Source: an uncultured Gemmatimonadales bacterium (GTDB lineage: Bacteria; Gemmatimonadota; Gemmatimonadetes; Gemmatimonadales; Gemmatimonadaceae). From it: a stretch of 64,000 nucleotides of DNA. The notes below the pieces were generated by a model that saw nothing but the letters and a program-made list of their open reading frames with translations, searched no databases and was not told where the DNA came from. The stretch is from contig CAVPQB010000004.1 of the NCBI GenBank assembly GCA_963707505.1, positions 928,001 to 992,000 of the forward strand, read 5' to 3'. Positions 1-64,000 of this stretch are shown here, piece by piece; position 1 is the stretch's first letter, and the number at the start of each line of letters is the position of its first letter. The translations under genes were made by a program, and so were the position numbers.

Positions 1-627
1 CGCCCTGCGCTCGCGGTCGGCCTTGGGGTATTGCAGGATTCCTTCGGCGTTGAACGAGTACGCGGGTTCCGGCGGATGCGCGGCGTTCCGAAGTGACCTG
101 ACGACGTCGGCGAGGTACGAGACCGTGAGCGCGTCGCGGTATGCTCGCGCAACGACGATCGCGCCACGCAACGGACTGTCCACGCTGCCGCTCAGCGCGG
201 TCGAGAGGCGGGCGTTGTGGGTGAGCTCCGGGAGTGGTCCCATGTGCGCGTCGAACGACTGCGGGTCGATTCCCACGACGAGGTTCCGGACGTTCGGTGC
301 TTTCGCGAGCACGTAGCGCGCGACGGCGAGATCGTCCTCGATCGTTGCATTGAAGACGCCGAAGTTGAAGAAGCGCTCGCCCGTCACGGAGGTGAATTCG
401 TCGGTTGGGAGATTCATCGAGCGGCTGGAGCCGATGATCACGCCCGCCGGCGGCTCGTGGGCCAGGGCGGAATCGAAAAGATCGCCCTTTAGCTGACGGG
501 TATTCAGCTGGAGGGCGGGGAAGCGAGTTCCTGAGAACTCCCGGCGAGGGTTGACGACCGCCAGTGCACTGAGCAGAACGCCGGTGAACAGTCCGATCCA
601 TCCCAAAAATGCCCAGAGAAATCTCAT
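1..627 (-). CDS. Partial (runs off window start) membrane-anchored SGNH/DltD-like protein
   Basis: Not in the ORF track. Manual translation from ATG 627 gives MRFLWAFLGWIGLFTGVLLSALAVVNPRR...AGVIIGSSRSMNL...RFFNFGVFNATIED...NLVVGIDPQSF: an N-terminal TM segment plus GSSR, FNFG and VVGID blocks typical of SGNH-like acyl-transfer accessory proteins. Confidence 0.6.
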   Translation of the reverse strand, partial: MRFLWAFLGWIGLFTGVLLSALAVVNPRREFSGTRFPALQLNTRQLKGDLFDSALAHEPPAGVIIGSSRSMNLPTDEFTSVTGERFFNFGVFNATIEDDLAVARYVLAKAPNVRNLVVGIDPQSFDAHMGPLPELTHNARLSTALSGSVDSPLRGAIVVARAYRDALTVSYLADVVRSLRNAAHPPEPAYSFNAEGILQYPKADRERRA

Positions 628-757
628 TCCCCCAAGCTTCGGCAAAAACGGCTGGCGGCTGTAACAGCAATTGCGACAACATCTTACGTCGCTGTTGTGC
701 CGAGGTCGGTCGTGCGGTAACTTTCGGGTTCGTTATCTGGCGGATGAGAGCCGGAAA

Positions 758-831
758 CGGGATGTGGCGCAGCCCGGTAGCGCACCTGAATGGGGTTCAG
801 GGGGTCGCAGGTTCAAATCCTGTCATCCCGA
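758..831 (+). tRNA. tRNA-Pro (anticodon GGG), CCA not encoded
   Basis: CGGGATG/CATCCCG acceptor stem, D-arm GCGCAGCCCGGTAGCGC, anticodon stem CCTGA/TCAGG with loop ATGGGGT, T-loop GTTCAAATC. Confidence 0.96.
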
Positions 832-870
832 TTTACTAAACAATTGAAACGCAAGAAGTTAGAAGCGAAC

Positions 871-906
871 TCAGCCCCATTCATACTCCGATATGAATGG
901 GGCTGA
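871..906. terminator. Hairpin downstream of tRNA-Pro
   Basis: Perfect 15-bp inverted repeat TCAGCCCCATTCATA-ctccga-TATGAATGGGGCTGA; no clear U-tract. Confidence 0.6.
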
Positions 907-1048
907 TGTCACATGGGGATAAGTCCTCACGTTCCGGCCACTGGGGCGCGTTGCAGGCACCTTTCCGAAAGAGACTCGTCGCGTCGAGATCGATGGCGAA
1001 TGGACTCGCGCAGCGCTCCGCCGAGTCCAGTTCGGAAAATCCATAGCG

Positions 1049-1082
1049 CTGTAACAAAGCTGTCAGGCACGCGTGCTATTCT
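1049..1082 (+). promoter_or_regulatory. OmpR/PhoB-type direct-repeat box plus -10 element upstream of the TonB-dependent receptor
   Basis: CTGTAAC-aaag-CTGTCAG, 10 bp, then TATTCT; same geometry at 3674-3707. Confidence 0.6.
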
Positions 1083-1130
1083 GCGGCGTAGTCAGTATCT
1101 GGCTCAGAAACTCGCACCGTCCCACTCATC

Positions 1131-3578
1131 GTGCCTCGATCGAAATTCCGCTATCTGTACGGCTCGTTTGCCGTGCTCTTTCTCCCATTCGCCGGCGTCA
1201 GCGCCCAGTCGTCATTCCCTGCGAGACACATCCATGGCCGTGTCGTGCACGCCGCTTCAGGCGCTGCGATCAGTTCGGCCACCGTTGACCTCACCAACGT
1301 CGCCACCGGTGCTTCCGCTGGCCACGTCGCCAGCGGAGCCGACGGCAGCTTCAACTTTCCTCGCCTTTCGCTCGGGCGATACCGCGTGAAGGTCCGCGCG
1401 CTCGGGTTTGCGTCGAAGACACTGCCGCCCGTCACGCTCAGCGCGGGGCATCCGGACGTTGACGTCGGCGTCGTCGCGCTTACGGCGGTCGCCGTTGCGC
1501 TCCAGGCCCAATCGGTCACGGCGCAACGCGAGGAGGTACAGCTGCAGCCGGATCGGACCACCTACGTCGTGCGCGACATGCCGACGACGAAAGGCGGCAC
1601 CGCGCTCGATGTGCTACGCAACGTGCCCTCGGTCGACGTCGACATCGACAACAACGTAAGCCTCCGCGGCAATTCCGGTGTCGTGATCCAGATCAACGGG
1701 CGGCCGAGCGCACTCAAAGGCTCGCAGCTCGGTAACTTCCTCGAGCAGTTGCCGGCCGACGCGATCGATCACGTCGAGATCATTCCAAACCCGTCGGCGC
1801 GCGAAGACGCGGACGGGGTGGCCGGCATCATCAACATCGTGTTGCGTCAGACGCCCGATTCTGGAACGAATGGCGGAGTGACCGTTGGCGGCGGAACGAC
1901 GGGACACATCGATGCCGGTGTCAACGGTGGTTTGCAGCGCGGGCCGTTCTCGGCCTACGGCAGTTACTCGCTCGTGCGCGACAGCAGACCACGCTACGAC
2001 GACATCTTTCGCCAGAACTTGTTCGAGAGGCCGCTCAGCTATCTGCAGGAAAACGGCACGCGCACGCAGATTCCGCTCGTCCATACCGTCACAGGCAATG
2101 CGACGTATGCGCCAACCGCCCACGACGAGTTTTCCATCGACGGGTTATACAGTCAACGTCGCGAGTGGGAAACGCAGGCCATTGCGTATCAAACGCTCGA
2201 CACGACGTTCGCCGTCACCAATCTCACCGACCGCCATTCTCGCGACGTCAATCACGAGGGCAGCGCTGACGCAGCGCTGAACTACAAGCACGGGTTTGCG
2301 GCCAAGGGGCACACGCTCACGAGCGAGCTTCGGTTCGAAGAGCATTTCGAGGGCGGCCCCACGGACATTCTCGACCAGGCGCTGTGGCCAGCGAGTGCGC
2401 CGGCGGCGACGATTTTGCAGCAGACGCGCACGGTGTGGACCCACTCGAGCACCACGTCCTTCAAGGTTGATTACGTACGCCCCTTGAATGGGGTCTTGCG
2501 CGTCGAGACCGGTTACAAGGGCTCCCTTGAGCGCATTCGCACCACGCAACAGGTACAGAACTACGACGCCGCGCTTGCGGCGATGCTCACCGATACCACG
2601 CAGACCAGCGATTTTGCTTACGATGCGCTGGTGCAGGATGCCTATGGCGTTCTTGATGGACATATCGGGCGCATGCAGTTTCAAGCCGGTGTCCGCGCCG
2701 AGCACGCAGGCACGACGTTCGATCTGCGCACGCGTGACCAGCGATTCAGCAATCCATACAACAGCCTGTTCCCGAGCGGACTCGTCTCGTTCGCCCTCGA
2801 CGATGCGGATCGACTCAAGGTGTCGTACTCGACACGGATCAGACGGCCCGACGATCCCGATCTGCTCGATCCGACACCGCACGCGCTCGACGCGCTCAAC
2901 ATCTCAATCGGCAATCCGCATCTCCGGCCGGAATACATTCGCGCCTTCGAGCTCGGCTACCAACGGATCGGCGACCGGGTAACCGTGCAGGTCACACCGT
3001 TCTACCGGCACTCGTTCGATGCGGTGACCAACATTCGCACGGTCGACACGACTGGCGTCACCACGCAAACCCGGGCCAACATCGGCACGACGGACTCTTA
3101 CGGCACCGACGCCACCGTGGCGCTCGGGAGCGGTGGGCGATTGAGCGGATTCGTTGGCGGGTCGGCGTATCACCAGAAGAGCAACGCCGGCAATCTCGAC
3201 CCGCTCCTCTCCGCGAGCACGTTCGGTTGGAGCGTGCGTACGAACGCCGCGTTGCGCGTGTCGCGCGCCATCGATGCGCAGGCCCTCGTGACGTACTCCG
3301 GACGGACGACGGTCGTGCAAGGTTGGAACGCCGCCCGCACGCGCGTGAGCTTCGGCTTCCGCGACAAGTTGATGGCGGATCGTCTGAGCATCACCACGCG
3401 CATCATCGACCCGTTCAGCACCTCGCGCGAGCGTTCAGCCACGCTCGATCCAGCGTTCACGCAGATCAACAGCCGGTTGCGTCCAAGCCGCGCCGTCCAG
3501 GTGAGCGCCACGTGGATGTTCGGCCGACAAAACAGGAAGGAAGACGACCAGATCGACCTGTCGCCCAGCGGTACCTAG
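1131..3578 (+). CDS. TonB-dependent receptor / outer-membrane beta-barrel with N-terminal carboxypeptidase-regulatory-like domain
   Basis: 815 aa; signal peptide; plug motifs ALDVLRNVPSV and IDHVEIIPNPSA...GIINIVL; GNPHLRPE in the barrel. Confidence 0.9.
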   Translation: MPRSKFRYLYGSFAVLFLPFAGVSAQSSFPARHIHGRVVHAASGAAISSATVDLTNVATGASAGHVASGADGSFNFPRLSLGRYRVKVRALGFASKTLPPVTLSAGHPDVDVGVVALTAVAVALQAQSVTAQREEVQLQPDRTTYVVRDMPTTKGGTALDVLRNVPSVDVDIDNNVSLRGNSGVVIQINGRPSALKGSQLGNFLEQLPADAIDHVEIIPNPSAREDADGVAGIINIVLRQTPDSGTNGGVTVGGGTTGHIDAGVNGGLQRGPFSAYGSYSLVRDSRPRYDDIFRQNLFERPLSYLQENGTRTQIPLVHTVTGNATYAPTAHDEFSIDGLYSQRREWETQAIAYQTLDTTFAVTNLTDRHSRDVNHEGSADAALNYKHGFAAKGHTLTSELRFEEHFEGGPTDILDQALWPASAPAATILQQTRTVWTHSSTTSFKVDYVRPLNGVLRVETGYKGSLERIRTTQQVQNYDAALAAMLTDTTQTSDFAYDALVQDAYGVLDGHIGRMQFQAGVRAEHAGTTFDLRTRDQRFSNPYNSLFPSGLVSFALDDADRLKVSYSTRIRRPDDPDLLDPTPHALDALNISIGNPHLRPEYIRAFELGYQRIGDRVTVQVTPFYRHSFDAVTNIRTVDTTGVTTQTRANIGTTDSYGTDATVALGSGGRLSGFVGGSAYHQKSNAGNLDPLLSASTFGWSVRTNAALRVSRAIDAQALVTYSGRTTVVQGWNAARTRVSFGFRDKLMADRLSITTRIIDPFSTSRERSATLDPAFTQINSRLRPSRAVQVSATWMFGRQNRKEDDQIDLSPSGT

Positions 3579-3673
3579 TGCCGCGTGTGACGAGCGTATG
3601 CTCTAGATGGTATGCTCTAACGATGGGTGGCACCGCCGCTCAAAGTGCCCCGGGTGGCGCAATCACCGTGTGG

Positions 3674-3707
3674 CTGTAACCCTTCTGTCAGATTGGGGCG
3701 CTAGTTT
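3674..3707 (+). promoter_or_regulatory. OmpR/PhoB-type direct-repeat box plus -10 element upstream of the YncE-like gene
   Basis: CTGTAAC-cctt-CTGTCAG, 10 bp, then TAGTTT. Confidence 0.6.
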
Positions 3708-3738
3708 TATCGCATCATCGACCTTTTCCGGGACTCCC

Positions 3739-4680
3739 ATGTTCAGCATTCGCTCGCTCGTCGCCGCTTTTGCGACCGTCTCCTGCGTCAGCACCGTTGC
3801 TATCGCGCAGACGTCCCACTATCACGTCGTGAAGACGATCGACATCGGCGCTGCGCGCGCCGACTACATCATCATCGATCCCGTCGGCCGCCGGCTCTAC
3901 GGCCTCGGCGACAAGGTGATCGACGTCGATAACGACTCGATCGTCGGGACGGTGGAAGGAGGCGGTGGCGGCTACGCGATCGACCACGAGGACAACCGCG
4001 GCCTGGTTCGCAATGGCACACTCTTCGATCTCAAGACCCTCGCAGTCACCGGCCACCTGGACATCAAGGGCGACGGAAGCCGCTACGATCCCGTCACGCA
4101 CCGGGCGTTCGTCTGGGAGGACAAGGATGGTTGGGTGGTCGACATGCGCACTGGCACGCTGGTGTCGAAGACGATGATCGGGGACGGCCTCGAGTCAGCC
4201 GCGGCAGACGGGCATGGGAAGCTCTATGCCGCGATCGAGGCCAAGGGCGGCCTCGAGCAGTTCGATACGCGAACACTGAAAGTCGAAAAGACGTGGGACG
4301 TTTCCGGTTGCGGCCGCGCGCAGGGCCTGACGATGGACACACAGACGCGTCGCATCTTCATGGCATGTGACACAGATGTCGTCGTGCTGAACGCCGACAA
4401 CGGAAGCGTCGTGTCTCGCATCCGCGTCCCGAGCCGCGCCGATATGAACTGTTTCGACCCGACGACCAAGCTGGTGTTCAATCCCAATCGTGCCGATAGC
4501 ACATTGTCGGTGATCCACGAGGATTCACCGTCCAAGTTCACCGTCGTCGAGAAGGTGCCGGAGGGCGGCGCGGCGCGTACCTGTGCGGTCGATGAGAAAA
4601 CGCACAAGGTGTACGTGTTCTACTACGAAGGAAATCCGCGGCAGGGCGGCAAGTTGCTCGCGTCTGTCCTCGCGCCCTGA
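3739..4680 (+). CDS. Secreted YncE/YVTN-like beta-propeller protein
   Basis: Likely start MFSIRS at 3739; signal peptide; YHVVKTI...DYIIIDP, GLTMD...RIFMAC, ARTCAVDEKTHKVY repeat motifs. Confidence 0.8.
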   Translation: MFSIRSLVAAFATVSCVSTVAIAQTSHYHVVKTIDIGAARADYIIIDPVGRRLYGLGDKVIDVDNDSIVGTVEGGGGGYAIDHEDNRGLVRNGTLFDLKTLAVTGHLDIKGDGSRYDPVTHRAFVWEDKDGWVVDMRTGTLVSKTMIGDGLESAAADGHGKLYAAIEAKGGLEQFDTRTLKVEKTWDVSGCGRAQGLTMDTQTRRIFMACDTDVVVLNADNGSVVSRIRVPSRADMNCFDPTTKLVFNPNRADSTLSVIHEDSPSKFTVVEKVPEGGAARTCAVDEKTHKVYVFYYEGNPRQGGKLLASVLAP

Positions 4681-4689
4681 CGCATCGCC

Positions 4690-4860
4690 GCTGCCGGCCT
4701 CGGCCGGGAGTGGGTCGCGCTCCGATCGAAGCGGTTTACGAGCGTGCAGCGAGCGTCGGATGCACGCTCGCTTACTGGCGAACGCAGGAGACCAATCTCA
4801 CGGCGATGAAGTTGTATGATGGAGTCGCCGAGCGATCAGGGTTTGTCGTTTACAGTGATG
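4690..4860 (+). pseudogene. C-terminal remnant of a GNAT acetyltransferase
   Basis: GVGRAPIEAVYERA...AYWRTQETNLTAMKLYDGVAERSGFVVY matches the GNAT acetyl-CoA-binding motif and C-terminus; no N-terminal half. Confidence 0.55.
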
Positions 4861-4907
4861 TGCGTGCTAGCCGTGTGTCAAACCATCAACGACGAGGACA
4901 AAGGCTG

Positions 4908-5531
4908 ATGAAACCTTACATCTCCGCCGCAGCGATCGCGGCTTTGCTCGTGGTCACCATTGCGCCAGTGACTGAGGCACAACAGGCTCCGCCGGCCGCG
5001 GAAGTTGGCGCATCGCTGCTCGCGATCCCGAATCTGCGCGCGAAATCCGCCGCGAAGCTGACTGTGAGCACTCCCGCGTTTGCACCAGGCGGCGACATAC
5101 CATTCGAGAATACATCGTACCGCGGAAATGTCTTCCCGGGGCTCAAGTGGTCCGCTGGTCCGGCCGGGACCAAGTCTTACGCGGTGATAATGCAGGACGG
5201 CGATGCAATGTCGCGCGGTGCTCCGATTCTGCACTGGACGATGGTGAACATCCCGTCGACGATGACGGAGCTCGATGCAGCCATGAGCGAGCCGCCGGCC
5301 GGCGCGCAATACGGACCCAATATCCGTGGGGCAGCGCATGCATACATGGGCCCGCACACGCCTCCCGGACCGAAGCATCGCTACCACCTGCAGGTCTTCG
5401 CGCTCGACACGTCGCTTCCGGCTGAGTCGCTCGCGACCTACGCCGATCTTACCGCAGCGATGAAGGACCACGTGCTCGCGAGCGGCGAAGTCATCGGTCT
5501 CGGTCAGGCGCCCGCGACCACCACGCCGTAA
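4908..5531 (+). CDS. YbhB/YbcL family PEBP (Raf kinase inhibitor-like) secreted protein
   Basis: GAGGA RBS then ATG 4908; signal peptide; SYAVIMQD, HW, YMGPHTPPG.KHRYHLQVFALD motifs. Confidence 0.88.
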   Translation: MKPYISAAAIAALLVVTIAPVTEAQQAPPAAEVGASLLAIPNLRAKSAAKLTVSTPAFAPGGDIPFENTSYRGNVFPGLKWSAGPAGTKSYAVIMQDGDAMSRGAPILHWTMVNIPSTMTELDAAMSEPPAGAQYGPNIRGAAHAYMGPHTPPGPKHRYHLQVFALDTSLPAESLATYADLTAAMKDHVLASGEVIGLGQAPATTTP

Positions 5532-5591
5532 GCTTCACGCCATCCACTACCCACAGGAGTAGCGGAAACGTTCGCACCGTGAGCCCTGCGT

Positions 5592-5894
5592 TCATGTGGA
5601 ATTTGCTGCGCCGGGCAGCTTCTTCTGAGTCGCCACGGGGTCCGCTGGTGAGAGCATTTTCGTCATGAAACGCTGGCTCTCGGCGATCCGCTCGACTTCG
5701 ACAGCAATCGCGTCGATCGAGCGCTCCATCCGTTCCATGCGCTCGGCGTCCGTTGGATTCAGGAGGGGAGCAGCCGGTCGCTTGGGCGCAGCAATGCGCC
5801 GCACCAGCGCGTTTCCAAGAGGCAGAATGGTTCCAAGCGCGATCACCGCGACGACCGACGTGGTGATCAATCCCTCGATTTCATGCGGCGACAT
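5592..5894 (-). CDS. Small single-TM coiled-coil hypothetical protein
   Basis: TM helix followed by ERMERSIDAIAVEVERIAESQRFMTKML. Confidence 0.7.
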   Translation of the reverse strand: MSPHEIEGLITTSVVAVIALGTILPLGNALVRRIAAPKRPAAPLLNPTDAERMERMERSIDAIAVEVERIAESQRFMTKMLSPADPVATQKKLPGAANST

Positions 5895-6245
5895 GTGCGT
5901 CCCCGGGCTGGTGCCCTTCATCAGAATGTTTCATGTTAGTCACTGTCGCGAGCGCGTCGGTTGTGTATGTTAGAACAGTTGTTCGAAATGTAATGCCAAC
6001 ACCGACTTCGCTCAGGCAGATAAGCGTGTGGGTATCAGCCCGCCAGTTGCGTTTCGGGTCGGTGATGTGTCGATAAAATGACACGTCATACACGAATGCG
6101 CCTCGCCGATTCCGCCGGCAGTTACCGAAAGTGAAGGTGACCTTAAGATGATGACGAACGACCGCGGTACAATCCAGTACGGCTCTGCGACAACCTGCAG
6201 CGCCGCCCTCGTGTTTTTGGTGCCTTCGCGGTTTCGGTCGTGATC

Positions 6246-8690
6246 ATGCCCCACGCATCGCCCGCTTTACTCCAGACCGTCCTTCTTGACAGTCCCGGGC
6301 ACTCGGTACGTCTTACCGGAGCGCCTGCGCTGGCACTGATCCTCGCAGTGGTTGCCGTCGTCGCAGCCTTCGTCATCCGATTCATCAGGCTTCGTCGCCA
6401 CGCCAGAGTCGCGACGAAGGCCAGAGGCGCGGCCGAGGCGGAGCTCCAGACGTTATTTGCGGCGATGCAGGACGTCGTGTTCGTCGTCGATAGAGACGGA
6501 AAATACACACGCGTTCCATACACGAACGCGAACGTCCTCTACCGGCCCGCTCCCGATGTCGTCGGGCGCAATGTGAGCGATGTGCTTCCCGCGGACGCAG
6601 CGAAAGTCATCTCCAACGTCTCGGCACAGGTTGTCGATACACAGCGAACGATTCAGACCGAATTCAGGATCCAGCCGGAGGGCAGGGTAGTCTGGTTCGC
6701 GGCAACTGCGTCGCCATTCGATGGACGCGCCGTGTTGTGGGTTACGCGCGACATCACGGAAACAAAGGTCGCACGCGATGCTCTTGCGCACAGCGAGCGT
6801 CGGTATCGTCTGCTGTTCGACCGCAATCCCTGCGCGATGTGGGTGTACGATTACGACACGAGACAGATCACGGAAGCGAATGACGCCGCCGTGGCGCAGT
6901 ACGGCTACGGTCGAGACGAATTCGCACGGATGAAGCTGGAAGATCTGCGCGCTTCCCACGATGTCGCGCGGTTGTCACGCCTTCTCGCCGAGATGCCGGC
7001 CGATGAGCCGCGCGTTCACACCGTGAAGCACAGGAAGAAGGACGGCAGCATAATCGACGTCGAAGCGCGTGGGCATCCGCTCGGCATCCCGGGAAGACAT
7101 CTCCGGCTCGTGGTCATCACCGACGTTACCGAGCGTCTGGCCGCCGAGAGGGTCGTGCTCGAGGCGGAAGAGCGCGCAATGGCAACCAGCCTGATGCTGC
7201 AGACACTGATCGATGCTGCTCCGCAGGCGATGATCGTGCTGGACGCAGAATGGAATGTCACGCGCTGGAACGACGCTGCGGAGGTTCTGTTCGGATGGAC
7301 TGCCAGCGAAATTATCGGTGGCCCGTTGCCGTTCATTCCCGCTGACCAGCGTGATGACGTCGAGGCATGGCGCAGAACGCTGGAACACGGCGGCACTGAA
7401 AAGCCGACAGAAGCAGTCCGAATACGGAAGGATGGCCGGCACGTCGACGTCATGCTGGCGATCGCGCCGCTGTTGGATGCTGAAGGACGCCCCGCCGCAT
7501 TCATCGCCGTGTACATGGACATCACCGAGCGCAAACAGCTCGGGGAGCAGCTCCGGCAGTCGCAGAAGATGGAGGCGATCGGCACGCTTGCTGGCGGAGT
7601 GGCACACGACTTCAACAACATCCTCACGGTCATCTCGTCGTACGCTGCAATGTTGATATCGGACGATCGGTATCCCGACATTCGCGCCGACATGGAGGAG
7701 ATAAGCAGCGCAGCACGACGCGCAACCGGTCTCACGCGCCAGCTGCTCACGTTCAGCAGGAAGGCGATCGTTCAGTTGCAGACCGTTGACATCAACGGCA
7801 TCGTCGAGGAGATGCAGCCGATGCTCCGGCGTCTGCTGATGGAACACATAGAGCTGGTCGTCAAGCCAAGCGGTGTCGCGAGCAGTGTGACAGCGGATGT
7901 GAGTCAACTGGAGCAGATACTGCTCAATCTCACGGTCAATGCTGCCGACGCCATGCCGGAAGGCGGAAGCCTCGTGATCGAGACACATAACGTGTGGCTG
8001 GACGATGCCTATGCGGAGATGCATACCAACGTCGCTCCAGGTCCGTACGTGCTGCTTGCAGTAACAGACTCCGGCATAGGAATGGACACCGACACCATTC
8101 GCAAGATTTTCGAGCCCTTCTTCACCACCAAGGAGATCGGTCGCGGCACCGGCCTCGGCCTTGCCACGGTCTACGCAATCGTCAAGCAGCTGGGCGGCCA
8201 CATCTGGGTGTACAGTGAGCCGCAGCAAGGCGCCACGTTCAAGATTTATCTCCCGCGCGACATGTCGTCGGCGCCGGCGGAAGCCGCGCCCGTGCAACAG
8301 TTGCATCCGACCGCAACCGGTACCGTTCTTCTCGTCGAGGATGACAGCGCGGTCCGGCGTGCGGCGCGACGGATGCTCGAAAAGGTAGGGTTCAGCGTCA
8401 TCGAAGCGCAGGACGGCGAGGAGGGGCTGTCGGTCGCGTCGGGCTACGACGGCGAGATCACTGTCGTGGTGACGGATCTGATGATGCCGAGGATGAACGG
8501 CGGGGATTTCGCCCGAGCGCTGGCAGCGACCAGGCCCGGATCGCGGATCGTATTCACATCGGGTTATACGGATGACGCAGTCCTGCGTAAGCGGCTTGTG
8601 ACATCCACCCACTCCTTCGTACAGAAGCCGTTCACCGGTGACCAACTCGTTCGGACCATAACATCCGTACTCGCGGAGCCTGCATCCTGA
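6246..8690 (+). CDS. Multi-PAS hybrid sensor histidine kinase/response regulator
   Basis: One TM, three PAS-like domains, H-box [21 protein letters not shown]...GTGLGL, C-terminal receiver (LLVEDD, TDLMMP). Confidence 0.93.
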
Positions 8691-8711
8691 GGAGGCAGCT
8701 GGACCAGAGTA

Positions 8712-8737
8712 GTTAACGTAGTCGCGAAGTCTCCGTC
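8712..8737 (+). promoter_or_regulatory. Putative ECF-sigma promoter
   Basis: GTTAAC-N16-CGTC; same geometry at 29630-29657. Confidence 0.4.
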
Positions 8738-8796
8738 ACACTGGATGCGTGCGCTCAGGCCGCGCTGGCAGTGCCCTTCTCACGGAGACTCAGGTA

Positions 8797-9066
8797 ATGA
8801 TCCGCATGACGTCACTGATACATGGCGTTCCACTCGCAGCCGCGATGCTTGTCTCGGCTGGCTTCACGATGGCATGCTCGCCAACACGCAACGTTTACGA
8901 TTCGTCGTACCACGACAGCCATCGTTGGGACAGACGTGAGGATGTGGCGTACCGGCAGTGGGAGGCGGAGCAGCATCTTCGTCACCTCGCCTACGAACAG
9001 CGCCAAATCGACGAACAGCGGGCATACTGGGCGTGGCGTCACGCGCATCCGGATGATCGCGATTAG
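8797..9066 (+). CDS. Small secreted/lipoprotein-like hypothetical protein
   Basis: Hydrophobic leader ending MAC; HRWDRREDVAYRQW...YWAWRHAHPD. Start uncertain (8797 or 8806). Confidence 0.65.
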   Translation: MIRMTSLIHGVPLAAAMLVSAGFTMACSPTRNVYDSSYHDSHRWDRREDVAYRQWEAEQHLRHLAYEQRQIDEQRAYWAWRHAHPDDRD

Positions 9067-9101
9067 CGAGGCCGGAGCCAGCCGGCAACCGATTAGGATA
9101 T

Positions 9102-9488
9102 GTGAGTATGGGAACTGCCACGAATCGCGACGAAACGAATCCAGGCGGCCGCCCCGCGGTCCGCGGCGTGAGTACCGACGGAAAGACGCGCTGCGCACAC
9201 TATCACAGCGAAGTTGACATAGTAGCGATCAAGTTCCATTGCTGCTCCGAGTATTACGCCTGCAAGGACTGCCATGATGCGCTGGCCGACCACGGGCAGG
9301 TGCCGTGGCCGCGCGAGTCTTTCGAAACGCGCGCGGTCATGTGCGGTGCGTGCGGCGTCGAGCTGACCATCAACATGTATCTTGGGTGTGAAAGCCGCTG
9401 TCCTGCCTGCGGGTCGGCATTCAATCCCGCATGCAGCAGGCACCATCATTTCTATTTTGCGGTTCCTGAAGCAGCCGGGGCAGCCTAG
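9102..9488 (+). CDS. CHY zinc-finger protein
   Basis: RCAHYH, KFHCC..YYACKDCH, CGAC, CPAC...FNPACSRH. Confidence 0.88.
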   Translation: MSMGTATNRDETNPGGRPAVRGVSTDGKTRCAHYHSEVDIVAIKFHCCSEYYACKDCHDALADHGQVPWPRESFETRAVMCGACGVELTINMYLGCESRCPACGSAFNPACSRHHHFYFAVPEAAGAA

Positions 9489-9593
9489 CAGGCCCCCCTG
9501 GCGAAATGGAGTCCGATCACTTAACATACTCATGAGTTTATTACCGGCCGGTGCGCTCTGCGTCGGCTTTTCTTGCCAGGACGCTGAACGTAA

Positions 9594-10268
9594 ATGGCCG
9601 CCACAAAATCGTTGCGATGGGAACGCCGTCCCGACAGCAGACCGCAGGAGCTGCTCGACGCCGCAATCGTCGTGTTCGCAGACCGCGGCTACCGCAATAC
9701 GCGCATCGACGACGTCGCGGAAGCGGCCGGGGTCACGAAGGGCGCTGTATACCACTACTTCGCAACGAAGGAAGATCTGTTGCTTCGCGCGATCGAGCAC
9801 TATCATGACCGCGCGTTCGGACAGATCGACCAGGTGCTGCGTCATGCGCGCGGCCCTGCATCTGCCCGCATACGGCTGATGATGCGCAAGGCGTTCGGGG
9901 GAGCCGATCCCACGGGGCGGAAGATGACACTTGCGCTGATCCTGCAGGGTGCCCGGCACGATCTACCGGAAGCGCACCGACAGTGGCTACGTGGCGGACC
10001 GATCAAGGGCTGGCGTCTGCTCGCCTCGCTGATCGAGGAGGGAAAGCGCGCCGGCGAATTCCGCGCCGACGCCGACGCGGAGGTCGCCGCGCGCGTGACG
10101 ATCTCCGGTCTCATCACTCAGATCATCTGGCAACCGCTCGCGGTAGATGTACCGGCGCTGTTGATCGACGATGACAGGCTCATCGATTCGGCTGTGGAGT
10201 TGCTGCTGCACAGCCTGTGGCCCGCCATGGTCGTCAACACGACAGACACTAAACGACAACTGACTTGA
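9594..10268 (+). CDS. TetR/AcrR family transcriptional regulator
   Basis: HTH TRIDDVAEAAGVTKGAVYHYFATKEDL. Confidence 0.93.
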   Translation: MAATKSLRWERRPDSRPQELLDAAIVVFADRGYRNTRIDDVAEAAGVTKGAVYHYFATKEDLLLRAIEHYHDRAFGQIDQVLRHARGPASARIRLMMRKAFGGADPTGRKMTLALILQGARHDLPEAHRQWLRGGPIKGWRLLASLIEEGKRAGEFRADADAEVAARVTISGLITQIIWQPLAVDVPALLIDDDRLIDSAVELLLHSLWPAMVVNTTDTKRQLT

Positions 10269-10320
10269 GCAGCGCATTCCGCGACGGCGTGAGCCGCGCC
10301 ATCGCTTCGTTTTGCCTAGT

Positions 10321-10340
10321 TGCATACCCGCAAGTATGTA
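10321..10340. promoter_or_regulatory. Probable TetR/AcrR operator upstream of the MFS pump
   Basis: Inverted repeat TGCATAC-ccgcaa-GTATGTA; related site AACATAC-tcatga-GTTTATT at 9523-9542 upstream of tetR. Confidence 0.5.
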
Positions 10341-10370
10341 TCGATCGGAGCTTCCATCCGGCGCCGATCC

Positions 10371-12002
10371 ATGACTGATGCAGTCCGCATCGTCGAGCTT
10401 ACCGCCGACGAAGAACCGACGGCGGTCCTCGAGCCGATCGTCAGTGAATACGAGCCCAGGAAGGGCGCCGAGCATCGGTATATCATTGCGTTCGCCGTCG
10501 TGCTTGCCGCGATGATGCAGGTGATCGACAGCTCGATCGTGAACGTCGCGCTTCCGGACATGATGGGCAATCTCGGCGCGAGCCTCGACGACATTGCGTG
10601 GGTGTCCACCGGATATCTGCTCGCGAGCGTGATCGTAATCCCGCTGACCGGCTTTCTCGGCGATCTGCTGGGGCGCAAACGGTACTTCGTAGGCTCCATC
10701 GTTCTGTTCACCGCGGCGAGCTTTTTCTGCGGGGCGTCGCATTCACTGGGCGCACTCGTCATGTGGCGCATCATTCAGGGAGTCGGCGGCGGCGCGTTGA
10801 TGACCGTTTCGCAGGCGGTGTTGTTCGAGTCCTTTCCGCTGGAAGAGGCTGGAATGGCCATGGCGCTCTTCGGGCTTGGCGTGATGGTTGGTCCCACGAT
10901 AGGGCCCACGCTCGGCGGCTGGCTCACCGACAATTACGGCTGGCCGTGGATTTTCTACGTCAACATCCCGGTGGGCATTCTGGCGGCAGTGATGATTGCG
11001 GGGTATGTCAACGATCCCGCACACCAGAAGCGACCGCGAGCGATCGACTATCTCGGAATCGCGCTGCTGATTCTGAGCGTGGGATCGCTGCAGTACGTGC
11101 TGGAGCATGGCGAGCGCGAGGACTGGTTCGCGTCCCACTTCATCTCCTGGCTCACGGTGACAGGTGTCGTCGGCGGGGTGCTGCTCATCTGGCGTGAGCT
11201 CACGACCCAGCATCCGGTGATCGACTTTCGCGTGCTCAAGCACCGGCAGATGTGGGTCGGCACCTTGCTCGGCGTGGTCATGGGAATCGGGCTGTACGCC
11301 ATGTCGTTCACGCTACCCGTGTTCATGCAGGGCAATCTGGCCATGACGGCGGAGCAGACGGGATGGATTCTGATGCCCGGCGCTCTTGCAACTGCGGTAT
11401 CGATGGCTGTGGTGGGACGGGTTACGAACAGGTTCGATCCGCGATTGCTGATCACGGCTGGCGCGCTGACTTTCGCACTCGCGGCGTGGAAGTTGTCGCT
11501 GATTACCGGTGCGAGCGGCGCAGCGGACTTCTTCTGGCCGTTGATTCTGCGCGGGGTGGGGCTTGGCCTGATGTTCGTTCCGCTGACGACCATCACGCTC
11601 GCAGAGCTCTCACCGACGGAGCTCGCGCAGGGAACGGGGTTGTACAACTTCTTCCGCCAGCTCGGGGGCTCGTTCGGGATTGCCGGTATCTCCACGCTGC
11701 TCATTCGCTATACGGCGCAGAATCGTGCGAATCTCGTGTCGCACGTATCGACACTCAATCCAATCAGCATGGCGCGCGTCGAGATGATGACGCGAGGCAT
11801 GATGGCGAAGGGAGCGGACTTCTGGACCGCGCAGAAGCAGGCGCTGTCGCTTGTTGACCATCAGCTCATGGCGCAGGCGAGTGTGCTCGCGTACGGTAAG
11901 ATCTATGAGTTGAGTGCGGCGCTCATACTGCTGCTCATTCCTCTATTGCTCCTCGTGCGGAAAACCAAGGGCGCTGCGGGTGCGCACGCGATAATGGAAT
12001 AA
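10371..12002 (+). CDS. DHA2 (EmrB/QacA) MFS efflux permease
   Basis: IDSSIVNVALP, GDLLGRKR, GPTIGPTLGGWLT..YGWPWIFYVNIPVG; about 14 TM. Confidence 0.93.
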   Translation: MTDAVRIVELTADEEPTAVLEPIVSEYEPRKGAEHRYIIAFAVVLAAMMQVIDSSIVNVALPDMMGNLGASLDDIAWVSTGYLLASVIVIPLTGFLGDLLGRKRYFVGSIVLFTAASFFCGASHSLGALVMWRIIQGVGGGALMTVSQAVLFESFPLEEAGMAMALFGLGVMVGPTIGPTLGGWLTDNYGWPWIFYVNIPVGILAAVMIAGYVNDPAHQKRPRAIDYLGIALLILSVGSLQYVLEHGEREDWFASHFISWLTVTGVVGGVLLIWRELTTQHPVIDFRVLKHRQMWVGTLLGVVMGIGLYAMSFTLPVFMQGNLAMTAEQTGWILMPGALATAVSMAVVGRVTNRFDPRLLITAGALTFALAAWKLSLITGASGAADFFWPLILRGVGLGLMFVPLTTITLAELSPTELAQGTGLYNFFRQLGGSFGIAGISTLLIRYTAQNRANLVSHVSTLNPISMARVEMMTRGMMAKGADFWTAQKQALSLVDHQLMAQASVLAYGKIYELSAALILLLIPLLLLVRKTKGAAGAHAIME

Positions 12003-12098
12003 CCGCATGCGATTGTCAAAGGCTCGGAAAATATTGATCACCGTTTTCTGACACGCCTGGTGCTGGTATCACGCCGTCGGCGCATGCATTGTTTGAGG

Positions 12099-13310
12099 AT
12101 GACCGGCAAGGCGATTATTCTGGTTCTGTTCGCGGTAGGCGCGCGAGGTGCGCTGGGGTTTGCGCAGGGCGCTGGCAATCCGGCTTTCGATCGTGGCGGG
12201 ACATTCGTTACCGTGCTCGGGCGCGACACCGTAGTCGTCGAGAGCTTCACACGCACCGGTAACAAGCTCGACGGCAATGTGGTCGTGCGCGTTCCGGGGA
12301 CGGTCTTGCTTCACTACGTTGTGGATCTGGCAGCCGACGGTACTCCGTCGCGCTCGGTGGTGGACATAACCCCGATGGGGACGTCCGAGGTCACGAGGAG
12401 ACGTGTAACGATCGACTATGCGCATGACTCGATCTCTGTGGACGTTGACTCGGCCGGGCATCACAGCAAGGGACATGCGGCGCTGAAGCAGCCGCCGTAT
12501 CCACAATTGGTCACGGGCTTCGGTCCGTCGTTCGGACTCTACGCGTCACCTGTCCTGTACGAGCTCTATGCGCCCCTTGCACGTGCGGCGGTAGGTGACA
12601 CGGTGCGACTTACCACGATCGATATCGTTCATGGCCGGCCGTTCAAGCGCGTATTCGTCAGGCGATCATCGAAGGAGCTGGATGCGGACTTCTTCGGCAT
12701 CGCTGCGACACGATTGACGCTTGATGCGGCCGGACGGATCACTGCGGGGGACGCGAGCGAAACTACAGAGCAGACGCAGATGACGCGCACAGCATTTGTC
12801 GACGTGTTGCCGATCGCGAAGCGATTCGCGGCCGCAGACCACGCGGGGAAGGGTGTCGGCGCGGTATCGCCGGAGGTGGTCGCGCGCACAAGGCTCGGCG
12901 GAGCGCCGGTGGTGGTCACGTACAGCAGTCCGCGGCGGCGCGACCGCGTGCTCCTCGGCAAGGTAATCCCGTACGGCAGCGTGTGGCGGACCGGCGCCAA
13001 CGCAGCGACGACGCTCCTCTTCGACAACAACCTGGACATCGGCGGAAAGAAAATCCCTGCGGGCGTGTACAGTCTGTGGACACTGCCCAGGAGCGACGGG
13101 AGCGTCGATCTCATCGTCAACTCGCAACACGGCCAGTGGGGAACGGACTATGACGCGTCGCACGATGTCGCTCACATCCCCATGACGGTCACGACGGCGT
13201 CGTCGCCGCAGGAGAACTTCGCGATCGCCGTCTCGGACGGCACACCAGGCACACTGCGCATGAGCTGGGGAAAGTTTGTCTGGAGCGTGCCGGTTTCGGT
13301 AGCGAAATAG
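12099..13310 (+). CDS. Secreted protein with C-terminal DUF2911-like domain
   Basis: YSSP.RR.R...IPYGSVWRTGANAAT, IPAGVYSLWTLP, QWGTDYD. Start uncertain. Confidence 0.75.
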   Translation: MTGKAIILVLFAVGARGALGFAQGAGNPAFDRGGTFVTVLGRDTVVVESFTRTGNKLDGNVVVRVPGTVLLHYVVDLAADGTPSRSVVDITPMGTSEVTRRRVTIDYAHDSISVDVDSAGHHSKGHAALKQPPYPQLVTGFGPSFGLYASPVLYELYAPLARAAVGDTVRLTTIDIVHGRPFKRVFVRRSSKELDADFFGIAATRLTLDAAGRITAGDASETTEQTQMTRTAFVDVLPIAKRFAAADHAGKGVGAVSPEVVARTRLGGAPVVVTYSSPRRRDRVLLGKVIPYGSVWRTGANAATTLLFDNNLDIGGKKIPAGVYSLWTLPRSDGSVDLIVNSQHGQWGTDYDASHDVAHIPMTVTTASSPQENFAIAVSDGTPGTLRMSWGKFVWSVPVSVAK

Positions 13311-13325
13311 CGGTGATGTGACAGC

Positions 13326-14057
13326 TCAGGGCGCAAACCGGTAGCCGGCCTTGCGCGCAGTGAGAATGTGGCGGGGTTCCGCGGGATCGGCTTCCAGCTT
13401 GTGCCGCAGCCGCGCGACGTGCTGATCGACGGTGCGAGACGTGAGGCCAGGTACGTAGTGCCAGACCTCGTCCATTACATGCTCACGGGAAATGATCGCG
13501 CCGTCAGCCCGAACGAGAAAGACCAGCAACTCGTATTCGCGCGGCGTCAGCTCCACCGCGATTCCGGCGCGCGTCACGGTGCGGGTCTTGAGGTCGATCG
13601 TAACGTCACCGAACTGAATATTCCCAGTTGATGCAGCATCGCTCGCACCAGGCGGCGTGCGTGGCTCGATACGGCGCAGCATTGCTTCCGCGCGCGCGAG
13701 CAGCTCGAGAACACCGACAGGTTTGACGACGTAGTCGTCTGCACCGCTTCGGAAACCCTGAACCTTGTCCACCTCGCCATCGCGTGCAGACAGGATCAGC
13801 ACGGCCGCCGTCCCGCCGTCGGCGCGAAAGCGGCGCAGCACGTCGAATCCGTTGACTTTCGGCAGCATGAGATCAAGAATCACCAGGTCTGGCGAGTGCT
13901 CGCCGAGCCACTCCAGCGCCACCTCTCCATCGGCGGCCCAGTGGACGTTGTATCCTTCGAATTCGAAGCTGGTGCGCAATCCGAGCGCGAGTGTCTCGCT
14001 GTCCTCTATTATGAGCACAGTGTGAGCGTGATGATCGTTCGCTTGAGATTCTGTCAT
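13326..14057 (-). CDS. OmpR/PhoB-family response regulator
   Basis: LIIED, DLMLP, GADDYVVKP, LTPREYELL, RTVDQHVARLRHKLE...GYRF; start MTESQ at 14057. Confidence 0.94.
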   Translation of the reverse strand: MTESQANDHHAHTVLIIEDSETLALGLRTSFEFEGYNVHWAADGEVALEWLGEHSPDLVILDLMLPKVNGFDVLRRFRADGGTAAVLILSARDGEVDKVQGFRSGADDYVVKPVGVLELLARAEAMLRRIEPRTPPGASDAASTGNIQFGDVTIDLKTRTVTRAGIAVELTPREYELLVFLVRADGAIISREHVMDEVWHYVPGLTSRTVDQHVARLRHKLEADPAEPRHILTARKAGYRFAP

Positions 14058-14062
14058 TGTGA

Positions 14063-15685
14063 TTACTCCGCGGTCCAGCGTGGGAGAAATACGGAGATCC
14101 GTGCGCCGGTGTCGGCGCCCTGCTGGATCTCCACGCGCCCGTGCATCTGCAGAATCAGCTCGCGCGCGATCGTCAGGCCAATTCCGGTGCCCGCGGTCGC
14201 GTCTTCCGGAGAATCGAGCCGGGTGAACGCTTCCCATACGCGCTCGCGATCCTTGGCTGGAATACCGGGGCCGGAATCCTCGACCCAGATCTGGACGTCC
14301 TGGGCGTCCGTCCGCACGCCGATGCGAATGGTCTGACCGTTCGGGCCGTATTTCACTGCATTATCGATGAGATTTACAAGCACCTGTTTGAGTGCGCCAG
14401 CGTCGCAAGCCGCGACAGCTGGAACGGCGTCGATCTCGATCTTCATGGAGCGAGCTGCCGCCAGCTGCTCGCAGAGCTCTGCGGAACTTGCGACCACCTC
14501 GGAGACGTCGACCGGCCCGAGCGCGATTTGCGGCCGGGTGGTGCGCACTACTGCGAGGACGTTGTCGGTGAGGCGGATGAGGCGTTGAGTCTCTGTCTCG
14601 ATCACTTCGATTGCCTTGTCATGCTCGTCCTGATTGCGTGCGCGCTTGAGTCGAAGAATCTGCACGAACAACAGGATGTGTTGCAGAGGTGTGCGCAGCT
14701 CGTGCGAGATGTTCGCAAGAAACATCTCTCGCGACTCGACAAGCCTGAACTCCCTGCGCATCATCGCAAGTGTCGCGATGGCAAGCACAATGCTGCCAAT
14801 CAGCAGGAGGAACGAGCCTGGGAGGCGCGAGCTCGAGACACCGCCAAGTACGAGTCGCCTGGCGACCTTTGGGCGGAGACCGACGGTGATCACTATCCCG
14901 CTGATCTGCGGCACTGTATCAGTGCCCAGCGCACGTACAGGAACGCTGTGTGATGGCGCCGCGTACAGAGTACGTCCGTGACTGTCCGCGACGAGAATAC
15001 TCAGGATCGAATCGGTCGGCATGCCTTCCGTAAGGAACGGCGGAACTATGCGTGCGACACGATGGACCAGTGCATAATCCCAGACATCGTATGTCCCGTA
15101 ACACGATCGGTAGCCGTACACCGCCCGTACATGACCCGCAGCGTCGCGAACTGGCGTGAAGGCGATCGCTTCCGGGAAGTCGGGAGAGTCGACGAACAGA
15201 TATCCAAAGTGCCAGGAGGCTATCTCAGGCGTGACTGCAAGCTTGGGTATGGAATCCCGGATTAGCTGCATCGCGGCTGGAATCGGCGTCCCGCCGATGA
15301 TGGTCAGGGCGCGCGAGGGGAGGTCCATCCTGAAGCGGTAAATCTTCCACAGTGGAGACCGCGCACACGTCTCGCCGGTGTCGGGAATCGCGGGAATGAC
15401 GGTCGGCGGCGGAAGGGGTCCAGTCCAGGGATCGTCCGGCCCGAGCTTGACGAAGGCTTGCAGCACGGTGCGCTCGCGCGCCATGAGATAGATCCGAGTG
15501 TCGTACAGATAGCTGGCAAAATGCGCGTACGCATCCAGCGTGCGCTGCGCGGCCTCACGCTGTGCGCGTGCGGATCGAATCGCGTCTCGTAGAGAGAGTG
15601 CAGCACCGCCGACGATCATCGCAAGCGTCACCCCCACGAGAATCGTCCGGATCTTCTTCAGTTTTGGCCGGGCGGTTACGAACAT
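14063..15685 (-). CDS. Membrane sensor histidine kinase
   Basis: Two TMs flanking a large extracytoplasmic domain; SHELRTPL, NLIDNAVKY, DSGPGI, GTGIGL. Confidence 0.93.
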   Translation of the reverse strand: MFVTARPKLKKIRTILVGVTLAMIVGGAALSLRDAIRSARAQREAAQRTLDAYAHFASYLYDTRIYLMARERTVLQAFVKLGPDDPWTGPLPPPTVIPAIPDTGETCARSPLWKIYRFRMDLPSRALTIIGGTPIPAAMQLIRDSIPKLAVTPEIASWHFGYLFVDSPDFPEAIAFTPVRDAAGHVRAVYGYRSCYGTYDVWDYALVHRVARIVPPFLTEGMPTDSILSILVADSHGRTLYAAPSHSVPVRALGTDTVPQISGIVITVGLRPKVARRLVLGGVSSSRLPGSFLLLIGSIVLAIATLAMMRREFRLVESREMFLANISHELRTPLQHILLFVQILRLKRARNQDEHDKAIEVIETETQRLIRLTDNVLAVVRTTRPQIALGPVDVSEVVASSAELCEQLAAARSMKIEIDAVPAVAACDAGALKQVLVNLIDNAVKYGPNGQTIRIGVRTDAQDVQIWVEDSGPGIPAKDRERVWEAFTRLDSPEDATAGTGIGLTIARELILQMHGRVEIQQGADTGARISVFLPRWTAE

Positions 15686-15787
15686 GGGGGCGATCCCGTT
15701 GGATCAATCAAGATACCACGGCTTGCCGGCCGCGCGCACTCGGCGATTGTATACGAATGATTCCGTACTATTCCGGCGTGTGCTGGA

Positions 15788-16288
15788 CTAACGGTCCATC
15801 GCAACGACGAGGGGGCCGACGACGAGCATGTGATGGACGAAGTTGACCACGAAGCCCGGCGACGCGATGGGGACGTGGTGCAGCTTCGTCATCGGAAATA
15901 CGACGTAGCACATGGACGACCAGATGATCGCACCAAGTAACGGCCCAACGGTTACGACACCGATCCACCCCTCCGCTGCGCGTTGCAGCGCAGTCCAGTT
16001 GCGGTAAGCCACGTAGTACAGCGTCGCCCACGCGAACGCCACCGCTGCGTGCATGGCGAGCCCGATCAGCATGCCTTCGGTGCCGAGCGCATATGCCTCC
16101 TTGCCGAGCAGCGCAGCCGCCACTCCCTGGAAGACCCGAGCGAACGACGGATGACCGAAGAAGAGAAGTCCGAGCAGATACGCGCTGAACCCGTCGACGA
16201 TTGCCAGTACGCAACCGGTTCTCACGACAGTGGTGAGATCGTCGCGGCGCGTTGACGGGAGCGCCAGTGATGCTGTGGACATCGTCAT
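15788..16288 (-). CDS. Four-TM hypothetical membrane protein
   Basis: AGGAGA RBS; hydrophobic segments with FQGVAAALLG, MH and HML motifs. Confidence 0.7.
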   Translation of the reverse strand: MTMSTASLALPSTRRDDLTTVVRTGCVLAIVDGFSAYLLGLLFFGHPSFARVFQGVAAALLGKEAYALGTEGMLIGLAMHAAVAFAWATLYYVAYRNWTALQRAAEGWIGVVTVGPLLGAIIWSSMCYVVFPMTKLHHVPIASPGFVVNFVHHMLVVGPLVVAMDR

Positions 16289-16413
16289 GACATTCTCCTG
16301 GTTGCGATGCTGCAAGCACTAAACAGTCGCGCGGCGCCGCGCACAAGCACGGCGCCTGTCAGGGAACGGTGACGGAAATTTTCCAAAGCGCCTGCGTCGC
16401 GCAGGCACCGAGC

Positions 16414-17721
16414 TCAACGCAGACTGCGGAACGCCCGCGCTGCTGCGTTGATCGTGTGGTCGGTCTCGGTTTCGCCGTGCTCTGTCGAAACGAACCACGT
16501 CTCGAACGCCGACGGCGGTGGAGAGACGCCGAGGTCGAGCATCGTGTGGAAGAAGGCGGAGTAGCGACGCGTGTCCGACGCGCGCGCATGTGCGTAGTCG
16601 GTCACCGGCCCGTCCGAGAAGAACGGTGTCAGCATCGTACCCATGTGCGGAACCTGGAGGCTCACGCCAGCGGTCGCCGCTTCGCGCGCGAGGCCCTTGG
16701 CAAGTGCGGTTGTCGCATCTGCCGCACGCTGCCAGACGCCAGGCCTCGCCAGCTCGCGAAGAACGGCGATTCCTGCCGCCATCACGACCGGGTTTCCGGC
16801 GAGCGTTCCCGCTTGATAAACAGGGCCGTCGGGAGCAATCTGTCGCATCAGGTCGGCACGGCCGCCGTACGCTCCGACAGGAAGGCCGCCGCCAATCACC
16901 TTGCCCAGCGTGGTCAGATCCGGCGCAATTCCGAATAGCGTCTGCGCGCCGCCCGGATGTACCCGAAAGCCTGTCATTACCTCATCGAAGATGAGCACGG
17001 CGTCGTACGCGGTCGTCTGCCAGCGCAGGACTTCGAGGAAGCCGGGCAGCGGTAGCACAACTCCCATGTTGCCAGCGATCGGCTCGACGATGACGGCCGC
17101 GATCTTGTGACCGTATTCCGCGAATGCGTTACGGACCGCCTCGACGTCATTGTACGGTAGCACCATCGTGTCACGAGTTGCTGCAGCTGGAACTCCGGGT
17201 GAATCCGGAAGTCCCAGTGTCGCGACGCCGGATCCAGCGCGCGCGAGAACCGAATCTGAGTGACCGTGATAGTTGCCGTCGAACTTGATGATGAGATCGC
17301 GCCCCGTCGCTGCCCGAGCGAGCCGAATCGCGCTCATGACAGCTTCGGTGCCGGACGTCACGAATCGCATTACCTGCATCGACGGCACGAATTGCTGAAT
17401 CGCCTGTGCGAGCTCGGTCTCCTGCGTGCTCGGCGCTCCGAAGCTCGTGCCTCGCGACGCAGTCTCGGTGATCGCGTCCAGCACAACTTGCGGCGCGTGA
17501 CCCAGAATGTGCGGACCATACGCGAGCACATAATCCACCAGGCGATTGGTATCGGCGTCCGTGACGTACGCGCCCTTGCCACTTACAATGAAACGCGGTG
17601 AGCCGCCGACGCCGTTGAACGCACGCACTGGCGAGCTGACTCCGCCCGGAAAGTAGTGTCGGGCGACATCATAGAGTCGCGCGGATTCTGAGGTATCTGG
17701 CGTCGTGTCGATCGATGTCAT
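16414..17721 (-). CDS. hemL: Glutamate-1-semialdehyde 2,1-aminomutase
   Basis: PGGVSSPVRAF, SGTEAVMSAIRLAR, YHGHSD, FDEVMTGFR, GKVIGGGLP; ATGA overlap with the upstream gene. Confidence 0.97.
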   Translation of the reverse strand: MTSIDTTPDTSESARLYDVARHYFPGGVSSPVRAFNGVGGSPRFIVSGKGAYVTDADTNRLVDYVLAYGPHILGHAPQVVLDAITETASRGTSFGAPSTQETELAQAIQQFVPSMQVMRFVTSGTEAVMSAIRLARAATGRDLIIKFDGNYHGHSDSVLARAGSGVATLGLPDSPGVPAAATRDTMVLPYNDVEAVRNAFAEYGHKIAAVIVEPIAGNMGVVLPLPGFLEVLRWQTTAYDAVLIFDEVMTGFRVHPGGAQTLFGIAPDLTTLGKVIGGGLPVGAYGGRADLMRQIAPDGPVYQAGTLAGNPVVMAAGIAVLRELARPGVWQRAADATTALAKGLAREAATAGVSLQVPHMGTMLTPFFSDGPVTDYAHARASDTRRYSAFFHTMLDLGVSPPPSAFETWFVSTEHGETETDHTINAAARAFRSLR

Positions 17722-18797
17722 GCGGCTTCCTCTTTCTGTCGTGCTGCAAGGTATGTCGCCGCTGACGCGCCGGCACGCTCGCCCGAACAAATGCAATCGG
17801 GGATTCCAATGCCGTGAAACGTCGACCCAGCTATGAAAATCCCCGGAGCCGCTGCGAGCGCGTCGCCAAGTGCTGTCACGTTCGCGTCGTGATCGGGTGG
17901 GTACACGGGGATTCCAGCCGGCCACTCGTACACCCGCGTGAATAGCGGCGTGGCAGTGACGCCTAGAGTAGAGGCGATCTCCGTGCGTATCAGTGAGACT
18001 GCATCGAGCCCACAGCCGCGAACATATCCACGCAGAAGGACAACCCCCCGCGGCGCATGAGTCGGATTCTTGGAAGACGTCCACGTGCAGGCGCTGACTG
18101 CGGACGACGGGTCCGTTACCAGATAGCCGGTGCCCGAGAGCGAGCACTGAACATCCTCAGCGTTCCACGCCATGGTTACGGTGGTCGTTGCAGGGTATGC
18201 GATTCCGTCCAGCGTCTCCGCCCCTTTTACTGCAAGCGATGACAAGAGCGTCATGGCTGCACGTGCGGGAACTGCAACGATCGTGGCATCTGCGCTCAGC
18301 GAAGTGCCGTCCGCGAATTTCGTGATCCATCGTCCATCAGCCGTGCCCTGGATCGACTCTGCGGCTGCGTTCGTGCGCACCGTAACGTCGCTCAGCGCTG
18401 CGGCAGCCACGTCGATCAGTTCCCGGACCCCGTTTCGGAAGCTCAGCAACTCACCGTCGAAAGTCGTCGATGATCGCCGAAGCTCGCCGTCCCGACGTTC
18501 GTATGTCGGCAAGTTGTCAGGATTCACACGAATCACGCGTGTACCGAGCGACAGAGCATCGAAGAGGCTGGTAGCGCGCAGCTTGTTCCCGATGCAAACG
18601 TCAGCACCACCATCGACCACGCATCCATCCACAACGTCGCCCGCGATCTTGCCGCCGAGCCGAGCCGCCGAATCAGCCAGCGTGATAGTGCAGGAGTCGT
18701 TCAGTGCACGAATGCGGAGCGCGGCTGCGATTCCCGCGATTCCACCACCGATGACAAGAATCTCTTGCGTTGCGGTTGTCTCGATACTGCCGGTCAC
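17718..18797 (-). CDS. hemY: HemY-type (copro/proto)porphyrinogen oxidase, internally shortened
   Basis: GGGIAG FAD motif, RLGGKI, GTGYLV, ACTWTSSK, GIGIPDCI; about 359 aa; GTGA overlap with hemH. Confidence 0.85.
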   Translation of the reverse strand: MTGSIETTATQEILVIGGGIAGIAAALRIRALNDSCTITLADSAARLGGKIAGDVVDGCVVDGGADVCIGNKLRATSLFDALSLGTRVIRVNPDNLPTYERRDGELRRSSTTFDGELLSFRNGVRELIDVAAAALSDVTVRTNAAAESIQGTADGRWITKFADGTSLSADATIVAVPARAAMTLLSSLAVKGAETLDGIAYPATTTVTMAWNAEDVQCSLSGTGYLVTDPSSAVSACTWTSSKNPTHAPRGVVLLRGYVRGCGLDAVSLIRTEIASTLGVTATPLFTRVYEWPAGIPVYPPDHDANVTALGDALAAAPGIFIAGSTFHGIGIPDCICSGERAGASAATYLAARQKEEAA

Positions 18798-19768
18798 ATC
18801 CATCCGGCGTCCTGAGCACGACGTGCGATGATCGATGCCAGCTGCCGCACGAATTGCGGATCGTCGTTCAGCGACGGCGGCCGTTCCAGGTGCATCCCAA
18901 GCTCGCGCGCGATACGCTGTGCGTCGATGTCGATGTCGTAAAGGATTTCGACATGGTCACAGACGAATCCTACAGGCACACTGACGATGTTGCGTATGCC
19001 GCGCGCGGCGAGCGCCGCCAGATGATCGGGGTAGGTGGGACCCAGCCATGGCTCGGGGCTGCGACCGGCGGACTGGTAGCTCCACGACCACCGGTCAGAC
19101 GGTATTCCCGCGCTCTGCGCAACGAGCTGCGCAGTCTCGTGAACCTGCGCATCGTATGGATCGCCAGCGCGAATGATGCGCTCGGGCAGGCTGTGCGCAC
19201 TGAAGATCACGTGCACCGAATCACGCTCCGCTTCGGGCCAGCGCGCGATGCCGGCGAGCACACGATCGGCAAGCGCGGCGATCAGACCGGGCGCGGTGTG
19301 ATAACTATCGACGTGCGCGAAGTCGATGTGCGTGTGGTACATCGAAAGCCCATCGGCAATCTTCGCCTGATAACGCGCGATGCTCATGCCGCTGAAGTGC
19401 GGTGCGAGGACCATGCTGACAGCACGGTCGATTCCATCGACGCTCATCCGGCCAACCGTTTCCTCGATCCACGGCGACCAGTGGCGCATCCCGACGTACA
19501 CGCGGAAGCGCTGCTGCAAACCGGCGGGATTGAGCGTGCGCTCGATACCGTCGGCCTGGCGCCGTGTCAGCTCGGCGATCGGCGAGCGGCCGCCTATCGC
19601 TTCGTAGTTACGTGAGATCTCAGCGAGTACGGCGGGCGTTGTAGGACGGCCATCGCGTATGTCCGCGAGATAGCCGGGAATCTCGGCAAGCGAGTCCGGT
19701 CCGCCGTACGCCATGAGCAGCACACCGATCGGTGCAGTTTGGGCAGCTTCGTCCGGCATGCGAGTCAA
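18794..19768 (-). CDS. hemH: Ferrochelatase (CpfC/HemH type)
   Basis: LLMAYGGP, GMRHWSP, FSAHSLP, QSAG..PEPWLGP, GFVCDHVEILYDID. Confidence 0.95.
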   Translation of the reverse strand: MTRMPDEAAQTAPIGVLLMAYGGPDSLAEIPGYLADIRDGRPTTPAVLAEISRNYEAIGGRSPIAELTRRQADGIERTLNPAGLQQRFRVYVGMRHWSPWIEETVGRMSVDGIDRAVSMVLAPHFSGMSIARYQAKIADGLSMYHTHIDFAHVDSYHTAPGLIAALADRVLAGIARWPEAERDSVHVIFSAHSLPERIIRAGDPYDAQVHETAQLVAQSAGIPSDRWSWSYQSAGRSPEPWLGPTYPDHLAALAARGIRNIVSVPVGFVCDHVEILYDIDIDAQRIARELGMHLERPPSLNDDPQFVRQLASIIARRAQDAGWM

Positions 19769-20886
19769 GCGCCGTAACCGCGCGCAGTAACCTCATGCAC
19801 GTAGTCCACGAGTCTGCGCACGCTGTCGACTGGTGTCGATGGAAGAATTCCGTGACCGAGATTGAAGATGTGGCCGGGACGGGACCCAGCGCGCATCAGC
19901 ACGTCATCGACCTGCGCCTTCAACTCTCGCCAAGGCGCGAGCAGTGCAATCGGATCAAGGTTTCCCATGATCGAATACCTGTCACCAAGTCTCGTGCGCA
20001 CCGAATCGAGCGGTGTGCGCCAGTCGATCCCCAGAACGTCACCACCGCACGCCGCGACGTCGTCGATGTATGCGCCGGTGCCGGTGCTGAAGTTGATTAC
20101 GGGAACCCCGGCAGCCATGACCGCGCGGTAGAGCGCTGCATTGTACGGCTGCACGTAACGCGCATAATCGTGTGGACTGAGCGCGCCCGCCCACGAGTCG
20201 AACACTTGCAGAACATCCGCGCCTGCACGTGCCTGCGCGACGAGGTAGTCGGCAAGCACAGTAACCAGGCGGCGCATCAAGCGACTCCACGCAGCAGGTT
20301 CCGCGTACATGAAGCTCTTCGCCACGTCATAGCGTTGCGAGCTGGCGCCCTCGATCGCGTAACATGCCAGTGTAAACGGCGCGCCGGCGAATCCGATCAG
20401 CGCTGTCGACGCGGGCAGCGCGTCTCGTACGAGCCGAATCGCACCGAGCGTACCGCGCATCGTCTGCTCCGCTGGTGGAGTGCCGAGCATGTCGACGTCA
20501 CGTGAAGCGCGAACCGGGTTCGCGATACGTGGGCCGGCGCCCGCGACGAAGTCGAGCTCGAGTCCCATGCCGATGAGCGGCGGAAGGATGTCGGAAAAGA
20601 TGATCGCCGCGTCGACACCGAGTGCGTTCACGGGCTGCAGCGTGATCTCGGCCGCAGTCGCGGGATCGCCAATCGCTTCCAGCATCGTCTGTTGCGCACG
20701 GATCGCGCGATACTCCGGCATGTACCGTCCGGCCTGGCGCATCAGCCACACGGGCGTGTGCGGCACAACCTCTCGACGGCAAGCGCGAACGAGAACGGAA
20801 CCCGCAGCTACGCTCGCGGAGGGTGCGTCCCCGTGGACAGGCCGCATTGAATGATGCTGGGTTGCAGGCGGACGCGTTGCTGCCAT
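19765..20886 (-). CDS. hemE: Uroporphyrinogen decarboxylase
   Basis: PVWLMRQAGRYMPEYR, DAAIIFSDIL, IGFAGAPFTLACY, HIFNLGHG. Confidence 0.97.
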   Translation of the reverse strand: MAATRPPATQHHSMRPVHGDAPSASVAAGSVLVRACRREVVPHTPVWLMRQAGRYMPEYRAIRAQQTMLEAIGDPATAAEITLQPVNALGVDAAIIFSDILPPLIGMGLELDFVAGAGPRIANPVRASRDVDMLGTPPAEQTMRGTLGAIRLVRDALPASTALIGFAGAPFTLACYAIEGASSQRYDVAKSFMYAEPAAWSRLMRRLVTVLADYLVAQARAGADVLQVFDSWAGALSPHDYARYVQPYNAALYRAVMAAGVPVINFSTGTGAYIDDVAACGGDVLGIDWRTPLDSVRTRLGDRYSIMGNLDPIALLAPWRELKAQVDDVLMRAGSRPGHIFNLGHGILPSTPVDSVRRLVDYVHEVTARGYGA

Positions 20887-21884
20887 CAATCGTTCAGCCA
20901 CCGCGCGGCATCCTTCGCGTGATATGTGATGATCATTCCGGCGCCCGCCCGTCGCATCGATGTGAGTGATTCGAGCACGATCGCGCGCTCGTCGATCCAT
21001 CCTGCCGCGGCCGCAGCCTTCACCATCGCATATTCGCCACTCACATTGTACGCGACGAGGGGCACGCCCGGATGCGCGGCGCTCACGGCGCTCACGATGT
21101 CGAGATAGGCGAGCGCAGGCTTCACCATCAGTAAATCCGCACCTTCAGCAACATCGAGCGCACTCTCCCGCAACGCGATACCGCGGTTCGCGGGGTCCAG
21201 CTGATGCGTGCGACGGTCGCCGAACGTCGGTGCGCCACCCGCCGCCTCGCGGAACGGGCCGTAGTACGCCGATGAATACTTCACGGCATAAGCCATGATG
21301 GCGACATTCGCATGGCGTGCGTTATCGAGTGCGATACGGATCGCACCGACGGCGCCGTCGATCATTCCGCTTGGTGCGACGATGTCCGCGCCCGCCTCTG
21401 CGTGCGATATTGCAATCCGTTGCAGGGAATCGAGCGTCTCGTCGTTGATCAGATATTGCCGAGCGTCGAGAATCCCGCAGTGTCCGTGCGAGGTGTACTC
21501 GCACATGCACACGTCCGTGATGACGACGAGATCAGGTGCGTGAGTCTTGAGAGTACGGATCGCGCGCTGAACGGCACCGTCGGACGCGTAACTCTCCTTC
21601 CCATGTGGATCCTTTCGCTCCGGTGCCGGGACCCCAAATAGAATCACCGCGGAAACGCCGACTGCGATGAGCTCATTGGCGATGGCCGTTACACGATCGA
21701 CGGAAACGCGATTGATTCCTGGCATCGATTCGATCGACTCGACGACGTTTTCGCCGTCCGTGACGAAGATCGGTGCGATGAGATGCTCTGGTCTCAGCGA
21801 AGTCTCGCGCACCATTCGCCGCAGCGTGTCGCTGGTGCGCAGCCGGCGGAGTCTCACGGTGGGGAACTGGCCGGACTCGGTCAT
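20886..21884 (-). CDS. hemB: Porphobilinogen synthase (Zn-type)
   Basis: DVCMCEYTSHGHCG, APSGMIDG, YGPFREA, MVKPA, YNVSGEYAMVK. Confidence 0.97.
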   Translation of the reverse strand: MTESGQFPTVRLRRLRTSDTLRRMVRETSLRPEHLIAPIFVTDGENVVESIESMPGINRVSVDRVTAIANELIAVGVSAVILFGVPAPERKDPHGKESYASDGAVQRAIRTLKTHAPDLVVITDVCMCEYTSHGHCGILDARQYLINDETLDSLQRIAISHAEAGADIVAPSGMIDGAVGAIRIALDNARHANVAIMAYAVKYSSAYYGPFREAAGGAPTFGDRRTHQLDPANRGIALRESALDVAEGADLLMVKPALAYLDIVSAVSAAHPGVPLVAYNVSGEYAMVKAAAAAGWIDERAIVLESLTSMRRAGAGMIITYHAKDAARWLND

Positions 21885-22663
21885 TGAATGGTCATCGGCG
21901 GAGTTTGCTGCACATTGTCGTGCGGGCCGATGCCGAATATCCTGGAAAGCGCGCTAACGACGCCATCCAGAGTGTACACCCCCGCAACAGCCGAGACCGG
22001 CAACCCCACCTGTGTCGCTGCTTTCGCAGTAACGGGTCCAATGCAGACTATCCGCGGCGCGACGGAGGTGCCGAAGCAGGCTACGAATGCGTGCACTGCT
22101 GATGGACTGGTGAACGTTATCGCATCGGCTTCCAGTATCCGACTTCGAGTCTCGTCCTGCACGGTGCGAGCGACTGTGTCGTACAGAATCCGTTCCACGA
22201 CGTCGGCACCCCGTGCGCGCAGCGTATCCGAGAGAACCGAGCGCGCACCGGCTGCGCGCGGCCAGAGAATTTTCATTCCTTTCACGTCGCCAAGCGCATC
22301 GGCCAGCGACTCGGCGACGAATTCAGGTGCCGTCACTGCCGAGGTCGCGCCGAGTGCAGCAACCGCCCGGGCAGTAGCCGGTCCAACCGCCGCGATCGCG
22401 CGATGCAACCGGAATGCTGTCTGATCGGCAGCATCGAGCCGAGCCCAGAACATGCGCACGCCATTCGCGCTCGTAAACGCAATCCAGTCGAAGTCCCCGA
22501 CCGAAACCGACGCGGCCGAATCATCGTGATGGACCGGCTCGATGCCGATGAGTGGAACCACGAGTGGTTCGGCGCCAGCTCGCCGGAGCGCGGTCGTGAG
22601 TGGGCCGTCTTCCATCTCGAATCGCGTCACGACGACGCGACGTCCTGCGAGCGGCGTCGTCAC
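21881..22663 (-). CDS. hemD: Uroporphyrinogen-III synthase
   Basis: PLAGRRVVVTR, FTSANGV, AVGPATA, FTSPSAV, CIGPVTA; GTG start overlaps the hemC stop. Confidence 0.92.
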   Translation of the reverse strand: MTTPLAGRRVVVTRFEMEDGPLTTALRRAGAEPLVVPLIGIEPVHHDDSAASVSVGDFDWIAFTSANGVRMFWARLDAADQTAFRLHRAIAAVGPATARAVAALGATSAVTAPEFVAESLADALGDVKGMKILWPRAAGARSVLSDTLRARGADVVERILYDTVARTVQDETRSRILEADAITFTSPSAVHAFVACFGTSVAPRIVCIGPVTAKAATQVGLPVSAVAGVYTLDGVVSALSRIFGIGPHDNVQQTPPMTIQ

Positions 22664-23382
22664 GCCTGCATCGCCCGTAACGACGAGCTCAGCTCCGCGT
22701 CCACGGCATTGTGCAATTCGATGTCGTCGATGCGCGTCAGGATGTCGAGAGCGATCGGATCGTCCGCGCGGCACTGTACTGCGAGCGCACCCTGGCCCGC
22801 TGCGGGCGGCATCGTCGTGAGATCGAATATCTCGGTGATGTTCGCGCGTAGCTGCAATCGATCGAGACCTGCAAGAGCAAGCAGCGCTGCGTCGTAATCG
22901 CCCGCGAGCACTTTCGCCACGCGCGCATCCACCGTGCCGCGAATCGGTCTTACCTCGAGGTCAGGACGCAGCGCGAGAACCGCCGCGGCTCGTCGCTCGC
23001 TCGATGTGCCAACCAGAGCGCCTGGCGGAAGCTCGCTCAGCTTGAGCGGACGCGCGCACACGAGAGCTTCGCGCGGATCGGCGCGAACGGGTACCGCGGC
23101 GATCACGAGTCCGGCAGTCGAGTCAGGCGGTAGATCCTTGTACGAGTGGACTGCGGCGTCGATCTCACCGGCGCTCAGTGCGCGCTCGAGCACATCGGTG
23201 AAAGCGTCAGGAGCCAACTGCGGCGCGGGAACGTCGAGCATCATGTCGCCCGACGTTTCGTATTCGCGCACTTCGACGTCGAGTTGAGGATGCGCAGCGC
23301 CAAGCAGTCCGGCGACGATCGCCGTCTGGCGCAGTGCGAGCTCGGACTTCCGGGTCCCAACGACGAAACGTCCTGTCATCAT
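22660..23382 (-). CDS. hemC: Hydroxymethylbilane synthase, lacking C-terminal domain 3
   Basis: GTRKSELALRQ, TSGD, VHSYKD, GTSSERR, PAAGQGALA; ends at 240 aa before the GGC cofactor motif. Confidence 0.88.
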   Translation of the reverse strand: MMTGRFVVGTRKSELALRQTAIVAGLLGAAHPQLDVEVREYETSGDMMLDVPAPQLAPDAFTDVLERALSAGEIDAAVHSYKDLPPDSTAGLVIAAVPVRADPREALVCARPLKLSELPPGALVGTSSERRAAAVLALRPDLEVRPIRGTVDARVAKVLAGDYDAALLALAGLDRLQLRANITEIFDLTTMPPAAGQGALAVQCRADDPIALDILTRIDDIELHNAVDAELSSSLRAMQA

Positions 23383-24494
23383 ACCCCTATTGGGCTGGCC
23401 ATCCGCTTGGATTCCGATGCGCGGCGTGGTGGCGTACCTGTCGAACGAGCGGCAAGTCGCTCCTCGAGTATCGCGAGCTCTTCGCCGATTATCCGCTCGA
23501 CTGCCGGAATGACAGCGCGGCGCTCAGCATGGGCCGCTATCACATACGGCCCGAGATCGTCGATGCCGATCAGCTTCGCACCAGCCACGCTTCGGACGCT
23601 GACGTCGACATTACGCGGCAACGAGACATCGACGAGCGTCATGGGACGATCCGGCCTGTGCGCGAGCGCCGTACTCACCGTGCGGCTGTTGATCAACGGA
23701 AGTGTGGCGCGTGTCGCCGCAATCACCACGTCCGCGTCGCGTAGCAGAGACGGCAGAAGATTCAACGGACATGCGTCGGCGCCGTGATGCGCACCCATCT
23801 CGACAGCGGCTTCGACCGTTCGGTTAGCAATCGTGATTCTGCGCGGCGCGTGCGGCGCCAGCGAGCGGAGTGCAAGCTCGGCGATCTCGCCAGCTCCGAC
23901 GACTACCACGTTGCGCCCAGCAAGTCCGTTCGCAGCGGTCGCGGCGGCATCGACCGCCGCCGAGCCCAGGCTGGCCGCCTGAAGACGTCCCCAGATCATG
24001 CCACGAGCACGCTCACCGGCGCGAACGGCGCTCTTGAACGCCAGCTTTAGTAGTGGTGATGCAGCGTGCACTGCAACCGATTGGCGCAGCGAGCTCGCAA
24101 CCTGCCCGGTGATCTGGGCCTCGCCAATTACGACCGAGTCCAGTCCAGCGGCGACCTTGAAGAGATGCTCCGCCGCCGCCAGCCCGTGAAGCGAATAGGC
24201 GTGCGCTGCCAGTGCAGATTCGGGGATTCCACACGTCGCCGACCACCATTCGAGCATGATCTCGCGGACGTCGGTTGTGGTGGCAGGCGTCTCCGTGTAC
24301 AGCTCGGTGCGATGGCAGGTTGCGATCACCACAAGCCGCTCGATTCGCGGGTCGTGTCGCGCGGCAGCCAGCGCTTCGTGAAGCAGGGATGTGGAAAAAC
24401 CGGCACGCTCGCGCAGCTCGGATGTAGCCGTTCTGTGGCTGATTCCGAGGCAGTCTAGCCTGAGGCCGGTTTCTACGGCTATTTCAGTGACCAA
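23379..24494 (-). CDS. hemA: Glutamyl-tRNA reductase, C-terminally shortened
   Basis: GISHRTA, TCHRTELY, AAGLDSVVIGEAQITGQV, GAGEIA, IANRT, DVSLPRNVD. Confidence 0.92.
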   Translation of the reverse strand: MVTEIAVETGLRLDCLGISHRTATSELRERAGFSTSLLHEALAAARHDPRIERLVVIATCHRTELYTETPATTTDVREIMLEWWSATCGIPESALAAHAYSLHGLAAAEHLFKVAAGLDSVVIGEAQITGQVASSLRQSVAVHAASPLLKLAFKSAVRAGERARGMIWGRLQAASLGSAAVDAAATAANGLAGRNVVVVGAGEIAELALRSLAPHAPRRITIANRTVEAAVEMGAHHGADACPLNLLPSLLRDADVVIAATRATLPLINSRTVSTALAHRPDRPMTLVDVSLPRNVDVSVRSVAGAKLIGIDDLGPYVIAAHAERRAVIPAVERIIGEELAILEERLAARSTGTPPRRASESKRMASPIGV

Positions 24495-24669
24495 TGTGCG
24501 TGAGAATCCGGGTGGGACGGGCGAGCTGGAAAGTTGTGGGTTCCACGCCCTCTACGGTATCCGGGCGACTACGGACACCAGTCCAAACGCCAGTTCGCCC
24601 GGGAGCGTACTTTTGTAAGCTCACCGAATGCAAACGTTCGGACAGACCAAACAGGGGACGCCGTTGACA

Positions 24670-26469
24670 GTGAAATATACCTCTCGCCATCAGCTGGCCG
24701 CGCTCGCCGGCTCAGCTCCATTGGCTCGCGCGGCCGCTGCCGCGGCGCTCGCGGCGATGCTTGTGCTGTCAGGGTGCAAGACGTCCAGCCCGGGCGCCGA
24801 GGCGCCTGGCACCGCTTCGACTCCGGCAGTGCACGCGGCGTTTCCGGACGGCTGGGGAAACAAGCGTAGAAGGCCCCCGACCGTCGAGCAGCACGCGATG
24901 GTCGTCAGCAATAGCAACCTCGCCAGCGAGGCAGGCGCCGAGATCCTGAAGAAGGGCGGAAACGCCGTGGATGCGGCGGTCGCGACGGGCTTCGCGCTCG
25001 AAGTCACATTCCCGTTCGCCGGCAACATCGGCGGCGGCGGGTTCATGGTGATCCGGATGGCCAACGGCGATGCTGCCGCGATCGACTATCGCGAGACGGC
25101 ACCCCTCGCCGCGACGCGAGACATGTACATCGAGAACGGGAAGCTCACGAATAAGAGCACCTTGGGGGGACTCGCATCCGGCGTTCCCGGCTCTGTGGCG
25201 GGAATGGCGGCGGCGCTCGCGAAGTACGGCACGATGTCGCTGCACGATGTGATGCAACCGGCCATCAGACTCGCCTCGGATGGCTTCGTCGTGGACAGCG
25301 CAACGTCGCGAGGGCTGGGGGCAAGCGCGCATCTCATCAGTCAGTTCGCCGGCGCCGCGGTATTTCTGCCGGGCGGCAAGCCACTTCCTCCCGGCACGCT
25401 GCTTCGCCAGCCCCAATTGGCGAAGACCCTGCGCCTGATCGCCGACCAGGGACCATCGGCATTCTACACCGGTCCGATCGCCGACGAGATCGTCGCGCAA
25501 ATGAAGCGCGACGGCGGGATAATCACCAGGCAGGACCTTGCGTCGTACAAGCCGGAGTGGCGCACACCGATCCTCGGGAAGTATCGCGGCTACACGCTGT
25601 ACGCGATGCCGCCGTCGTCCAGCGGTGGCGTGACCACCGTGGAAATATTGAATCAACTCGAGACGTGGAAGTCACTTCCGCCATTCAACAGCGCCGCGTA
25701 CAAGCATCTTCTCGCCGAGACGTTCCAGCGCGCGTTCATCGACCGCAACACAAAACTCGGTGATCCGGCGTTCGTTACAAATCCGCTCGACATGTTGACT
25801 GACAAGGCGTACGCCAGGAAACTCGCGTCGACCATACAGCCGGATCGTGCCACCCCGTCGCCGTCGTTCGCGGCAGCTGCGGAGCCGATGCACACCACGC
25901 ACTACTCTGTCGTCGATGCGTCCGGCAACGCGGTGTCTACCACGACGACGCTCAACAGTGGCTTCGGGTCCGGCGTCTTTGTCGCCGAGGCGGGCTTCTT
26001 CATGAACGACGAGATGGATGACTTCGCCGCTGAGCCAGGCAAGGCGAACCAATTCGGTCTGGTGCAGGGTGAGATCAACGCGATCCAGCCTGGCAAGCGC
26101 ATGCTGAGCGCCATGTCTCCGACGATCGTGCTGGATCGTAACGGCAAGCTCATGCTGGTGGTCGGTGCCGCCGGCGGGCCGACGATCATCACAGGCGTCA
26201 CGCAGGTGATTCTGAATGTGATCGATCAGCACATGTCGCTTCCCGACGCGATGTTCGCGCCACGCATGCACGATCAGGCGTGGCCGGATGAGATCACGTA
26301 CGAGAGGGGCGGATTCTCGCAGTCCGCGACTGATTCGCTCGTAGCGATGGGATACAAGCTGCACGAGGTAGGCGGTCTCACGAACGTAAACGCCGTGATG
26401 CGTGGTCCGGACGGACGCTGGGTCGGAGTGTACGAGCCACGTTCCAACGGCGGCGCCGTCGGCTACTGA
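24670..26469 (+). CDS. ggt: Gamma-glutamyltransferase (lipoprotein)
   Basis: GGNAVDAAVA, IGGGGF, IDYRETAP, autocleavage site HTTHYSVVD, NDEMDDF, PGKRMLSAMSP; lipobox VLSGC. Start uncertain. Confidence 0.95.
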   Translation: MKYTSRHQLAALAGSAPLARAAAAAALAAMLVLSGCKTSSPGAEAPGTASTPAVHAAFPDGWGNKRRRPPTVEQHAMVVSNSNLASEAGAEILKKGGNAVDAAVATGFALEVTFPFAGNIGGGGFMVIRMANGDAAAIDYRETAPLAATRDMYIENGKLTNKSTLGGLASGVPGSVAGMAAALAKYGTMSLHDVMQPAIRLASDGFVVDSATSRGLGASAHLISQFAGAAVFLPGGKPLPPGTLLRQPQLAKTLRLIADQGPSAFYTGPIADEIVAQMKRDGGIITRQDLASYKPEWRTPILGKYRGYTLYAMPPSSSGGVTTVEILNQLETWKSLPPFNSAAYKHLLAETFQRAFIDRNTKLGDPAFVTNPLDMLTDKAYARKLASTIQPDRATPSPSFAAAAEPMHTTHYSVVDASGNAVSTTTTLNSGFGSGVFVAEAGFFMNDEMDDFAAEPGKANQFGLVQGEINAIQPGKRMLSAMSPTIVLDRNGKLMLVVGAAGGPTIITGVTQVILNVIDQHMSLPDAMFAPRMHDQAWPDEITYERGGFSQSATDSLVAMGYKLHEVGGLTNVNAVMRGPDGRWVGVYEPRSNGGAVGY

Positions 26470-26485
26470 TCTACGGCGTGTTTGG

Positions 26486-26519
26486 GAGCGGCGCGTCGGG
26501 AATTGCCGGCGCGCCGCTC
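26486..26519. terminator. Hairpin between convergent ggt and plsC
   Basis: GAGCGGCGCG...CGCGCCGCTC. Confidence 0.5.
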
Positions 26520-27269
26520 TTATTTCTTGCCGTCGCTTAGCTCTCGCTGGAGCTGATGTCGCGCGTCTGAAATGCTCTGGCGCGTCCTGTCACGAAGAGC
26601 GGGCAGGTCCGCTGAGGTGAGCCCCGTGGTTTCGATCGGCTCGAGCACTCTGCACACCGCAGTCGCACGACGAAAGCTGAACGACCCCTTCGCCATGGCG
26701 TCGCGCGTCCCTGCAATCGCGACGGGTAAGATCGGTGCTCCAGTCGAGATTGCGAGCTGAAACGCGCCGTCCTTGAAGGGAAGCAGGTCGTCGCCGCGTG
26801 ATCGCGTCCCTTCGGGAAAGACCATCACCGAGACCTTTTTGGCGAGGCGATCCCTGCAGGCATCCAGCGCCTGCTGGGCGCTCCCACGGCTGCCACGGTT
26901 GATCGGAATGTCACCAGCCATCCGCATCATCCAGCCCATGACAGGGATCCTGAAGATCGTGTCCTTCGAGAGCCACTTCATCTCCCATCGCAGATGCGAC
27001 ATCAGAAAGATGTCGGCGTAGCTCTCGTGGTTCGCGACGACGACGTATGGCCGTCGCGGATCGTGGATGGCAACGCCGCTGGTGTGAAAGTGCCAGTACG
27101 GGTTGAGCCAGGTCCCCGCGACGGCAAGATGGCGAAACGCCCGGCCGGCAGCGTACCTTCCGGGGTCGAAGGGCGCCGTGGCGATCCAGACGATCGAGAC
27201 GTAGATGAATCCGAACAGGACGATGAGAACAATCTCCGTCCACACCCAGGCGTTGACCAATCGTTGCAT
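26520..27269 (-). CDS. plsC: 1-acyl-sn-glycerol-3-phosphate acyltransferase family
   Basis: NHESYAD (HX4D), FPEGTRS, FKDGAF, PILPVAI. Confidence 0.9.
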   Translation of the reverse strand: MQRLVNAWVWTEIVLIVLFGFIYVSIVWIATAPFDPGRYAAGRAFRHLAVAGTWLNPYWHFHTSGVAIHDPRRPYVVVANHESYADIFLMSHLRWEMKWLSKDTIFRIPVMGWMMRMAGDIPINRGSRGSAQQALDACRDRLAKKVSVMVFPEGTRSRGDDLLPFKDGAFQLAISTGAPILPVAIAGTRDAMAKGSFSFRRATAVCRVLEPIETTGLTSADLPALRDRTRQSISDARHQLQRELSDGKK

Positions 27270-27374
27270 CCGCAAAATTTGCCAGCGCGGCGGCGTGGAC
27301 GTAAGGCGGGTGCTGGCGTTGCGCCTGCGACCCGCCGGGCTTGGAGAGAACTCATCAAGATAGTCGGCCGGACG

Positions 27375-27403
27375 TTGACAACTGCCGCGGGTCCCGATAG
27401 CCT
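27375..27403 (+). promoter_or_regulatory. Sigma70 promoter
   Basis: TTGACA-17 bp-TAGCCT. Confidence 0.7.
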
Positions 27404-27434
27404 ATGTGCGGAAGACAAACCGCCAATAGCACCG

Positions 27435-27512
27435 ATGACCACCTCTCGCTTCATGCCGTTCAGCAAGTGCAAGCCACTCTCCTCTACGGGGATCTGGTTG
27501 ACGCATGCGTGA
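27435..27512 (+). CDS. Putative attenuator leader peptide (25 aa)
   Basis: MTTSRFMPFSKCKPLSSTGIWLTHA*, between the promoter and the terminator. Confidence 0.5.
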   Translation: MTTSRFMPFSKCKPLSSTGIWLTHA

Positions 27513-27533
27513 AGCTGCTCGAGTTTCATCCCC

Positions 27534-27572
27534 ATGCCCGCCAGACTTTTCGTCAGGCGGGCATTTTTTTTT
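27534..27572 (+). terminator. Intrinsic terminator in the 5' leader (attenuator)
   Basis: ATGCCCGCC-a-GAC-ttttc-GTC-a-GGCGGGCAT followed by a T-run, about 40 bp before the aminotransferase ATG. Confidence 0.85.
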
Positions 27573-27611
27573 GCCATCAACTCACCAGGCCTCGGCCAAG
27601 GAAATCGATAG

Positions 27612-28845
27612 ATGCTCATAGCTGACCCCGAAGAATCGACAATTGCCCCCGCACCCATTCATTATCTCGATGCGATATCACTCGGGAAGATCGTTCAGAT
27701 TCGGGAGCAGTTGCTCAAGGCCCAGGCAACCGGAATGCGGGTGTTTCGCTTCGAGTCCGGCGACCCCAGCTTCAGTGTTGCTACTTCGGTGCTCGATGCG
27801 GTAGATGCCGCAGCGCGCGCAGGCAAGACTCACTACATACCGAACAACGGAATCCCGCAGCTTCGCGACGCACTCGCGGCCAAGGTCCGCAACCGCAACC
27901 ATCTCGTGGACGTTACGAGCGAAGATGTTTTCGTCACGAATGGTGCGATGCACGCGCTCTTCGTCACCTTCGGAGCATTGCTCGTTCCTGGTGACGAGGT
28001 GATAGTTCCGGATCCCATGTGGACCGAGGTTGTGGAGAACATACGGATGGCGGGCGGCGTCCCTGTCGGTGTCGAGCTCAGCGCGGCCGACGACTTCGAG
28101 TACCGTACCGATCGCATCGAGGCTGCGATCACGCCGCGTACACGCGCGATCTTCATCAACACGCCGCATAACCCGACCGGCGCCGTACTCTCGACCGAGC
28201 GATTGAAGGAAATCGTGGAGCTTGCCCGCGCCAATAACTTGTGGATCGTCTCCGACGAAGCCTACGAGGACGTGCTCTACGATCCATGGACCCACACGTC
28301 GATCGGATCGCTCGCAGGCGACTACGCCGATCGCGTCATCAGCATCTTCTCATTCTCCAAATCGCACGCGATGAGCGGGTTGCGCGTAGGGTACATCGTG
28401 ACACGGTCGCCATTGATGCACGACCGAATCCCCAAACTGCTTCGGTGTAGCATCAATGGTGTCAACAGCCTCGCGCAGTGGGCCGCGCTGGCCGCGGTGA
28501 ACGGGCCTGCAGGATCACCTGCTCGCAATGCGCAGCGAGTACGCGATACGGCGCGACATCATGCTCGGTGCGCTGTCCGGTATTCCCGGTGTCAGCGCGT
28601 TCGCAGCGCGCGGTGCCTTCTACGCCTGGGTCGAGCTCGACGACTCCGCATACCAGCGCCTCGGCGTACCCGACGCGGCCGCTCTATCCGAACGGCTTGC
28701 GGCAGCTGGAATCGGGAGCGCGCCCGGTGACGCGTTCGGCGAGACGTGCGCCGGCGCGATTCGCTTCGCGTTCAGCTGCGATACGGCGATGGTACGCGAG
28801 GGAAGTGTCCTGCTTCGCGCCGCGCTGTCCGAGGGACTTGCGTGA
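27612..28845 (+). CDS. PLP-dependent aminotransferase class I/II (one frameshift near 28508)
   Basis: VTNGAMHAL, NTPHNPTG, SDEAY, SFSKSHAMSGLRVGY; C-terminus (GAFY, PGDAFG, IRFAF) continues in ORF 28528-28845. Confidence 0.9.
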
Positions 28846-29634
28846 CATCAACCGCTGAGCCGCTTCGCGTTGCGCTCGGCGAGTACGACATAGGGTGGCA
28901 TGATCCGGCTGACATCGCTCGATCGTGCGTCCGCCATCGTCGCCGCCGCGGCGATGAGCGGCGCTCATTTTGTCGTGCTGCCGGAGATGTGTACCACCGG
29001 CTTCACCATGGACGCCGATTTTGCGGAGCCACTGGAGGGAGAGAGCGTCACGCAGCTCTCGAAAATGGCGTCACAATCCAAAGTGTGGCTACTTGCCGGC
29101 GTCGCGACGCGAGACATGGATCCCGCAACGCGCACGGCGAGGAACTCGGCGTTGATGTTTTCACCCACCGGTGCGCTCGCCGCCGTTTACCACAAGCAGC
29201 GACTGTTCGCCTACGCGAATGAGCAGCGCGCCTACATTGGCGGCGAGCAGCCTCTCGTCATCGATGTAGATGGAGTGCGCGTAAGCCCATTCATCTGCTA
29301 CGATCTGCGATTTCCGGAACTATTTCGCGCGATCGCGGCGGAGACGGATCTGATCGTCGTCATTGCAAGCTGGCCCGCGGCGCGACGCGCGCATTGGGAC
29401 GCGCTGTTGCAGGCCCGTGCAATCGAGAACCAGTGCTACGTGATCGGCGTGAATCGCACGGGCGTCGGTGATTCAATCGTCTACGACGGTGGCTCCGCAG
29501 CGTACGACCCGTGGGGAACGCCGCTGGACCGATCGATTGTTCCCGGTGCAACCGACATCTCATCCGTGTCGGTTTCACCAGGAGAGGTAGGACGGGTCCG
29601 CGGGGCATATCCCTTCCTTGCCGATCGCCGTTAA
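28842..29634 (+). CDS. Nitrilase-family carbon-nitrogen hydrolase, omega-amidase/YafV-like (frameshift near 28910)
   Basis: E-K-C triad: VLPEM, YHKQRLF, ICYDLRFPE; ARAIENQ; GTG start overlaps the upstream stop. Confidence 0.88.
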
Positions 29635-29657
29635 CGACGGTTGGACCTCGACGTCTA
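29630..29657 (+). promoter_or_regulatory. Putative ECF-sigma promoter
   Basis: GTTAAC-N16-CGTCTA. Confidence 0.4.
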
Positions 29658-29711
29658 TTCTCCTGAGCGTGCAGTCAACGTCAGTTTCACACTGCGGGAC
29701 GGAGGATTGAC

Positions 29712-30107
29712 ATGAGGTATGGACTTATTGCCGCAGCGGCGGCCGCGACCCTTTCCATAAGTGCCATTTCGGCTGGTGCGCAGGGCGTCATGCTGACACC
29801 AGCGAATGCCGCCTGGTGCAGTGTTCACCGCGATCGGTGCGCCGATGTGCGCGACGCGCGTTACGACCGGCGGGACGTTCGCCGGGACGCTCGCGACATC
29901 GCGTGGGATCGGCGCGAAATCCGCGCTGACAACCGTGTAGTCCGCCAGGACGTGCACGACATCCGCGTCGATCGTGCCTACCACAACCCCGCCGCGGTGC
30001 GCGCTGACCAGCGGTCCGCCGCAGCAGCCCAGCGGGCCGCGAACGCCGAGTATCGCGATATCTTCGGCGACCGTCGCGACATCAGAAACGATCGTCGCTG
30101 GCCGTAA
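29712..30107 (+). CDS. Secreted protein with Asp/Arg heptad repeats
   Basis: GGAGG RBS; signal peptide; DRRDVRR-DARDIAW-DRREIRA-DNRVVRQ-DVHDIRV. Confidence 0.75.
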   Translation: MRYGLIAAAAAATLSISAISAGAQGVMLTPANAAWCSVHRDRCADVRDARYDRRDVRRDARDIAWDRREIRADNRVVRQDVHDIRVDRAYHNPAAVRADQRSAAAAQRAANAEYRDIFGDRRDIRNDRRWP

Positions 30108-30117
30108 CTCCAACGCG

Positions 30118-30165
30118 AAAAAATAAGGAGGCCGTCGAGCGTGAACTCGGCGGCCTCCTTATTTT
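30118..30165. terminator. Bidirectional intrinsic terminator
   Basis: AAAATAAGGAGGCCGTCGAG...CTCGGCGGCCTCCTTATTTT between convergent genes. Confidence 0.85.
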
Positions 30166-30186
30166 CGTTGATCGCGGTCCCGTGTA

Positions 30187-30726
30187 TTATTGCGATCGCG
30201 CGTCGAGCGCCGCCGCGATGTCAGCCTCGAGTGCGCCGGTGCTACCGCACTGTACGGCCGCCGTCGACGAATTCTGATCCTTGGCCTTCGCCGCCAGGCT
30301 GGTCCGCACGATTGTCCCCGTGTTGGACGCCTGAAGCTGCGTCGCGACGCTGAGCCAAACGTGGTACGAGTTTGCGCGTTGCGTTCCGAATGGCGTGACA
30401 CCACAGTCGATGATGCGCGACATCGGCGTCTGCCCGAACCTGCCACTGAACTGCGCATTCTGGGCAGCGACTGCGAAGTCAGCGCTGTCGCGTGCAGTCA
30501 CTGGCAGTCCGAAATTGGAGTAAGCGGCATTGAGCTTCGCCCAGAGGCCGGCGGGCGTCCCCGCGACGTTTTGGGTCAGCACCCGGACGTCCTGTTTGTA
30601 CTCCAGCGACGCGCTGTTGCCAACCATCACCATTACTGGGTCCTGCCGCTGGTTCACCACAGATCCACTCGCGCAGCCAGCGATCGCGAGAACGGTGATC
30701 GTGAGCAATGACCGACGTATGTGCAT
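30187..30726 (-). CDS. Hypothetical lipoprotein
   Basis: Lipobox IAGC; conserved-looking IDCG and CGSTG.LE motifs. Confidence 0.7.
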   Translation of the reverse strand: MHIRRSLLTITVLAIAGCASGSVVNQRQDPVMVMVGNSASLEYKQDVRVLTQNVAGTPAGLWAKLNAAYSNFGLPVTARDSADFAVAAQNAQFSGRFGQTPMSRIIDCGVTPFGTQRANSYHVWLSVATQLQASNTGTIVRTSLAAKAKDQNSSTAAVQCGSTGALEADIAAALDARSQ

Positions 30727-30804
30727 GCGACCGGCTCCTTCAGGATGGGGATGCTCTGCAGAAAGTAGCTGTTTAGGAGCGCGCCGGCTAGCGTGTTGCG
30801 GAGC

Positions 30805-31584
30805 TCATCCGCAGAGGACGCTCCCACCGTTCACGTTGACGATCTCTCCCGTGATGTGGCGTGCCAGTGACGAGCAGAGGAAGACGACGGGGCCGGCGAT
30901 GTCGGCCGGCGTCGCGATCCTGCCGAGCGGGATGCCGCCGGAAATCCGCTCGATCCCGTGACCGGAGATAGCGCCTGCCACCATCTCGGTATCGACCCAC
31001 CCCGGTGCGACGCAGTTGACGGTGACGTCGCGCGGCGCAAGCTCCACGGCGAGCGACTTGGTGATCGAGATCACGGCACCCTTCGTAGCCGCGTAGTCCG
31101 CGTGATACGCCTCACCGCGCTGGCCCGCCGTGCTCGAGATGAGCACGACCCTTCCGCCGTCTGTGATCCTCCTCGCGACTGCAGCGCCGGTGAAGAAAAT
31201 CGAGTCGAGGTTTTCACGCATCGTCCGATGCCAACGCGCAGCGTCCATGGTGCTCAGCGCCACCTCCTCCTCCGGCCAGATTCCGGCGTTGCCGACGAAG
31301 ATGTCGAGACCGCCGAGTTCGCGTATGGTCGCCTGAACGAGCTGGTGTGCGCCTTCTGCCGTCGCGACGTCGGCCGCATGTACCGCGGCGCGAACGCCGA
31401 ACGCACTGGCGTCGGCTGCAACAGAGCTGGCATCGTCGTGCCGGCTCCGGTAGCCTATCATGACGTCTGCGCCCGCCGCTGCCAGCAGTCGCGCTGTAGC
31501 CGCGCCTATCCCGCGCGACGCGCCGGTGACAAGTGCGCGACGACCTGCCAGATCGAGAATGCCACGTTCTGTGCTATGGGCCAT
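30805..31584 (-). CDS. Short-chain dehydrogenase/reductase (FabG-like)
   Basis: TGASRGIG, NAG, YAATK, VNCVAPG, VNGG. Confidence 0.92.
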   Translation of the reverse strand: MAHSTERGILDLAGRRALVTGASRGIGAATARLLAAAGADVMIGYRSRHDDASSVAADASAFGVRAAVHAADVATAEGAHQLVQATIRELGGLDIFVGNAGIWPEEEVALSTMDAARWHRTMRENLDSIFFTGAAVARRITDGGRVVLISSTAGQRGEAYHADYAATKGAVISITKSLAVELAPRDVTVNCVAPGWVDTEMVAGAISGHGIERISGGIPLGRIATPADIAGPVVFLCSSLARHITGEIVNVNGGSVLCG

Positions 31585-31671
31585 GGCACAATGTATCCGC
31601 TACACGGCTCGAGGCGGGAGGGGCGGGAGATCGCCGCCGTGCCGTCGGTGACGCATGCGAAGCCTCAGTCG

Positions 31672-34600
31672 CTAGGCGACGCGGCCCTTCATTCGGCGTT
31701 CGCGATTGACGCAGCGCGATGCGTGGCCGGCGGCCCACCCCGCGACGTCACTGCCTGGCATCGGGTGCGCAAAGAAATAGCCCTGACCATACTTGCAACC
31801 AAGCTCAGCCAGAATATCGCACTGCTCCTGCGTCTCGATCCCTTCCGCGAGCGTCCGCACTTTCATCATCTCGCCCAGCGCGACGATAGTGCGCGCGAGT
31901 GCCCCGTCACCGCCGCTGCGCGCGATTCCTTCGACGAACGTCTTGTCGACCTTCAGCACGTCGATCGGGAACCGTTGCAGGTAGCTCAGCGACGAGTAGC
32001 CGGTGCCGAAATCATCGATGGCGAGTTGAACGCCCAGCGCCTTGAGAGCGTGCAATCGCACGAGCGTGTCAGTGGTGCGACGCATGAGGGTGCCTTCCGT
32101 AAGCTCGAGCACAACCCGGTCCGGTGGAGCGCCACTGCTCTCGAGCGCGGCTGCTACATCACTCACGAAGCTCTCGTGTTCCAGTTGCAATCCGGAGATG
32201 TTGATCCCCATGCGCAATTCTTCGTGCAGGCCTATCGCGCCGTCCGCTGCAAGCCTGTGCCACCGACTCAGCTCGTTGCATGCGCTCCTCACAACCCAGC
32301 GACCGATCTCCACGATCAGACCGGTATCCTCGGCGAGCTGAATGAACTGCTGCGGCGCAAGCTCGCCGCGTGCGCGATGCGACCAGCGGGCGAGCGCCTC
32401 GAATCCCTGAAGCATTCCGCTTTCAAGCGCCACGACCGGTTGAAACAGGAGATGCAGCTCGTCACGCTCCAGTGCGCCGCGGAGGTCCGACTCCAGCTCC
32501 AACCGATCGACAATTGCAGCGTGCATCCGCGGCTCGAAGACGGTGTGGCGCGCACAGCCCGCTTCCTTCGAGTTGTACATGGCGACGTCTGCATTGCGCA
32601 GTATGTCGTCCGCGGCGTCGCCTGGCGATGCGTGGGCGAGACCGAGGCTCGCCGTCACGATCACTTCACGGCCGCGCAGGCTTATCGGCGCGCGCAATGA
32701 TTCTTCCACGCGCGTAACGACGTCGAGCGCCTCCTCCGCGCTTACCAGCTCTTCCAGGAGGATCGCGAACTCGTCGCCGCCGAAGCGCGCAACGGTGTCG
32801 TGACTCCGCACCGCGGCGACGAGACGCGAGCCGACAGCCGCGAGCAAACGGTCGCCCTCGCCGTGTCCAAGACTGTCGTTGATGGTCTTGAAATCGTCCA
32901 GATCGAGGAAGAGAATCGCGACATGCTTGCCACGCCCGATGCGACTGAGCGCGTGCATGACGCGGTCACGGAAAAGAGCGCGGTTCGCGAGTCCCGTGAG
33001 CGGATCGTGGAACGCGCGATAGGTGAGTTGTGTCTCGAGCACCTTGCGCTCGGTAATGTCGACCGCGAGCCCGAGCGCGCCTTCGATGTCTCCAGATGCT
33101 GCTCTCAGCGGTTCAACGCTGCACACGAAGCTGCGTCCAGTCCACGCAAGCTCGAACGACGCCGAGTCGCCGCGCAGGGCGGATGAAATCGCGCTGGTGC
33201 CGGACGCCGTCTCGCCGGCACTGCCAAAATGCTCGCTCGCATGCAGTCCCGATGAGCTGTTCCGGCTCGATGCCGAGCGCGTTGAGGCCGGCGCCCAGCG
33301 CGGACGTGAAGCGACCATCCCGATCTGTGGCCCAGAGAACCGCCGGTATCTGGTGCATCACCAGATGCAGTCGCGCTTCGCGATCGCGCAGCGCAGACTC
33401 GGCCGCTCGGCGCGCGGTAACGTCGCGCAGCACCGTCTGTACCGCCGGCAATCCGTTGTGCTCGACAGCGACGGACAGTGCCTCGACATCGGCGATCCCG
33501 CGATCCGCAGTGATGATCCGGTACTCCGATGGCTTCGTCGAGAATGCGCCTCGTCCACGCTCGCCCACCGCGTCGACGAGTCGTTGGTGCGAGTCGGGAT
33601 GCACGAACGACGAGAGCGAGCGTCCTATGAATGCATCGGCGTCGCTTGCACCGAGCATTGCCGCGCCTGTCTTGTTGATGTAGAGCAGGGCGCCGTCGCG
33701 ATGGACTATTATCGCTTCCGGAGACTGTTCCACGAGTTGACGGTACCGCTCCTCGCTGGTCCGCAGTGCGCGCTCGGCGCGCACCTTCTCCGTGACGTCG
33801 CGTGATACGCCGATCAATCCGATGATGTTGCCTTCGGTGTCGCGCCACGGAGTACGCGTCGTCACGTACTGTCGCATAACACCGTCCGCATCTCTCGCGG
33901 TGGCGTCGGTAACGGCCGTCACTCCCGCCGTTATCGCATCCAGATCGCGCGCACGAATCAACCTTGCGGTATTTTCACCGAAGATGGACACGTCGTCCGA
34001 CCCGATGATGACGTGGGCGGGAACGCCGAACATGTGGGCGCCGGCAGAATTGATAAGGTGGTAGTGGCCGTCCACGGTCTTGGCCCATACCGCGTCGGAA
34101 GTTCCCTCGGTCACAGCTCGCATCGTCGCAACGTGCTGCCTGAGAATCTGTGCCGCGTGCGTACGCTCCGTGACATCCCGCACCACGGCGGTGAACACGA
34201 TCCGCTCCGCGCCAGTTCGCACGCTGATCGCCATTTCGATGACGAAGATCGCGCCATCCTTGCGTACGGCGCGAAGCTGTACGGTTCGCGCAGCGGCGTC
34301 GACACGACCGGCCTGAATGCGGCGCAGCGTGGAGAGATGAGCCTCACGCCGCTCCTGCGGGACGAGCATGCCGATCGACTGGCCCAGAACTTCGGCTCCG
34401 CTGTAGCCGAACATCTGCGCCGCGGGCGCGTTCCAGAAGACTATGCGCTGATCGCGATCGGCTGCGACGATGGCGTCGGTCACATCCTCGGCGATCGCAC
34501 GGAAGTGAGCCTCGGACTCTCGTAGAAACGATTCAGCAGCCGCCCGCCGATGCTCCCGGCGTCGGATAATGTACGCGGCAGTAGCCGCGGCTACCGCGGC

Positions 34601-34744
34601 TACGATGACGGGAATGAATCGCACGCCCCAGGGTGAATGACCGGGCAGTAACGCACGATCCGCGACCTGGAGCAGTGCAAGCGCCCCCAGGGTGCAGATA
34701 CCTACGATGACTGTCGATCGAGCGATCGAGGATCGTTCGTACAT
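31672..34744 (-). CDS. Membrane PAS-GGDEF-EAL c-di-GMP protein (frameshift near 33240)
   Basis: Two TMs and PAS domains in ORF 33113-34909; HDPLTGLANR, intact GGDEF, FEALARW and DDFGTGYSSL in ORF 31672-33318. Confidence 0.9.
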
Positions 34745-34968
34745 GGGGTGTGATGGTGGGCGAGAACGCGCCGCTCGGTCGGCTCGTCCATGGCTGAGTA
34801 TCGGCGCCAGGCGCGCGGCGTTGTAGCGCGCCGCTGATCGCTGGTAGCCCGAACAAGCACCGAAGATACGCGCTGACAGCGCCTTGCGCAGGGGCCCCGA
34901 AGGCGTCAAGCTTCAACTGCGCCAAGCGCTCTCACGTATCAGCGTAACACACTCAACCGATCCAGATT

Positions 34969-35385
34969 GTGACACCTTTCTTTCATCTCGCATTTCCGGT
35001 CGACGACCTCACCGCGGCGCGCACGTTTTATGGTGACGTCCTTGGCTGCAAGGAGGGCCGCAGCGATCCAGCCTGGGTCGATTTCGACCTGTTCGGTCAC
35101 CAGATCGTGGCCCACCTGCAGCCCGCTGCCGTAGGCGACCGTGCGTCGAGCGCCGTGGACGGCCACGGCGTGCCCATTCCGCACTTTGGTCTCGTCATGG
35201 AGATGCCGGATTGGGAGAACCTTGCGGCCAGATTGAAGTCCGCAGGGGTCAAGTTCGTAATCGAACCCTACGTTCGCTTTGCCGGCCTTCCAGGCGAGCA
35301 GGCGACGATGTTCGTGCGCGACCCCGCCGGAAACGCGCTCGAGTTCAAGGCGTTCCGCGACATGTCACAGATCTTCGCCAAGTAG
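34969..35385 (+). CDS. VOC/glyoxalase family protein
   Basis: [28 protein letters not shown]. Confidence 0.9.
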
Positions 35386-35393
35386 GCTCAGAA

Positions 35394-35425
35394 CTCGTCA
35401 TCCCCGAGAAGGCGGGGATGACGAG
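35394..35425. repeat. Short REP-like palindrome
   Basis: CTCGTCATCCCCG-agaagg-CGGGGATGACGAG; same end sequence as the element at 45381. Confidence 0.7.
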
Positions 35426-35447
35426 AAGAGCGTGCGTAACCGAAGCG

Positions 35448-38400
35448 CTAGACAATCGGTGGAAGGTTATGCCGCTTCACAGTTGCGTCAAACGTCGCGA
35501 CATCCGATGCGACGACAGCGTCGAGCTTCCGCAGGATTCCGTCGAGCTCCGCTGACAGCTGCTTGAAGACGACGTACGATGCGGCAGTCGGTTTCGCATC
35601 GCCGGACTCAACGCTGGATCCAAGCGCCGCGATTCGGTTGTTGATTCTGATCGGGAAGTTGAGCGGATCCTGACCGCTCCTGTTGTGCGTCTGGTAGAGC
35701 TCTTCTTCTATCGCCAGTAGCTTTGCGGCGGTCGCGCTTCCAGCCTTTGTGACATCCTGCGCTTTCGCCCGCGCAATTCTGTCCGCGATCTTGCTGCGCA
35801 TCTGCCTGATGCGAATCACCGCAGTGTCGGCCGCAGAAACCCGGTCGCGGATCTGCATGCTCAGCGCGAACTGTTCAGCGAGATCGCGTTCCGTGATACC
35901 CTTGAGCCGCGGGTCCATGCGCACCGTCAGCGGTTGTGTCGCCGTCGCCGAGCCCGCGGTGACCCGCACCGTATATTCACCAGGTAGAGCGAGCGGCCCG
36001 CGATCGGCGGAGCCACCCCACATGATCAGGCACTCGAACGAGACAGCTCCGGGGTAGCGAAGATCCCACCCGAACGTGTTCAGCCCCGCACGTCCCGTTG
36101 GCACGGCGTTGCCCCCGCGACGGCGTGGAGTTTCGCATCCGGTGGGATAGAGTATGGTGTCCTGCACTGCGATGTCCGGTCGCGAAGGCGTGGTGTGTGC
36201 CCTGGTGGAATCGTGATGTTGCTCTCCGCCTCCGACAAAGCTCTGCACCACCTTGCCATCATGGTCGAGGATGTCGATGCGTACGGTGTCTGCGCGCGAT
36301 GCGAGCGAGTACTGAACCGTGGCGGAATCGACTCTGCGCGTCGCGACGGGTGGTGTGAAGAGCGTGATCGCGCCATGGACCTCGGTGGCGTGACGGATGG
36401 GCGCGACGTCGTCCAGTACGTACATCGATCTTCCATGGGTCGCGATCACGAGATCGTTCTTCTCTACGGCAATGTCGGACACTTGCAGGTCGGGAAGATT
36501 GAGCGAGAACGGTTTCCACTGCGCACCATCGTTCCATGAAACGTAGAATCCGTGTTCAGTCCCGGCGTACAGCAGGCCAGACCGCGTGGGATCTTCGCGT
36601 ACGGCATGTACGTAGTCGTCAGCGCGAATTCCGGTCGTGATCTTCGTCCACGTCTTGCCCCAATCGTGTGTGCTGTAGATGTAAGGTGCGCGGTCGTCCT
36701 GCAGGTAACGCTTGGCCGCGAGATAGGCCGAGCCAGGCTCGTGATGTGATGCATCGATAATGCTGATGCGCGCGAATTTGGGGAGCGTCGGTGGCGTGAC
36801 GTCGGTCCATGTTCGCCCGCCGTCTCTCGTCACATACACCATCCCGTCATCCGATCCCGTCCAAATGACCGAGGTGTCGAGCGGTGACGGTGCGATCGTG
36901 AAGATCGTTGCATATATCTCCGGACCGTTCATGTCGTGCGTGATCGGACCACCGGATTCCCCGAGTGTCCTGGGATCTGCACGGGTGAGATCCGGCGAGA
37001 TGCGCTGCCACGTCTGGCCCTCGTCGGTCGTCTTCCACAGATGTTGCGACGAGGTGTAGATCGTTGTGGAATCCCTGGGTGAAAATACGATTGGATAGGT
37101 CCACTGCCAGCGCTCCGGCAACGCGCTGGACGGCTCACCCGAGAAGAAGCGAGGATACACCTGCACGTCGCGGAACTGACCGTTCGAGCGGTCGTAGCGA
37201 GACAGCAGTGCACCCTGGCTACCAGCATAGAAAATGTCCGGATGCTTGGGATCAGGAGCGATGTAACCTGATTCGCCGCCGCCTACCTGGTACATCCAGT
37301 CGCCGAGCTTGCGTGACGCCGCTCCACGCAGGTTGGCCCAGTCGTTGGACGGAAGGCAGAGCGTGGTGTTGTCCTGCTGTGCACCGCAGACGTGATACGG
37401 AAAATCAGTGGTAGTTGCAACGTGGTACAGTTGTGCGGTTGGAAAATTCTGGTCGGTCCAGGTTGCGCCACCATTCACGGAAACGGTGCCACCTCCATCG
37501 TTCGCCTCGATCATCCGCTGGTTGTCGTTGGATGCAATCCACAGCTCGTGATTGTCGCCATGTGGTACAGCCAGCGTCGTGTCGAAGTGCGTGCCGCCGT
37601 CGTCCGATCTGAAGAAATTGACGTTGAGCACGTACACTCGATCGCGAAGCTTGGGATCTGCCGTGATGTGCGTGTAATAGAAGGCGCGCTGCCGTAATTT
37701 GCGCTCATCGTTGGTGCGCTTCCACGTCGCGCCAGCGTCGTCCGAGCGATACACGCCGCCATCCGCCGCTTCGACGATCGCATACACACGGTTTGCGTCA
37801 GCAGGTGATACGGTCACCCCGATCCGCCCGATTATCCCCTTCGGCAATCCTGCATTGCGGGTGATCTCGGTCCAGTGGTCGCCACCGTCGGTTGTCTTGA
37901 ACAAACCACTGCCCGGTCCGCCGCTCGACATCTGCCACGATGTGCGATATGCCTCCCACAGAGCCGCATATAACACGTCAGGATGATTCGGGTCCATCGA
38001 CAGGTCGATCGCGCCGCTCCTGTCGTTGCGATACAGAATCTTTCGCCAGGTCCTTCCACCATCCGTGCTCTTGAACACGCCCCGCTCCGGATTGGGCGCG
38101 GACGGATGGCCGAGGGCAGCTACGTAGACGATGTCGGGGTTCTTCGGGTCGATGCGTATCTTCGCCACTGTCTGCGTCTCGGCGAGTCCCATGTGCGTCC
38201 ACTTCCTGCCGCCGTCGGTCGATTTGTAGATACCGTCGCCTTGCATGATGTTGCCGCGGATATCCGTCTCACCCATCCCGATGTACACGACGTCCGGATT
38301 GGATTCGGAAACTGCGACGGCGCCAACCGAGCTCGACTTGATCTGACCATCCGTTACGGGCTTCCAGCTCTGCCCGCCATCGGTCGTCTTCCACAATCCG

Positions 38401-38636
38401 CCACCAGTTGCGCCGAAGTAGTACTCCAATGGGCGACTCGCGCTGCCAGCCACGGCGATCGAACGTCCTCCGCGATTTGGCCCGATCGAGCGCCATGCCA
38501 TTCCGTGAAACTGCACGGAATCCGGTTGTGTGACAGCGCTCGTTTGAGCAGCAAGCTGCACCGGTGTGCAGAGTAGTATGGCGACGCAGATGCGCAGAAA
38601 ATGGCGAAGGCGTGGTCCGGCAATAGAGTCTGACAC
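35448..38636 (-). CDS. BNR/Asp-box repeat VPS10-like glycosyl hydrolase-related secreted protein
   Basis: WRSIGP.RGGR; many (K/R)(S/T)xDGGxxW Asp-boxes; GAGGT RBS before GTG 38636. Confidence 0.88.
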   Translation of the reverse strand: MSDSIAGPRLRHFLRICVAILLCTPVQLAAQTSAVTQPDSVQFHGMAWRSIGPNRGGRSIAVAGSASRPLEYYFGATGGGLWKTTDGGQSWKPVTDGQIKSSSVGAVAVSESNPDVVYIGMGETDIRGNIMQGDGIYKSTDGGRKWTHMGLAETQTVAKIRIDPKNPDIVYVAALGHPSAPNPERGVFKSTDGGRTWRKILYRNDRSGAIDLSMDPNHPDVLYAALWEAYRTSWQMSSGGPGSGLFKTTDGGDHWTEITRNAGLPKGIIGRIGVTVSPADANRVYAIVEAADGGVYRSDDAGATWKRTNDERKLRQRAFYYTHITADPKLRDRVYVLNVNFFRSDDGGTHFDTTLAVPHGDNHELWIASNDNQRMIEANDGGGTVSVNGGATWTDQNFPTAQLYHVATTTDFPYHVCGAQQDNTTLCLPSNDWANLRGAASRKLGDWMYQVGGGESGYIAPDPKHPDIFYAGSQGALLSRYDRSNGQFRDVQVYPRFFSGEPSSALPERWQWTYPIVFSPRDSTTIYTSSQHLWKTTDEGQTWQRISPDLTRADPRTLGESGGPITHDMNGPEIYATIFTIAPSPLDTSVIWTGSDDGMVYVTRDGGRTWTDVTPPTLPKFARISIIDASHHEPGSAYLAAKRYLQDDRAPYIYSTHDWGKTWTKITTGIRADDYVHAVREDPTRSGLLYAGTEHGFYVSWNDGAQWKPFSLNLPDLQVSDIAVEKNDLVIATHGRSMYVLDDVAPIRHATEVHGAITLFTPPVATRRVDSATVQYSLASRADTVRIDILDHDGKVVQSFVGGGEQHHDSTRAHTTPSRPDIAVQDTILYPTGCETPRRRGGNAVPTGRAGLNTFGWDLRYPGAVSFECLIMWGGSADRGPLALPGEYTVRVTAGSATATQPLTVRMDPRLKGITERDLAEQFALSMQIRDRVSAADTAVIRIRQMRSKIADRIARAKAQDVTKAGSATAAKLLAIEEELYQTHNRSGQDPLNFPIRINNRIAALGSSVESGDAKPTAASYVVFKQLSAELDGILRKLDAVVASDVATFDATVKRHNLPPIV

Positions 38637-38690
38637 GTCTACCTCTTGTGATCTGGATTGTAAACGAAGTCGACCCGTCGAGCCGACTGG

Positions 38691-38720
38691 TGTAACTGCT
38701 CCTGTAACAGTTTTTGTAAC
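38691..38720. promoter_or_regulatory. Triple TGTAAC direct repeat (12-bp period) upstream of the BNR gene
   Basis: TGTAAC at 38691, 38703 and 38715. Confidence 0.45.
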
Positions 38721-38773
38721 AGGTCCTGCATCAACTCCGCGTGACGACAGCGCGTCAAGCGTGTCAGAGCGTG

Positions 38774-39682
38774 TCAAGCGCGACCGGCGAGGACTGCTGC
38801 GGCTGTGTCATGCACTGGGGTCGGTACCCCTGTCTCACGGCCGAAGCGCGACACGGCGCCGCTCAACACATCGAGCTCGGTGGGGCCGCCGCGCTCCACA
38901 TCCAGCAGGAAGCTCGGCTTCATCGTCCCTGGAAGTTTGTCGATGTGATGCATCATGTCCGCCTCCTGCGATGCAGGAATCGGTACTCCACGCGCTCGTC
39001 CGACTGCGGCGATCTCCCCCACCGCACGCTCTATCAATAGATGACCAAGCTCGGTATCGCGAATGCCGGCGACATCGCTCCGCGCCATCCCACATGCCGC
39101 AGCCATCGCGCACAACATGTTGAACTTGCGCCAGAGCTCGACGATGATATTCGTGGTCGCGATGGCCTCGATGTCAGCTTCGCGCAGGGCATCGACAAGG
39201 CGCGTCACTCGTTCGGACAACACTCCGTTCAACTCGCCAACCACGATGCGCTCCTTCCACAACGCCCGCTGAATCACACCAGGCTCGGCCTTGTAGGCGC
39301 TGACATTGGTCTGACCGCCGAGCAGTTGTGAGCGCGGAACACCCGCGCGCTCGAGATCGTCTGCGGCTTCGACGCCGTTCAGAAGCGGAACTATGACGCT
39401 GCCGCCCAACGCGAGATTCCGCGCAACCGGAGCGACTTCGGCGAGAGAATAGCTCTTTACCGCTACTATCGTGAATTCGGCGCCGCTCAGCTCCTCCGGC
39501 AAGTGCGTTGCGCCGATAGGGACGGTGAAGCTGCCATTGGTGTCTCTGATGGTAATCCCGCCGGCGCGAATTGCCGCGAGATTGTCGCCGCGCGCGTAGA
39601 GTACCACGTCGTGCCCGGCCCGAGCGAGCAGGGCCCCAAAGTACCCGCCAACGCCGCCAGCGCCAAGAATTGCTATTCTCAT
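38774..39682 (-). CDS. panE: 2-dehydropantoate 2-reductase
   Basis: ILGAGGVGGYFG, VAVKSY, LLNGVE, LWRKF, PSFLLDVERG..TELD. Confidence 0.88.
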   Translation of the reverse strand: MRIAILGAGGVGGYFGALLARAGHDVVLYARGDNLAAIRAGGITIRDTNGSFTVPIGATHLPEELSGAEFTIVAVKSYSLAEVAPVARNLALGGSVIVPLLNGVEAADDLERAGVPRSQLLGGQTNVSAYKAEPGVIQRALWKERIVVGELNGVLSERVTRLVDALREADIEAIATTNIIVELWRKFNMLCAMAAACGMARSDVAGIRDTELGHLLIERAVGEIAAVGRARGVPIPASQEADMMHHIDKLPGTMKPSFLLDVERGGPTELDVLSGAVSRFGRETGVPTPVHDTAAAVLAGRA

Positions 39683-39829
39683 CGTACGATCAGGTGATTG
39701 GTTCCGGAGTAAAGCAAGATGTAACGATTTGGGCGCCAACGTGAGAGGGTCGCGGGCGATTGATGCGCGAGGCTTGTTTTTCCCGAGCCACGGTGCGAGC
39801 GTAGGCAACCAGAAATGCGCCCATCCTCG

Positions 39830-41116
39830 ATGACCCCCCGCCACGCCCGTACCGCACGGCTGGCCTACGTCGCAATCATTCTAGTTGCAACGCTCAGCAA
39901 TCTCCACGCTGATCCCACCTGGGCAGACGTTCCGCCCCGATTCGCTCGCGCACTCGATCTCACGCCTCGCCTGAGCGATGCGATCGACGCCGTGCGCAAC
40001 ATCCTCCTCTTTGCGGGGCTCGGCGTGGTCTGGATCGCTACGAGCAGATTGCAACGTCCCGGGGCAACCCTGTTCCGCGTTGTCATCATCTCATTCCTGA
40101 TGAGTGGCTGCATCGAAGCGCTGCAACTCTTCTCGCCAGTCCGTAACGCGAGTCTCATCGATGTAACGACCGATACCATCGGCGGCCTCGCAGGCGGACT
40201 CATCACTCTGGCGGCGTTTGCGCTTATGAACGACAGAGCGGATGAGCGATCGTATTTCGGAATTCCGTCGGCGCTGCTTGCCGTGAACTATGGCGTCGCG
40301 ACGATCATGGAAGCGTTCATGCCGCTCTTCCGCCAGGATCTGTTGCCGCAGCTGGGAGGCAGTATCGGCGAGCGCATCGGGCGGGCGATTGCCGCGATCC
40401 GCCCCGATTCGATCACCCAAATCCCGCTGATCGACGTGCTCGTCTTTTTCCCCGCGGGCGTATTCGGCGCGATTGCCCTGATGGAGAGCGGCGTGTCCAC
40501 TGGCCTCGCGACGCTCATCACCATCTGCGTCGCCGCAGTCATCTATCCGCTTGTTGAAGTAGTGCACGGGGTCGCGGCCGAGCCAATCGTTCTGGGCGCT
40601 GCGCTGACTCATGTGGTGGCGGCGACGTTGGGTGCCATGTGCGCTGCTGGTGCGATGGGATCGTTCGCGGCCAGATTCCCCGTGCGGGCACGCGCGCGAA
40701 TCGTTGCCGTCGCATACTCCCTCGCGATCGCGGTATGGAGCTGGCGCCCGTTTCGGCTCGATTTATCCGCTGCCTCGATGGCGGAGCAGTTCACGTCCAG
40801 CCACCTCGTCCCCCTGAAGGCACTTGCCGAGCGCGGCGATCTGTTCAGCGTGACCGACGTCGTGGCACAGGGAGTTCTCTTCGTGCCGCTGGGCGCTCTT
40901 CTCGCCGTATGGCCTCTGCGCGTCAAGGGACCATTGCGTGGCGTGCTTCCAGCGATCTATCTCGCCATTCTACTCGAAGCCGGAAAAATACCGATCGCGG
41001 AACGGTTCATGGACGTGACTCACATCCTGATTCAGAGTGCCGGCGCCGCGCTTGGCTTTCTCCTGTTACGACGAGTGGGATACAAAATTCGGGGCGAGCT
41101 GGCCAACCATCGCTGA
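39830..41116 (+). CDS. Multi-TM protein with two VanZ-like domains
   Basis: NILLFAGLG...IEALQLF.P.R.ASLIDVTTDTIGG, and a second copy LFVPLG...LEAGK...R..DVTHIL. Confidence 0.75.
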   Translation: MTPRHARTARLAYVAIILVATLSNLHADPTWADVPPRFARALDLTPRLSDAIDAVRNILLFAGLGVVWIATSRLQRPGATLFRVVIISFLMSGCIEALQLFSPVRNASLIDVTTDTIGGLAGGLITLAAFALMNDRADERSYFGIPSALLAVNYGVATIMEAFMPLFRQDLLPQLGGSIGERIGRAIAAIRPDSITQIPLIDVLVFFPAGVFGAIALMESGVSTGLATLITICVAAVIYPLVEVVHGVAAEPIVLGAALTHVVAATLGAMCAAGAMGSFAARFPVRARARIVAVAYSLAIAVWSWRPFRLDLSAASMAEQFTSSHLVPLKALAERGDLFSVTDVVAQGVLFVPLGALLAVWPLRVKGPLRGVLPAIYLAILLEAGKIPIAERFMDVTHILIQSAGAALGFLLLRRVGYKIRGELANHR

Positions 41117-41120
41117 CGCG

Positions 41121-41852
41121 CTATTTGCCGGGACGAACGAGCAGCGTCTCACCCGCTCGAATCCGGTCACTCGCAAGATGATTCCATTCTCTGAGCTGTG
41201 CCGGTGTAGCGTTGTAGCGTGAAGCGATGACGGACAGCGCATCGCCGCGCTCGACGACATAGTGCAACGGTTGCTTGAGCAGATCCGCAAGCTGCTGCCG
41301 GAGCTCTCGCTCCTGCGCAGCGGCCGCGCGTTCCTGCATCTTGCGTTTCTGCAGATAACCAACCAGCGAATCCAACTGGTCTTCATAACCCGATGAGGCC
41401 GCGTACTCTTCCGTGCGCGTGCCTCTGCCGAGCACTACGCCGTGCGCGGTGAGCGAGTAGACACGCTGAAGCGAAGTCGATAGAAGCGTGTCATTCGGAA
41501 ATTCGCTCGTGAGGATCGCCGCCGGAGCGTCGGCACCGGCCAGCTTGTCGCGCGGCTCCACGCCGATGAACAACACGCGCTCAGGCGTCGCGACAAGAAG
41601 TCCGTTCGCCGCGCGGAAATAATTGGCTGGACGTCGCCGGTACACCCGCGCGATTCGTACCGCGTGCTCGTCGTAATGCAGCGCACCACCATCGAGCTCC
41701 CGCGTGGCATATGACCACGCCGCGGCTGGATCGACCTGGCGCATGAGGAACAGATATCCCACGGCGGCTACTACCGCTATGAGCGTTATCGTACCAACCA
41801 GGAAACGCCGAATGAAACGGCCAGCCCGGTAAAGGCCTTCGGTCTCTCTCAC
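41121..41852 (-). CDS. Membrane-anchored protein with C-terminal LysM domain
   Basis: N-terminal TM, coiled coil, YVVERGDALSVIASRYNATPAQLREWNHL...I.AGETLLV. Confidence 0.85.
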   Translation of the reverse strand: MRETEGLYRAGRFIRRFLVGTITLIAVVAAVGYLFLMRQVDPAAAWSYATRELDGGALHYDEHAVRIARVYRRRPANYFRAANGLLVATPERVLFIGVEPRDKLAGADAPAAILTSEFPNDTLLSTSLQRVYSLTAHGVVLGRGTRTEEYAASSGYEDQLDSLVGYLQKRKMQERAAAAQERELRQQLADLLKQPLHYVVERGDALSVIASRYNATPAQLREWNHLASDRIRAGETLLVRPGK

Positions 41853-41891
41853 TGGCCAGATTCGGACCGGTCGTCCAGTCCGCGTAAACAG

Positions 41892-41930
41892 TTGACGTAT
41901 AGGATCAGTATGGCTATCATTATACGTATA
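41892..41930 (+). promoter_or_regulatory. Sigma70 promoter plus palindromic operator upstream of the XRE gene
   Basis: TTGACG-17 bp-TATCAT followed by palindrome TATACGTATA. Confidence 0.6.
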
Positions 41931-41956
41931 GCAGTAATGGCATTAACTAGATAAGT

Positions 41957-42532
41957 ATGGCCGTGTGGATTGGCAGGGACCTGGAGCGTATCCGAAAGCT
42001 CCGAGGTCTGCGCCGAGAGGACGTTGCCGCCCAGTTATCGCTGTCCCCGTCAACCATACGTAACATCGAGCATGACGAGAGGTATAACGTCTCGCTCGAT
42101 TTGTTGCGACAGGTAGCCGAGGTATTGGGCGCAACGGTTCGGATCTCGATAGAGGTTCCGGAGCAGGTAGAATCGGAAGACACGTCGGTTTCGGAGCCGA
42201 TCGTGACAGAACGTCAGGATGGCCGCCGTGTCGTTACAAACGAGCGGTTCATTCGGCTTGTGCGTGAGCGGTACCCCGACTGTCCGCTGACCAATTCTCA
42301 GATCGGTCGACGGATGTGGCAGTTCGCTCACTCGCGCGGTGCCGTGCTCGTAAGGGAACGTAAGCAACTGCGCCCATCGCCTGTTCCATCGACGGCGACG
42401 TATCGTGTTCCGACTACTTCGGCGGAATACGCGATGCGTGAGGGCGACATCGCTGTGCTCGACAGGTTTGCGGACCGGCTCGGGCGCGCTTTCAAGGATG
42501 GGAAGGGGCGCGTGCTGGTCCCGATCAAATAA
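41957..42532 (+). CDS. XRE/Cro-family HTH regulator with unknown C-terminal domain
   Basis: IRKLRGLRREDVAAQLSLSPSTIRNIE...SLDLLRQVAEVLG. Confidence 0.85.
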   Translation: MAVWIGRDLERIRKLRGLRREDVAAQLSLSPSTIRNIEHDERYNVSLDLLRQVAEVLGATVRISIEVPEQVESEDTSVSEPIVTERQDGRRVVTNERFIRLVRERYPDCPLTNSQIGRRMWQFAHSRGAVLVRERKQLRPSPVPSTATYRVPTTSAEYAMREGDIAVLDRFADRLGRAFKDGKGRVLVPIK

Positions 42533-42543
42533 GGGAGTCGAGT

Positions 42544-43221
42544 TTGGTTCAGTTATTCGATAGACGCGAGACGGCGGCAGAAGTAAAATCGGCGCCGCGT
42601 AGCGCATGGCAGTGGGTCGGGACGGTAAAATCGGTGAGCCACTTCATCGCTGCCGGTGCGCTTCTCGCCGCGGGTGTGGTATTCACGGCACAGTTGCCGG
42701 CTCCCACGCTGCGAAAGCCGGCAGCTGGAATCCAGATGGCGGGAGCGATCATCGAAGCTCCGTCATTCAGCAGGGAAGCATTCCGGCTCTCTGAAGTGCT
42801 CCAGCATTACACCTCCGATCAGGCGACCGCGGACAGGATCGCGGGCGCGATAGTGGATGAGGGAACCCGCCGCAATCTCGATCCGGCGCTGCTGGTAGGT
42901 GTGCTCCTTACGGAAGACGTGACACTGGATACAACGGCGCGCAGCTTCGTCGGCGCACGTGGCCTGATGCAGGTGATGCCGGACCATGCCGGAAAGTGGG
43001 GTTGCAGCTCCTCGAATCTGTTCTCTATCGAATCCAACATCTGTCACGGCGCGAGCATCCTCCAGGACAACGTGCGCAATTCGCCCAACATGCGCACGGC
43101 ACTTCTCAGGTACAATGGCTGCGTCCACGGCAGCAATACACCCGGATGCCACAGTTATCCTGACAAGGTGATGCGGGCAGCCAATCGCACCACGGCACAA
43201 ATGCTGGCGCTGGCTGAGTAG
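42544..43221 (+). CDS. Lytic transglycosylase (SLT domain)
   Basis: LDPALLVGVLLTE, ARSFVGARGLMQVMP, NICHGA.IL, ALLRYNG, Y..KV. Confidence 0.85.
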   Translation: MVQLFDRRETAAEVKSAPRSAWQWVGTVKSVSHFIAAGALLAAGVVFTAQLPAPTLRKPAAGIQMAGAIIEAPSFSREAFRLSEVLQHYTSDQATADRIAGAIVDEGTRRNLDPALLVGVLLTEDVTLDTTARSFVGARGLMQVMPDHAGKWGCSSSNLFSIESNICHGASILQDNVRNSPNMRTALLRYNGCVHGSNTPGCHSYPDKVMRAANRTTAQMLALAE

Positions 43222-43249
43222 ACTGCGGTTGTAACCGATACAGTTACAC

Positions 43250-43291
43250 GAATGCCCCCGACGGATCACATGTGATCCGTCGGGGGCATTC
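43250..43291. terminator. Perfect 42-bp palindrome between convergent genes
   Basis: GAATGCCCCCGACGGATCACA/TGTGATCCGTCGGGGGCATTC. Confidence 0.75.
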
Positions 43292-43317
43292 TGCATTCAT
43301 CCCTGCCAACTCTCTCG

Positions 43318-43875
43318 TTACATCTCCGGCTTTGCGCCCTTCGCGGTAGGCGGAAGGATTCCGTTCAGCCGCAGATAGATCGCCGATGCCCCATAGTGGT
43401 CGGACCAGTCTCCGACGAGCGATACCATCGCACCACCACGCGAAATCTTTCGTCCGCCGAAGAACGGCACCACATCGCCCAGCTTCGAGTCGTCGACGGG
43501 AGCGAGCGTGGTTGTGCAGTAGTCGAACGACTCCTTGATCCGCGCAACTATGGAATCCTTGCTGGCCGTCGGTGCGAGCTTGGCTTGCTGCGGAGCCTTG
43601 GTGCCGGCGATCGTTGCGCACATGAACTCATTGGATCCGGCAACGTGCAGCATGAGTTGGCCAAAGCTCATCTGTGCCGGCGTTGGCTTGAAACCATACT
43701 TCTCCGACGGCATTGCCTCGGCGGCCGCCGTGAGGTTTCGCTGCGAGCTCTTCAGCTCGTTCTTCAGCGTGGTCGAGATGGGGTTCGGCTCAGTTTCCTG
43801 CGCGGCGAGTGGCACCGTGGCCGAAACGGATAGGATGCATACTGATAGCGCGATACCGGTGCGAATCGATCGCAT
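43318..43875 (-). CDS. Secreted DinB-family protein
   Basis: True start MRSIRTG; AAEAMP.EKYGFKP, SFGQLMLHVA, HYG...YLRLNGI.PP. Confidence 0.85.
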   Translation of the reverse strand: MRSIRTGIALSVCILSVSATVPLAAQETEPNPISTTLKNELKSSQRNLTAAAEAMPSEKYGFKPTPAQMSFGQLMLHVAGSNEFMCATIAGTKAPQQAKLAPTASKDSIVARIKESFDYCTTTLAPVDDSKLGDVVPFFGGRKISRGGAMVSLVGDWSDHYGASAIYLRLNGILPPTAKGAKPEM

Positions 43876-44049
43876 TTTTACTGCCTTCCCTTGAGAGGTG
43901 GAATTATGACGTCCGAAGACTGCTGAAACGTGCCCTCCGCATGGCAGTCGCCGCAAGGATGAAGCTGCGAACGGCCTGGGACTGCGTTCAGACGGCGGCA
44001 CCATCGGCACCCTCTCGAAAAAACCCGCCACGGGTGCCACGTTTGTTTC

Positions 44050-45356
44050 ATGAAAAATCGCCAATCCTCCATTCTGATCGGCGTCGCTGCCTTGTCGATC
44101 GGCTTCGCGGCGCCGCTTTCGGCACAGAGAACCGTCAAGCCTGACACCGCAACTCCCATTCTCCTGATCCCGGACCAGGTGTTCGACGCGCCCGCAGGCG
44201 TCGAGCGGCCGGGCTGGGTCGTGCTGGTACGTGGCGAGAAGATCGTGGCCGCCGGACCGCGCGGCAGCGTCGATGTGCCAGCTGGCACGCGCCAGATCGC
44301 GCTCGCCGGAACGACGCTCATGCCGGGGCTCATCGAAGCTCACTCGCACATGATGCTGCATCCGTACAACGAGACATCGTGGAACGATCAGGTTCTGAAG
44401 GAGCCGCTGGCACTGCGTGTTGCGAGAGCGACCGTCAGCGCGCGCAACACGCTGCTCGCCGGCTTCACGACGACGCGCGACCTCGGCACCGAGGGTGCTG
44501 GCGACGCCGACGTCGGCCTCAAACAGGCGATCGAGCAGAAGATCATTCCAGGACCGCGCATGCTCGTGGTGACGCGCGCGATCGTCGCGACCGGAAGCTA
44601 CGGTCCCAAGGGTTTCGATCCGCGCTGGGACGTGCCGCAAGGCGCGCAGGAAGCGAGTGGCATCGACGGAGTCATGCTCGCCACGCGCGAGCAGATCAAG
44701 CACGGTGCGGATTGGATCAAGGTGTACGCCGACTATCGATGGGGTCCGCACGGCGAGGCGGAGCCGACGTTCACGGAGGAAGAGTTGAAAGCGATTGTCG
44801 ACGTCGCGCATTCGAGCGGCCGAATGGTAACGGTGCATTCGGCGACGGCGGAAGGGATGCGTCGCTCGGTCCTCGCCGGAGTGAATACGATCGAGCATGG
44901 CGATGGCGGCACGCCGGAAGTGTTTCGCCTGATGGCCCAGCACGGCGTGGCGTTGTGTCCGACGCTCGCCGCAGGTGATGCGATTGCGCAATACGGCGGT
45001 TGGCGAAAGGGAGTCGATCCGGAGCCGGCGGGGATCACCGCCAAGCGCGCGAGCTTCAAGGCTGCACTGGCTGCTGGAGTCACAATCATCGCCGGAGGCG
45101 ATGTCGGCGTGTTCACGCACGGTGACAATGCTCGCGAGATCGAGATGATGGTGGACTACGGAATGACACCGGTCGCTGCGCTCCAGTCGGCAACGTCGAC
45201 GTCAGCACGTGTACTGGACTCGGCGACCGCCTCGGCGCCGTCAAGCCGGGACTGTACGCAGATCTGATTGCGGTGTCAGGCGATCCGCTCACGGACATTC
45301 ACGCGATCCGTCAGGTTCGCATGGTGATGAAGGGCGGGGAGATATTCAAGCAATAA
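44050..45356 (+). CDS. Secreted metal-dependent amidohydrolase, Xaa-Pro dipeptidase-like (frameshift near 45220)
   Basis: [32 protein letters not shown]-terminus [19 protein letters not shown]...VMKGG in the shifted frame, stop at 45356. Confidence 0.88.
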
Positions 45357-45380
45357 ATTCGAAGTTTTCCCGCTGACGAT

Positions 45381-45486
45381 TCGTCATCCCCGCGAAAGCG
45401 GGGATCCATCTGGTGCCGAGTACTTTCCGGCGATCATCGCACTCGGATATCGATAACATGGGTTCCCGCTTTCGCGGGAACGACGA
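45381..45486. repeat. REP/dRS3-like inverted-repeat element (MITE-like)
   Basis: TCGTCATCCCCGCGAAAGCGGGGATCCAT ... ATGGGTTCCCGCTTTCGCGGGAACGACGA with an internal CCGAGT/ACTCGG stem. Confidence 0.8.
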
Positions 45487-45491
45487 CCAAA

Positions 45492-47372
45492 CTACTTGTA
45501 GCCGGCCGCCTGCATCGTGAACAGCTCGTTGTACAGACCGCCGTTGGCGAGCAGTTCCTCGTGCGTGCCTTCTTCTTCGAGCTGTCCGTTGCGCAGCACG
45601 AGAATGCGATCGGCCATTCGCACAGTCGAGAACCGGTGCGATATCAGCACCGCCATTCTGCCCGCGACAAGCTCCGAGAAGCGCAGGAACACTTCGTATT
45701 CCGCGCGAGCGTCCAACGCAGCCGTCGGCTCGTCCAGTATCAGGACCTGCGCTGCGCGAAGGTACGCGCGCGCGAGAGCTACCTTCTGCCACTCGCCGCC
45801 AGAGAGATCGACGCCGTTCTCGAACCTGCGGCCGAGCATCTGACGGTATCCTTCCTTGAATCGCGGAAGGAGCGACGCGGCCAGCGACTGCTCGGCGGCG
45901 TTCTCGATCAGCGACGGGACAGGTTGATCCATTCCCTCCAATGCCTGCTCGACGGCGTTGATTTCGCCGACGCCGATGTTTTCGTCGAAGCGCATGTCGT
46001 AGCGCACGAAATCCTGGAAGATCACACCGATGGTCGAGCGCACTGACGCGAGGTCGTACTCGCGAAGATCCTTCCCATCGAGCAGAATACGCCCTTCGCT
46101 GGGATCGTACAGCCGAGCGAGCAACTTGGTGACCGTCGTTTTGCCAGCACCATTCTCGCCCACGAGCGCGATTCGCTCGCCGGGATTGAGCGTGAAATTG
46201 AGGCCGCGGACGGCCCAGCGCTCCTCGCTGCCTGGATACTGAAACCCAACATTCTCGAAGGTGAATCCTTCGCGAATCGGATCGGGGACGGGCGGCGCAT
46301 TCAAGCGTCCGGAGATGGTCGGCTTCATGTCGAAGAATTCGAACAGATCGCGCAGATACAACGCCTGCTCGTAGACGCCGCTCGCGGCCATCAGGATGCT
46401 CTGGATCACATCGCGCCCGCGGCCAAACGATGCCGCAAGAAAGGTCAGCGTTCCGACGGTGATCTGGCCGCGCACCGCGCTCAGCAGGATGATCACATAC
46501 GCGGCGTAATATCCGACTGTGCCGAGGAATGAGAGAAGGGTGCTGACGATCGCGCGACGAACGGAGAGTTTCTTGTTCTCGTCGAAGAAACGCTGCGACA
46601 GCTCGTCATATTTTCGCGTGAGCCAGCCGGCGAGTCCGAACATGTGGACTTCCTTCGCGGTCTCATCGCTTGCGCCTACGTAGCGCAGGTAGTCGAGTTG
46701 GCGGCGCTCCGGCGTCCAGCGGAAGAGCAACGAGTATCCCAGCGATGCGTAGTGCGTTTCGCCCAGGAAACTCGGCACGATCGCGATCACGAGCAACACA
46801 AGCAGCCACGGACTGTTGACGACGAGCGCGCCGGCAAGAGTGATGAGCGTAAGGAAGTCCTGGCCGATACCCAAAAGTTGAGTGAGCAACGCGATGCGCC
46901 CAACTGTCTGCCGTCGCGCTCGCTCCAGATGATCGTAGAAATCCGGGTTCTCGAACTGGGCGAGATCGAGTGTCGCGGCGTGCTGCATCAGCCGCACGCT
47001 CATCCTGTTCGAGAAGAGATCACTCAGCAGGCTCTCGACGAGGGCCGATACGCGCGCCATGATCTCGCCGGCCGCGACGATGGCGAGCTCCATAGCGATA
47101 TAGCGCCACAGCGCGGTGAGCGTCCCGTTGCCGGCACGCGCTGCAATCACTCCGTCGATTATGAGCTTGCCGATCCAGAACGTCGCGACAGGTATGAACG
47201 CCCGTGCGACGCGTAGCAGCATCATCGTGAGCGCGTAGCCGCGATGTGTCTCCCACACCATGCGCACGAGTGGCGGGACATACCGCAGAGCCGCGCGGCG
47301 CTCGGCCCACGTCGCGTTCTCTGCTTCCGCGCGATCGCGAGCACGCCCGCCGTGGCCGCCTACACCGGCCAT
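45492..47372 (-). CDS. ABC exporter, fused permease/ATP-binding protein
   Basis: TMD; GENGAGKT, LSGGEWQK, ILDEPT, ISHRFS. Confidence 0.93.
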   Translation of the reverse strand: MAGVGGHGGRARDRAEAENATWAERRAALRYVPPLVRMVWETHRGYALTMMLLRVARAFIPVATFWIGKLIIDGVIAARAGNGTLTALWRYIAMELAIVAAGEIMARVSALVESLLSDLFSNRMSVRLMQHAATLDLAQFENPDFYDHLERARRQTVGRIALLTQLLGIGQDFLTLITLAGALVVNSPWLLVLLVIAIVPSFLGETHYASLGYSLLFRWTPERRQLDYLRYVGASDETAKEVHMFGLAGWLTRKYDELSQRFFDENKKLSVRRAIVSTLLSFLGTVGYYAAYVIILLSAVRGQITVGTLTFLAASFGRGRDVIQSILMAASGVYEQALYLRDLFEFFDMKPTISGRLNAPPVPDPIREGFTFENVGFQYPGSEERWAVRGLNFTLNPGERIALVGENGAGKTTVTKLLARLYDPSEGRILLDGKDLREYDLASVRSTIGVIFQDFVRYDMRFDENIGVGEINAVEQALEGMDQPVPSLIENAAEQSLAASLLPRFKEGYRQMLGRRFENGVDLSGGEWQKVALARAYLRAAQVLILDEPTAALDARAEYEVFLRFSELVAGRMAVLISHRFSTVRMADRILVLRNGQLEEEGTHEELLANGGLYNELFTMQAAGYK

Positions 47373-47373
47373 T

Positions 47374-48475
47374 CTAAGTCGCGACCGAGTGGCCGGCTGC
47401 TTCCCACGCTGACATTCCGCCGCGGAGCTCGTGGACGTCGTCAAAGCCGAATGCGTCGAGCGTGGCCGCCCCGACTGCTGATCGACTGCCGCGTTGACAG
47501 TGCAGTATGATCGCGCGGTCGCGCGGAATCTCGTCGAGTCGCGTATGTAGCGTGGGAAGTGGGATCAGTGTCGCGCTGGGTATGTGGCCGCGACGCCACT
47601 CGTCATCATTGCGGACATCGATGATCAGCGCGTTCACGTTGGCGCCAAGGCCAGCTACCTCATCGCTCGTCATCATGCGCGGTAGGGTAAGATTGCGCGG
47701 CACGGTGGCGTCGCGATTGCGCGCTTTCATCGCTCCGAAGTACGGCGGAGCGGGAGGTTGGCCGTCGAGAACACGCTCGACGAATTCGGACTCTGCCATC
47801 GGAGCCAGAGCCCAATTGGCGACACGCTCGTAGCCCAGCGTCGACTGTGCCGCAGAGCTCATTGCCTTGCCGCATGCGGAGCCGGCGCCATGGCCTGGCC
47901 AGATCTGAAGATGATCCGGGAGTCGTTTGAACGTCTGAATCGACGCGTACAACGATGCCGCTGCGTCGCGCATGGTGCCCGCCTGACCAGCGGCGCGCTC
48001 GAGCAAGTCCGGACGGCCGACGTCACCGACGAAGATGAAATCGCCCGTGAGCGCACCAACTGGGACGTCGCTGCGCGCGCCATCGGTCAGCAGAAACGTC
48101 AGGTGCTCCGGTGTATGGCCGGGAGTGTGACGCACGTCGAGCCGCACCATTCCGATAGAAATATCGTCACCCGCATGCAGGATGTTCACACCGGGCTCGT
48201 GCGCAAAGGAATATTGCCACCCGTCACCGCCCTCGCCGGAGACGTGGAGCTGCGCGCCGGTCGTCGCGGCAAGTGCGCGTGCGCCGGATGCAAAATCGGC
48301 GTGGATGTGTGTCTCGGTCACAGCGGTGATCCGAACACCTTCGTCGCGCGCTGCCCGGAGGTACGTCTCGATGTCCATGTTCGGATCGACGACGATCGCT
48401 GTCGGAGGTCCGCTCGCAGGCGATCATGTAGCTGGCCTGGGCAAGCGAGTCGTCGTAGAATCGGCGAAAGATCAT
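47374..48475 (-). CDS. MBL-fold persulfide dioxygenase-like protein fused to rhodanese (frameshift near 48400)
   Basis: LAQASY, ETHIHADF, TPGHTPEH, GDVGRPDL, PGHGAGSACGK, rhodanese HCQRGSRS. Confidence 0.88.
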
Positions 48476-48607
48476 GATTCGGCTGATGCGGGCGTTGGCG
48501 AGCTCTGTACGCGTGGCATAACAAGATAAGCAGAATCAAAAGGCCGCCTGTCAGAACCGGTTTCGGCATGAGCCACACCGGGGATCGCGACCCGGTAAAT
48601 TGTCCGC

Positions 48608-49423
48608 ATGACTGCAGCGATAGTTACCGAAGGATTGCGCAAGGTGTACCCGGCCGCTGGCGGGTCGGGCATGCCCGGCGGCCAGGCGGGCTGGGCGCCG
48701 TCGGCGAGTGCGCAACCACGCGGCGGCGGCGAAACTGTTGCGCTGGAAGGGCTGGACCTGGTAGTCGAGGAGGGCGAGTTTTTTGGACTCATCGGCCCCA
48801 ACGGCGCCGGCAAGACGACGACCATCGGCGTTCTGACGACTCGTGTGATTCCGACCGGTGGGGTCGCTCACGTGGCCGGCGCCGACGTCGTGCGCCAGAG
48901 CGTGACGGTGCGGCAGCGGATCGGCGTGGTACCGCAGCGGCCGAACCCGGACCGCTCGCTGGATGCCTGGGAAAATCTCATCTACCATGCCGCATATTTC
49001 GGCGTGAACCGCAAGGAAGCTGCGCGGCGCGCGGCCGAGCTTCTGGATCGGCTGGGAATCTCCGACAAGGCGCGTATGAAGGTCGATCAGCTTAGCGGCG
49101 GCCAGCAACAGCGGTTGATGATCGCGCGCGCACTGATCCACGAGCCGACCATCCTCTTTCTGGACGAGCCGACGGTCGGTCTCGATCCCAATGCACGCAA
49201 CTCGCTGTGGGAGATACTTCGCGATCTGCACGCACAGGGACGCACGATAGTGATGACGACGCACTACATGCCGGAAGCCGATGAACTGAGCGATCGCATC
49301 GCGCTCATCGATCGCGGGCGCCTGCTTGCGCTCGACACGCCGGAGAATCTCAAGAAGCAGACACCGGACGGCTCGCTCGAAACGTTCTTCATCGCAAAGT
49401 CAGGGCGCGGGTGGGACGCGTGA
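48608..49423 (+). CDS. ABC-2 transporter ATP-binding subunit (DrrA/NodI-like)
   Basis: GPNGAGKT, LSGGQQQR, LDEPTVGLD, TTHYM. Confidence 0.93.
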   Translation: MTAAIVTEGLRKVYPAAGGSGMPGGQAGWAPSASAQPRGGGETVALEGLDLVVEEGEFFGLIGPNGAGKTTTIGVLTTRVIPTGGVAHVAGADVVRQSVTVRQRIGVVPQRPNPDRSLDAWENLIYHAAYFGVNRKEAARRAAELLDRLGISDKARMKVDQLSGGQQQRLMIARALIHEPTILFLDEPTVGLDPNARNSLWEILRDLHAQGRTIVMTTHYMPEADELSDRIALIDRGRLLALDTPENLKKQTPDGSLETFFIAKSGRGWDA

Positions 49424-50250
49424 GCGCCACTACTGCTTCATTGCCGGTTGCGTCGATCGCAAATCCGCATCCGCCGGTAGCGGCCGGACGCGTTTTCGTC
49501 GCACTGCTCAGCCGCGATCTCCGAGTCGCACGTCGCGAGCTGCCGTTCTTTCTCATAAGAACTGTGATGCAACCGATTCTGTTCGTGATCGTATTCGGTT
49601 ATCTGCTTCCCAAGATGGGCTTCACACAACCTGGCTATCAGGCTGCACTGCTGCCTGGTATTCTTGCGTTGAGCCTGATGCTCGCATCCGCGCAATCGGT
49701 TACGCTTCCCATGGTCACCGAGTTCGGCTGGACCAAGGAGATCGAAGACCGTCTGCTCGCGCCAGTCAGCATCGACCTCGTTGCGATCGAGAAAATCGTC
49801 AACGCAATGATTCAGGGAATCATCGCCGCGATTGTAGTGCTGCCGCTCGCGCGGCTCGTGATGGGACCGGTGCCGGGATTCACGTTCTCTCATTTCCCCG
49901 AGCTGACCCTCGTGGTAATACTGTCTGCCGCAGCTGCATCGGCGTTCGGACTGCTGCTTGGCGTTCTCATCAGCCCGCAGCAAATCGGCTTCATGTTCAG
50001 TCTGATCATCACGCCGATGATCTTCTTCGGTTGCGCGTACTATCCATGGCGCGGGCTCGACGTAGTCCCGTGGCTCAAGTACGCGGTGCTGATCAATCCG
50101 CTGGTTTACATATCCGAGGGGTTGCGCGCATCGCTCACTCCTTCGGTGCCGCACATGCCGTTCATGGCAATCATCGCTGCCCTGGTTGTGCTCACGGCGG
50201 GCTTCACCTGGGCGGCTCTCGTGCGATTCAGGATGCGGGCTCTTGGCTGA
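49420..50250 (+). CDS. ABC-2 transporter permease
   Basis: Six TMs; IEDRLLAP; NPLVYISEGLR; GTGA overlap. Confidence 0.9.
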   Translation: MSATTASLPVASIANPHPPVAAGRVFVALLSRDLRVARRELPFFLIRTVMQPILFVIVFGYLLPKMGFTQPGYQAALLPGILALSLMLASAQSVTLPMVTEFGWTKEIEDRLLAPVSIDLVAIEKIVNAMIQGIIAAIVVLPLARLVMGPVPGFTFSHFPELTLVVILSAAAASAFGLLLGVLISPQQIGFMFSLIITPMIFFGCAYYPWRGLDVVPWLKYAVLINPLVYISEGLRASLTPSVPHMPFMAIIAALVVLTAGFTWAALVRFRMRALG

Positions 50251-50251
50251 C

Positions 50252-50848
50252 GTGACCTCGTTCTCCGAACCGTTCGAGCGCTTCGCTGAGCTGTTCGCGC
50301 GCGCAACCGCCGAGCTTCCACGCGAGTGCTTCCCCGATGTAAACACGATGTCTGTGGCAACGGTCGGCGCAGACGGCCGGCCATCGAATAGAATCGTGCT
50401 CCTCAAGGCCTTTGATGAGCGCGGTTTCGTCTTCTACACCAACTACGAAGGACGCAAGGGAAGCGAGCTGCTCGCCAACCCTTACTGTGCGCTGTGCTTC
50501 CACTGGCCGCCGATGGAGATTCAGATACGCATCGAGGGGCGCGCCGAGCGGACGAGTGACGCGGAAGCAGATGCGTACTTTGCGTCACGTGCACGCGCCA
50601 GCCAGCTCGGAGCGTGGGCTTCGGATCAGAGTCGTCCGATGACACAGCCGGGAGATCTGGAGCGCCGGGTCGCGGAGGTGGCCGCGCGCTTCGAGGGAGT
50701 GAGCGTGCCGCGGCCGCCGCACTGGTCCGGCTTTCGCGTCGTACCGGACAGAATCGAGTTCTGGCGCAACCGCGCGAGCCGATTGCATGACCGCGCCGTG
50801 TACCAGCGAGACGGGGACGGATGGCGCGTCACGGCACTCTACCCTTGA
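50252..50848 (+). CDS. pdxH: Pyridoxine/pyridoxamine 5'-phosphate oxidase
   Basis: RIVLLK, FYTNYEGRKG, QIRIEG, SQLGAWASDQS, PPHWSG, EFW...RLHDR, LYP. Confidence 0.95.
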   Translation: MTSFSEPFERFAELFARATAELPRECFPDVNTMSVATVGADGRPSNRIVLLKAFDERGFVFYTNYEGRKGSELLANPYCALCFHWPPMEIQIRIEGRAERTSDAEADAYFASRARASQLGAWASDQSRPMTQPGDLERRVAEVAARFEGVSVPRPPHWSGFRVVPDRIEFWRNRASRLHDRAVYQRDGDGWRVTALYP

Positions 50849-50861
50849 TTAAAATCAGAAC

Positions 50862-52811
50862 ATGACCACGACATCCCACCCCGAACCATTCGCGCAAATC
50901 GGCTCCGAGCCGTGGACCATCGACGAGTCGCGCGCACTCTACAACATCGAAGGGTGGGGGAATGGCTATTTCGAGATCAACTCGAAGGGCCACGTAGTCG
51001 TGCGCCCCGACAAGGACGAGCGCGGTCGTGAGCTCGATCTCTTCGAGCTCGCGATGGACCTCGACGCGCAGGGTGTCGGAATGCCACTCCTGATTCGCTT
51101 CTCCGACATCCTTCGCTCCCGCATCGAAGACCTGCACGAACGGTTCGTACACGCGATGAAGGAATTCGACTACAGCGGCGGTTATACCACGATCTATCCG
51201 ATCAAGGTGAATCAGCAGCGCCACGTCGTCGAGGAGATTGTCGAGTTCGGGCAGCCTTTCGGAGTCGGTCTCGAGTGCGGCAGCAAGCCGGAGTTGCAGG
51301 CAGTGCTCGGTCTTGCCGAGACGACGGGGCACACTATCGTGTGCAACGGCTACAAGGACGAGGAGTTCATGCGCCTCGCCCTCATGGGCCAGAAGCTCGG
51401 CCATGAAGTCTTCATCGTGATGGAGCAGGTGAGCGAGGTGGACGTTCTGCTGCAGGTCGCCGCCGACCTCGACGTGCGACCGAACATCGGCATCCGCATC
51501 AAGCTCTTTGCAGAAGGCGCGGGACGCTGGGCTGAGAGTGGCGGCGAGAAGTCCAAGTTCGGACTCAGCCCGTCGCAGCTCGTCCGCGTCATCGACAAGC
51601 TGACTGACGCTGGCTATCTCGACTGCGTCCATCTCCTGCACTTCCACCTCGGCTCCCAGATCACCGACATCAGATATATCAAGGCCGGCTTGCAGGAGAT
51701 CGCGCGCTATTACTCCGAGCTGCGCAAGATGGGCGTCGACGTAACGCACGTCGATGTTGGCGGTGGATTGGGTGTCGACTACGACGGAACGCGTTCCACT
51801 GCGCACGCCAGCGTCAACTACACGTTGCAGGAATACGCCAACGACATCGTCTACACGCTGGCTGAGGCGTGTCGCGAGGAAGACTTGCCGATGCCGCACA
51901 TCATCAGCGAGTCGGGCCGCGCGCTCACGGCGCATCACGCGTTGCTGCTTCTCAGTGTGATCGACGTCGAATCCGTCACCGAAGTCGTTGCGCCTCAGCT
52001 GGATGAGAATGATCACGCGTTGTTGCACGAGATGGCGACCGATCTGGAAACCGTCAACACGCGTCGCCTCCGTGAGGTGTTTCACGACGCGACGTTCGAC
52101 AAGGAGCGCGCCCAGCAGCTGTTCGCGAGTGGCGTGCTGTCGCTTCGCGGCCGCGCGCGGGCGGAGCAGCTGCATCTGGCGTTGATCAACTCCGTGGCGC
52201 GTGAGGCGCGCAAGGATCGCGAGGAGTACTCCGAGATCATCGAGGATCTCGAAGCGACGCTGGTCGATCGCTACTTCTGCAATTTTTCGTTGTTCCAGTC
52301 GCTGCCCGACAGCTGGGCCATCGATCAGCTATTCCCGATCATGCCCGTGCACCGCCTGGATGAGGAGCCGATTCGTCGCGGCACCATTCAGGACGTGTCG
52401 TGCGACAGCGATGGAAAGATCGACCGTTTCGTCGGCGGTGATCGCAACTCGCCGCGCCAGAGTCTGGAACTGCACCCGTTCCACGACGGCGAGCCGTACA
52501 TCATCGGGATATTCCTCACCGGTGCCTATCAGGAGATCCTGGGCGATCTGCACAATCTGTTCGGAGACACGAACGCCGTGCACATCCGGCTCAAGGAGCG
52601 CGGATACGAGATCACTGATCTCGTGCACGGCGATACGGTTACGGAAGTGCTGGCCTACGTGCAATTCCGCGCTGCTGATCTATTGACGACGTTTCGTCGC
52701 AAGGTAAGCAATGCGAAGAACATCACGCGCGACGAGGCGAACGCATTCATCGCTGACTATCTCGCCGGCCTCGAAGGCTACACTTACCTCGAAGGGGACG
52801 CGGCGCGGTAG
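50862..52811 (+). CDS. speA: Biosynthetic arginine decarboxylase
   Basis: YPIKVNQ, GLECGSKPEL, CNGYKD, HFHLGSQI, ESGRA, SLPDSWAIDQLFP, CDSDG, GAYQEILGDLHNLFG. Confidence 0.97.
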   Translation: MTTTSHPEPFAQIGSEPWTIDESRALYNIEGWGNGYFEINSKGHVVVRPDKDERGRELDLFELAMDLDAQGVGMPLLIRFSDILRSRIEDLHERFVHAMKEFDYSGGYTTIYPIKVNQQRHVVEEIVEFGQPFGVGLECGSKPELQAVLGLAETTGHTIVCNGYKDEEFMRLALMGQKLGHEVFIVMEQVSEVDVLLQVAADLDVRPNIGIRIKLFAEGAGRWAESGGEKSKFGLSPSQLVRVIDKLTDAGYLDCVHLLHFHLGSQITDIRYIKAGLQEIARYYSELRKMGVDVTHVDVGGGLGVDYDGTRSTAHASVNYTLQEYANDIVYTLAEACREEDLPMPHIISESGRALTAHHALLLLSVIDVESVTEVVAPQLDENDHALLHEMATDLETVNTRRLREVFHDATFDKERAQQLFASGVLSLRGRARAEQLHLALINSVAREARKDREEYSEIIEDLEATLVDRYFCNFSLFQSLPDSWAIDQLFPIMPVHRLDEEPIRRGTIQDVSCDSDGKIDRFVGGDRNSPRQSLELHPFHDGEPYIIGIFLTGAYQEILGDLHNLFGDTNAVHIRLKERGYEITDLVHGDTVTEVLAYVQFRAADLLTTFRRKVSNAKNITRDEANAFIADYLAGLEGYTYLEGDAAR

Positions 52812-52813
52812 TC

Positions 52814-53416
52814 CTACGCTTCGAATCTCCGTCCCACCTCGGGCCAGTTCACGACGTTCCACCACGCCTTGACGTAATCGGGGCGCCGGTTCTGGTACTT
52901 GAGATAGTACGCATGCTCCCATACGTCCACGCCGAGTATTGGATGCTTCTTTTCCATCACAGGAGTGTCCTGATTCGGCGTGCTCGTGATGCTCAGCGTG
53001 CCGCCATCCTTTACGAGCCACGCCCAGCCTGAGCCAAAGCGCTTTGCGGCAGCGTCTGCGAACTGCGTCTGGAACGTCGCGAAATCGCCGAACGATTTCT
53101 TGATTGCGTCCGCAAGCTTGCCCGTCGGCTCGCCACCACCTTTTGGCGACATGATCTCCCAGAACATCGAGTGATTCCAGTGGCCGCCGGCGTTGTTGCG
53201 CACCGCTGTCCGAATGGATTCGGGAACCGAATCAAGATGTTGTAGCAGATCGTCGAGTGACCTGGACTGCAGCTCGGGAGCCTTCTCGAGCGCGGCATTG
53301 AGATTGTTCACATATCCGGCATGATGCTTGTCATGATGGATCTCCATCGTGCGTGCATCGATCGACGGCTCCAGTGCAGCAAAGTCGTACGGCAGGGCGG
53401 GGAGCGTAAAAGCCAT
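52814..53416 (-). CDS. sodA: Superoxide dismutase (Mn-type signature)
   Basis: [35 protein letters not shown]. Confidence 0.93.
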
Positions 53417-53420
53417 GACT

Positions 53421-54053
53421 TCAGGTCTCCAGTTTGGTTTTGTAGCGAGCTTTGTACCGGGCGATGATCGCCGGCAGTATGGACAGAAACACGATAACCA
53501 GAATGATCAGCTCAATGTGCTTTGCGACACCGGGAAATGTCCGACCGAGCGAGTAGCCGAGGAGCAGCATAGACCATACCCAGGCCACTCCGCCCACGAC
53601 GTTGTAGGCGAGGAATCGCGAGTACTGCATCTCACCCATGCCCGCGACTACTGGTGCGAAGGTACGGATGATCGGCATGAATCGCGCAATAAGAATCGTC
53701 TTCCCGCCGTGCCGCTCGTAGAACTCATGTGCCTTCACGAGATGTTTACGGTTGAATAGAAGAGAGTCTTCGCGCGTAAACAGATGAGGACCACTGGCCT
53801 TTCCGATTGCGTAGCCAACGGTGTCACCAACCACTGCCGCAACACTGAGAACGAGACCCAGGAGCCAAACGTCGATGTATCCCTGCGAGCCCAATAGTCC
53901 GGCCGAAACGAGCAGTGAATCACCGGGCAGAAAGAACCCGATCAACAGCCCCGTTTCCGCGAAAATTATTGCGGCCATGCCGGTGTACCCGGCCGCCTGC
54001 ACCAGCCCTGAAACGTCGCGCAGCCGGTTGAAGAGCTCCGATAAACCGTGCAT
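53421..54053 (-). CDS. DedA/VTT family membrane protein
   Basis: [30 protein letters not shown]. Confidence 0.93.
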
Positions 54054-55142
54054 TCTGTGGGGATGAGTGTTGATGGGGTGGTCGTCCGCCGGACTGGCCG
54101 GACTGGCCGGACTGGCTGGGCAGGCCGCGCTACGCTACCCGCCCGGGCCGGCTTATCCAAGCGAGCCGAACAAGCGTTCGAAAAGGCTTCGAGCGCGTTT
54201 GTCATTCTGCTCGGATGCGCCTGGGCTTTTTCGATAGCTTCGGCACGGGCGACAGGGGACAAAGTTAACATCGTGACCCCTGCCTCAGCCGCGGTCGTCA
54301 ACGGATTGAGCGACGCGGATGCGCCAACCGCGGCTTATGTGACCGACGCCGTCAACAGGAAAGTGGTCGCGACCATCGAGGGTGATGCAGCGGGTGAGAG
54401 TGGCAAGCTGCGCGCGGAAATTCGCAGCGCGAGCGAGCAACCCGGCATCGTGAAGGCTGCGATTGCGGCCGGCGGTGCGCTTCGGCGGGTTGCCGATTTC
54501 AACCTCATCACGCCTCGCCCCGCCAGCGACGTGCATCGGGGGCGTCTCGGGCTGTACTACATTGGGAACTGGCCGCGTGCGAGCAGCGCCAAGGGTGGCC
54601 GCGTCGCGTATCGTCCGCCAAGCGGCTTCATCGAAGTTACGCGGGCAAATGAGGATACCAGGCTGTCGCAGCACTTCGAGATCAAGGATTTCCTCACGCA
54701 CGATCAGGGCGATGTGTGGCCCAAGTACGTGGTCGTCAGCATGAAGCTGGTGGACAAGCTCGAGCTGGTACTGGATGATCTCCGCGCGCATGGCGTGAAT
54801 CCTGAAGGGGTTCATGTGATGAGCGGATTTCGCACTCCGCAGTACAACCGCGGCGGTGGCGATCCCAGTGGGCGGGCAACACTGAGCCGGCACATGTACG
54901 GTGACGCCGCCGACATCTACATCGACAACAATGGCACCGGCGAGATGAGTGACCTGAATCACGACGGCCGGGTCGACCTTGCTGACGCGCGCGTGATACT
55001 TGCTTCTGTGGATCGCGTTGAGCGTGAGCACCCCTCGCTCGTGGGGGGGTGTGGAGTTTATGTCGGGAATGGGTCGCATGGCCCGTTCGTGCACATCGAT
55101 ACGCGCGGCTACCCGGCGCGATGGACTGGAACAGGAGACTGA
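54048..55142 (+). CDS. Peptidase M15 family (D-Ala-D-Ala carboxypeptidase/YcbK-like) metallohydrolase; true start probably further downstream
   Basis: MSGFRTPQYN, SRHMYGDAADI, FVHIDTRG. Confidence 0.82.
   Translation: MHSVGMSVDGVVVRRTGRTGRTGWAGRATLPARAGLSKRAEQAFEKASSAFVILLGCAWAFSIASARATGDKVNIVTPASAAVVNGLSDADAPTAAYVTDAVNRKVVATIEGDAAGESGKLRAEIRSASEQPGIVKAAIAAGGALRRVADFNLITPRPASDVHRGRLGLYYIGNWPRASSAKGGRVAYRPPSGFIEVTRANEDTRLSQHFEIKDFLTHDQGDVWPKYVVVSMKLVDKLELVLDDLRAHGVNPEGVHVMSGFRTPQYNRGGGDPSGRATLSRHMYGDAADIYIDNNGTGEMSDLNHDGRVDLADARVILASVDRVEREHPSLVGGCGVYVGNGSHGPFVHIDTRGYPARWTGTGD
54088..54114. repeat. 9-bp tandem repeat x3
   Basis: (GCCGGACTG)3. Confidence 0.7.
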
Positions 55143-55145
55143 GCA

Positions 55146-55620
55146 ATGGCCGACCTGATAGAGAGAATTGTCCCGCGCGGAGACGCGGTCGAAACGGATA
55201 ATGCTGCTGCGCTGCCGACGGACGAGCAGCGTGGGCGGAGGCCGGTGACCACGCCCAAGGTTCGCGTGCGTGCGGCCGACCTCGAGCCTTACATTGGGCT
55301 CAAGTACCTTTCTCGGCTGTTCAAGCTGATGGCGATCGTCCTGATACTTCTGCTCGTGTCCGAAATCATCACCGGACTCGTTGACGAGCGGTCTCGACGC
55401 CCTCCCGACGCTGTTGGGCGAGGTGAGCCGTCTGGTAGTGTTCGCCGGGCTGCTGTGGGGCAGCGGTGATCTCGCGATTCTGCTGATCGACATGGGCCAC
55501 GATCTTCGTGCCACCCGCATCCTCATCGGGCGGCAGCTCGCTCACACGATGGATGAGCATCCGGCGCACATCGACCCCGGGATGTCGCCTCCGCTTGGCG
55601 AGTACGATGCGCCGGTATGA
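55146..55620 (+). CDS. Hypothetical membrane protein (frameshift near 55383)
   Basis: EPYIGLKYLSRLFK plus TM; continues LLWGSGDLAILLIDMGHDLRATRIL in another frame. Confidence 0.7.
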
Positions 55621-55676
55621 CTGTTGCGCTTGGTGAGCGGTAGTCGGCTTCACACTTTTCCGGACGAGGCTATACA

Positions 55677-55829
55677 ATGCTCTGGACCATTGCTCTGATC
55701 CTGTTTGTGCTATGGCTGCTTGGTTTTCTGGTGTTTCCGATTGCCGGCGGGCTTATCCACATTCTGCTCGTCCTGGCGATCATCGTCGTCCTTTATCGCC
55801 TGATTACCGGACGGCGTCCTGTGGTGTAG
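55677..55829 (+). CDS. lmo0937/DUF5670-type small membrane protein (50 aa)
   Basis: Below the ORF-track cutoff: MLWTIALILFVLWLLGFLVFPIAGGLIHILLVLAIIVVLYRLITGRRPVV; GAGG RBS. Confidence 0.88.
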   Translation: MLWTIALILFVLWLLGFLVFPIAGGLIHILLVLAIIVVLYRLITGRRPVV

Positions 55830-55849
55830 GTCGGTCGCGCCACGCAGCT

Positions 55850-55907
55850 CGAAACGCGAGAACCGCGGTGGCTCGTTCGACCGGGCACGCCGTGGTTCTC
55901 GTTTTCG
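55850..55907 (+). terminator. Hairpin after the small membrane protein
   Basis: CGAGAACCGCGG...CCGTGGTTCTCG followed by TTTT. Confidence 0.55.
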
Positions 55908-55931
55908 GTGTATGACGTAGTACCTTACGCC

Positions 55932-56690
55932 GTGCCGGAAACCATCCTCTCACGCGTAGTCGTCGTACTGTACGAGCCGCAGGATCCGGTGAACATTGGC
56001 GCGACCGTGCGCGCCATGAAGAACATGGGTGCGCCGTGATCTCCGTCTCGTGCGCCCGTGCGAGTACACCGACGTAAGGCTGGCCGGAATCGCGCACGGG
56101 ACCGCCGACATCATCGAGCGAATCCAGCATTTCGATACGCTGGATGAAGCGCTTGCCGATTGCGTTAAGGTCGCGGCCTTCACGGCTCGACGGCGTGCGG
56201 CCAAACGTGTGCTTACCGATGCGCGGGAGGCGGCTCCCTCATGCGGGCGGCGACTCACGAAGGGACGGTCGCGCTTCTGTTCGGGCGGGAAGACAGTGGA
56301 CTTGCCCAATGATGCCATGGATCGCGCCCATCTCGTCGTCACGATCTCGACCACCGAACACAGCTCGCTGAACCTGGCGCAGGCCGTGTTGCTCGCTCTC
56401 TATGAGCTGCATCTGGTCGCGGCCGATGCAACCCGGAATCATCGCTCCGCCCAAGCGCGACGCGCCGGCGGCGCTCGCGGCCGATTACGAGCTGATGTTC
56501 AGCGATGCGGAGAAGGCGCTCGAGGCAGGTTCAGTTCTTCAAGACGCGTCACCACGAGCGCATCATGCGATCGATCAGGTCGCTGGCGTTCCGTGCGTCA
56601 CCGGACACGCGCGAGATCGCGCTGCTTCGCGCGATGTCGATCGAGGTTTTGCGCACCATCGATCGCATCAAGCGCGGCCTTGCATCATAG
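55932..56690 (+). CDS. trmJ: TrmJ/LasT SPOUT tRNA methyltransferase (several frameshifts)
   Basis: VVLYEPQDPVNIGATVRAMKNMG, LDEALADC, SSLNLAQAV distributed over frames. Confidence 0.75.
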
Positions 56691-56724
56691 GCCCGCACGG
56701 GTGATTATTGGACGACATCTTGGC

Positions 56725-56742
56725 TTGTGAAATTCTTCACAA
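56725..56742. promoter_or_regulatory. Rex operator (NADH/NAD+ sensing repressor site)
   Basis: TTGTGAA-attc-TTCACAA, an exact match to the Rex consensus TTGTGAA-N4-TTCACAA. Confidence 0.8.
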
Positions 56743-56781
56743 AGCCGATCGATTAACTCGCCTTTACTCGATAATTCGCGG

Positions 56782-57318
56782 ATGAACTTGCGAAGCAAAT
56801 GGCTAGCAGTGCCGGGATTCGTATGCATCGCGGCACTCGCCACCATGCTCTCGGCATATAGCGGCGCCTCTTCGTCGAGGGAAACAGCCCGGTGCAACCG
56901 GTCGCGTTTCGCCACACGCTCCACGTGGAGACGCTGAAGATGAACTGCCTCTACTGTCACTTCTCCGCCAACAAGTCGTTCGATCCCGGGACTGCCCGCG
57001 GTCGGAACGTGCATGGGCTGTCACACCGTCGTCGCCGACGGCAATAAGGCGGAGATCAAGAAGCTGGCGGCGTTCTGGAACAAGAAGCAGCCAGTCCCGT
57101 GGATCCGCATCCACAAGCTTCCCGAGTACGTCCACTTCCCGCACATGCGTCACGTGAACGCGGGCGTCACCTGCCAGACCTGTCACGGACAGATCCAGAA
57201 CATGAAGCAGGTTTACCAGGCTTCGTCGCTCAACATGGGCTGGTGCATCAACTGTCACATCGGTCAGTCGAATCCGCCTTTCCGCGCGAGATACGACTGC
57301 AGCTCGTGCCACTACTAG
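56782..57318 (+). CDS. actA: Alternative complex III pentaheme cytochrome c subunit (frameshifted)
   Basis: CLYCH, CMGCH, CQTCH, CINCH and CSSCH across frames; LPEYVHFPHMRHV. Confidence 0.85.
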
Positions 57319-57324
57319 ACCCGA

Positions 57325-60421
<3,097 letters not shown>

Positions 60422-60429
60422 AGTCCGCG

Positions 60430-61907
60430 ATGGCAACGCTCACGCAAGCCGGTACCAGCGCGACGACGAGCCGCGCCGCCCGAACATCGCCGACCGCCGA
60501 CGTACAGCTTCCCGCGGTCAAGGATTACGAGCAGGTCGATCGACGAGATAGTCGGCGACGCTTCACCCCACCGTCGCGTGGTTCATCGGGCTCGGCGTGG
60601 CGATTTTCTTCCTGCTCATCGGCGCGCTGCGCGTGGATGTACCAGATCTACACCGGACTCGGCGTCGCCGGATACAACCCGCCGGTCATGTGGGGCGTGT
60701 ACATCGTCACCTTCGTGTTCTGGGTCGGTATCGGACACGCGGGAACGCTCATCTCGGCGATTCTTTATCTGTTCCGCGCCGGATTCCGAACGACGATCTA
60801 TCGGTGCGCCGAAGCGATGACGGTGTTCGCCGTCATGACCGCCGGACTGTTCCCGATTCTGCACCTCGGCCGCCCATGGAAGTTCTTCTGGCTGATTCCG
60901 TATCCGAACTGGCGCTACATCTGGCCGCAGTTCAAGAGTCCGCTGGTGTGGGACGTGTTCGCGATCCTCACGTACCTCACGGTTTCGCGCGACATTCCTT
61001 TACATCGGACTCGATTCCCGACATTCGCGGTTCTGCGCGACCGCGAGAAAAGAGTCCGATCAGCAAGCGCATCTTCGCGCAGCTCTCGCTTCGGCTGGCG
61101 TAACACCGATCGCGAGTGGCGCCACTTCGTTCGCGCGTATCTCTTCCTCGCTGCGTTCTCGACACCGCTCGTGCTGTCGGTTCACTCGGTGGTGTCGTTC
61201 GACTTCGCCATGTCGCTGACGTGCCGGGTTGGCACACAACGATGTTCCCGCCGTACTTCGTCGCTGGCGCGATCTTCTCGGGCATCGGAATGGTCTTCAC
61301 GATCATCATCCCGCTGCGCAAGTGGTTCGGGCTCAAGCATTACGTGACGATCAACGATCTCGACGCGGCGGCAAAGCTCGCGCTGTTCACGTCGCTCGTT
61401 GTCGGCGTGCGCGTACCATGACGAGTGGTTTGTCGCGTGGTACAGCGGAAGTCCCGCCGAGAAGCAGTTCTTCGCGAATCGCATCTGGGGCCAGTGGTGG
61501 TGGGCGTCGGCATTGCTGTACACCTGCAACATGTGCTGCCGCTGTCGCTCTTCTCGCAGAGGTGCGCCGAAACACGACCTGGCTCTTCATTCTGTCGATC
61601 TTCATCAACATCGGCATGTGGTTCGAGCGCTTCGTGATCGTGGTGCCATCGCTGTCGCACGAGTTCGAGCCGTGGCAGTGGGCCGGCTACCGCCCGACAT
61701 GGGTCGACTACGCAATTCTGTGCGGATCGTTCGGCTGGTTCTCGATGTGGTTCCTGCTCTTCATCAAGCAGTTCCCGGTGATCGCGATCTGACGGAGATC
61801 AAGGAGATCGTGAAGCCGCGATTGAAATTCCGGCATCCGCAGGGCGTGGATTCGTACGGCTCATCACGTTGCCATTCGATGCCGACACACCAGGAGAGTT
61901 CGACTGA
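60430..61907 (+). CDS. actC: Alternative complex III ActC, NrfD/PsrC family (frameshifted)
   Basis: FVFWVGIGHAGTLISAIL, HLGRPW, SPLVWDVFAI, VLSVHSVVSFDFA, GMWFERFVI. Confidence 0.88.
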
Positions 61908-62409
61908 TGCGCGGCGTAATCGGGCTGTTTCGCGAGCTCGATACCACGTGTCGACGCGATAGCGATCCTCAAGAAGAAGAAGGTCGGCGAATTCACGGTC
62001 TATTCTCCGACACCGCGTCACGAGATCGAGCATGCGATCGACACGGGACCGAGCGCGGTGCGCGTCTTCACGCTCATCGGCGGGTTGTGCGGTGTGACGT
62101 TCGGTTACTGGATCGCGATCTGGATCTCGGATTACTGGCCGCTCGTCGTCGGTGGCAAGGCGATCGCGACGTGGGTTCCGTACACGGTGTTCGGCTTCGA
62201 GGTCATGGTGCTCATCGGAGCGCTATCCACCGTGGCCGGTCTGTTCGCGACCGCGAGATTTCCGCGTATCACGCACGACGGTCGGATACGATTCACGATT
62301 CAGCTACGGTGATTACGGCGTCTGGGTCGAGCCGTCGCCAGACAAGATGCAGGAGGCAGAGCAGTTGCTACGTGATGCTGGTGCAGTGGAGGTGCGCGTT
62401 GAACGCTAG
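61907..62409 (+). CDS. actD: Alternative complex III ActD, DUF3341-like (frameshifted)
   Basis: FTLIGGLCG, DYWPLVVGGK, FEVMVLIGA, YDSRFS, GAVEVR. Confidence 0.8.
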
Positions 62410-63198
62410 AGCCATTCGCGCGTTGCTTGCAATCGCGCCTCTTACTCTCAGTCTCTCGGCGTGCGAGTGGTTCAGCGACTTCCGTCGCCAGCCGTCGTTG
62501 CACCGTGGCAGCCGATTCACTGTGACGCGCGTCGCGACGTGTGCGACGAGACAATTCCGTCGCGCGGCAATCCGCAGAATTCCGTGTCGATTTACGGAAC
62601 CGAGCGCGCCGGATTCGAGACTTCGTACGCCGCGCTACCGGGCACGATCGACTCGATGTCGAATCTCGTCAATCCGACGCCGGTTACTGCTGCGTCGCTC
62701 GCCAACGGACACAAGTACTTCGAGGTCAACTGCGAGGTCTGTCACGGCGAGAAGGGACTGGGTGACGGTCCGGCTACCAAGTATGGAATGATCGGCATCA
62801 ACCTCACGATGGACATCACCAAGAACCGCAGCGACGGTTACATCTTCGGAATGATCCGGAACGGACGCGGCGCGATGCCGTCGTACAACCGGATCGAGGA
62901 GATGGATCGCTGGGACGTCGTCAATTACATTCGCGCGCTACAGGGCAAGGTCGACGTGAAGGTTGCGACTGGGCCGCTTGCGGAACCTGGAGTCACGGGA
63001 CGCTGGGTGCCGGGATACACCAAGACTGCGCCCGATCGTCCTGCGCCGTTCGTTCCGCCGTATGAAGGAAGCGCCAAGGCGTGGTATCACGCTGGCGAAG
63101 CTCCGCCCGCGCTCGACATGAGGTCGCCGCGGGTTGGCCCACCACCGCTTGATTCCAACGTGTACAAGACAGGTATTCCGCAGGGGGTGAAGCGATGA
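62399..63198 (+). CDS. actE: Alternative complex III ActE monoheme cytochrome c lipoprotein (frameshifted)
   Basis: Lipobox LSAC; CEVCHG; DGYIF..I.NGRGAMPSY; DRWDVVNYIRALQ. Confidence 0.82.
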
Positions 63199-64000
63199 GC
63201 GATCATGGACCGCACATCTTCACGCGGGAAGAGGTAATCGCCGGCAGTCAGACTCCGGTCGCGAGCTGGGTCAAGATGTCGTGCGCGATTCTGGCAATCA
63301 TCGGAACCGTGACGTTCATCTTCGGTGCGTTCGTCGGTGCCGATCGTGCGTGGCAGGCATTGCACTTCAACTGGTTGTTCTTCAGCACGGTATCGTCCGC
63401 GGGTGTGACGGTGGTCGCCGTGCAGCGTATCACCACTGCGCGCTGGTCGCGACCCGTGGTGCGGTTCATGGAAGGCTACGTCGCCTTCCTGCCGGTCGCG
63501 TTCGTGATTCTCTGCCTTTCGCTGACCATCGGACGTGATCACATCTTCCCCTGGGCAACGCATCCTCTGATGATCGAGGAGAAGCGCCAGTATCTCAACG
63601 TTCCGTTCTTCGTCACGCGCGATCTGGTGATGTTCGCAATTCAGACGATTCTGAGCGTGTGGTACATCTACACCTCCGTGCGGCTCGACGTCGGCGTCGT
63701 GCCGGAGAGTGGCGCATCATGGGCGCGCGGAATCCGCGAGCGTATGCGGAATGGCTTTGGTGAGGAGCGCCGGGAGCTTCACTCGACGCATTCGCTTCAG
63801 GGCAAGCTCGCGGTTGCATGGTCTTCGCATTCGCGCTGTTCTGGATCATCATGTCGTGGGATCTCTCGATGTCGCTCGATCCGCACTTCCAGAGCACGAT
63901 GTACGGTTACTGGTTCTTCATGGGTGCGTGGGTCGCGGCGATCGCAGCTGGACGCTCATCACGATGGCGTGGCGGAGTCACCTGCGCCGCCAGGACATGA
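63195..64000 (+). CDS. actF: Alternative complex III ActF membrane subunit (partial, frameshifted)
   Basis: TARWSRPVVR, IFPW, YLNVPFF..R, WDLSMSLDPHFQSTMYG. Confidence 0.78.
   Translation, partial: MSDHGPHIFTREEVIAGSQTPVASWVKMSCAILAIIGTVTFIFGAFVGADRAWQALHFNWLFFSTVSSAGVTVVAVQRITTARWSRPVVRFMEGYVAFLPVAFVILCLSLTIGRDHIFPWATHPLMIEEKRQYLNVPFFVTRDLVMFAIQTILSVWYIYTSVRLDVGVVPESGASWARGIRERMRNGFGEERRELHSTHSLQGKLAVAWSSHSRCSGSSCRGISRCRSIRTSRARCTVTGSSWVRGSRRSQLDAHHDGVAESPAPPGH

Follow-up and report, generated by a model that had tools for sequence, protein, structure and literature searches.

A two-domain HemC without the cofactor-anchoring cysteine, conserved as the only HemC found in a clade of Gemmatimonadaceae

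A haem operon of an uncultured Gemmatimonadales bacterium encodes a 240-aa protein that resembles hydroxymethylbilane synthase (HMBS, porphobilinogen deaminase, HemC) yet lacks both the cofactor-anchoring cysteine, Cys242 (E. coli numbering, used for residues throughout unless stated), and domain 3 past its first helix. Textbooks describe HMBS as carrying a dipyrromethane primer that is bound covalently to an invariant cysteine. The short HemC is confirmed to be a genuine, conserved protein and no product of misassembly, and it is under purifying selection, with a dN/dS of about 0.07-0.11. Because the cysteine has been lost in this conserved protein and, separately, elsewhere, the haem precursor chain is probably built without a permanently attached primer. 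The reading we favour, with belief and doubt about evenly balanced, is that the short HemC is an active, primer-free synthase that builds a non-tethered tetrapyrrole. The original prediction had offered three options: an enzyme with a non-covalent cofactor, a split enzyme, or a non-catalytic paralog. The evidence agrees best with an enzyme that has no covalent cofactor; the split and paralog options found no support, and a non-catalytic role is unlikely.

The short HemC, its clade and its operon

The window analysed is the whole stretch of 64,000 nucleotides, and hemC occupies 22660..23382 on its minus strand. A Pfam scan matches PF01379 to residues 7-209 (217 bits) and finds no match to PF03900, the profile of domain 3, which bears out the original prediction that domains 1 and 2 are present and domain 3 is missing. 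The protein scores 237.6 bits on TIGR00212, above the curated cut-off of 164, and AlphaFold models it confidently (pLDDT 95) as a two-domain fold that ends in a helix (221-239) and has a TM score of 0.91 to the Arabidopsis enzyme 4HTG. The C terminus reads ...NAVDAELSSSLRAMQA-TGA. As the prediction said, this TGA (22662-22660) overlaps the GTG start of hemD (22663-22661), although a 4-nt overlap is also found in E. coli and is an ordinary feature. No frame across the junction encodes domain 3, which likewise agrees with the prediction. The replacement of the lid motif GKGLF by APDAF and of RGN by RGT, first seen by eye, holds in the alignment with E. coli, in which the lid is also one residue shorter. 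Where exactly does the protein end? The prediction placed the end about 10 residues before the GGC motif. That is true of the similarity to E. coli HemC, which stops at E230 (E. coli E231), and alignments to solved deaminases end at residues 230-234. It is not true of the chain itself, which runs on for 10 further residues, so that its last residue pairs with E. coli G241 and C242 would be the next. By the boundaries in the accessible part of PMC3945110, which put the first helix of E. coli domain 3 at 222-241, this helix is therefore kept.

Could the short form be an assembly error or a pseudogene? This is hardly credible. About 90 independent homologs, 207-255 aa long, match PF01379 only; the top 89 (193-255 aa) carry Gemmatimonadota labels wherever they are named. 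In addition, all 15 loci from short-type genomes end at 238-240 aa, the shared end point for which the prediction had proposed looking. A gap of about 200 bp at the junction, raised as a possibility, was not seen: contigs from two of the four public soil runs examined, both from one study, bridge it without gaps. Nor was there a sign of the relaxed selection that had been considered, as dN/dS is low. In three close pairs it is 0.070-0.084 (about 0.08) for hemC, comparable to hemA, hemD, and hemB (0.059-0.147). Among nine distant loci, which are near saturation, 34 of the 36 pairs are unsaturated and give hemC a median of 0.109, somewhat higher than hemB, hemE, hemH, and hemL (0.058-0.079); hemA stands at 0.133, hemD at 0.120, and hemY at 0.170.

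Within a genus of 22 genomes, 15 carry the short HemC, 6 a full-length HemC, and 1, which is 77% complete, none; no genome has both types. Two of the 15 (G007 and G017) are unpublished, leaving 13 without them. The genomes with the short form as sole HemC include G003, G015, and G016, each 98-99% complete. In the source genome (G000), which is 83% complete, neither Pfam nor tblastn finds a second hemC. The idea of a paralog is not supported, since every short-type genome yielded the short form and no other HemC. As for the phylum at large, 92 of 299 near-complete genomes in a Gemmatimonadota sample have no PF01379 match, and haem auxotrophy may be common there. The ESM Atlas holds a 234-aa PF01379-only cluster with a viral label, the phylum being known for one member, as well as PF01379-only clusters with an Actinomycetota label, and 10 records in a phage collection match at 39-49% identity.

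A further explanation is that the enzyme is split and that domain 3 comes, in trans, from a second gene. Profiles could miss a 75-aa domain that has diverged far enough, and the source genome is incomplete. Against this, 17 of 41 relatives have a PF03900 match above the cut-off; these are the genomes with a full-length HemC (17 of 17), and none of the 15 short-type genomes is among them. A custom domain-3 HMM, built from 213 Cys-bearing proteins, finds no stand-alone domain in the six frames of the source genome (best E about 1, compared with 3e-29 for the E. coli control). One weak match that recurs was rejected as a candidate; it is a serine dehydratase-like ORF, judging by its sequence, and occurs in full-length genomes too. 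Cys-less forms with an intact domain 3, described below, need no partner at all. A split enzyme is therefore very improbable.

The operon surrounding hemC is complete, and its order, hemA-C-D-B-E-H-Y-L, is kept across the named genomes. All the genes lie on the minus strand. They comprise hemA, for a 371-aa glutamyl-tRNA reductase (23379..24494; GlutR_N and Shikimate_DH, no GlutR_dimer, and thus no C-terminal dimerisation domain); hemD, for a 260-aa uroporphyrinogen III synthase (21881..22663; PF02602, 177 bits); hemB, for the ALA dehydratase that makes the substrate porphobilinogen (20886..21884; PF00490, 470 bits); hemE, for uroporphyrinogen decarboxylase (19765..20856, with an inferred start in a frame open from 21000; PF01208, 397 bits); hemH, for ferrochelatase (18794..19768; PF00762, and TIGR00109 over its cut-off); and hemY, for a 361-aa copro/protoporphyrinogen oxidase (17718..18803; TIGR00562, 114.9 against a cut-off of 97.85) whose alignment reveals an internal deletion of ~110 aa. 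The last gene, at 16414..17721 (PF00202, start inferred), we take to be hemL, for glutamate-1-semialdehyde aminomutase, from its operon context and a GGVSSPVRAF motif. Two of these enzymes are trimmed throughout the clade. HemA, at 361-371 aa, has no GlutR dimerisation domain, although a genus member with a full-length HemC does have one. The HemY deletion follows the FAD-binding N terminus, and the length from GxGxxG to the end is 341-364 aa in the clade versus 445-475 aa in four loci outside it. Counts of promoters and terminators were at chance level only.

What surrounds the pathway? A ChdC-like gene, haem-copper oxidases, and cytochrome c assembly genes occur in all five genomes tested. 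In the source genome, the ChdC/HemQ-like gene (L115:1351-2145, on G000:C4) lies outside the operon, ~2 kb before the window; it matches PF06778 and scores 242 bits against an NCBIfam cut-off of 253, pointing to a putative coproporphyrin-dependent route. Of the four full-length COX1 matches elsewhere in that genome, one contains an in-frame TAG (G000:C4:409498-410841). An HmuV-like ATPase (261.4 bits, cut-off 261) is paired with a FecCD permease at G000:C2:60836-62669 (L249:6834-8670), with no binding protein gene seen beside them. Haem import is therefore possible.

In sister Gemmatimonadaceae, the short HemC is part of HemA-HemC-HemD triple fusions of 853-869 aa (L042:6912-9518, L043:6921-9494, and protein P0121). 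In the sister genomes G326 and G327, such a fusion, in one frame of 858-869 aa, is the only HemC found. Proteins P0122 and P0123 join a short HemC directly to HemD with almost no linker. Fusion alone is no proof of channelling, because full-length HemC-HemD fusions are also common.

Residues kept and lost

Which parts of the deaminase has the short HemC retained? Across 89 distinct short sequences, the set left after unpublished loci were dropped, F62, S81, K83, D84, S128, S129, R131, R132, R149, G150, R155, R176, Q198, and R206 are invariant, as are R11, S13, and Q19 wherever they are covered. The part of the substrate site that lies in domains 1 and 2 is kept (R11, S13, Q19, S81, D84, R149, and R155), and so are pyrrole sites 1 and 2 (K83, T127, S128, S129, R131, R132, R155, and R176). 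The losses are equally consistent. Both C242 and N151 are present in 0 of 106 short sequences and in 44 of 44 full-length ones. The lid GGKGL is replaced by an acidic version, A-P/A-D-A-F, that is one residue shorter and has lost K55 and K59. Q135 is replaced, and R232 is lost in 86 of 106. Position 130, Leu in E. coli, is Glu or Asp in 79 of the 89, while no acid is among the five commonest residues there in the 44 full-length sequences.

When these residues are mapped on the human structures described in the accessible text of PMC7959689, a division of roles appears. The kept set corresponds to the substrate site and pyrrole sites 1 and 2. Human K70 and K74, together with the domain-3 arginines, contact the cofactor, and loosely, only after its displacement in ES2, whereas N169 (N151 in E. 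coli) touches the substrate analogue in the holoenzyme and not in ES2. The parts that serve the primer are therefore those lost, and the parts that serve condensation are those kept. While this mapping is shown, its mechanistic reading is an interpretation: the pattern suggests that the primer may be absent altogether, and not just loosely bound.

How might such an enzyme work? Porphobilinogen would be deaminated as usual, at a single site, by Q19 and D84. The first ring would be held non-covalently, and the chain would grow to four rings only. A four-ring chain would need the substrate site and sites 1 to 3 but not the back sites, which serve a six-ring chain of cofactor plus product and which are the ones lost. 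Finally, ring A would have its free aminomethyl end deaminated and hydrated, giving hydroxymethylbilane for HemD. Deaminases can turn an aminomethyl bilane into the hydroxymethyl form. More speculatively, a carboxylate near the old anchor might bind the free amine, a role that could fall to the Glu or Asp at 242 of the Bacillaceae proteins described below and to the Glu or Asp at 130 in this clade. Primer-free synthesis has in its favour the sole HemC, the complete operon, the purifying selection, and the repeated loss of the cysteine elsewhere. Against it stand the trimming of HemA and HemY, the somewhat higher dN/dS of hemC than of hemB, hemE, hemH, and hemL among the distant loci, the incomplete covariation of residues described below, the absence of an acid at 130 and 242 in fused forms, the possible import of haem, the need to fix the length at four rings without domain 3, and human Cys261, which is essential in HMBS according to the portion of PMC10577081 available. 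The same portion lists Cys261, Arg251, and Ser262 as intolerant to mutation, so the canonical enzyme does not simply function untethered. It lists N169, K70, and K74 as tolerant, and their loss is therefore no proof of an adapted mechanism.

An unlikely alternative to primer-free synthesis would have the dipyrromethane primer still in use, bound non-covalently and recycled. All the residues that bind cofactor rings c1 and c2 in the resting holoenzyme are indeed invariant, but a chain of whatever kind would have its growing end there, and the residues that hold the slid-back cofactor (the lid lysines, the domain-3 arginines, and the equivalent of S262) are those that are lost.

Might the protein instead have little or no activity and serve to bind pyrroles or to scaffold HemD or HemB, while haem is imported or made by an unknown enzyme? 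The HmuV-like importer fits such a role, as do the need for Cys261 in human HMBS (in the part of PMC10577081 cited above), the trimming of three enzymes of the operon, and P0150, a Cys-less protein from elsewhere that also lacks S128 and R131. Yet D84, Q19, R11, and all the active-site arginines are invariant; the upstream and downstream enzymes are intact and under equal selection; the genomes searched yielded no second HemC; and a genus member that has a canonical HemC carries FecCD permeases as well. Such a role is rather unlikely.

The fixed length of the short HemC invited another idea. In 96 of 106 sequences, 9-10 residues follow E231, which would place the C-terminal carboxylate at the anchor site. 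The idea loses force because the tails of HemD vary just as little (259-260 aa) and because the fused forms have no terminus there.

Cysteine-less HemC in other lineages

A profile search covered 1.84 billion representatives. Among the best 150 matches, which were those examined, are Cys-less HemC proteins with domain 3 intact, namely CbiX-HemC fusions with Phycisphaerae labels and a group from the Bacillaceae. In a thinned sample of 216 sequences, which is biased in that it was drawn with the short-clade profile, N151 is absent from 54 of 64 Cys-less and 2 of 152 Cys-bearing members; P0156 is ambiguous, its Cys being two places off. A covariation of Cys242, N151, and K59 is nevertheless statistically unsupported, because only 4 independent pairs fall on starred branches (sign test p 0.125).

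The Bacillaceae group was drawn again independently, around P0196. Of 120 homologs, 109 are Cys-less and carry Glu (90) or Asp (19) at 242; N151 and K59 are kept in none, K158 is Gln in 106, and D84 is kept in all 109. The 11 Cys-bearing homologs keep N151, K59, and K158. The Glu/Asp-242 proteins (P0196, P0300-P0418, and L139:1465-2436) include some labelled Oceanobacillus sp. CAU 1775 and Amphibacillus sp. MSJ-3. In G524, the one genome in which copies were counted, the sole HemC carries C242D, N151T, and K59Q within a hemA-hemX-hemC-hemD-hemB operon. Among 401 Bacilli genomes, the best relative of P0196 is 53% identical, and one of the best 20 loci is Cys-less. Further away, the Cys-less P0150 and the Cys-bearing locus L066 are 75% identical and differ at C242, N151, K59, and K158, but also at S128 and R131, both of which P0150 has lost.

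The CbiX-HemC fusions that keep domain 3 without the cofactor cysteine include L145:7344-9824, P0135, P0154, and relatives. One Phycisphaerae-type fusion sits in a siroheme-type cluster of sulfite reductase-hemA-cbiX/hemC-cobA/hemD-hemB-hemL. A first metagenome scan with P0154 found nothing; in a second, the 80 loci included 2 that are Cys-less and of CbiX type and one that is truncated.

These groups bear on another possibility, that of a different and perhaps transient anchor: the first ring might be held as an ester on Glu or Asp (E129 here, 242 in the Bacillaceae), and hydrolysis would free hydroxymethylbilane. It is consistent with an acid at 242 in every one of the Cys-less Bacillaceae homologs and in locus L139, and with the acid at 130 that is frequent in the short HemC but not among the five commonest residues of the full-length enzymes. 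However, it would not be universal: position 130 is Pro in the fused short forms L042 and P0121 and in most of the Phycisphaerae proteins, and the two fused forms have an acid at neither 130 nor 242. Another cysteine would hardly serve as anchor, since the only invariant Cys of the short HemC, C204, on strand 199-205, is also found in 32 of 44 canonical enzymes. An alternative anchor is unlikely, though the likeliest of the rivals to primer-free synthesis.

How often was the cysteine lost? From the 216 rows, 9 were dropped before tree building as probably partial or frameshifted; all are Cys-less with N151 and make up 9 of the 10 exceptions. The HemC of the window is represented in the tree by L005, which is 92% identical. 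With the lid and signature columns removed, topology tests rejected a single clade for all 31 Cys-less rows (AU p 1.6e-6) and a shared origin of the short-HemC clade and the Bacillaceae (AU p 0.03 and 5.7e-5). The tree evidence thus indicates that the anchor cysteine was lost separately in other bacterial lineages. The short-HemC clade groups with the Phycisphaerae in the best mixture tree (support 77), and the two may share an origin. Taken further, and with slightly more doubt than belief, primer-free polymerisation could be a viable second mechanism reached several times, in which Cys242 was lost or became a carboxylate, Asn151 and Lys59 changed, and domain 3 was discarded. The Bacillaceae and Phycisphaerae would then represent the first stage and the Gemmatimonadaceae clade the last.

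Natural Cys-less enzymes make it testable (i) why a primer is needed, (ii) how four rings are counted, and (iii) how the product is released. Near-matched pairs exist for such work, namely P0150 with L066 and the Cys-bearing with the Glu/Asp proteins of the Bacillaceae. A 240-aa synthase, or a fusion of three enzymes, could also simplify engineered tetrapyrrole production.

Comparison with known deaminases

In the literature, the cysteine and its cofactor are treated as general (in the accessible parts of PMC3949521, PMC8561815, PMC7827610, and PMC13564367). The studied deaminases are described as proteins of 34-44 kDa with an invariant cysteine in the passages available from PMC3949521 and PMC13564367, and the relevant section of the latter, a 2026 review, gives no exception to the primer on an invariant cysteine. 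In the literature covered, main texts largely from outside the subscription journals, we found no report of a HemC that has only two domains or lacks the cysteine. Both the Gemmatimonadaceae clade with the short HemC and the Cys-less HemC of Phycisphaerae and Bacillaceae that keeps domain 3 may be new.

A short HemC of another kind is represented by NF002202 / PRK01066 (241 positions). This family is linked to Chlamydia. The two are alike in their two-domain size, the absence of PF03900, and the loss of lid K59. On NF002202, the short HemC scores 103 bits against a cut-off of 251, below a full-length HemC (142), and its mean identity is 38% to seven Chlamydia-type proteins versus 52% to 16 Cys-bearing ones. 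It has PAAGQG where the Chlamydia type has HPLQG, keeps the E231 helix and an invariant R131, and sits in a haem operon, unlike the siroheme setting of the other. N151 is kept in 4 of 10 Chlamydia-type sequences. PF01379-only clusters of Chlamydiota are found in the ESM Atlas, among them one of 223 aa in which Chlamydiota is the commonest label, and HemC'-CobA-HemD fusions also belong to the Chlamydia type. The short-HemC clade and the Chlamydia type fall apart in both free trees, yet a joint clade is not rejected (AU p 0.53 and 0.10). In these trees, Spirochaetota proteins stood in for chlamydial sequences; they are the best scorers on NF002202 but do not reach its cut-off.

The Cys-less HemC proteins of Phycisphaerae and Bacillaceae come closer in their residues: they too have no anchor Cys, carry Pro, Ala, or Thr in place of N151, have lost K59, and keep D84 and the arginines. 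Unlike the short HemC, they retain domain 3, and those of the Bacillaceae have Glu or Asp at 242.

With canonical HMBS (E. coli 1PDA/1AH5, B. megaterium 4MLQ, Arabidopsis 4HTG, and the human enzyme), the short HemC shares the fold of domains 1 and 2 (TM 0.80-0.91, 35-39% identity), the catalytic D84, the active-site arginines, a place in a hem operon, and a TIGR00212 score above the cut-off. It differs in having neither Cys242 nor domain 3 past the first helix, in its acidic, shortened lid without K55 and K59, and in the replacement of N151 and Q135. Because it is HMBS-like by every indirect test and yet lacks two defining features, Cys242 and domain 3, the short HemC is, as far as its sequence tells, best regarded as a variant and not as a plain member of HMBS.
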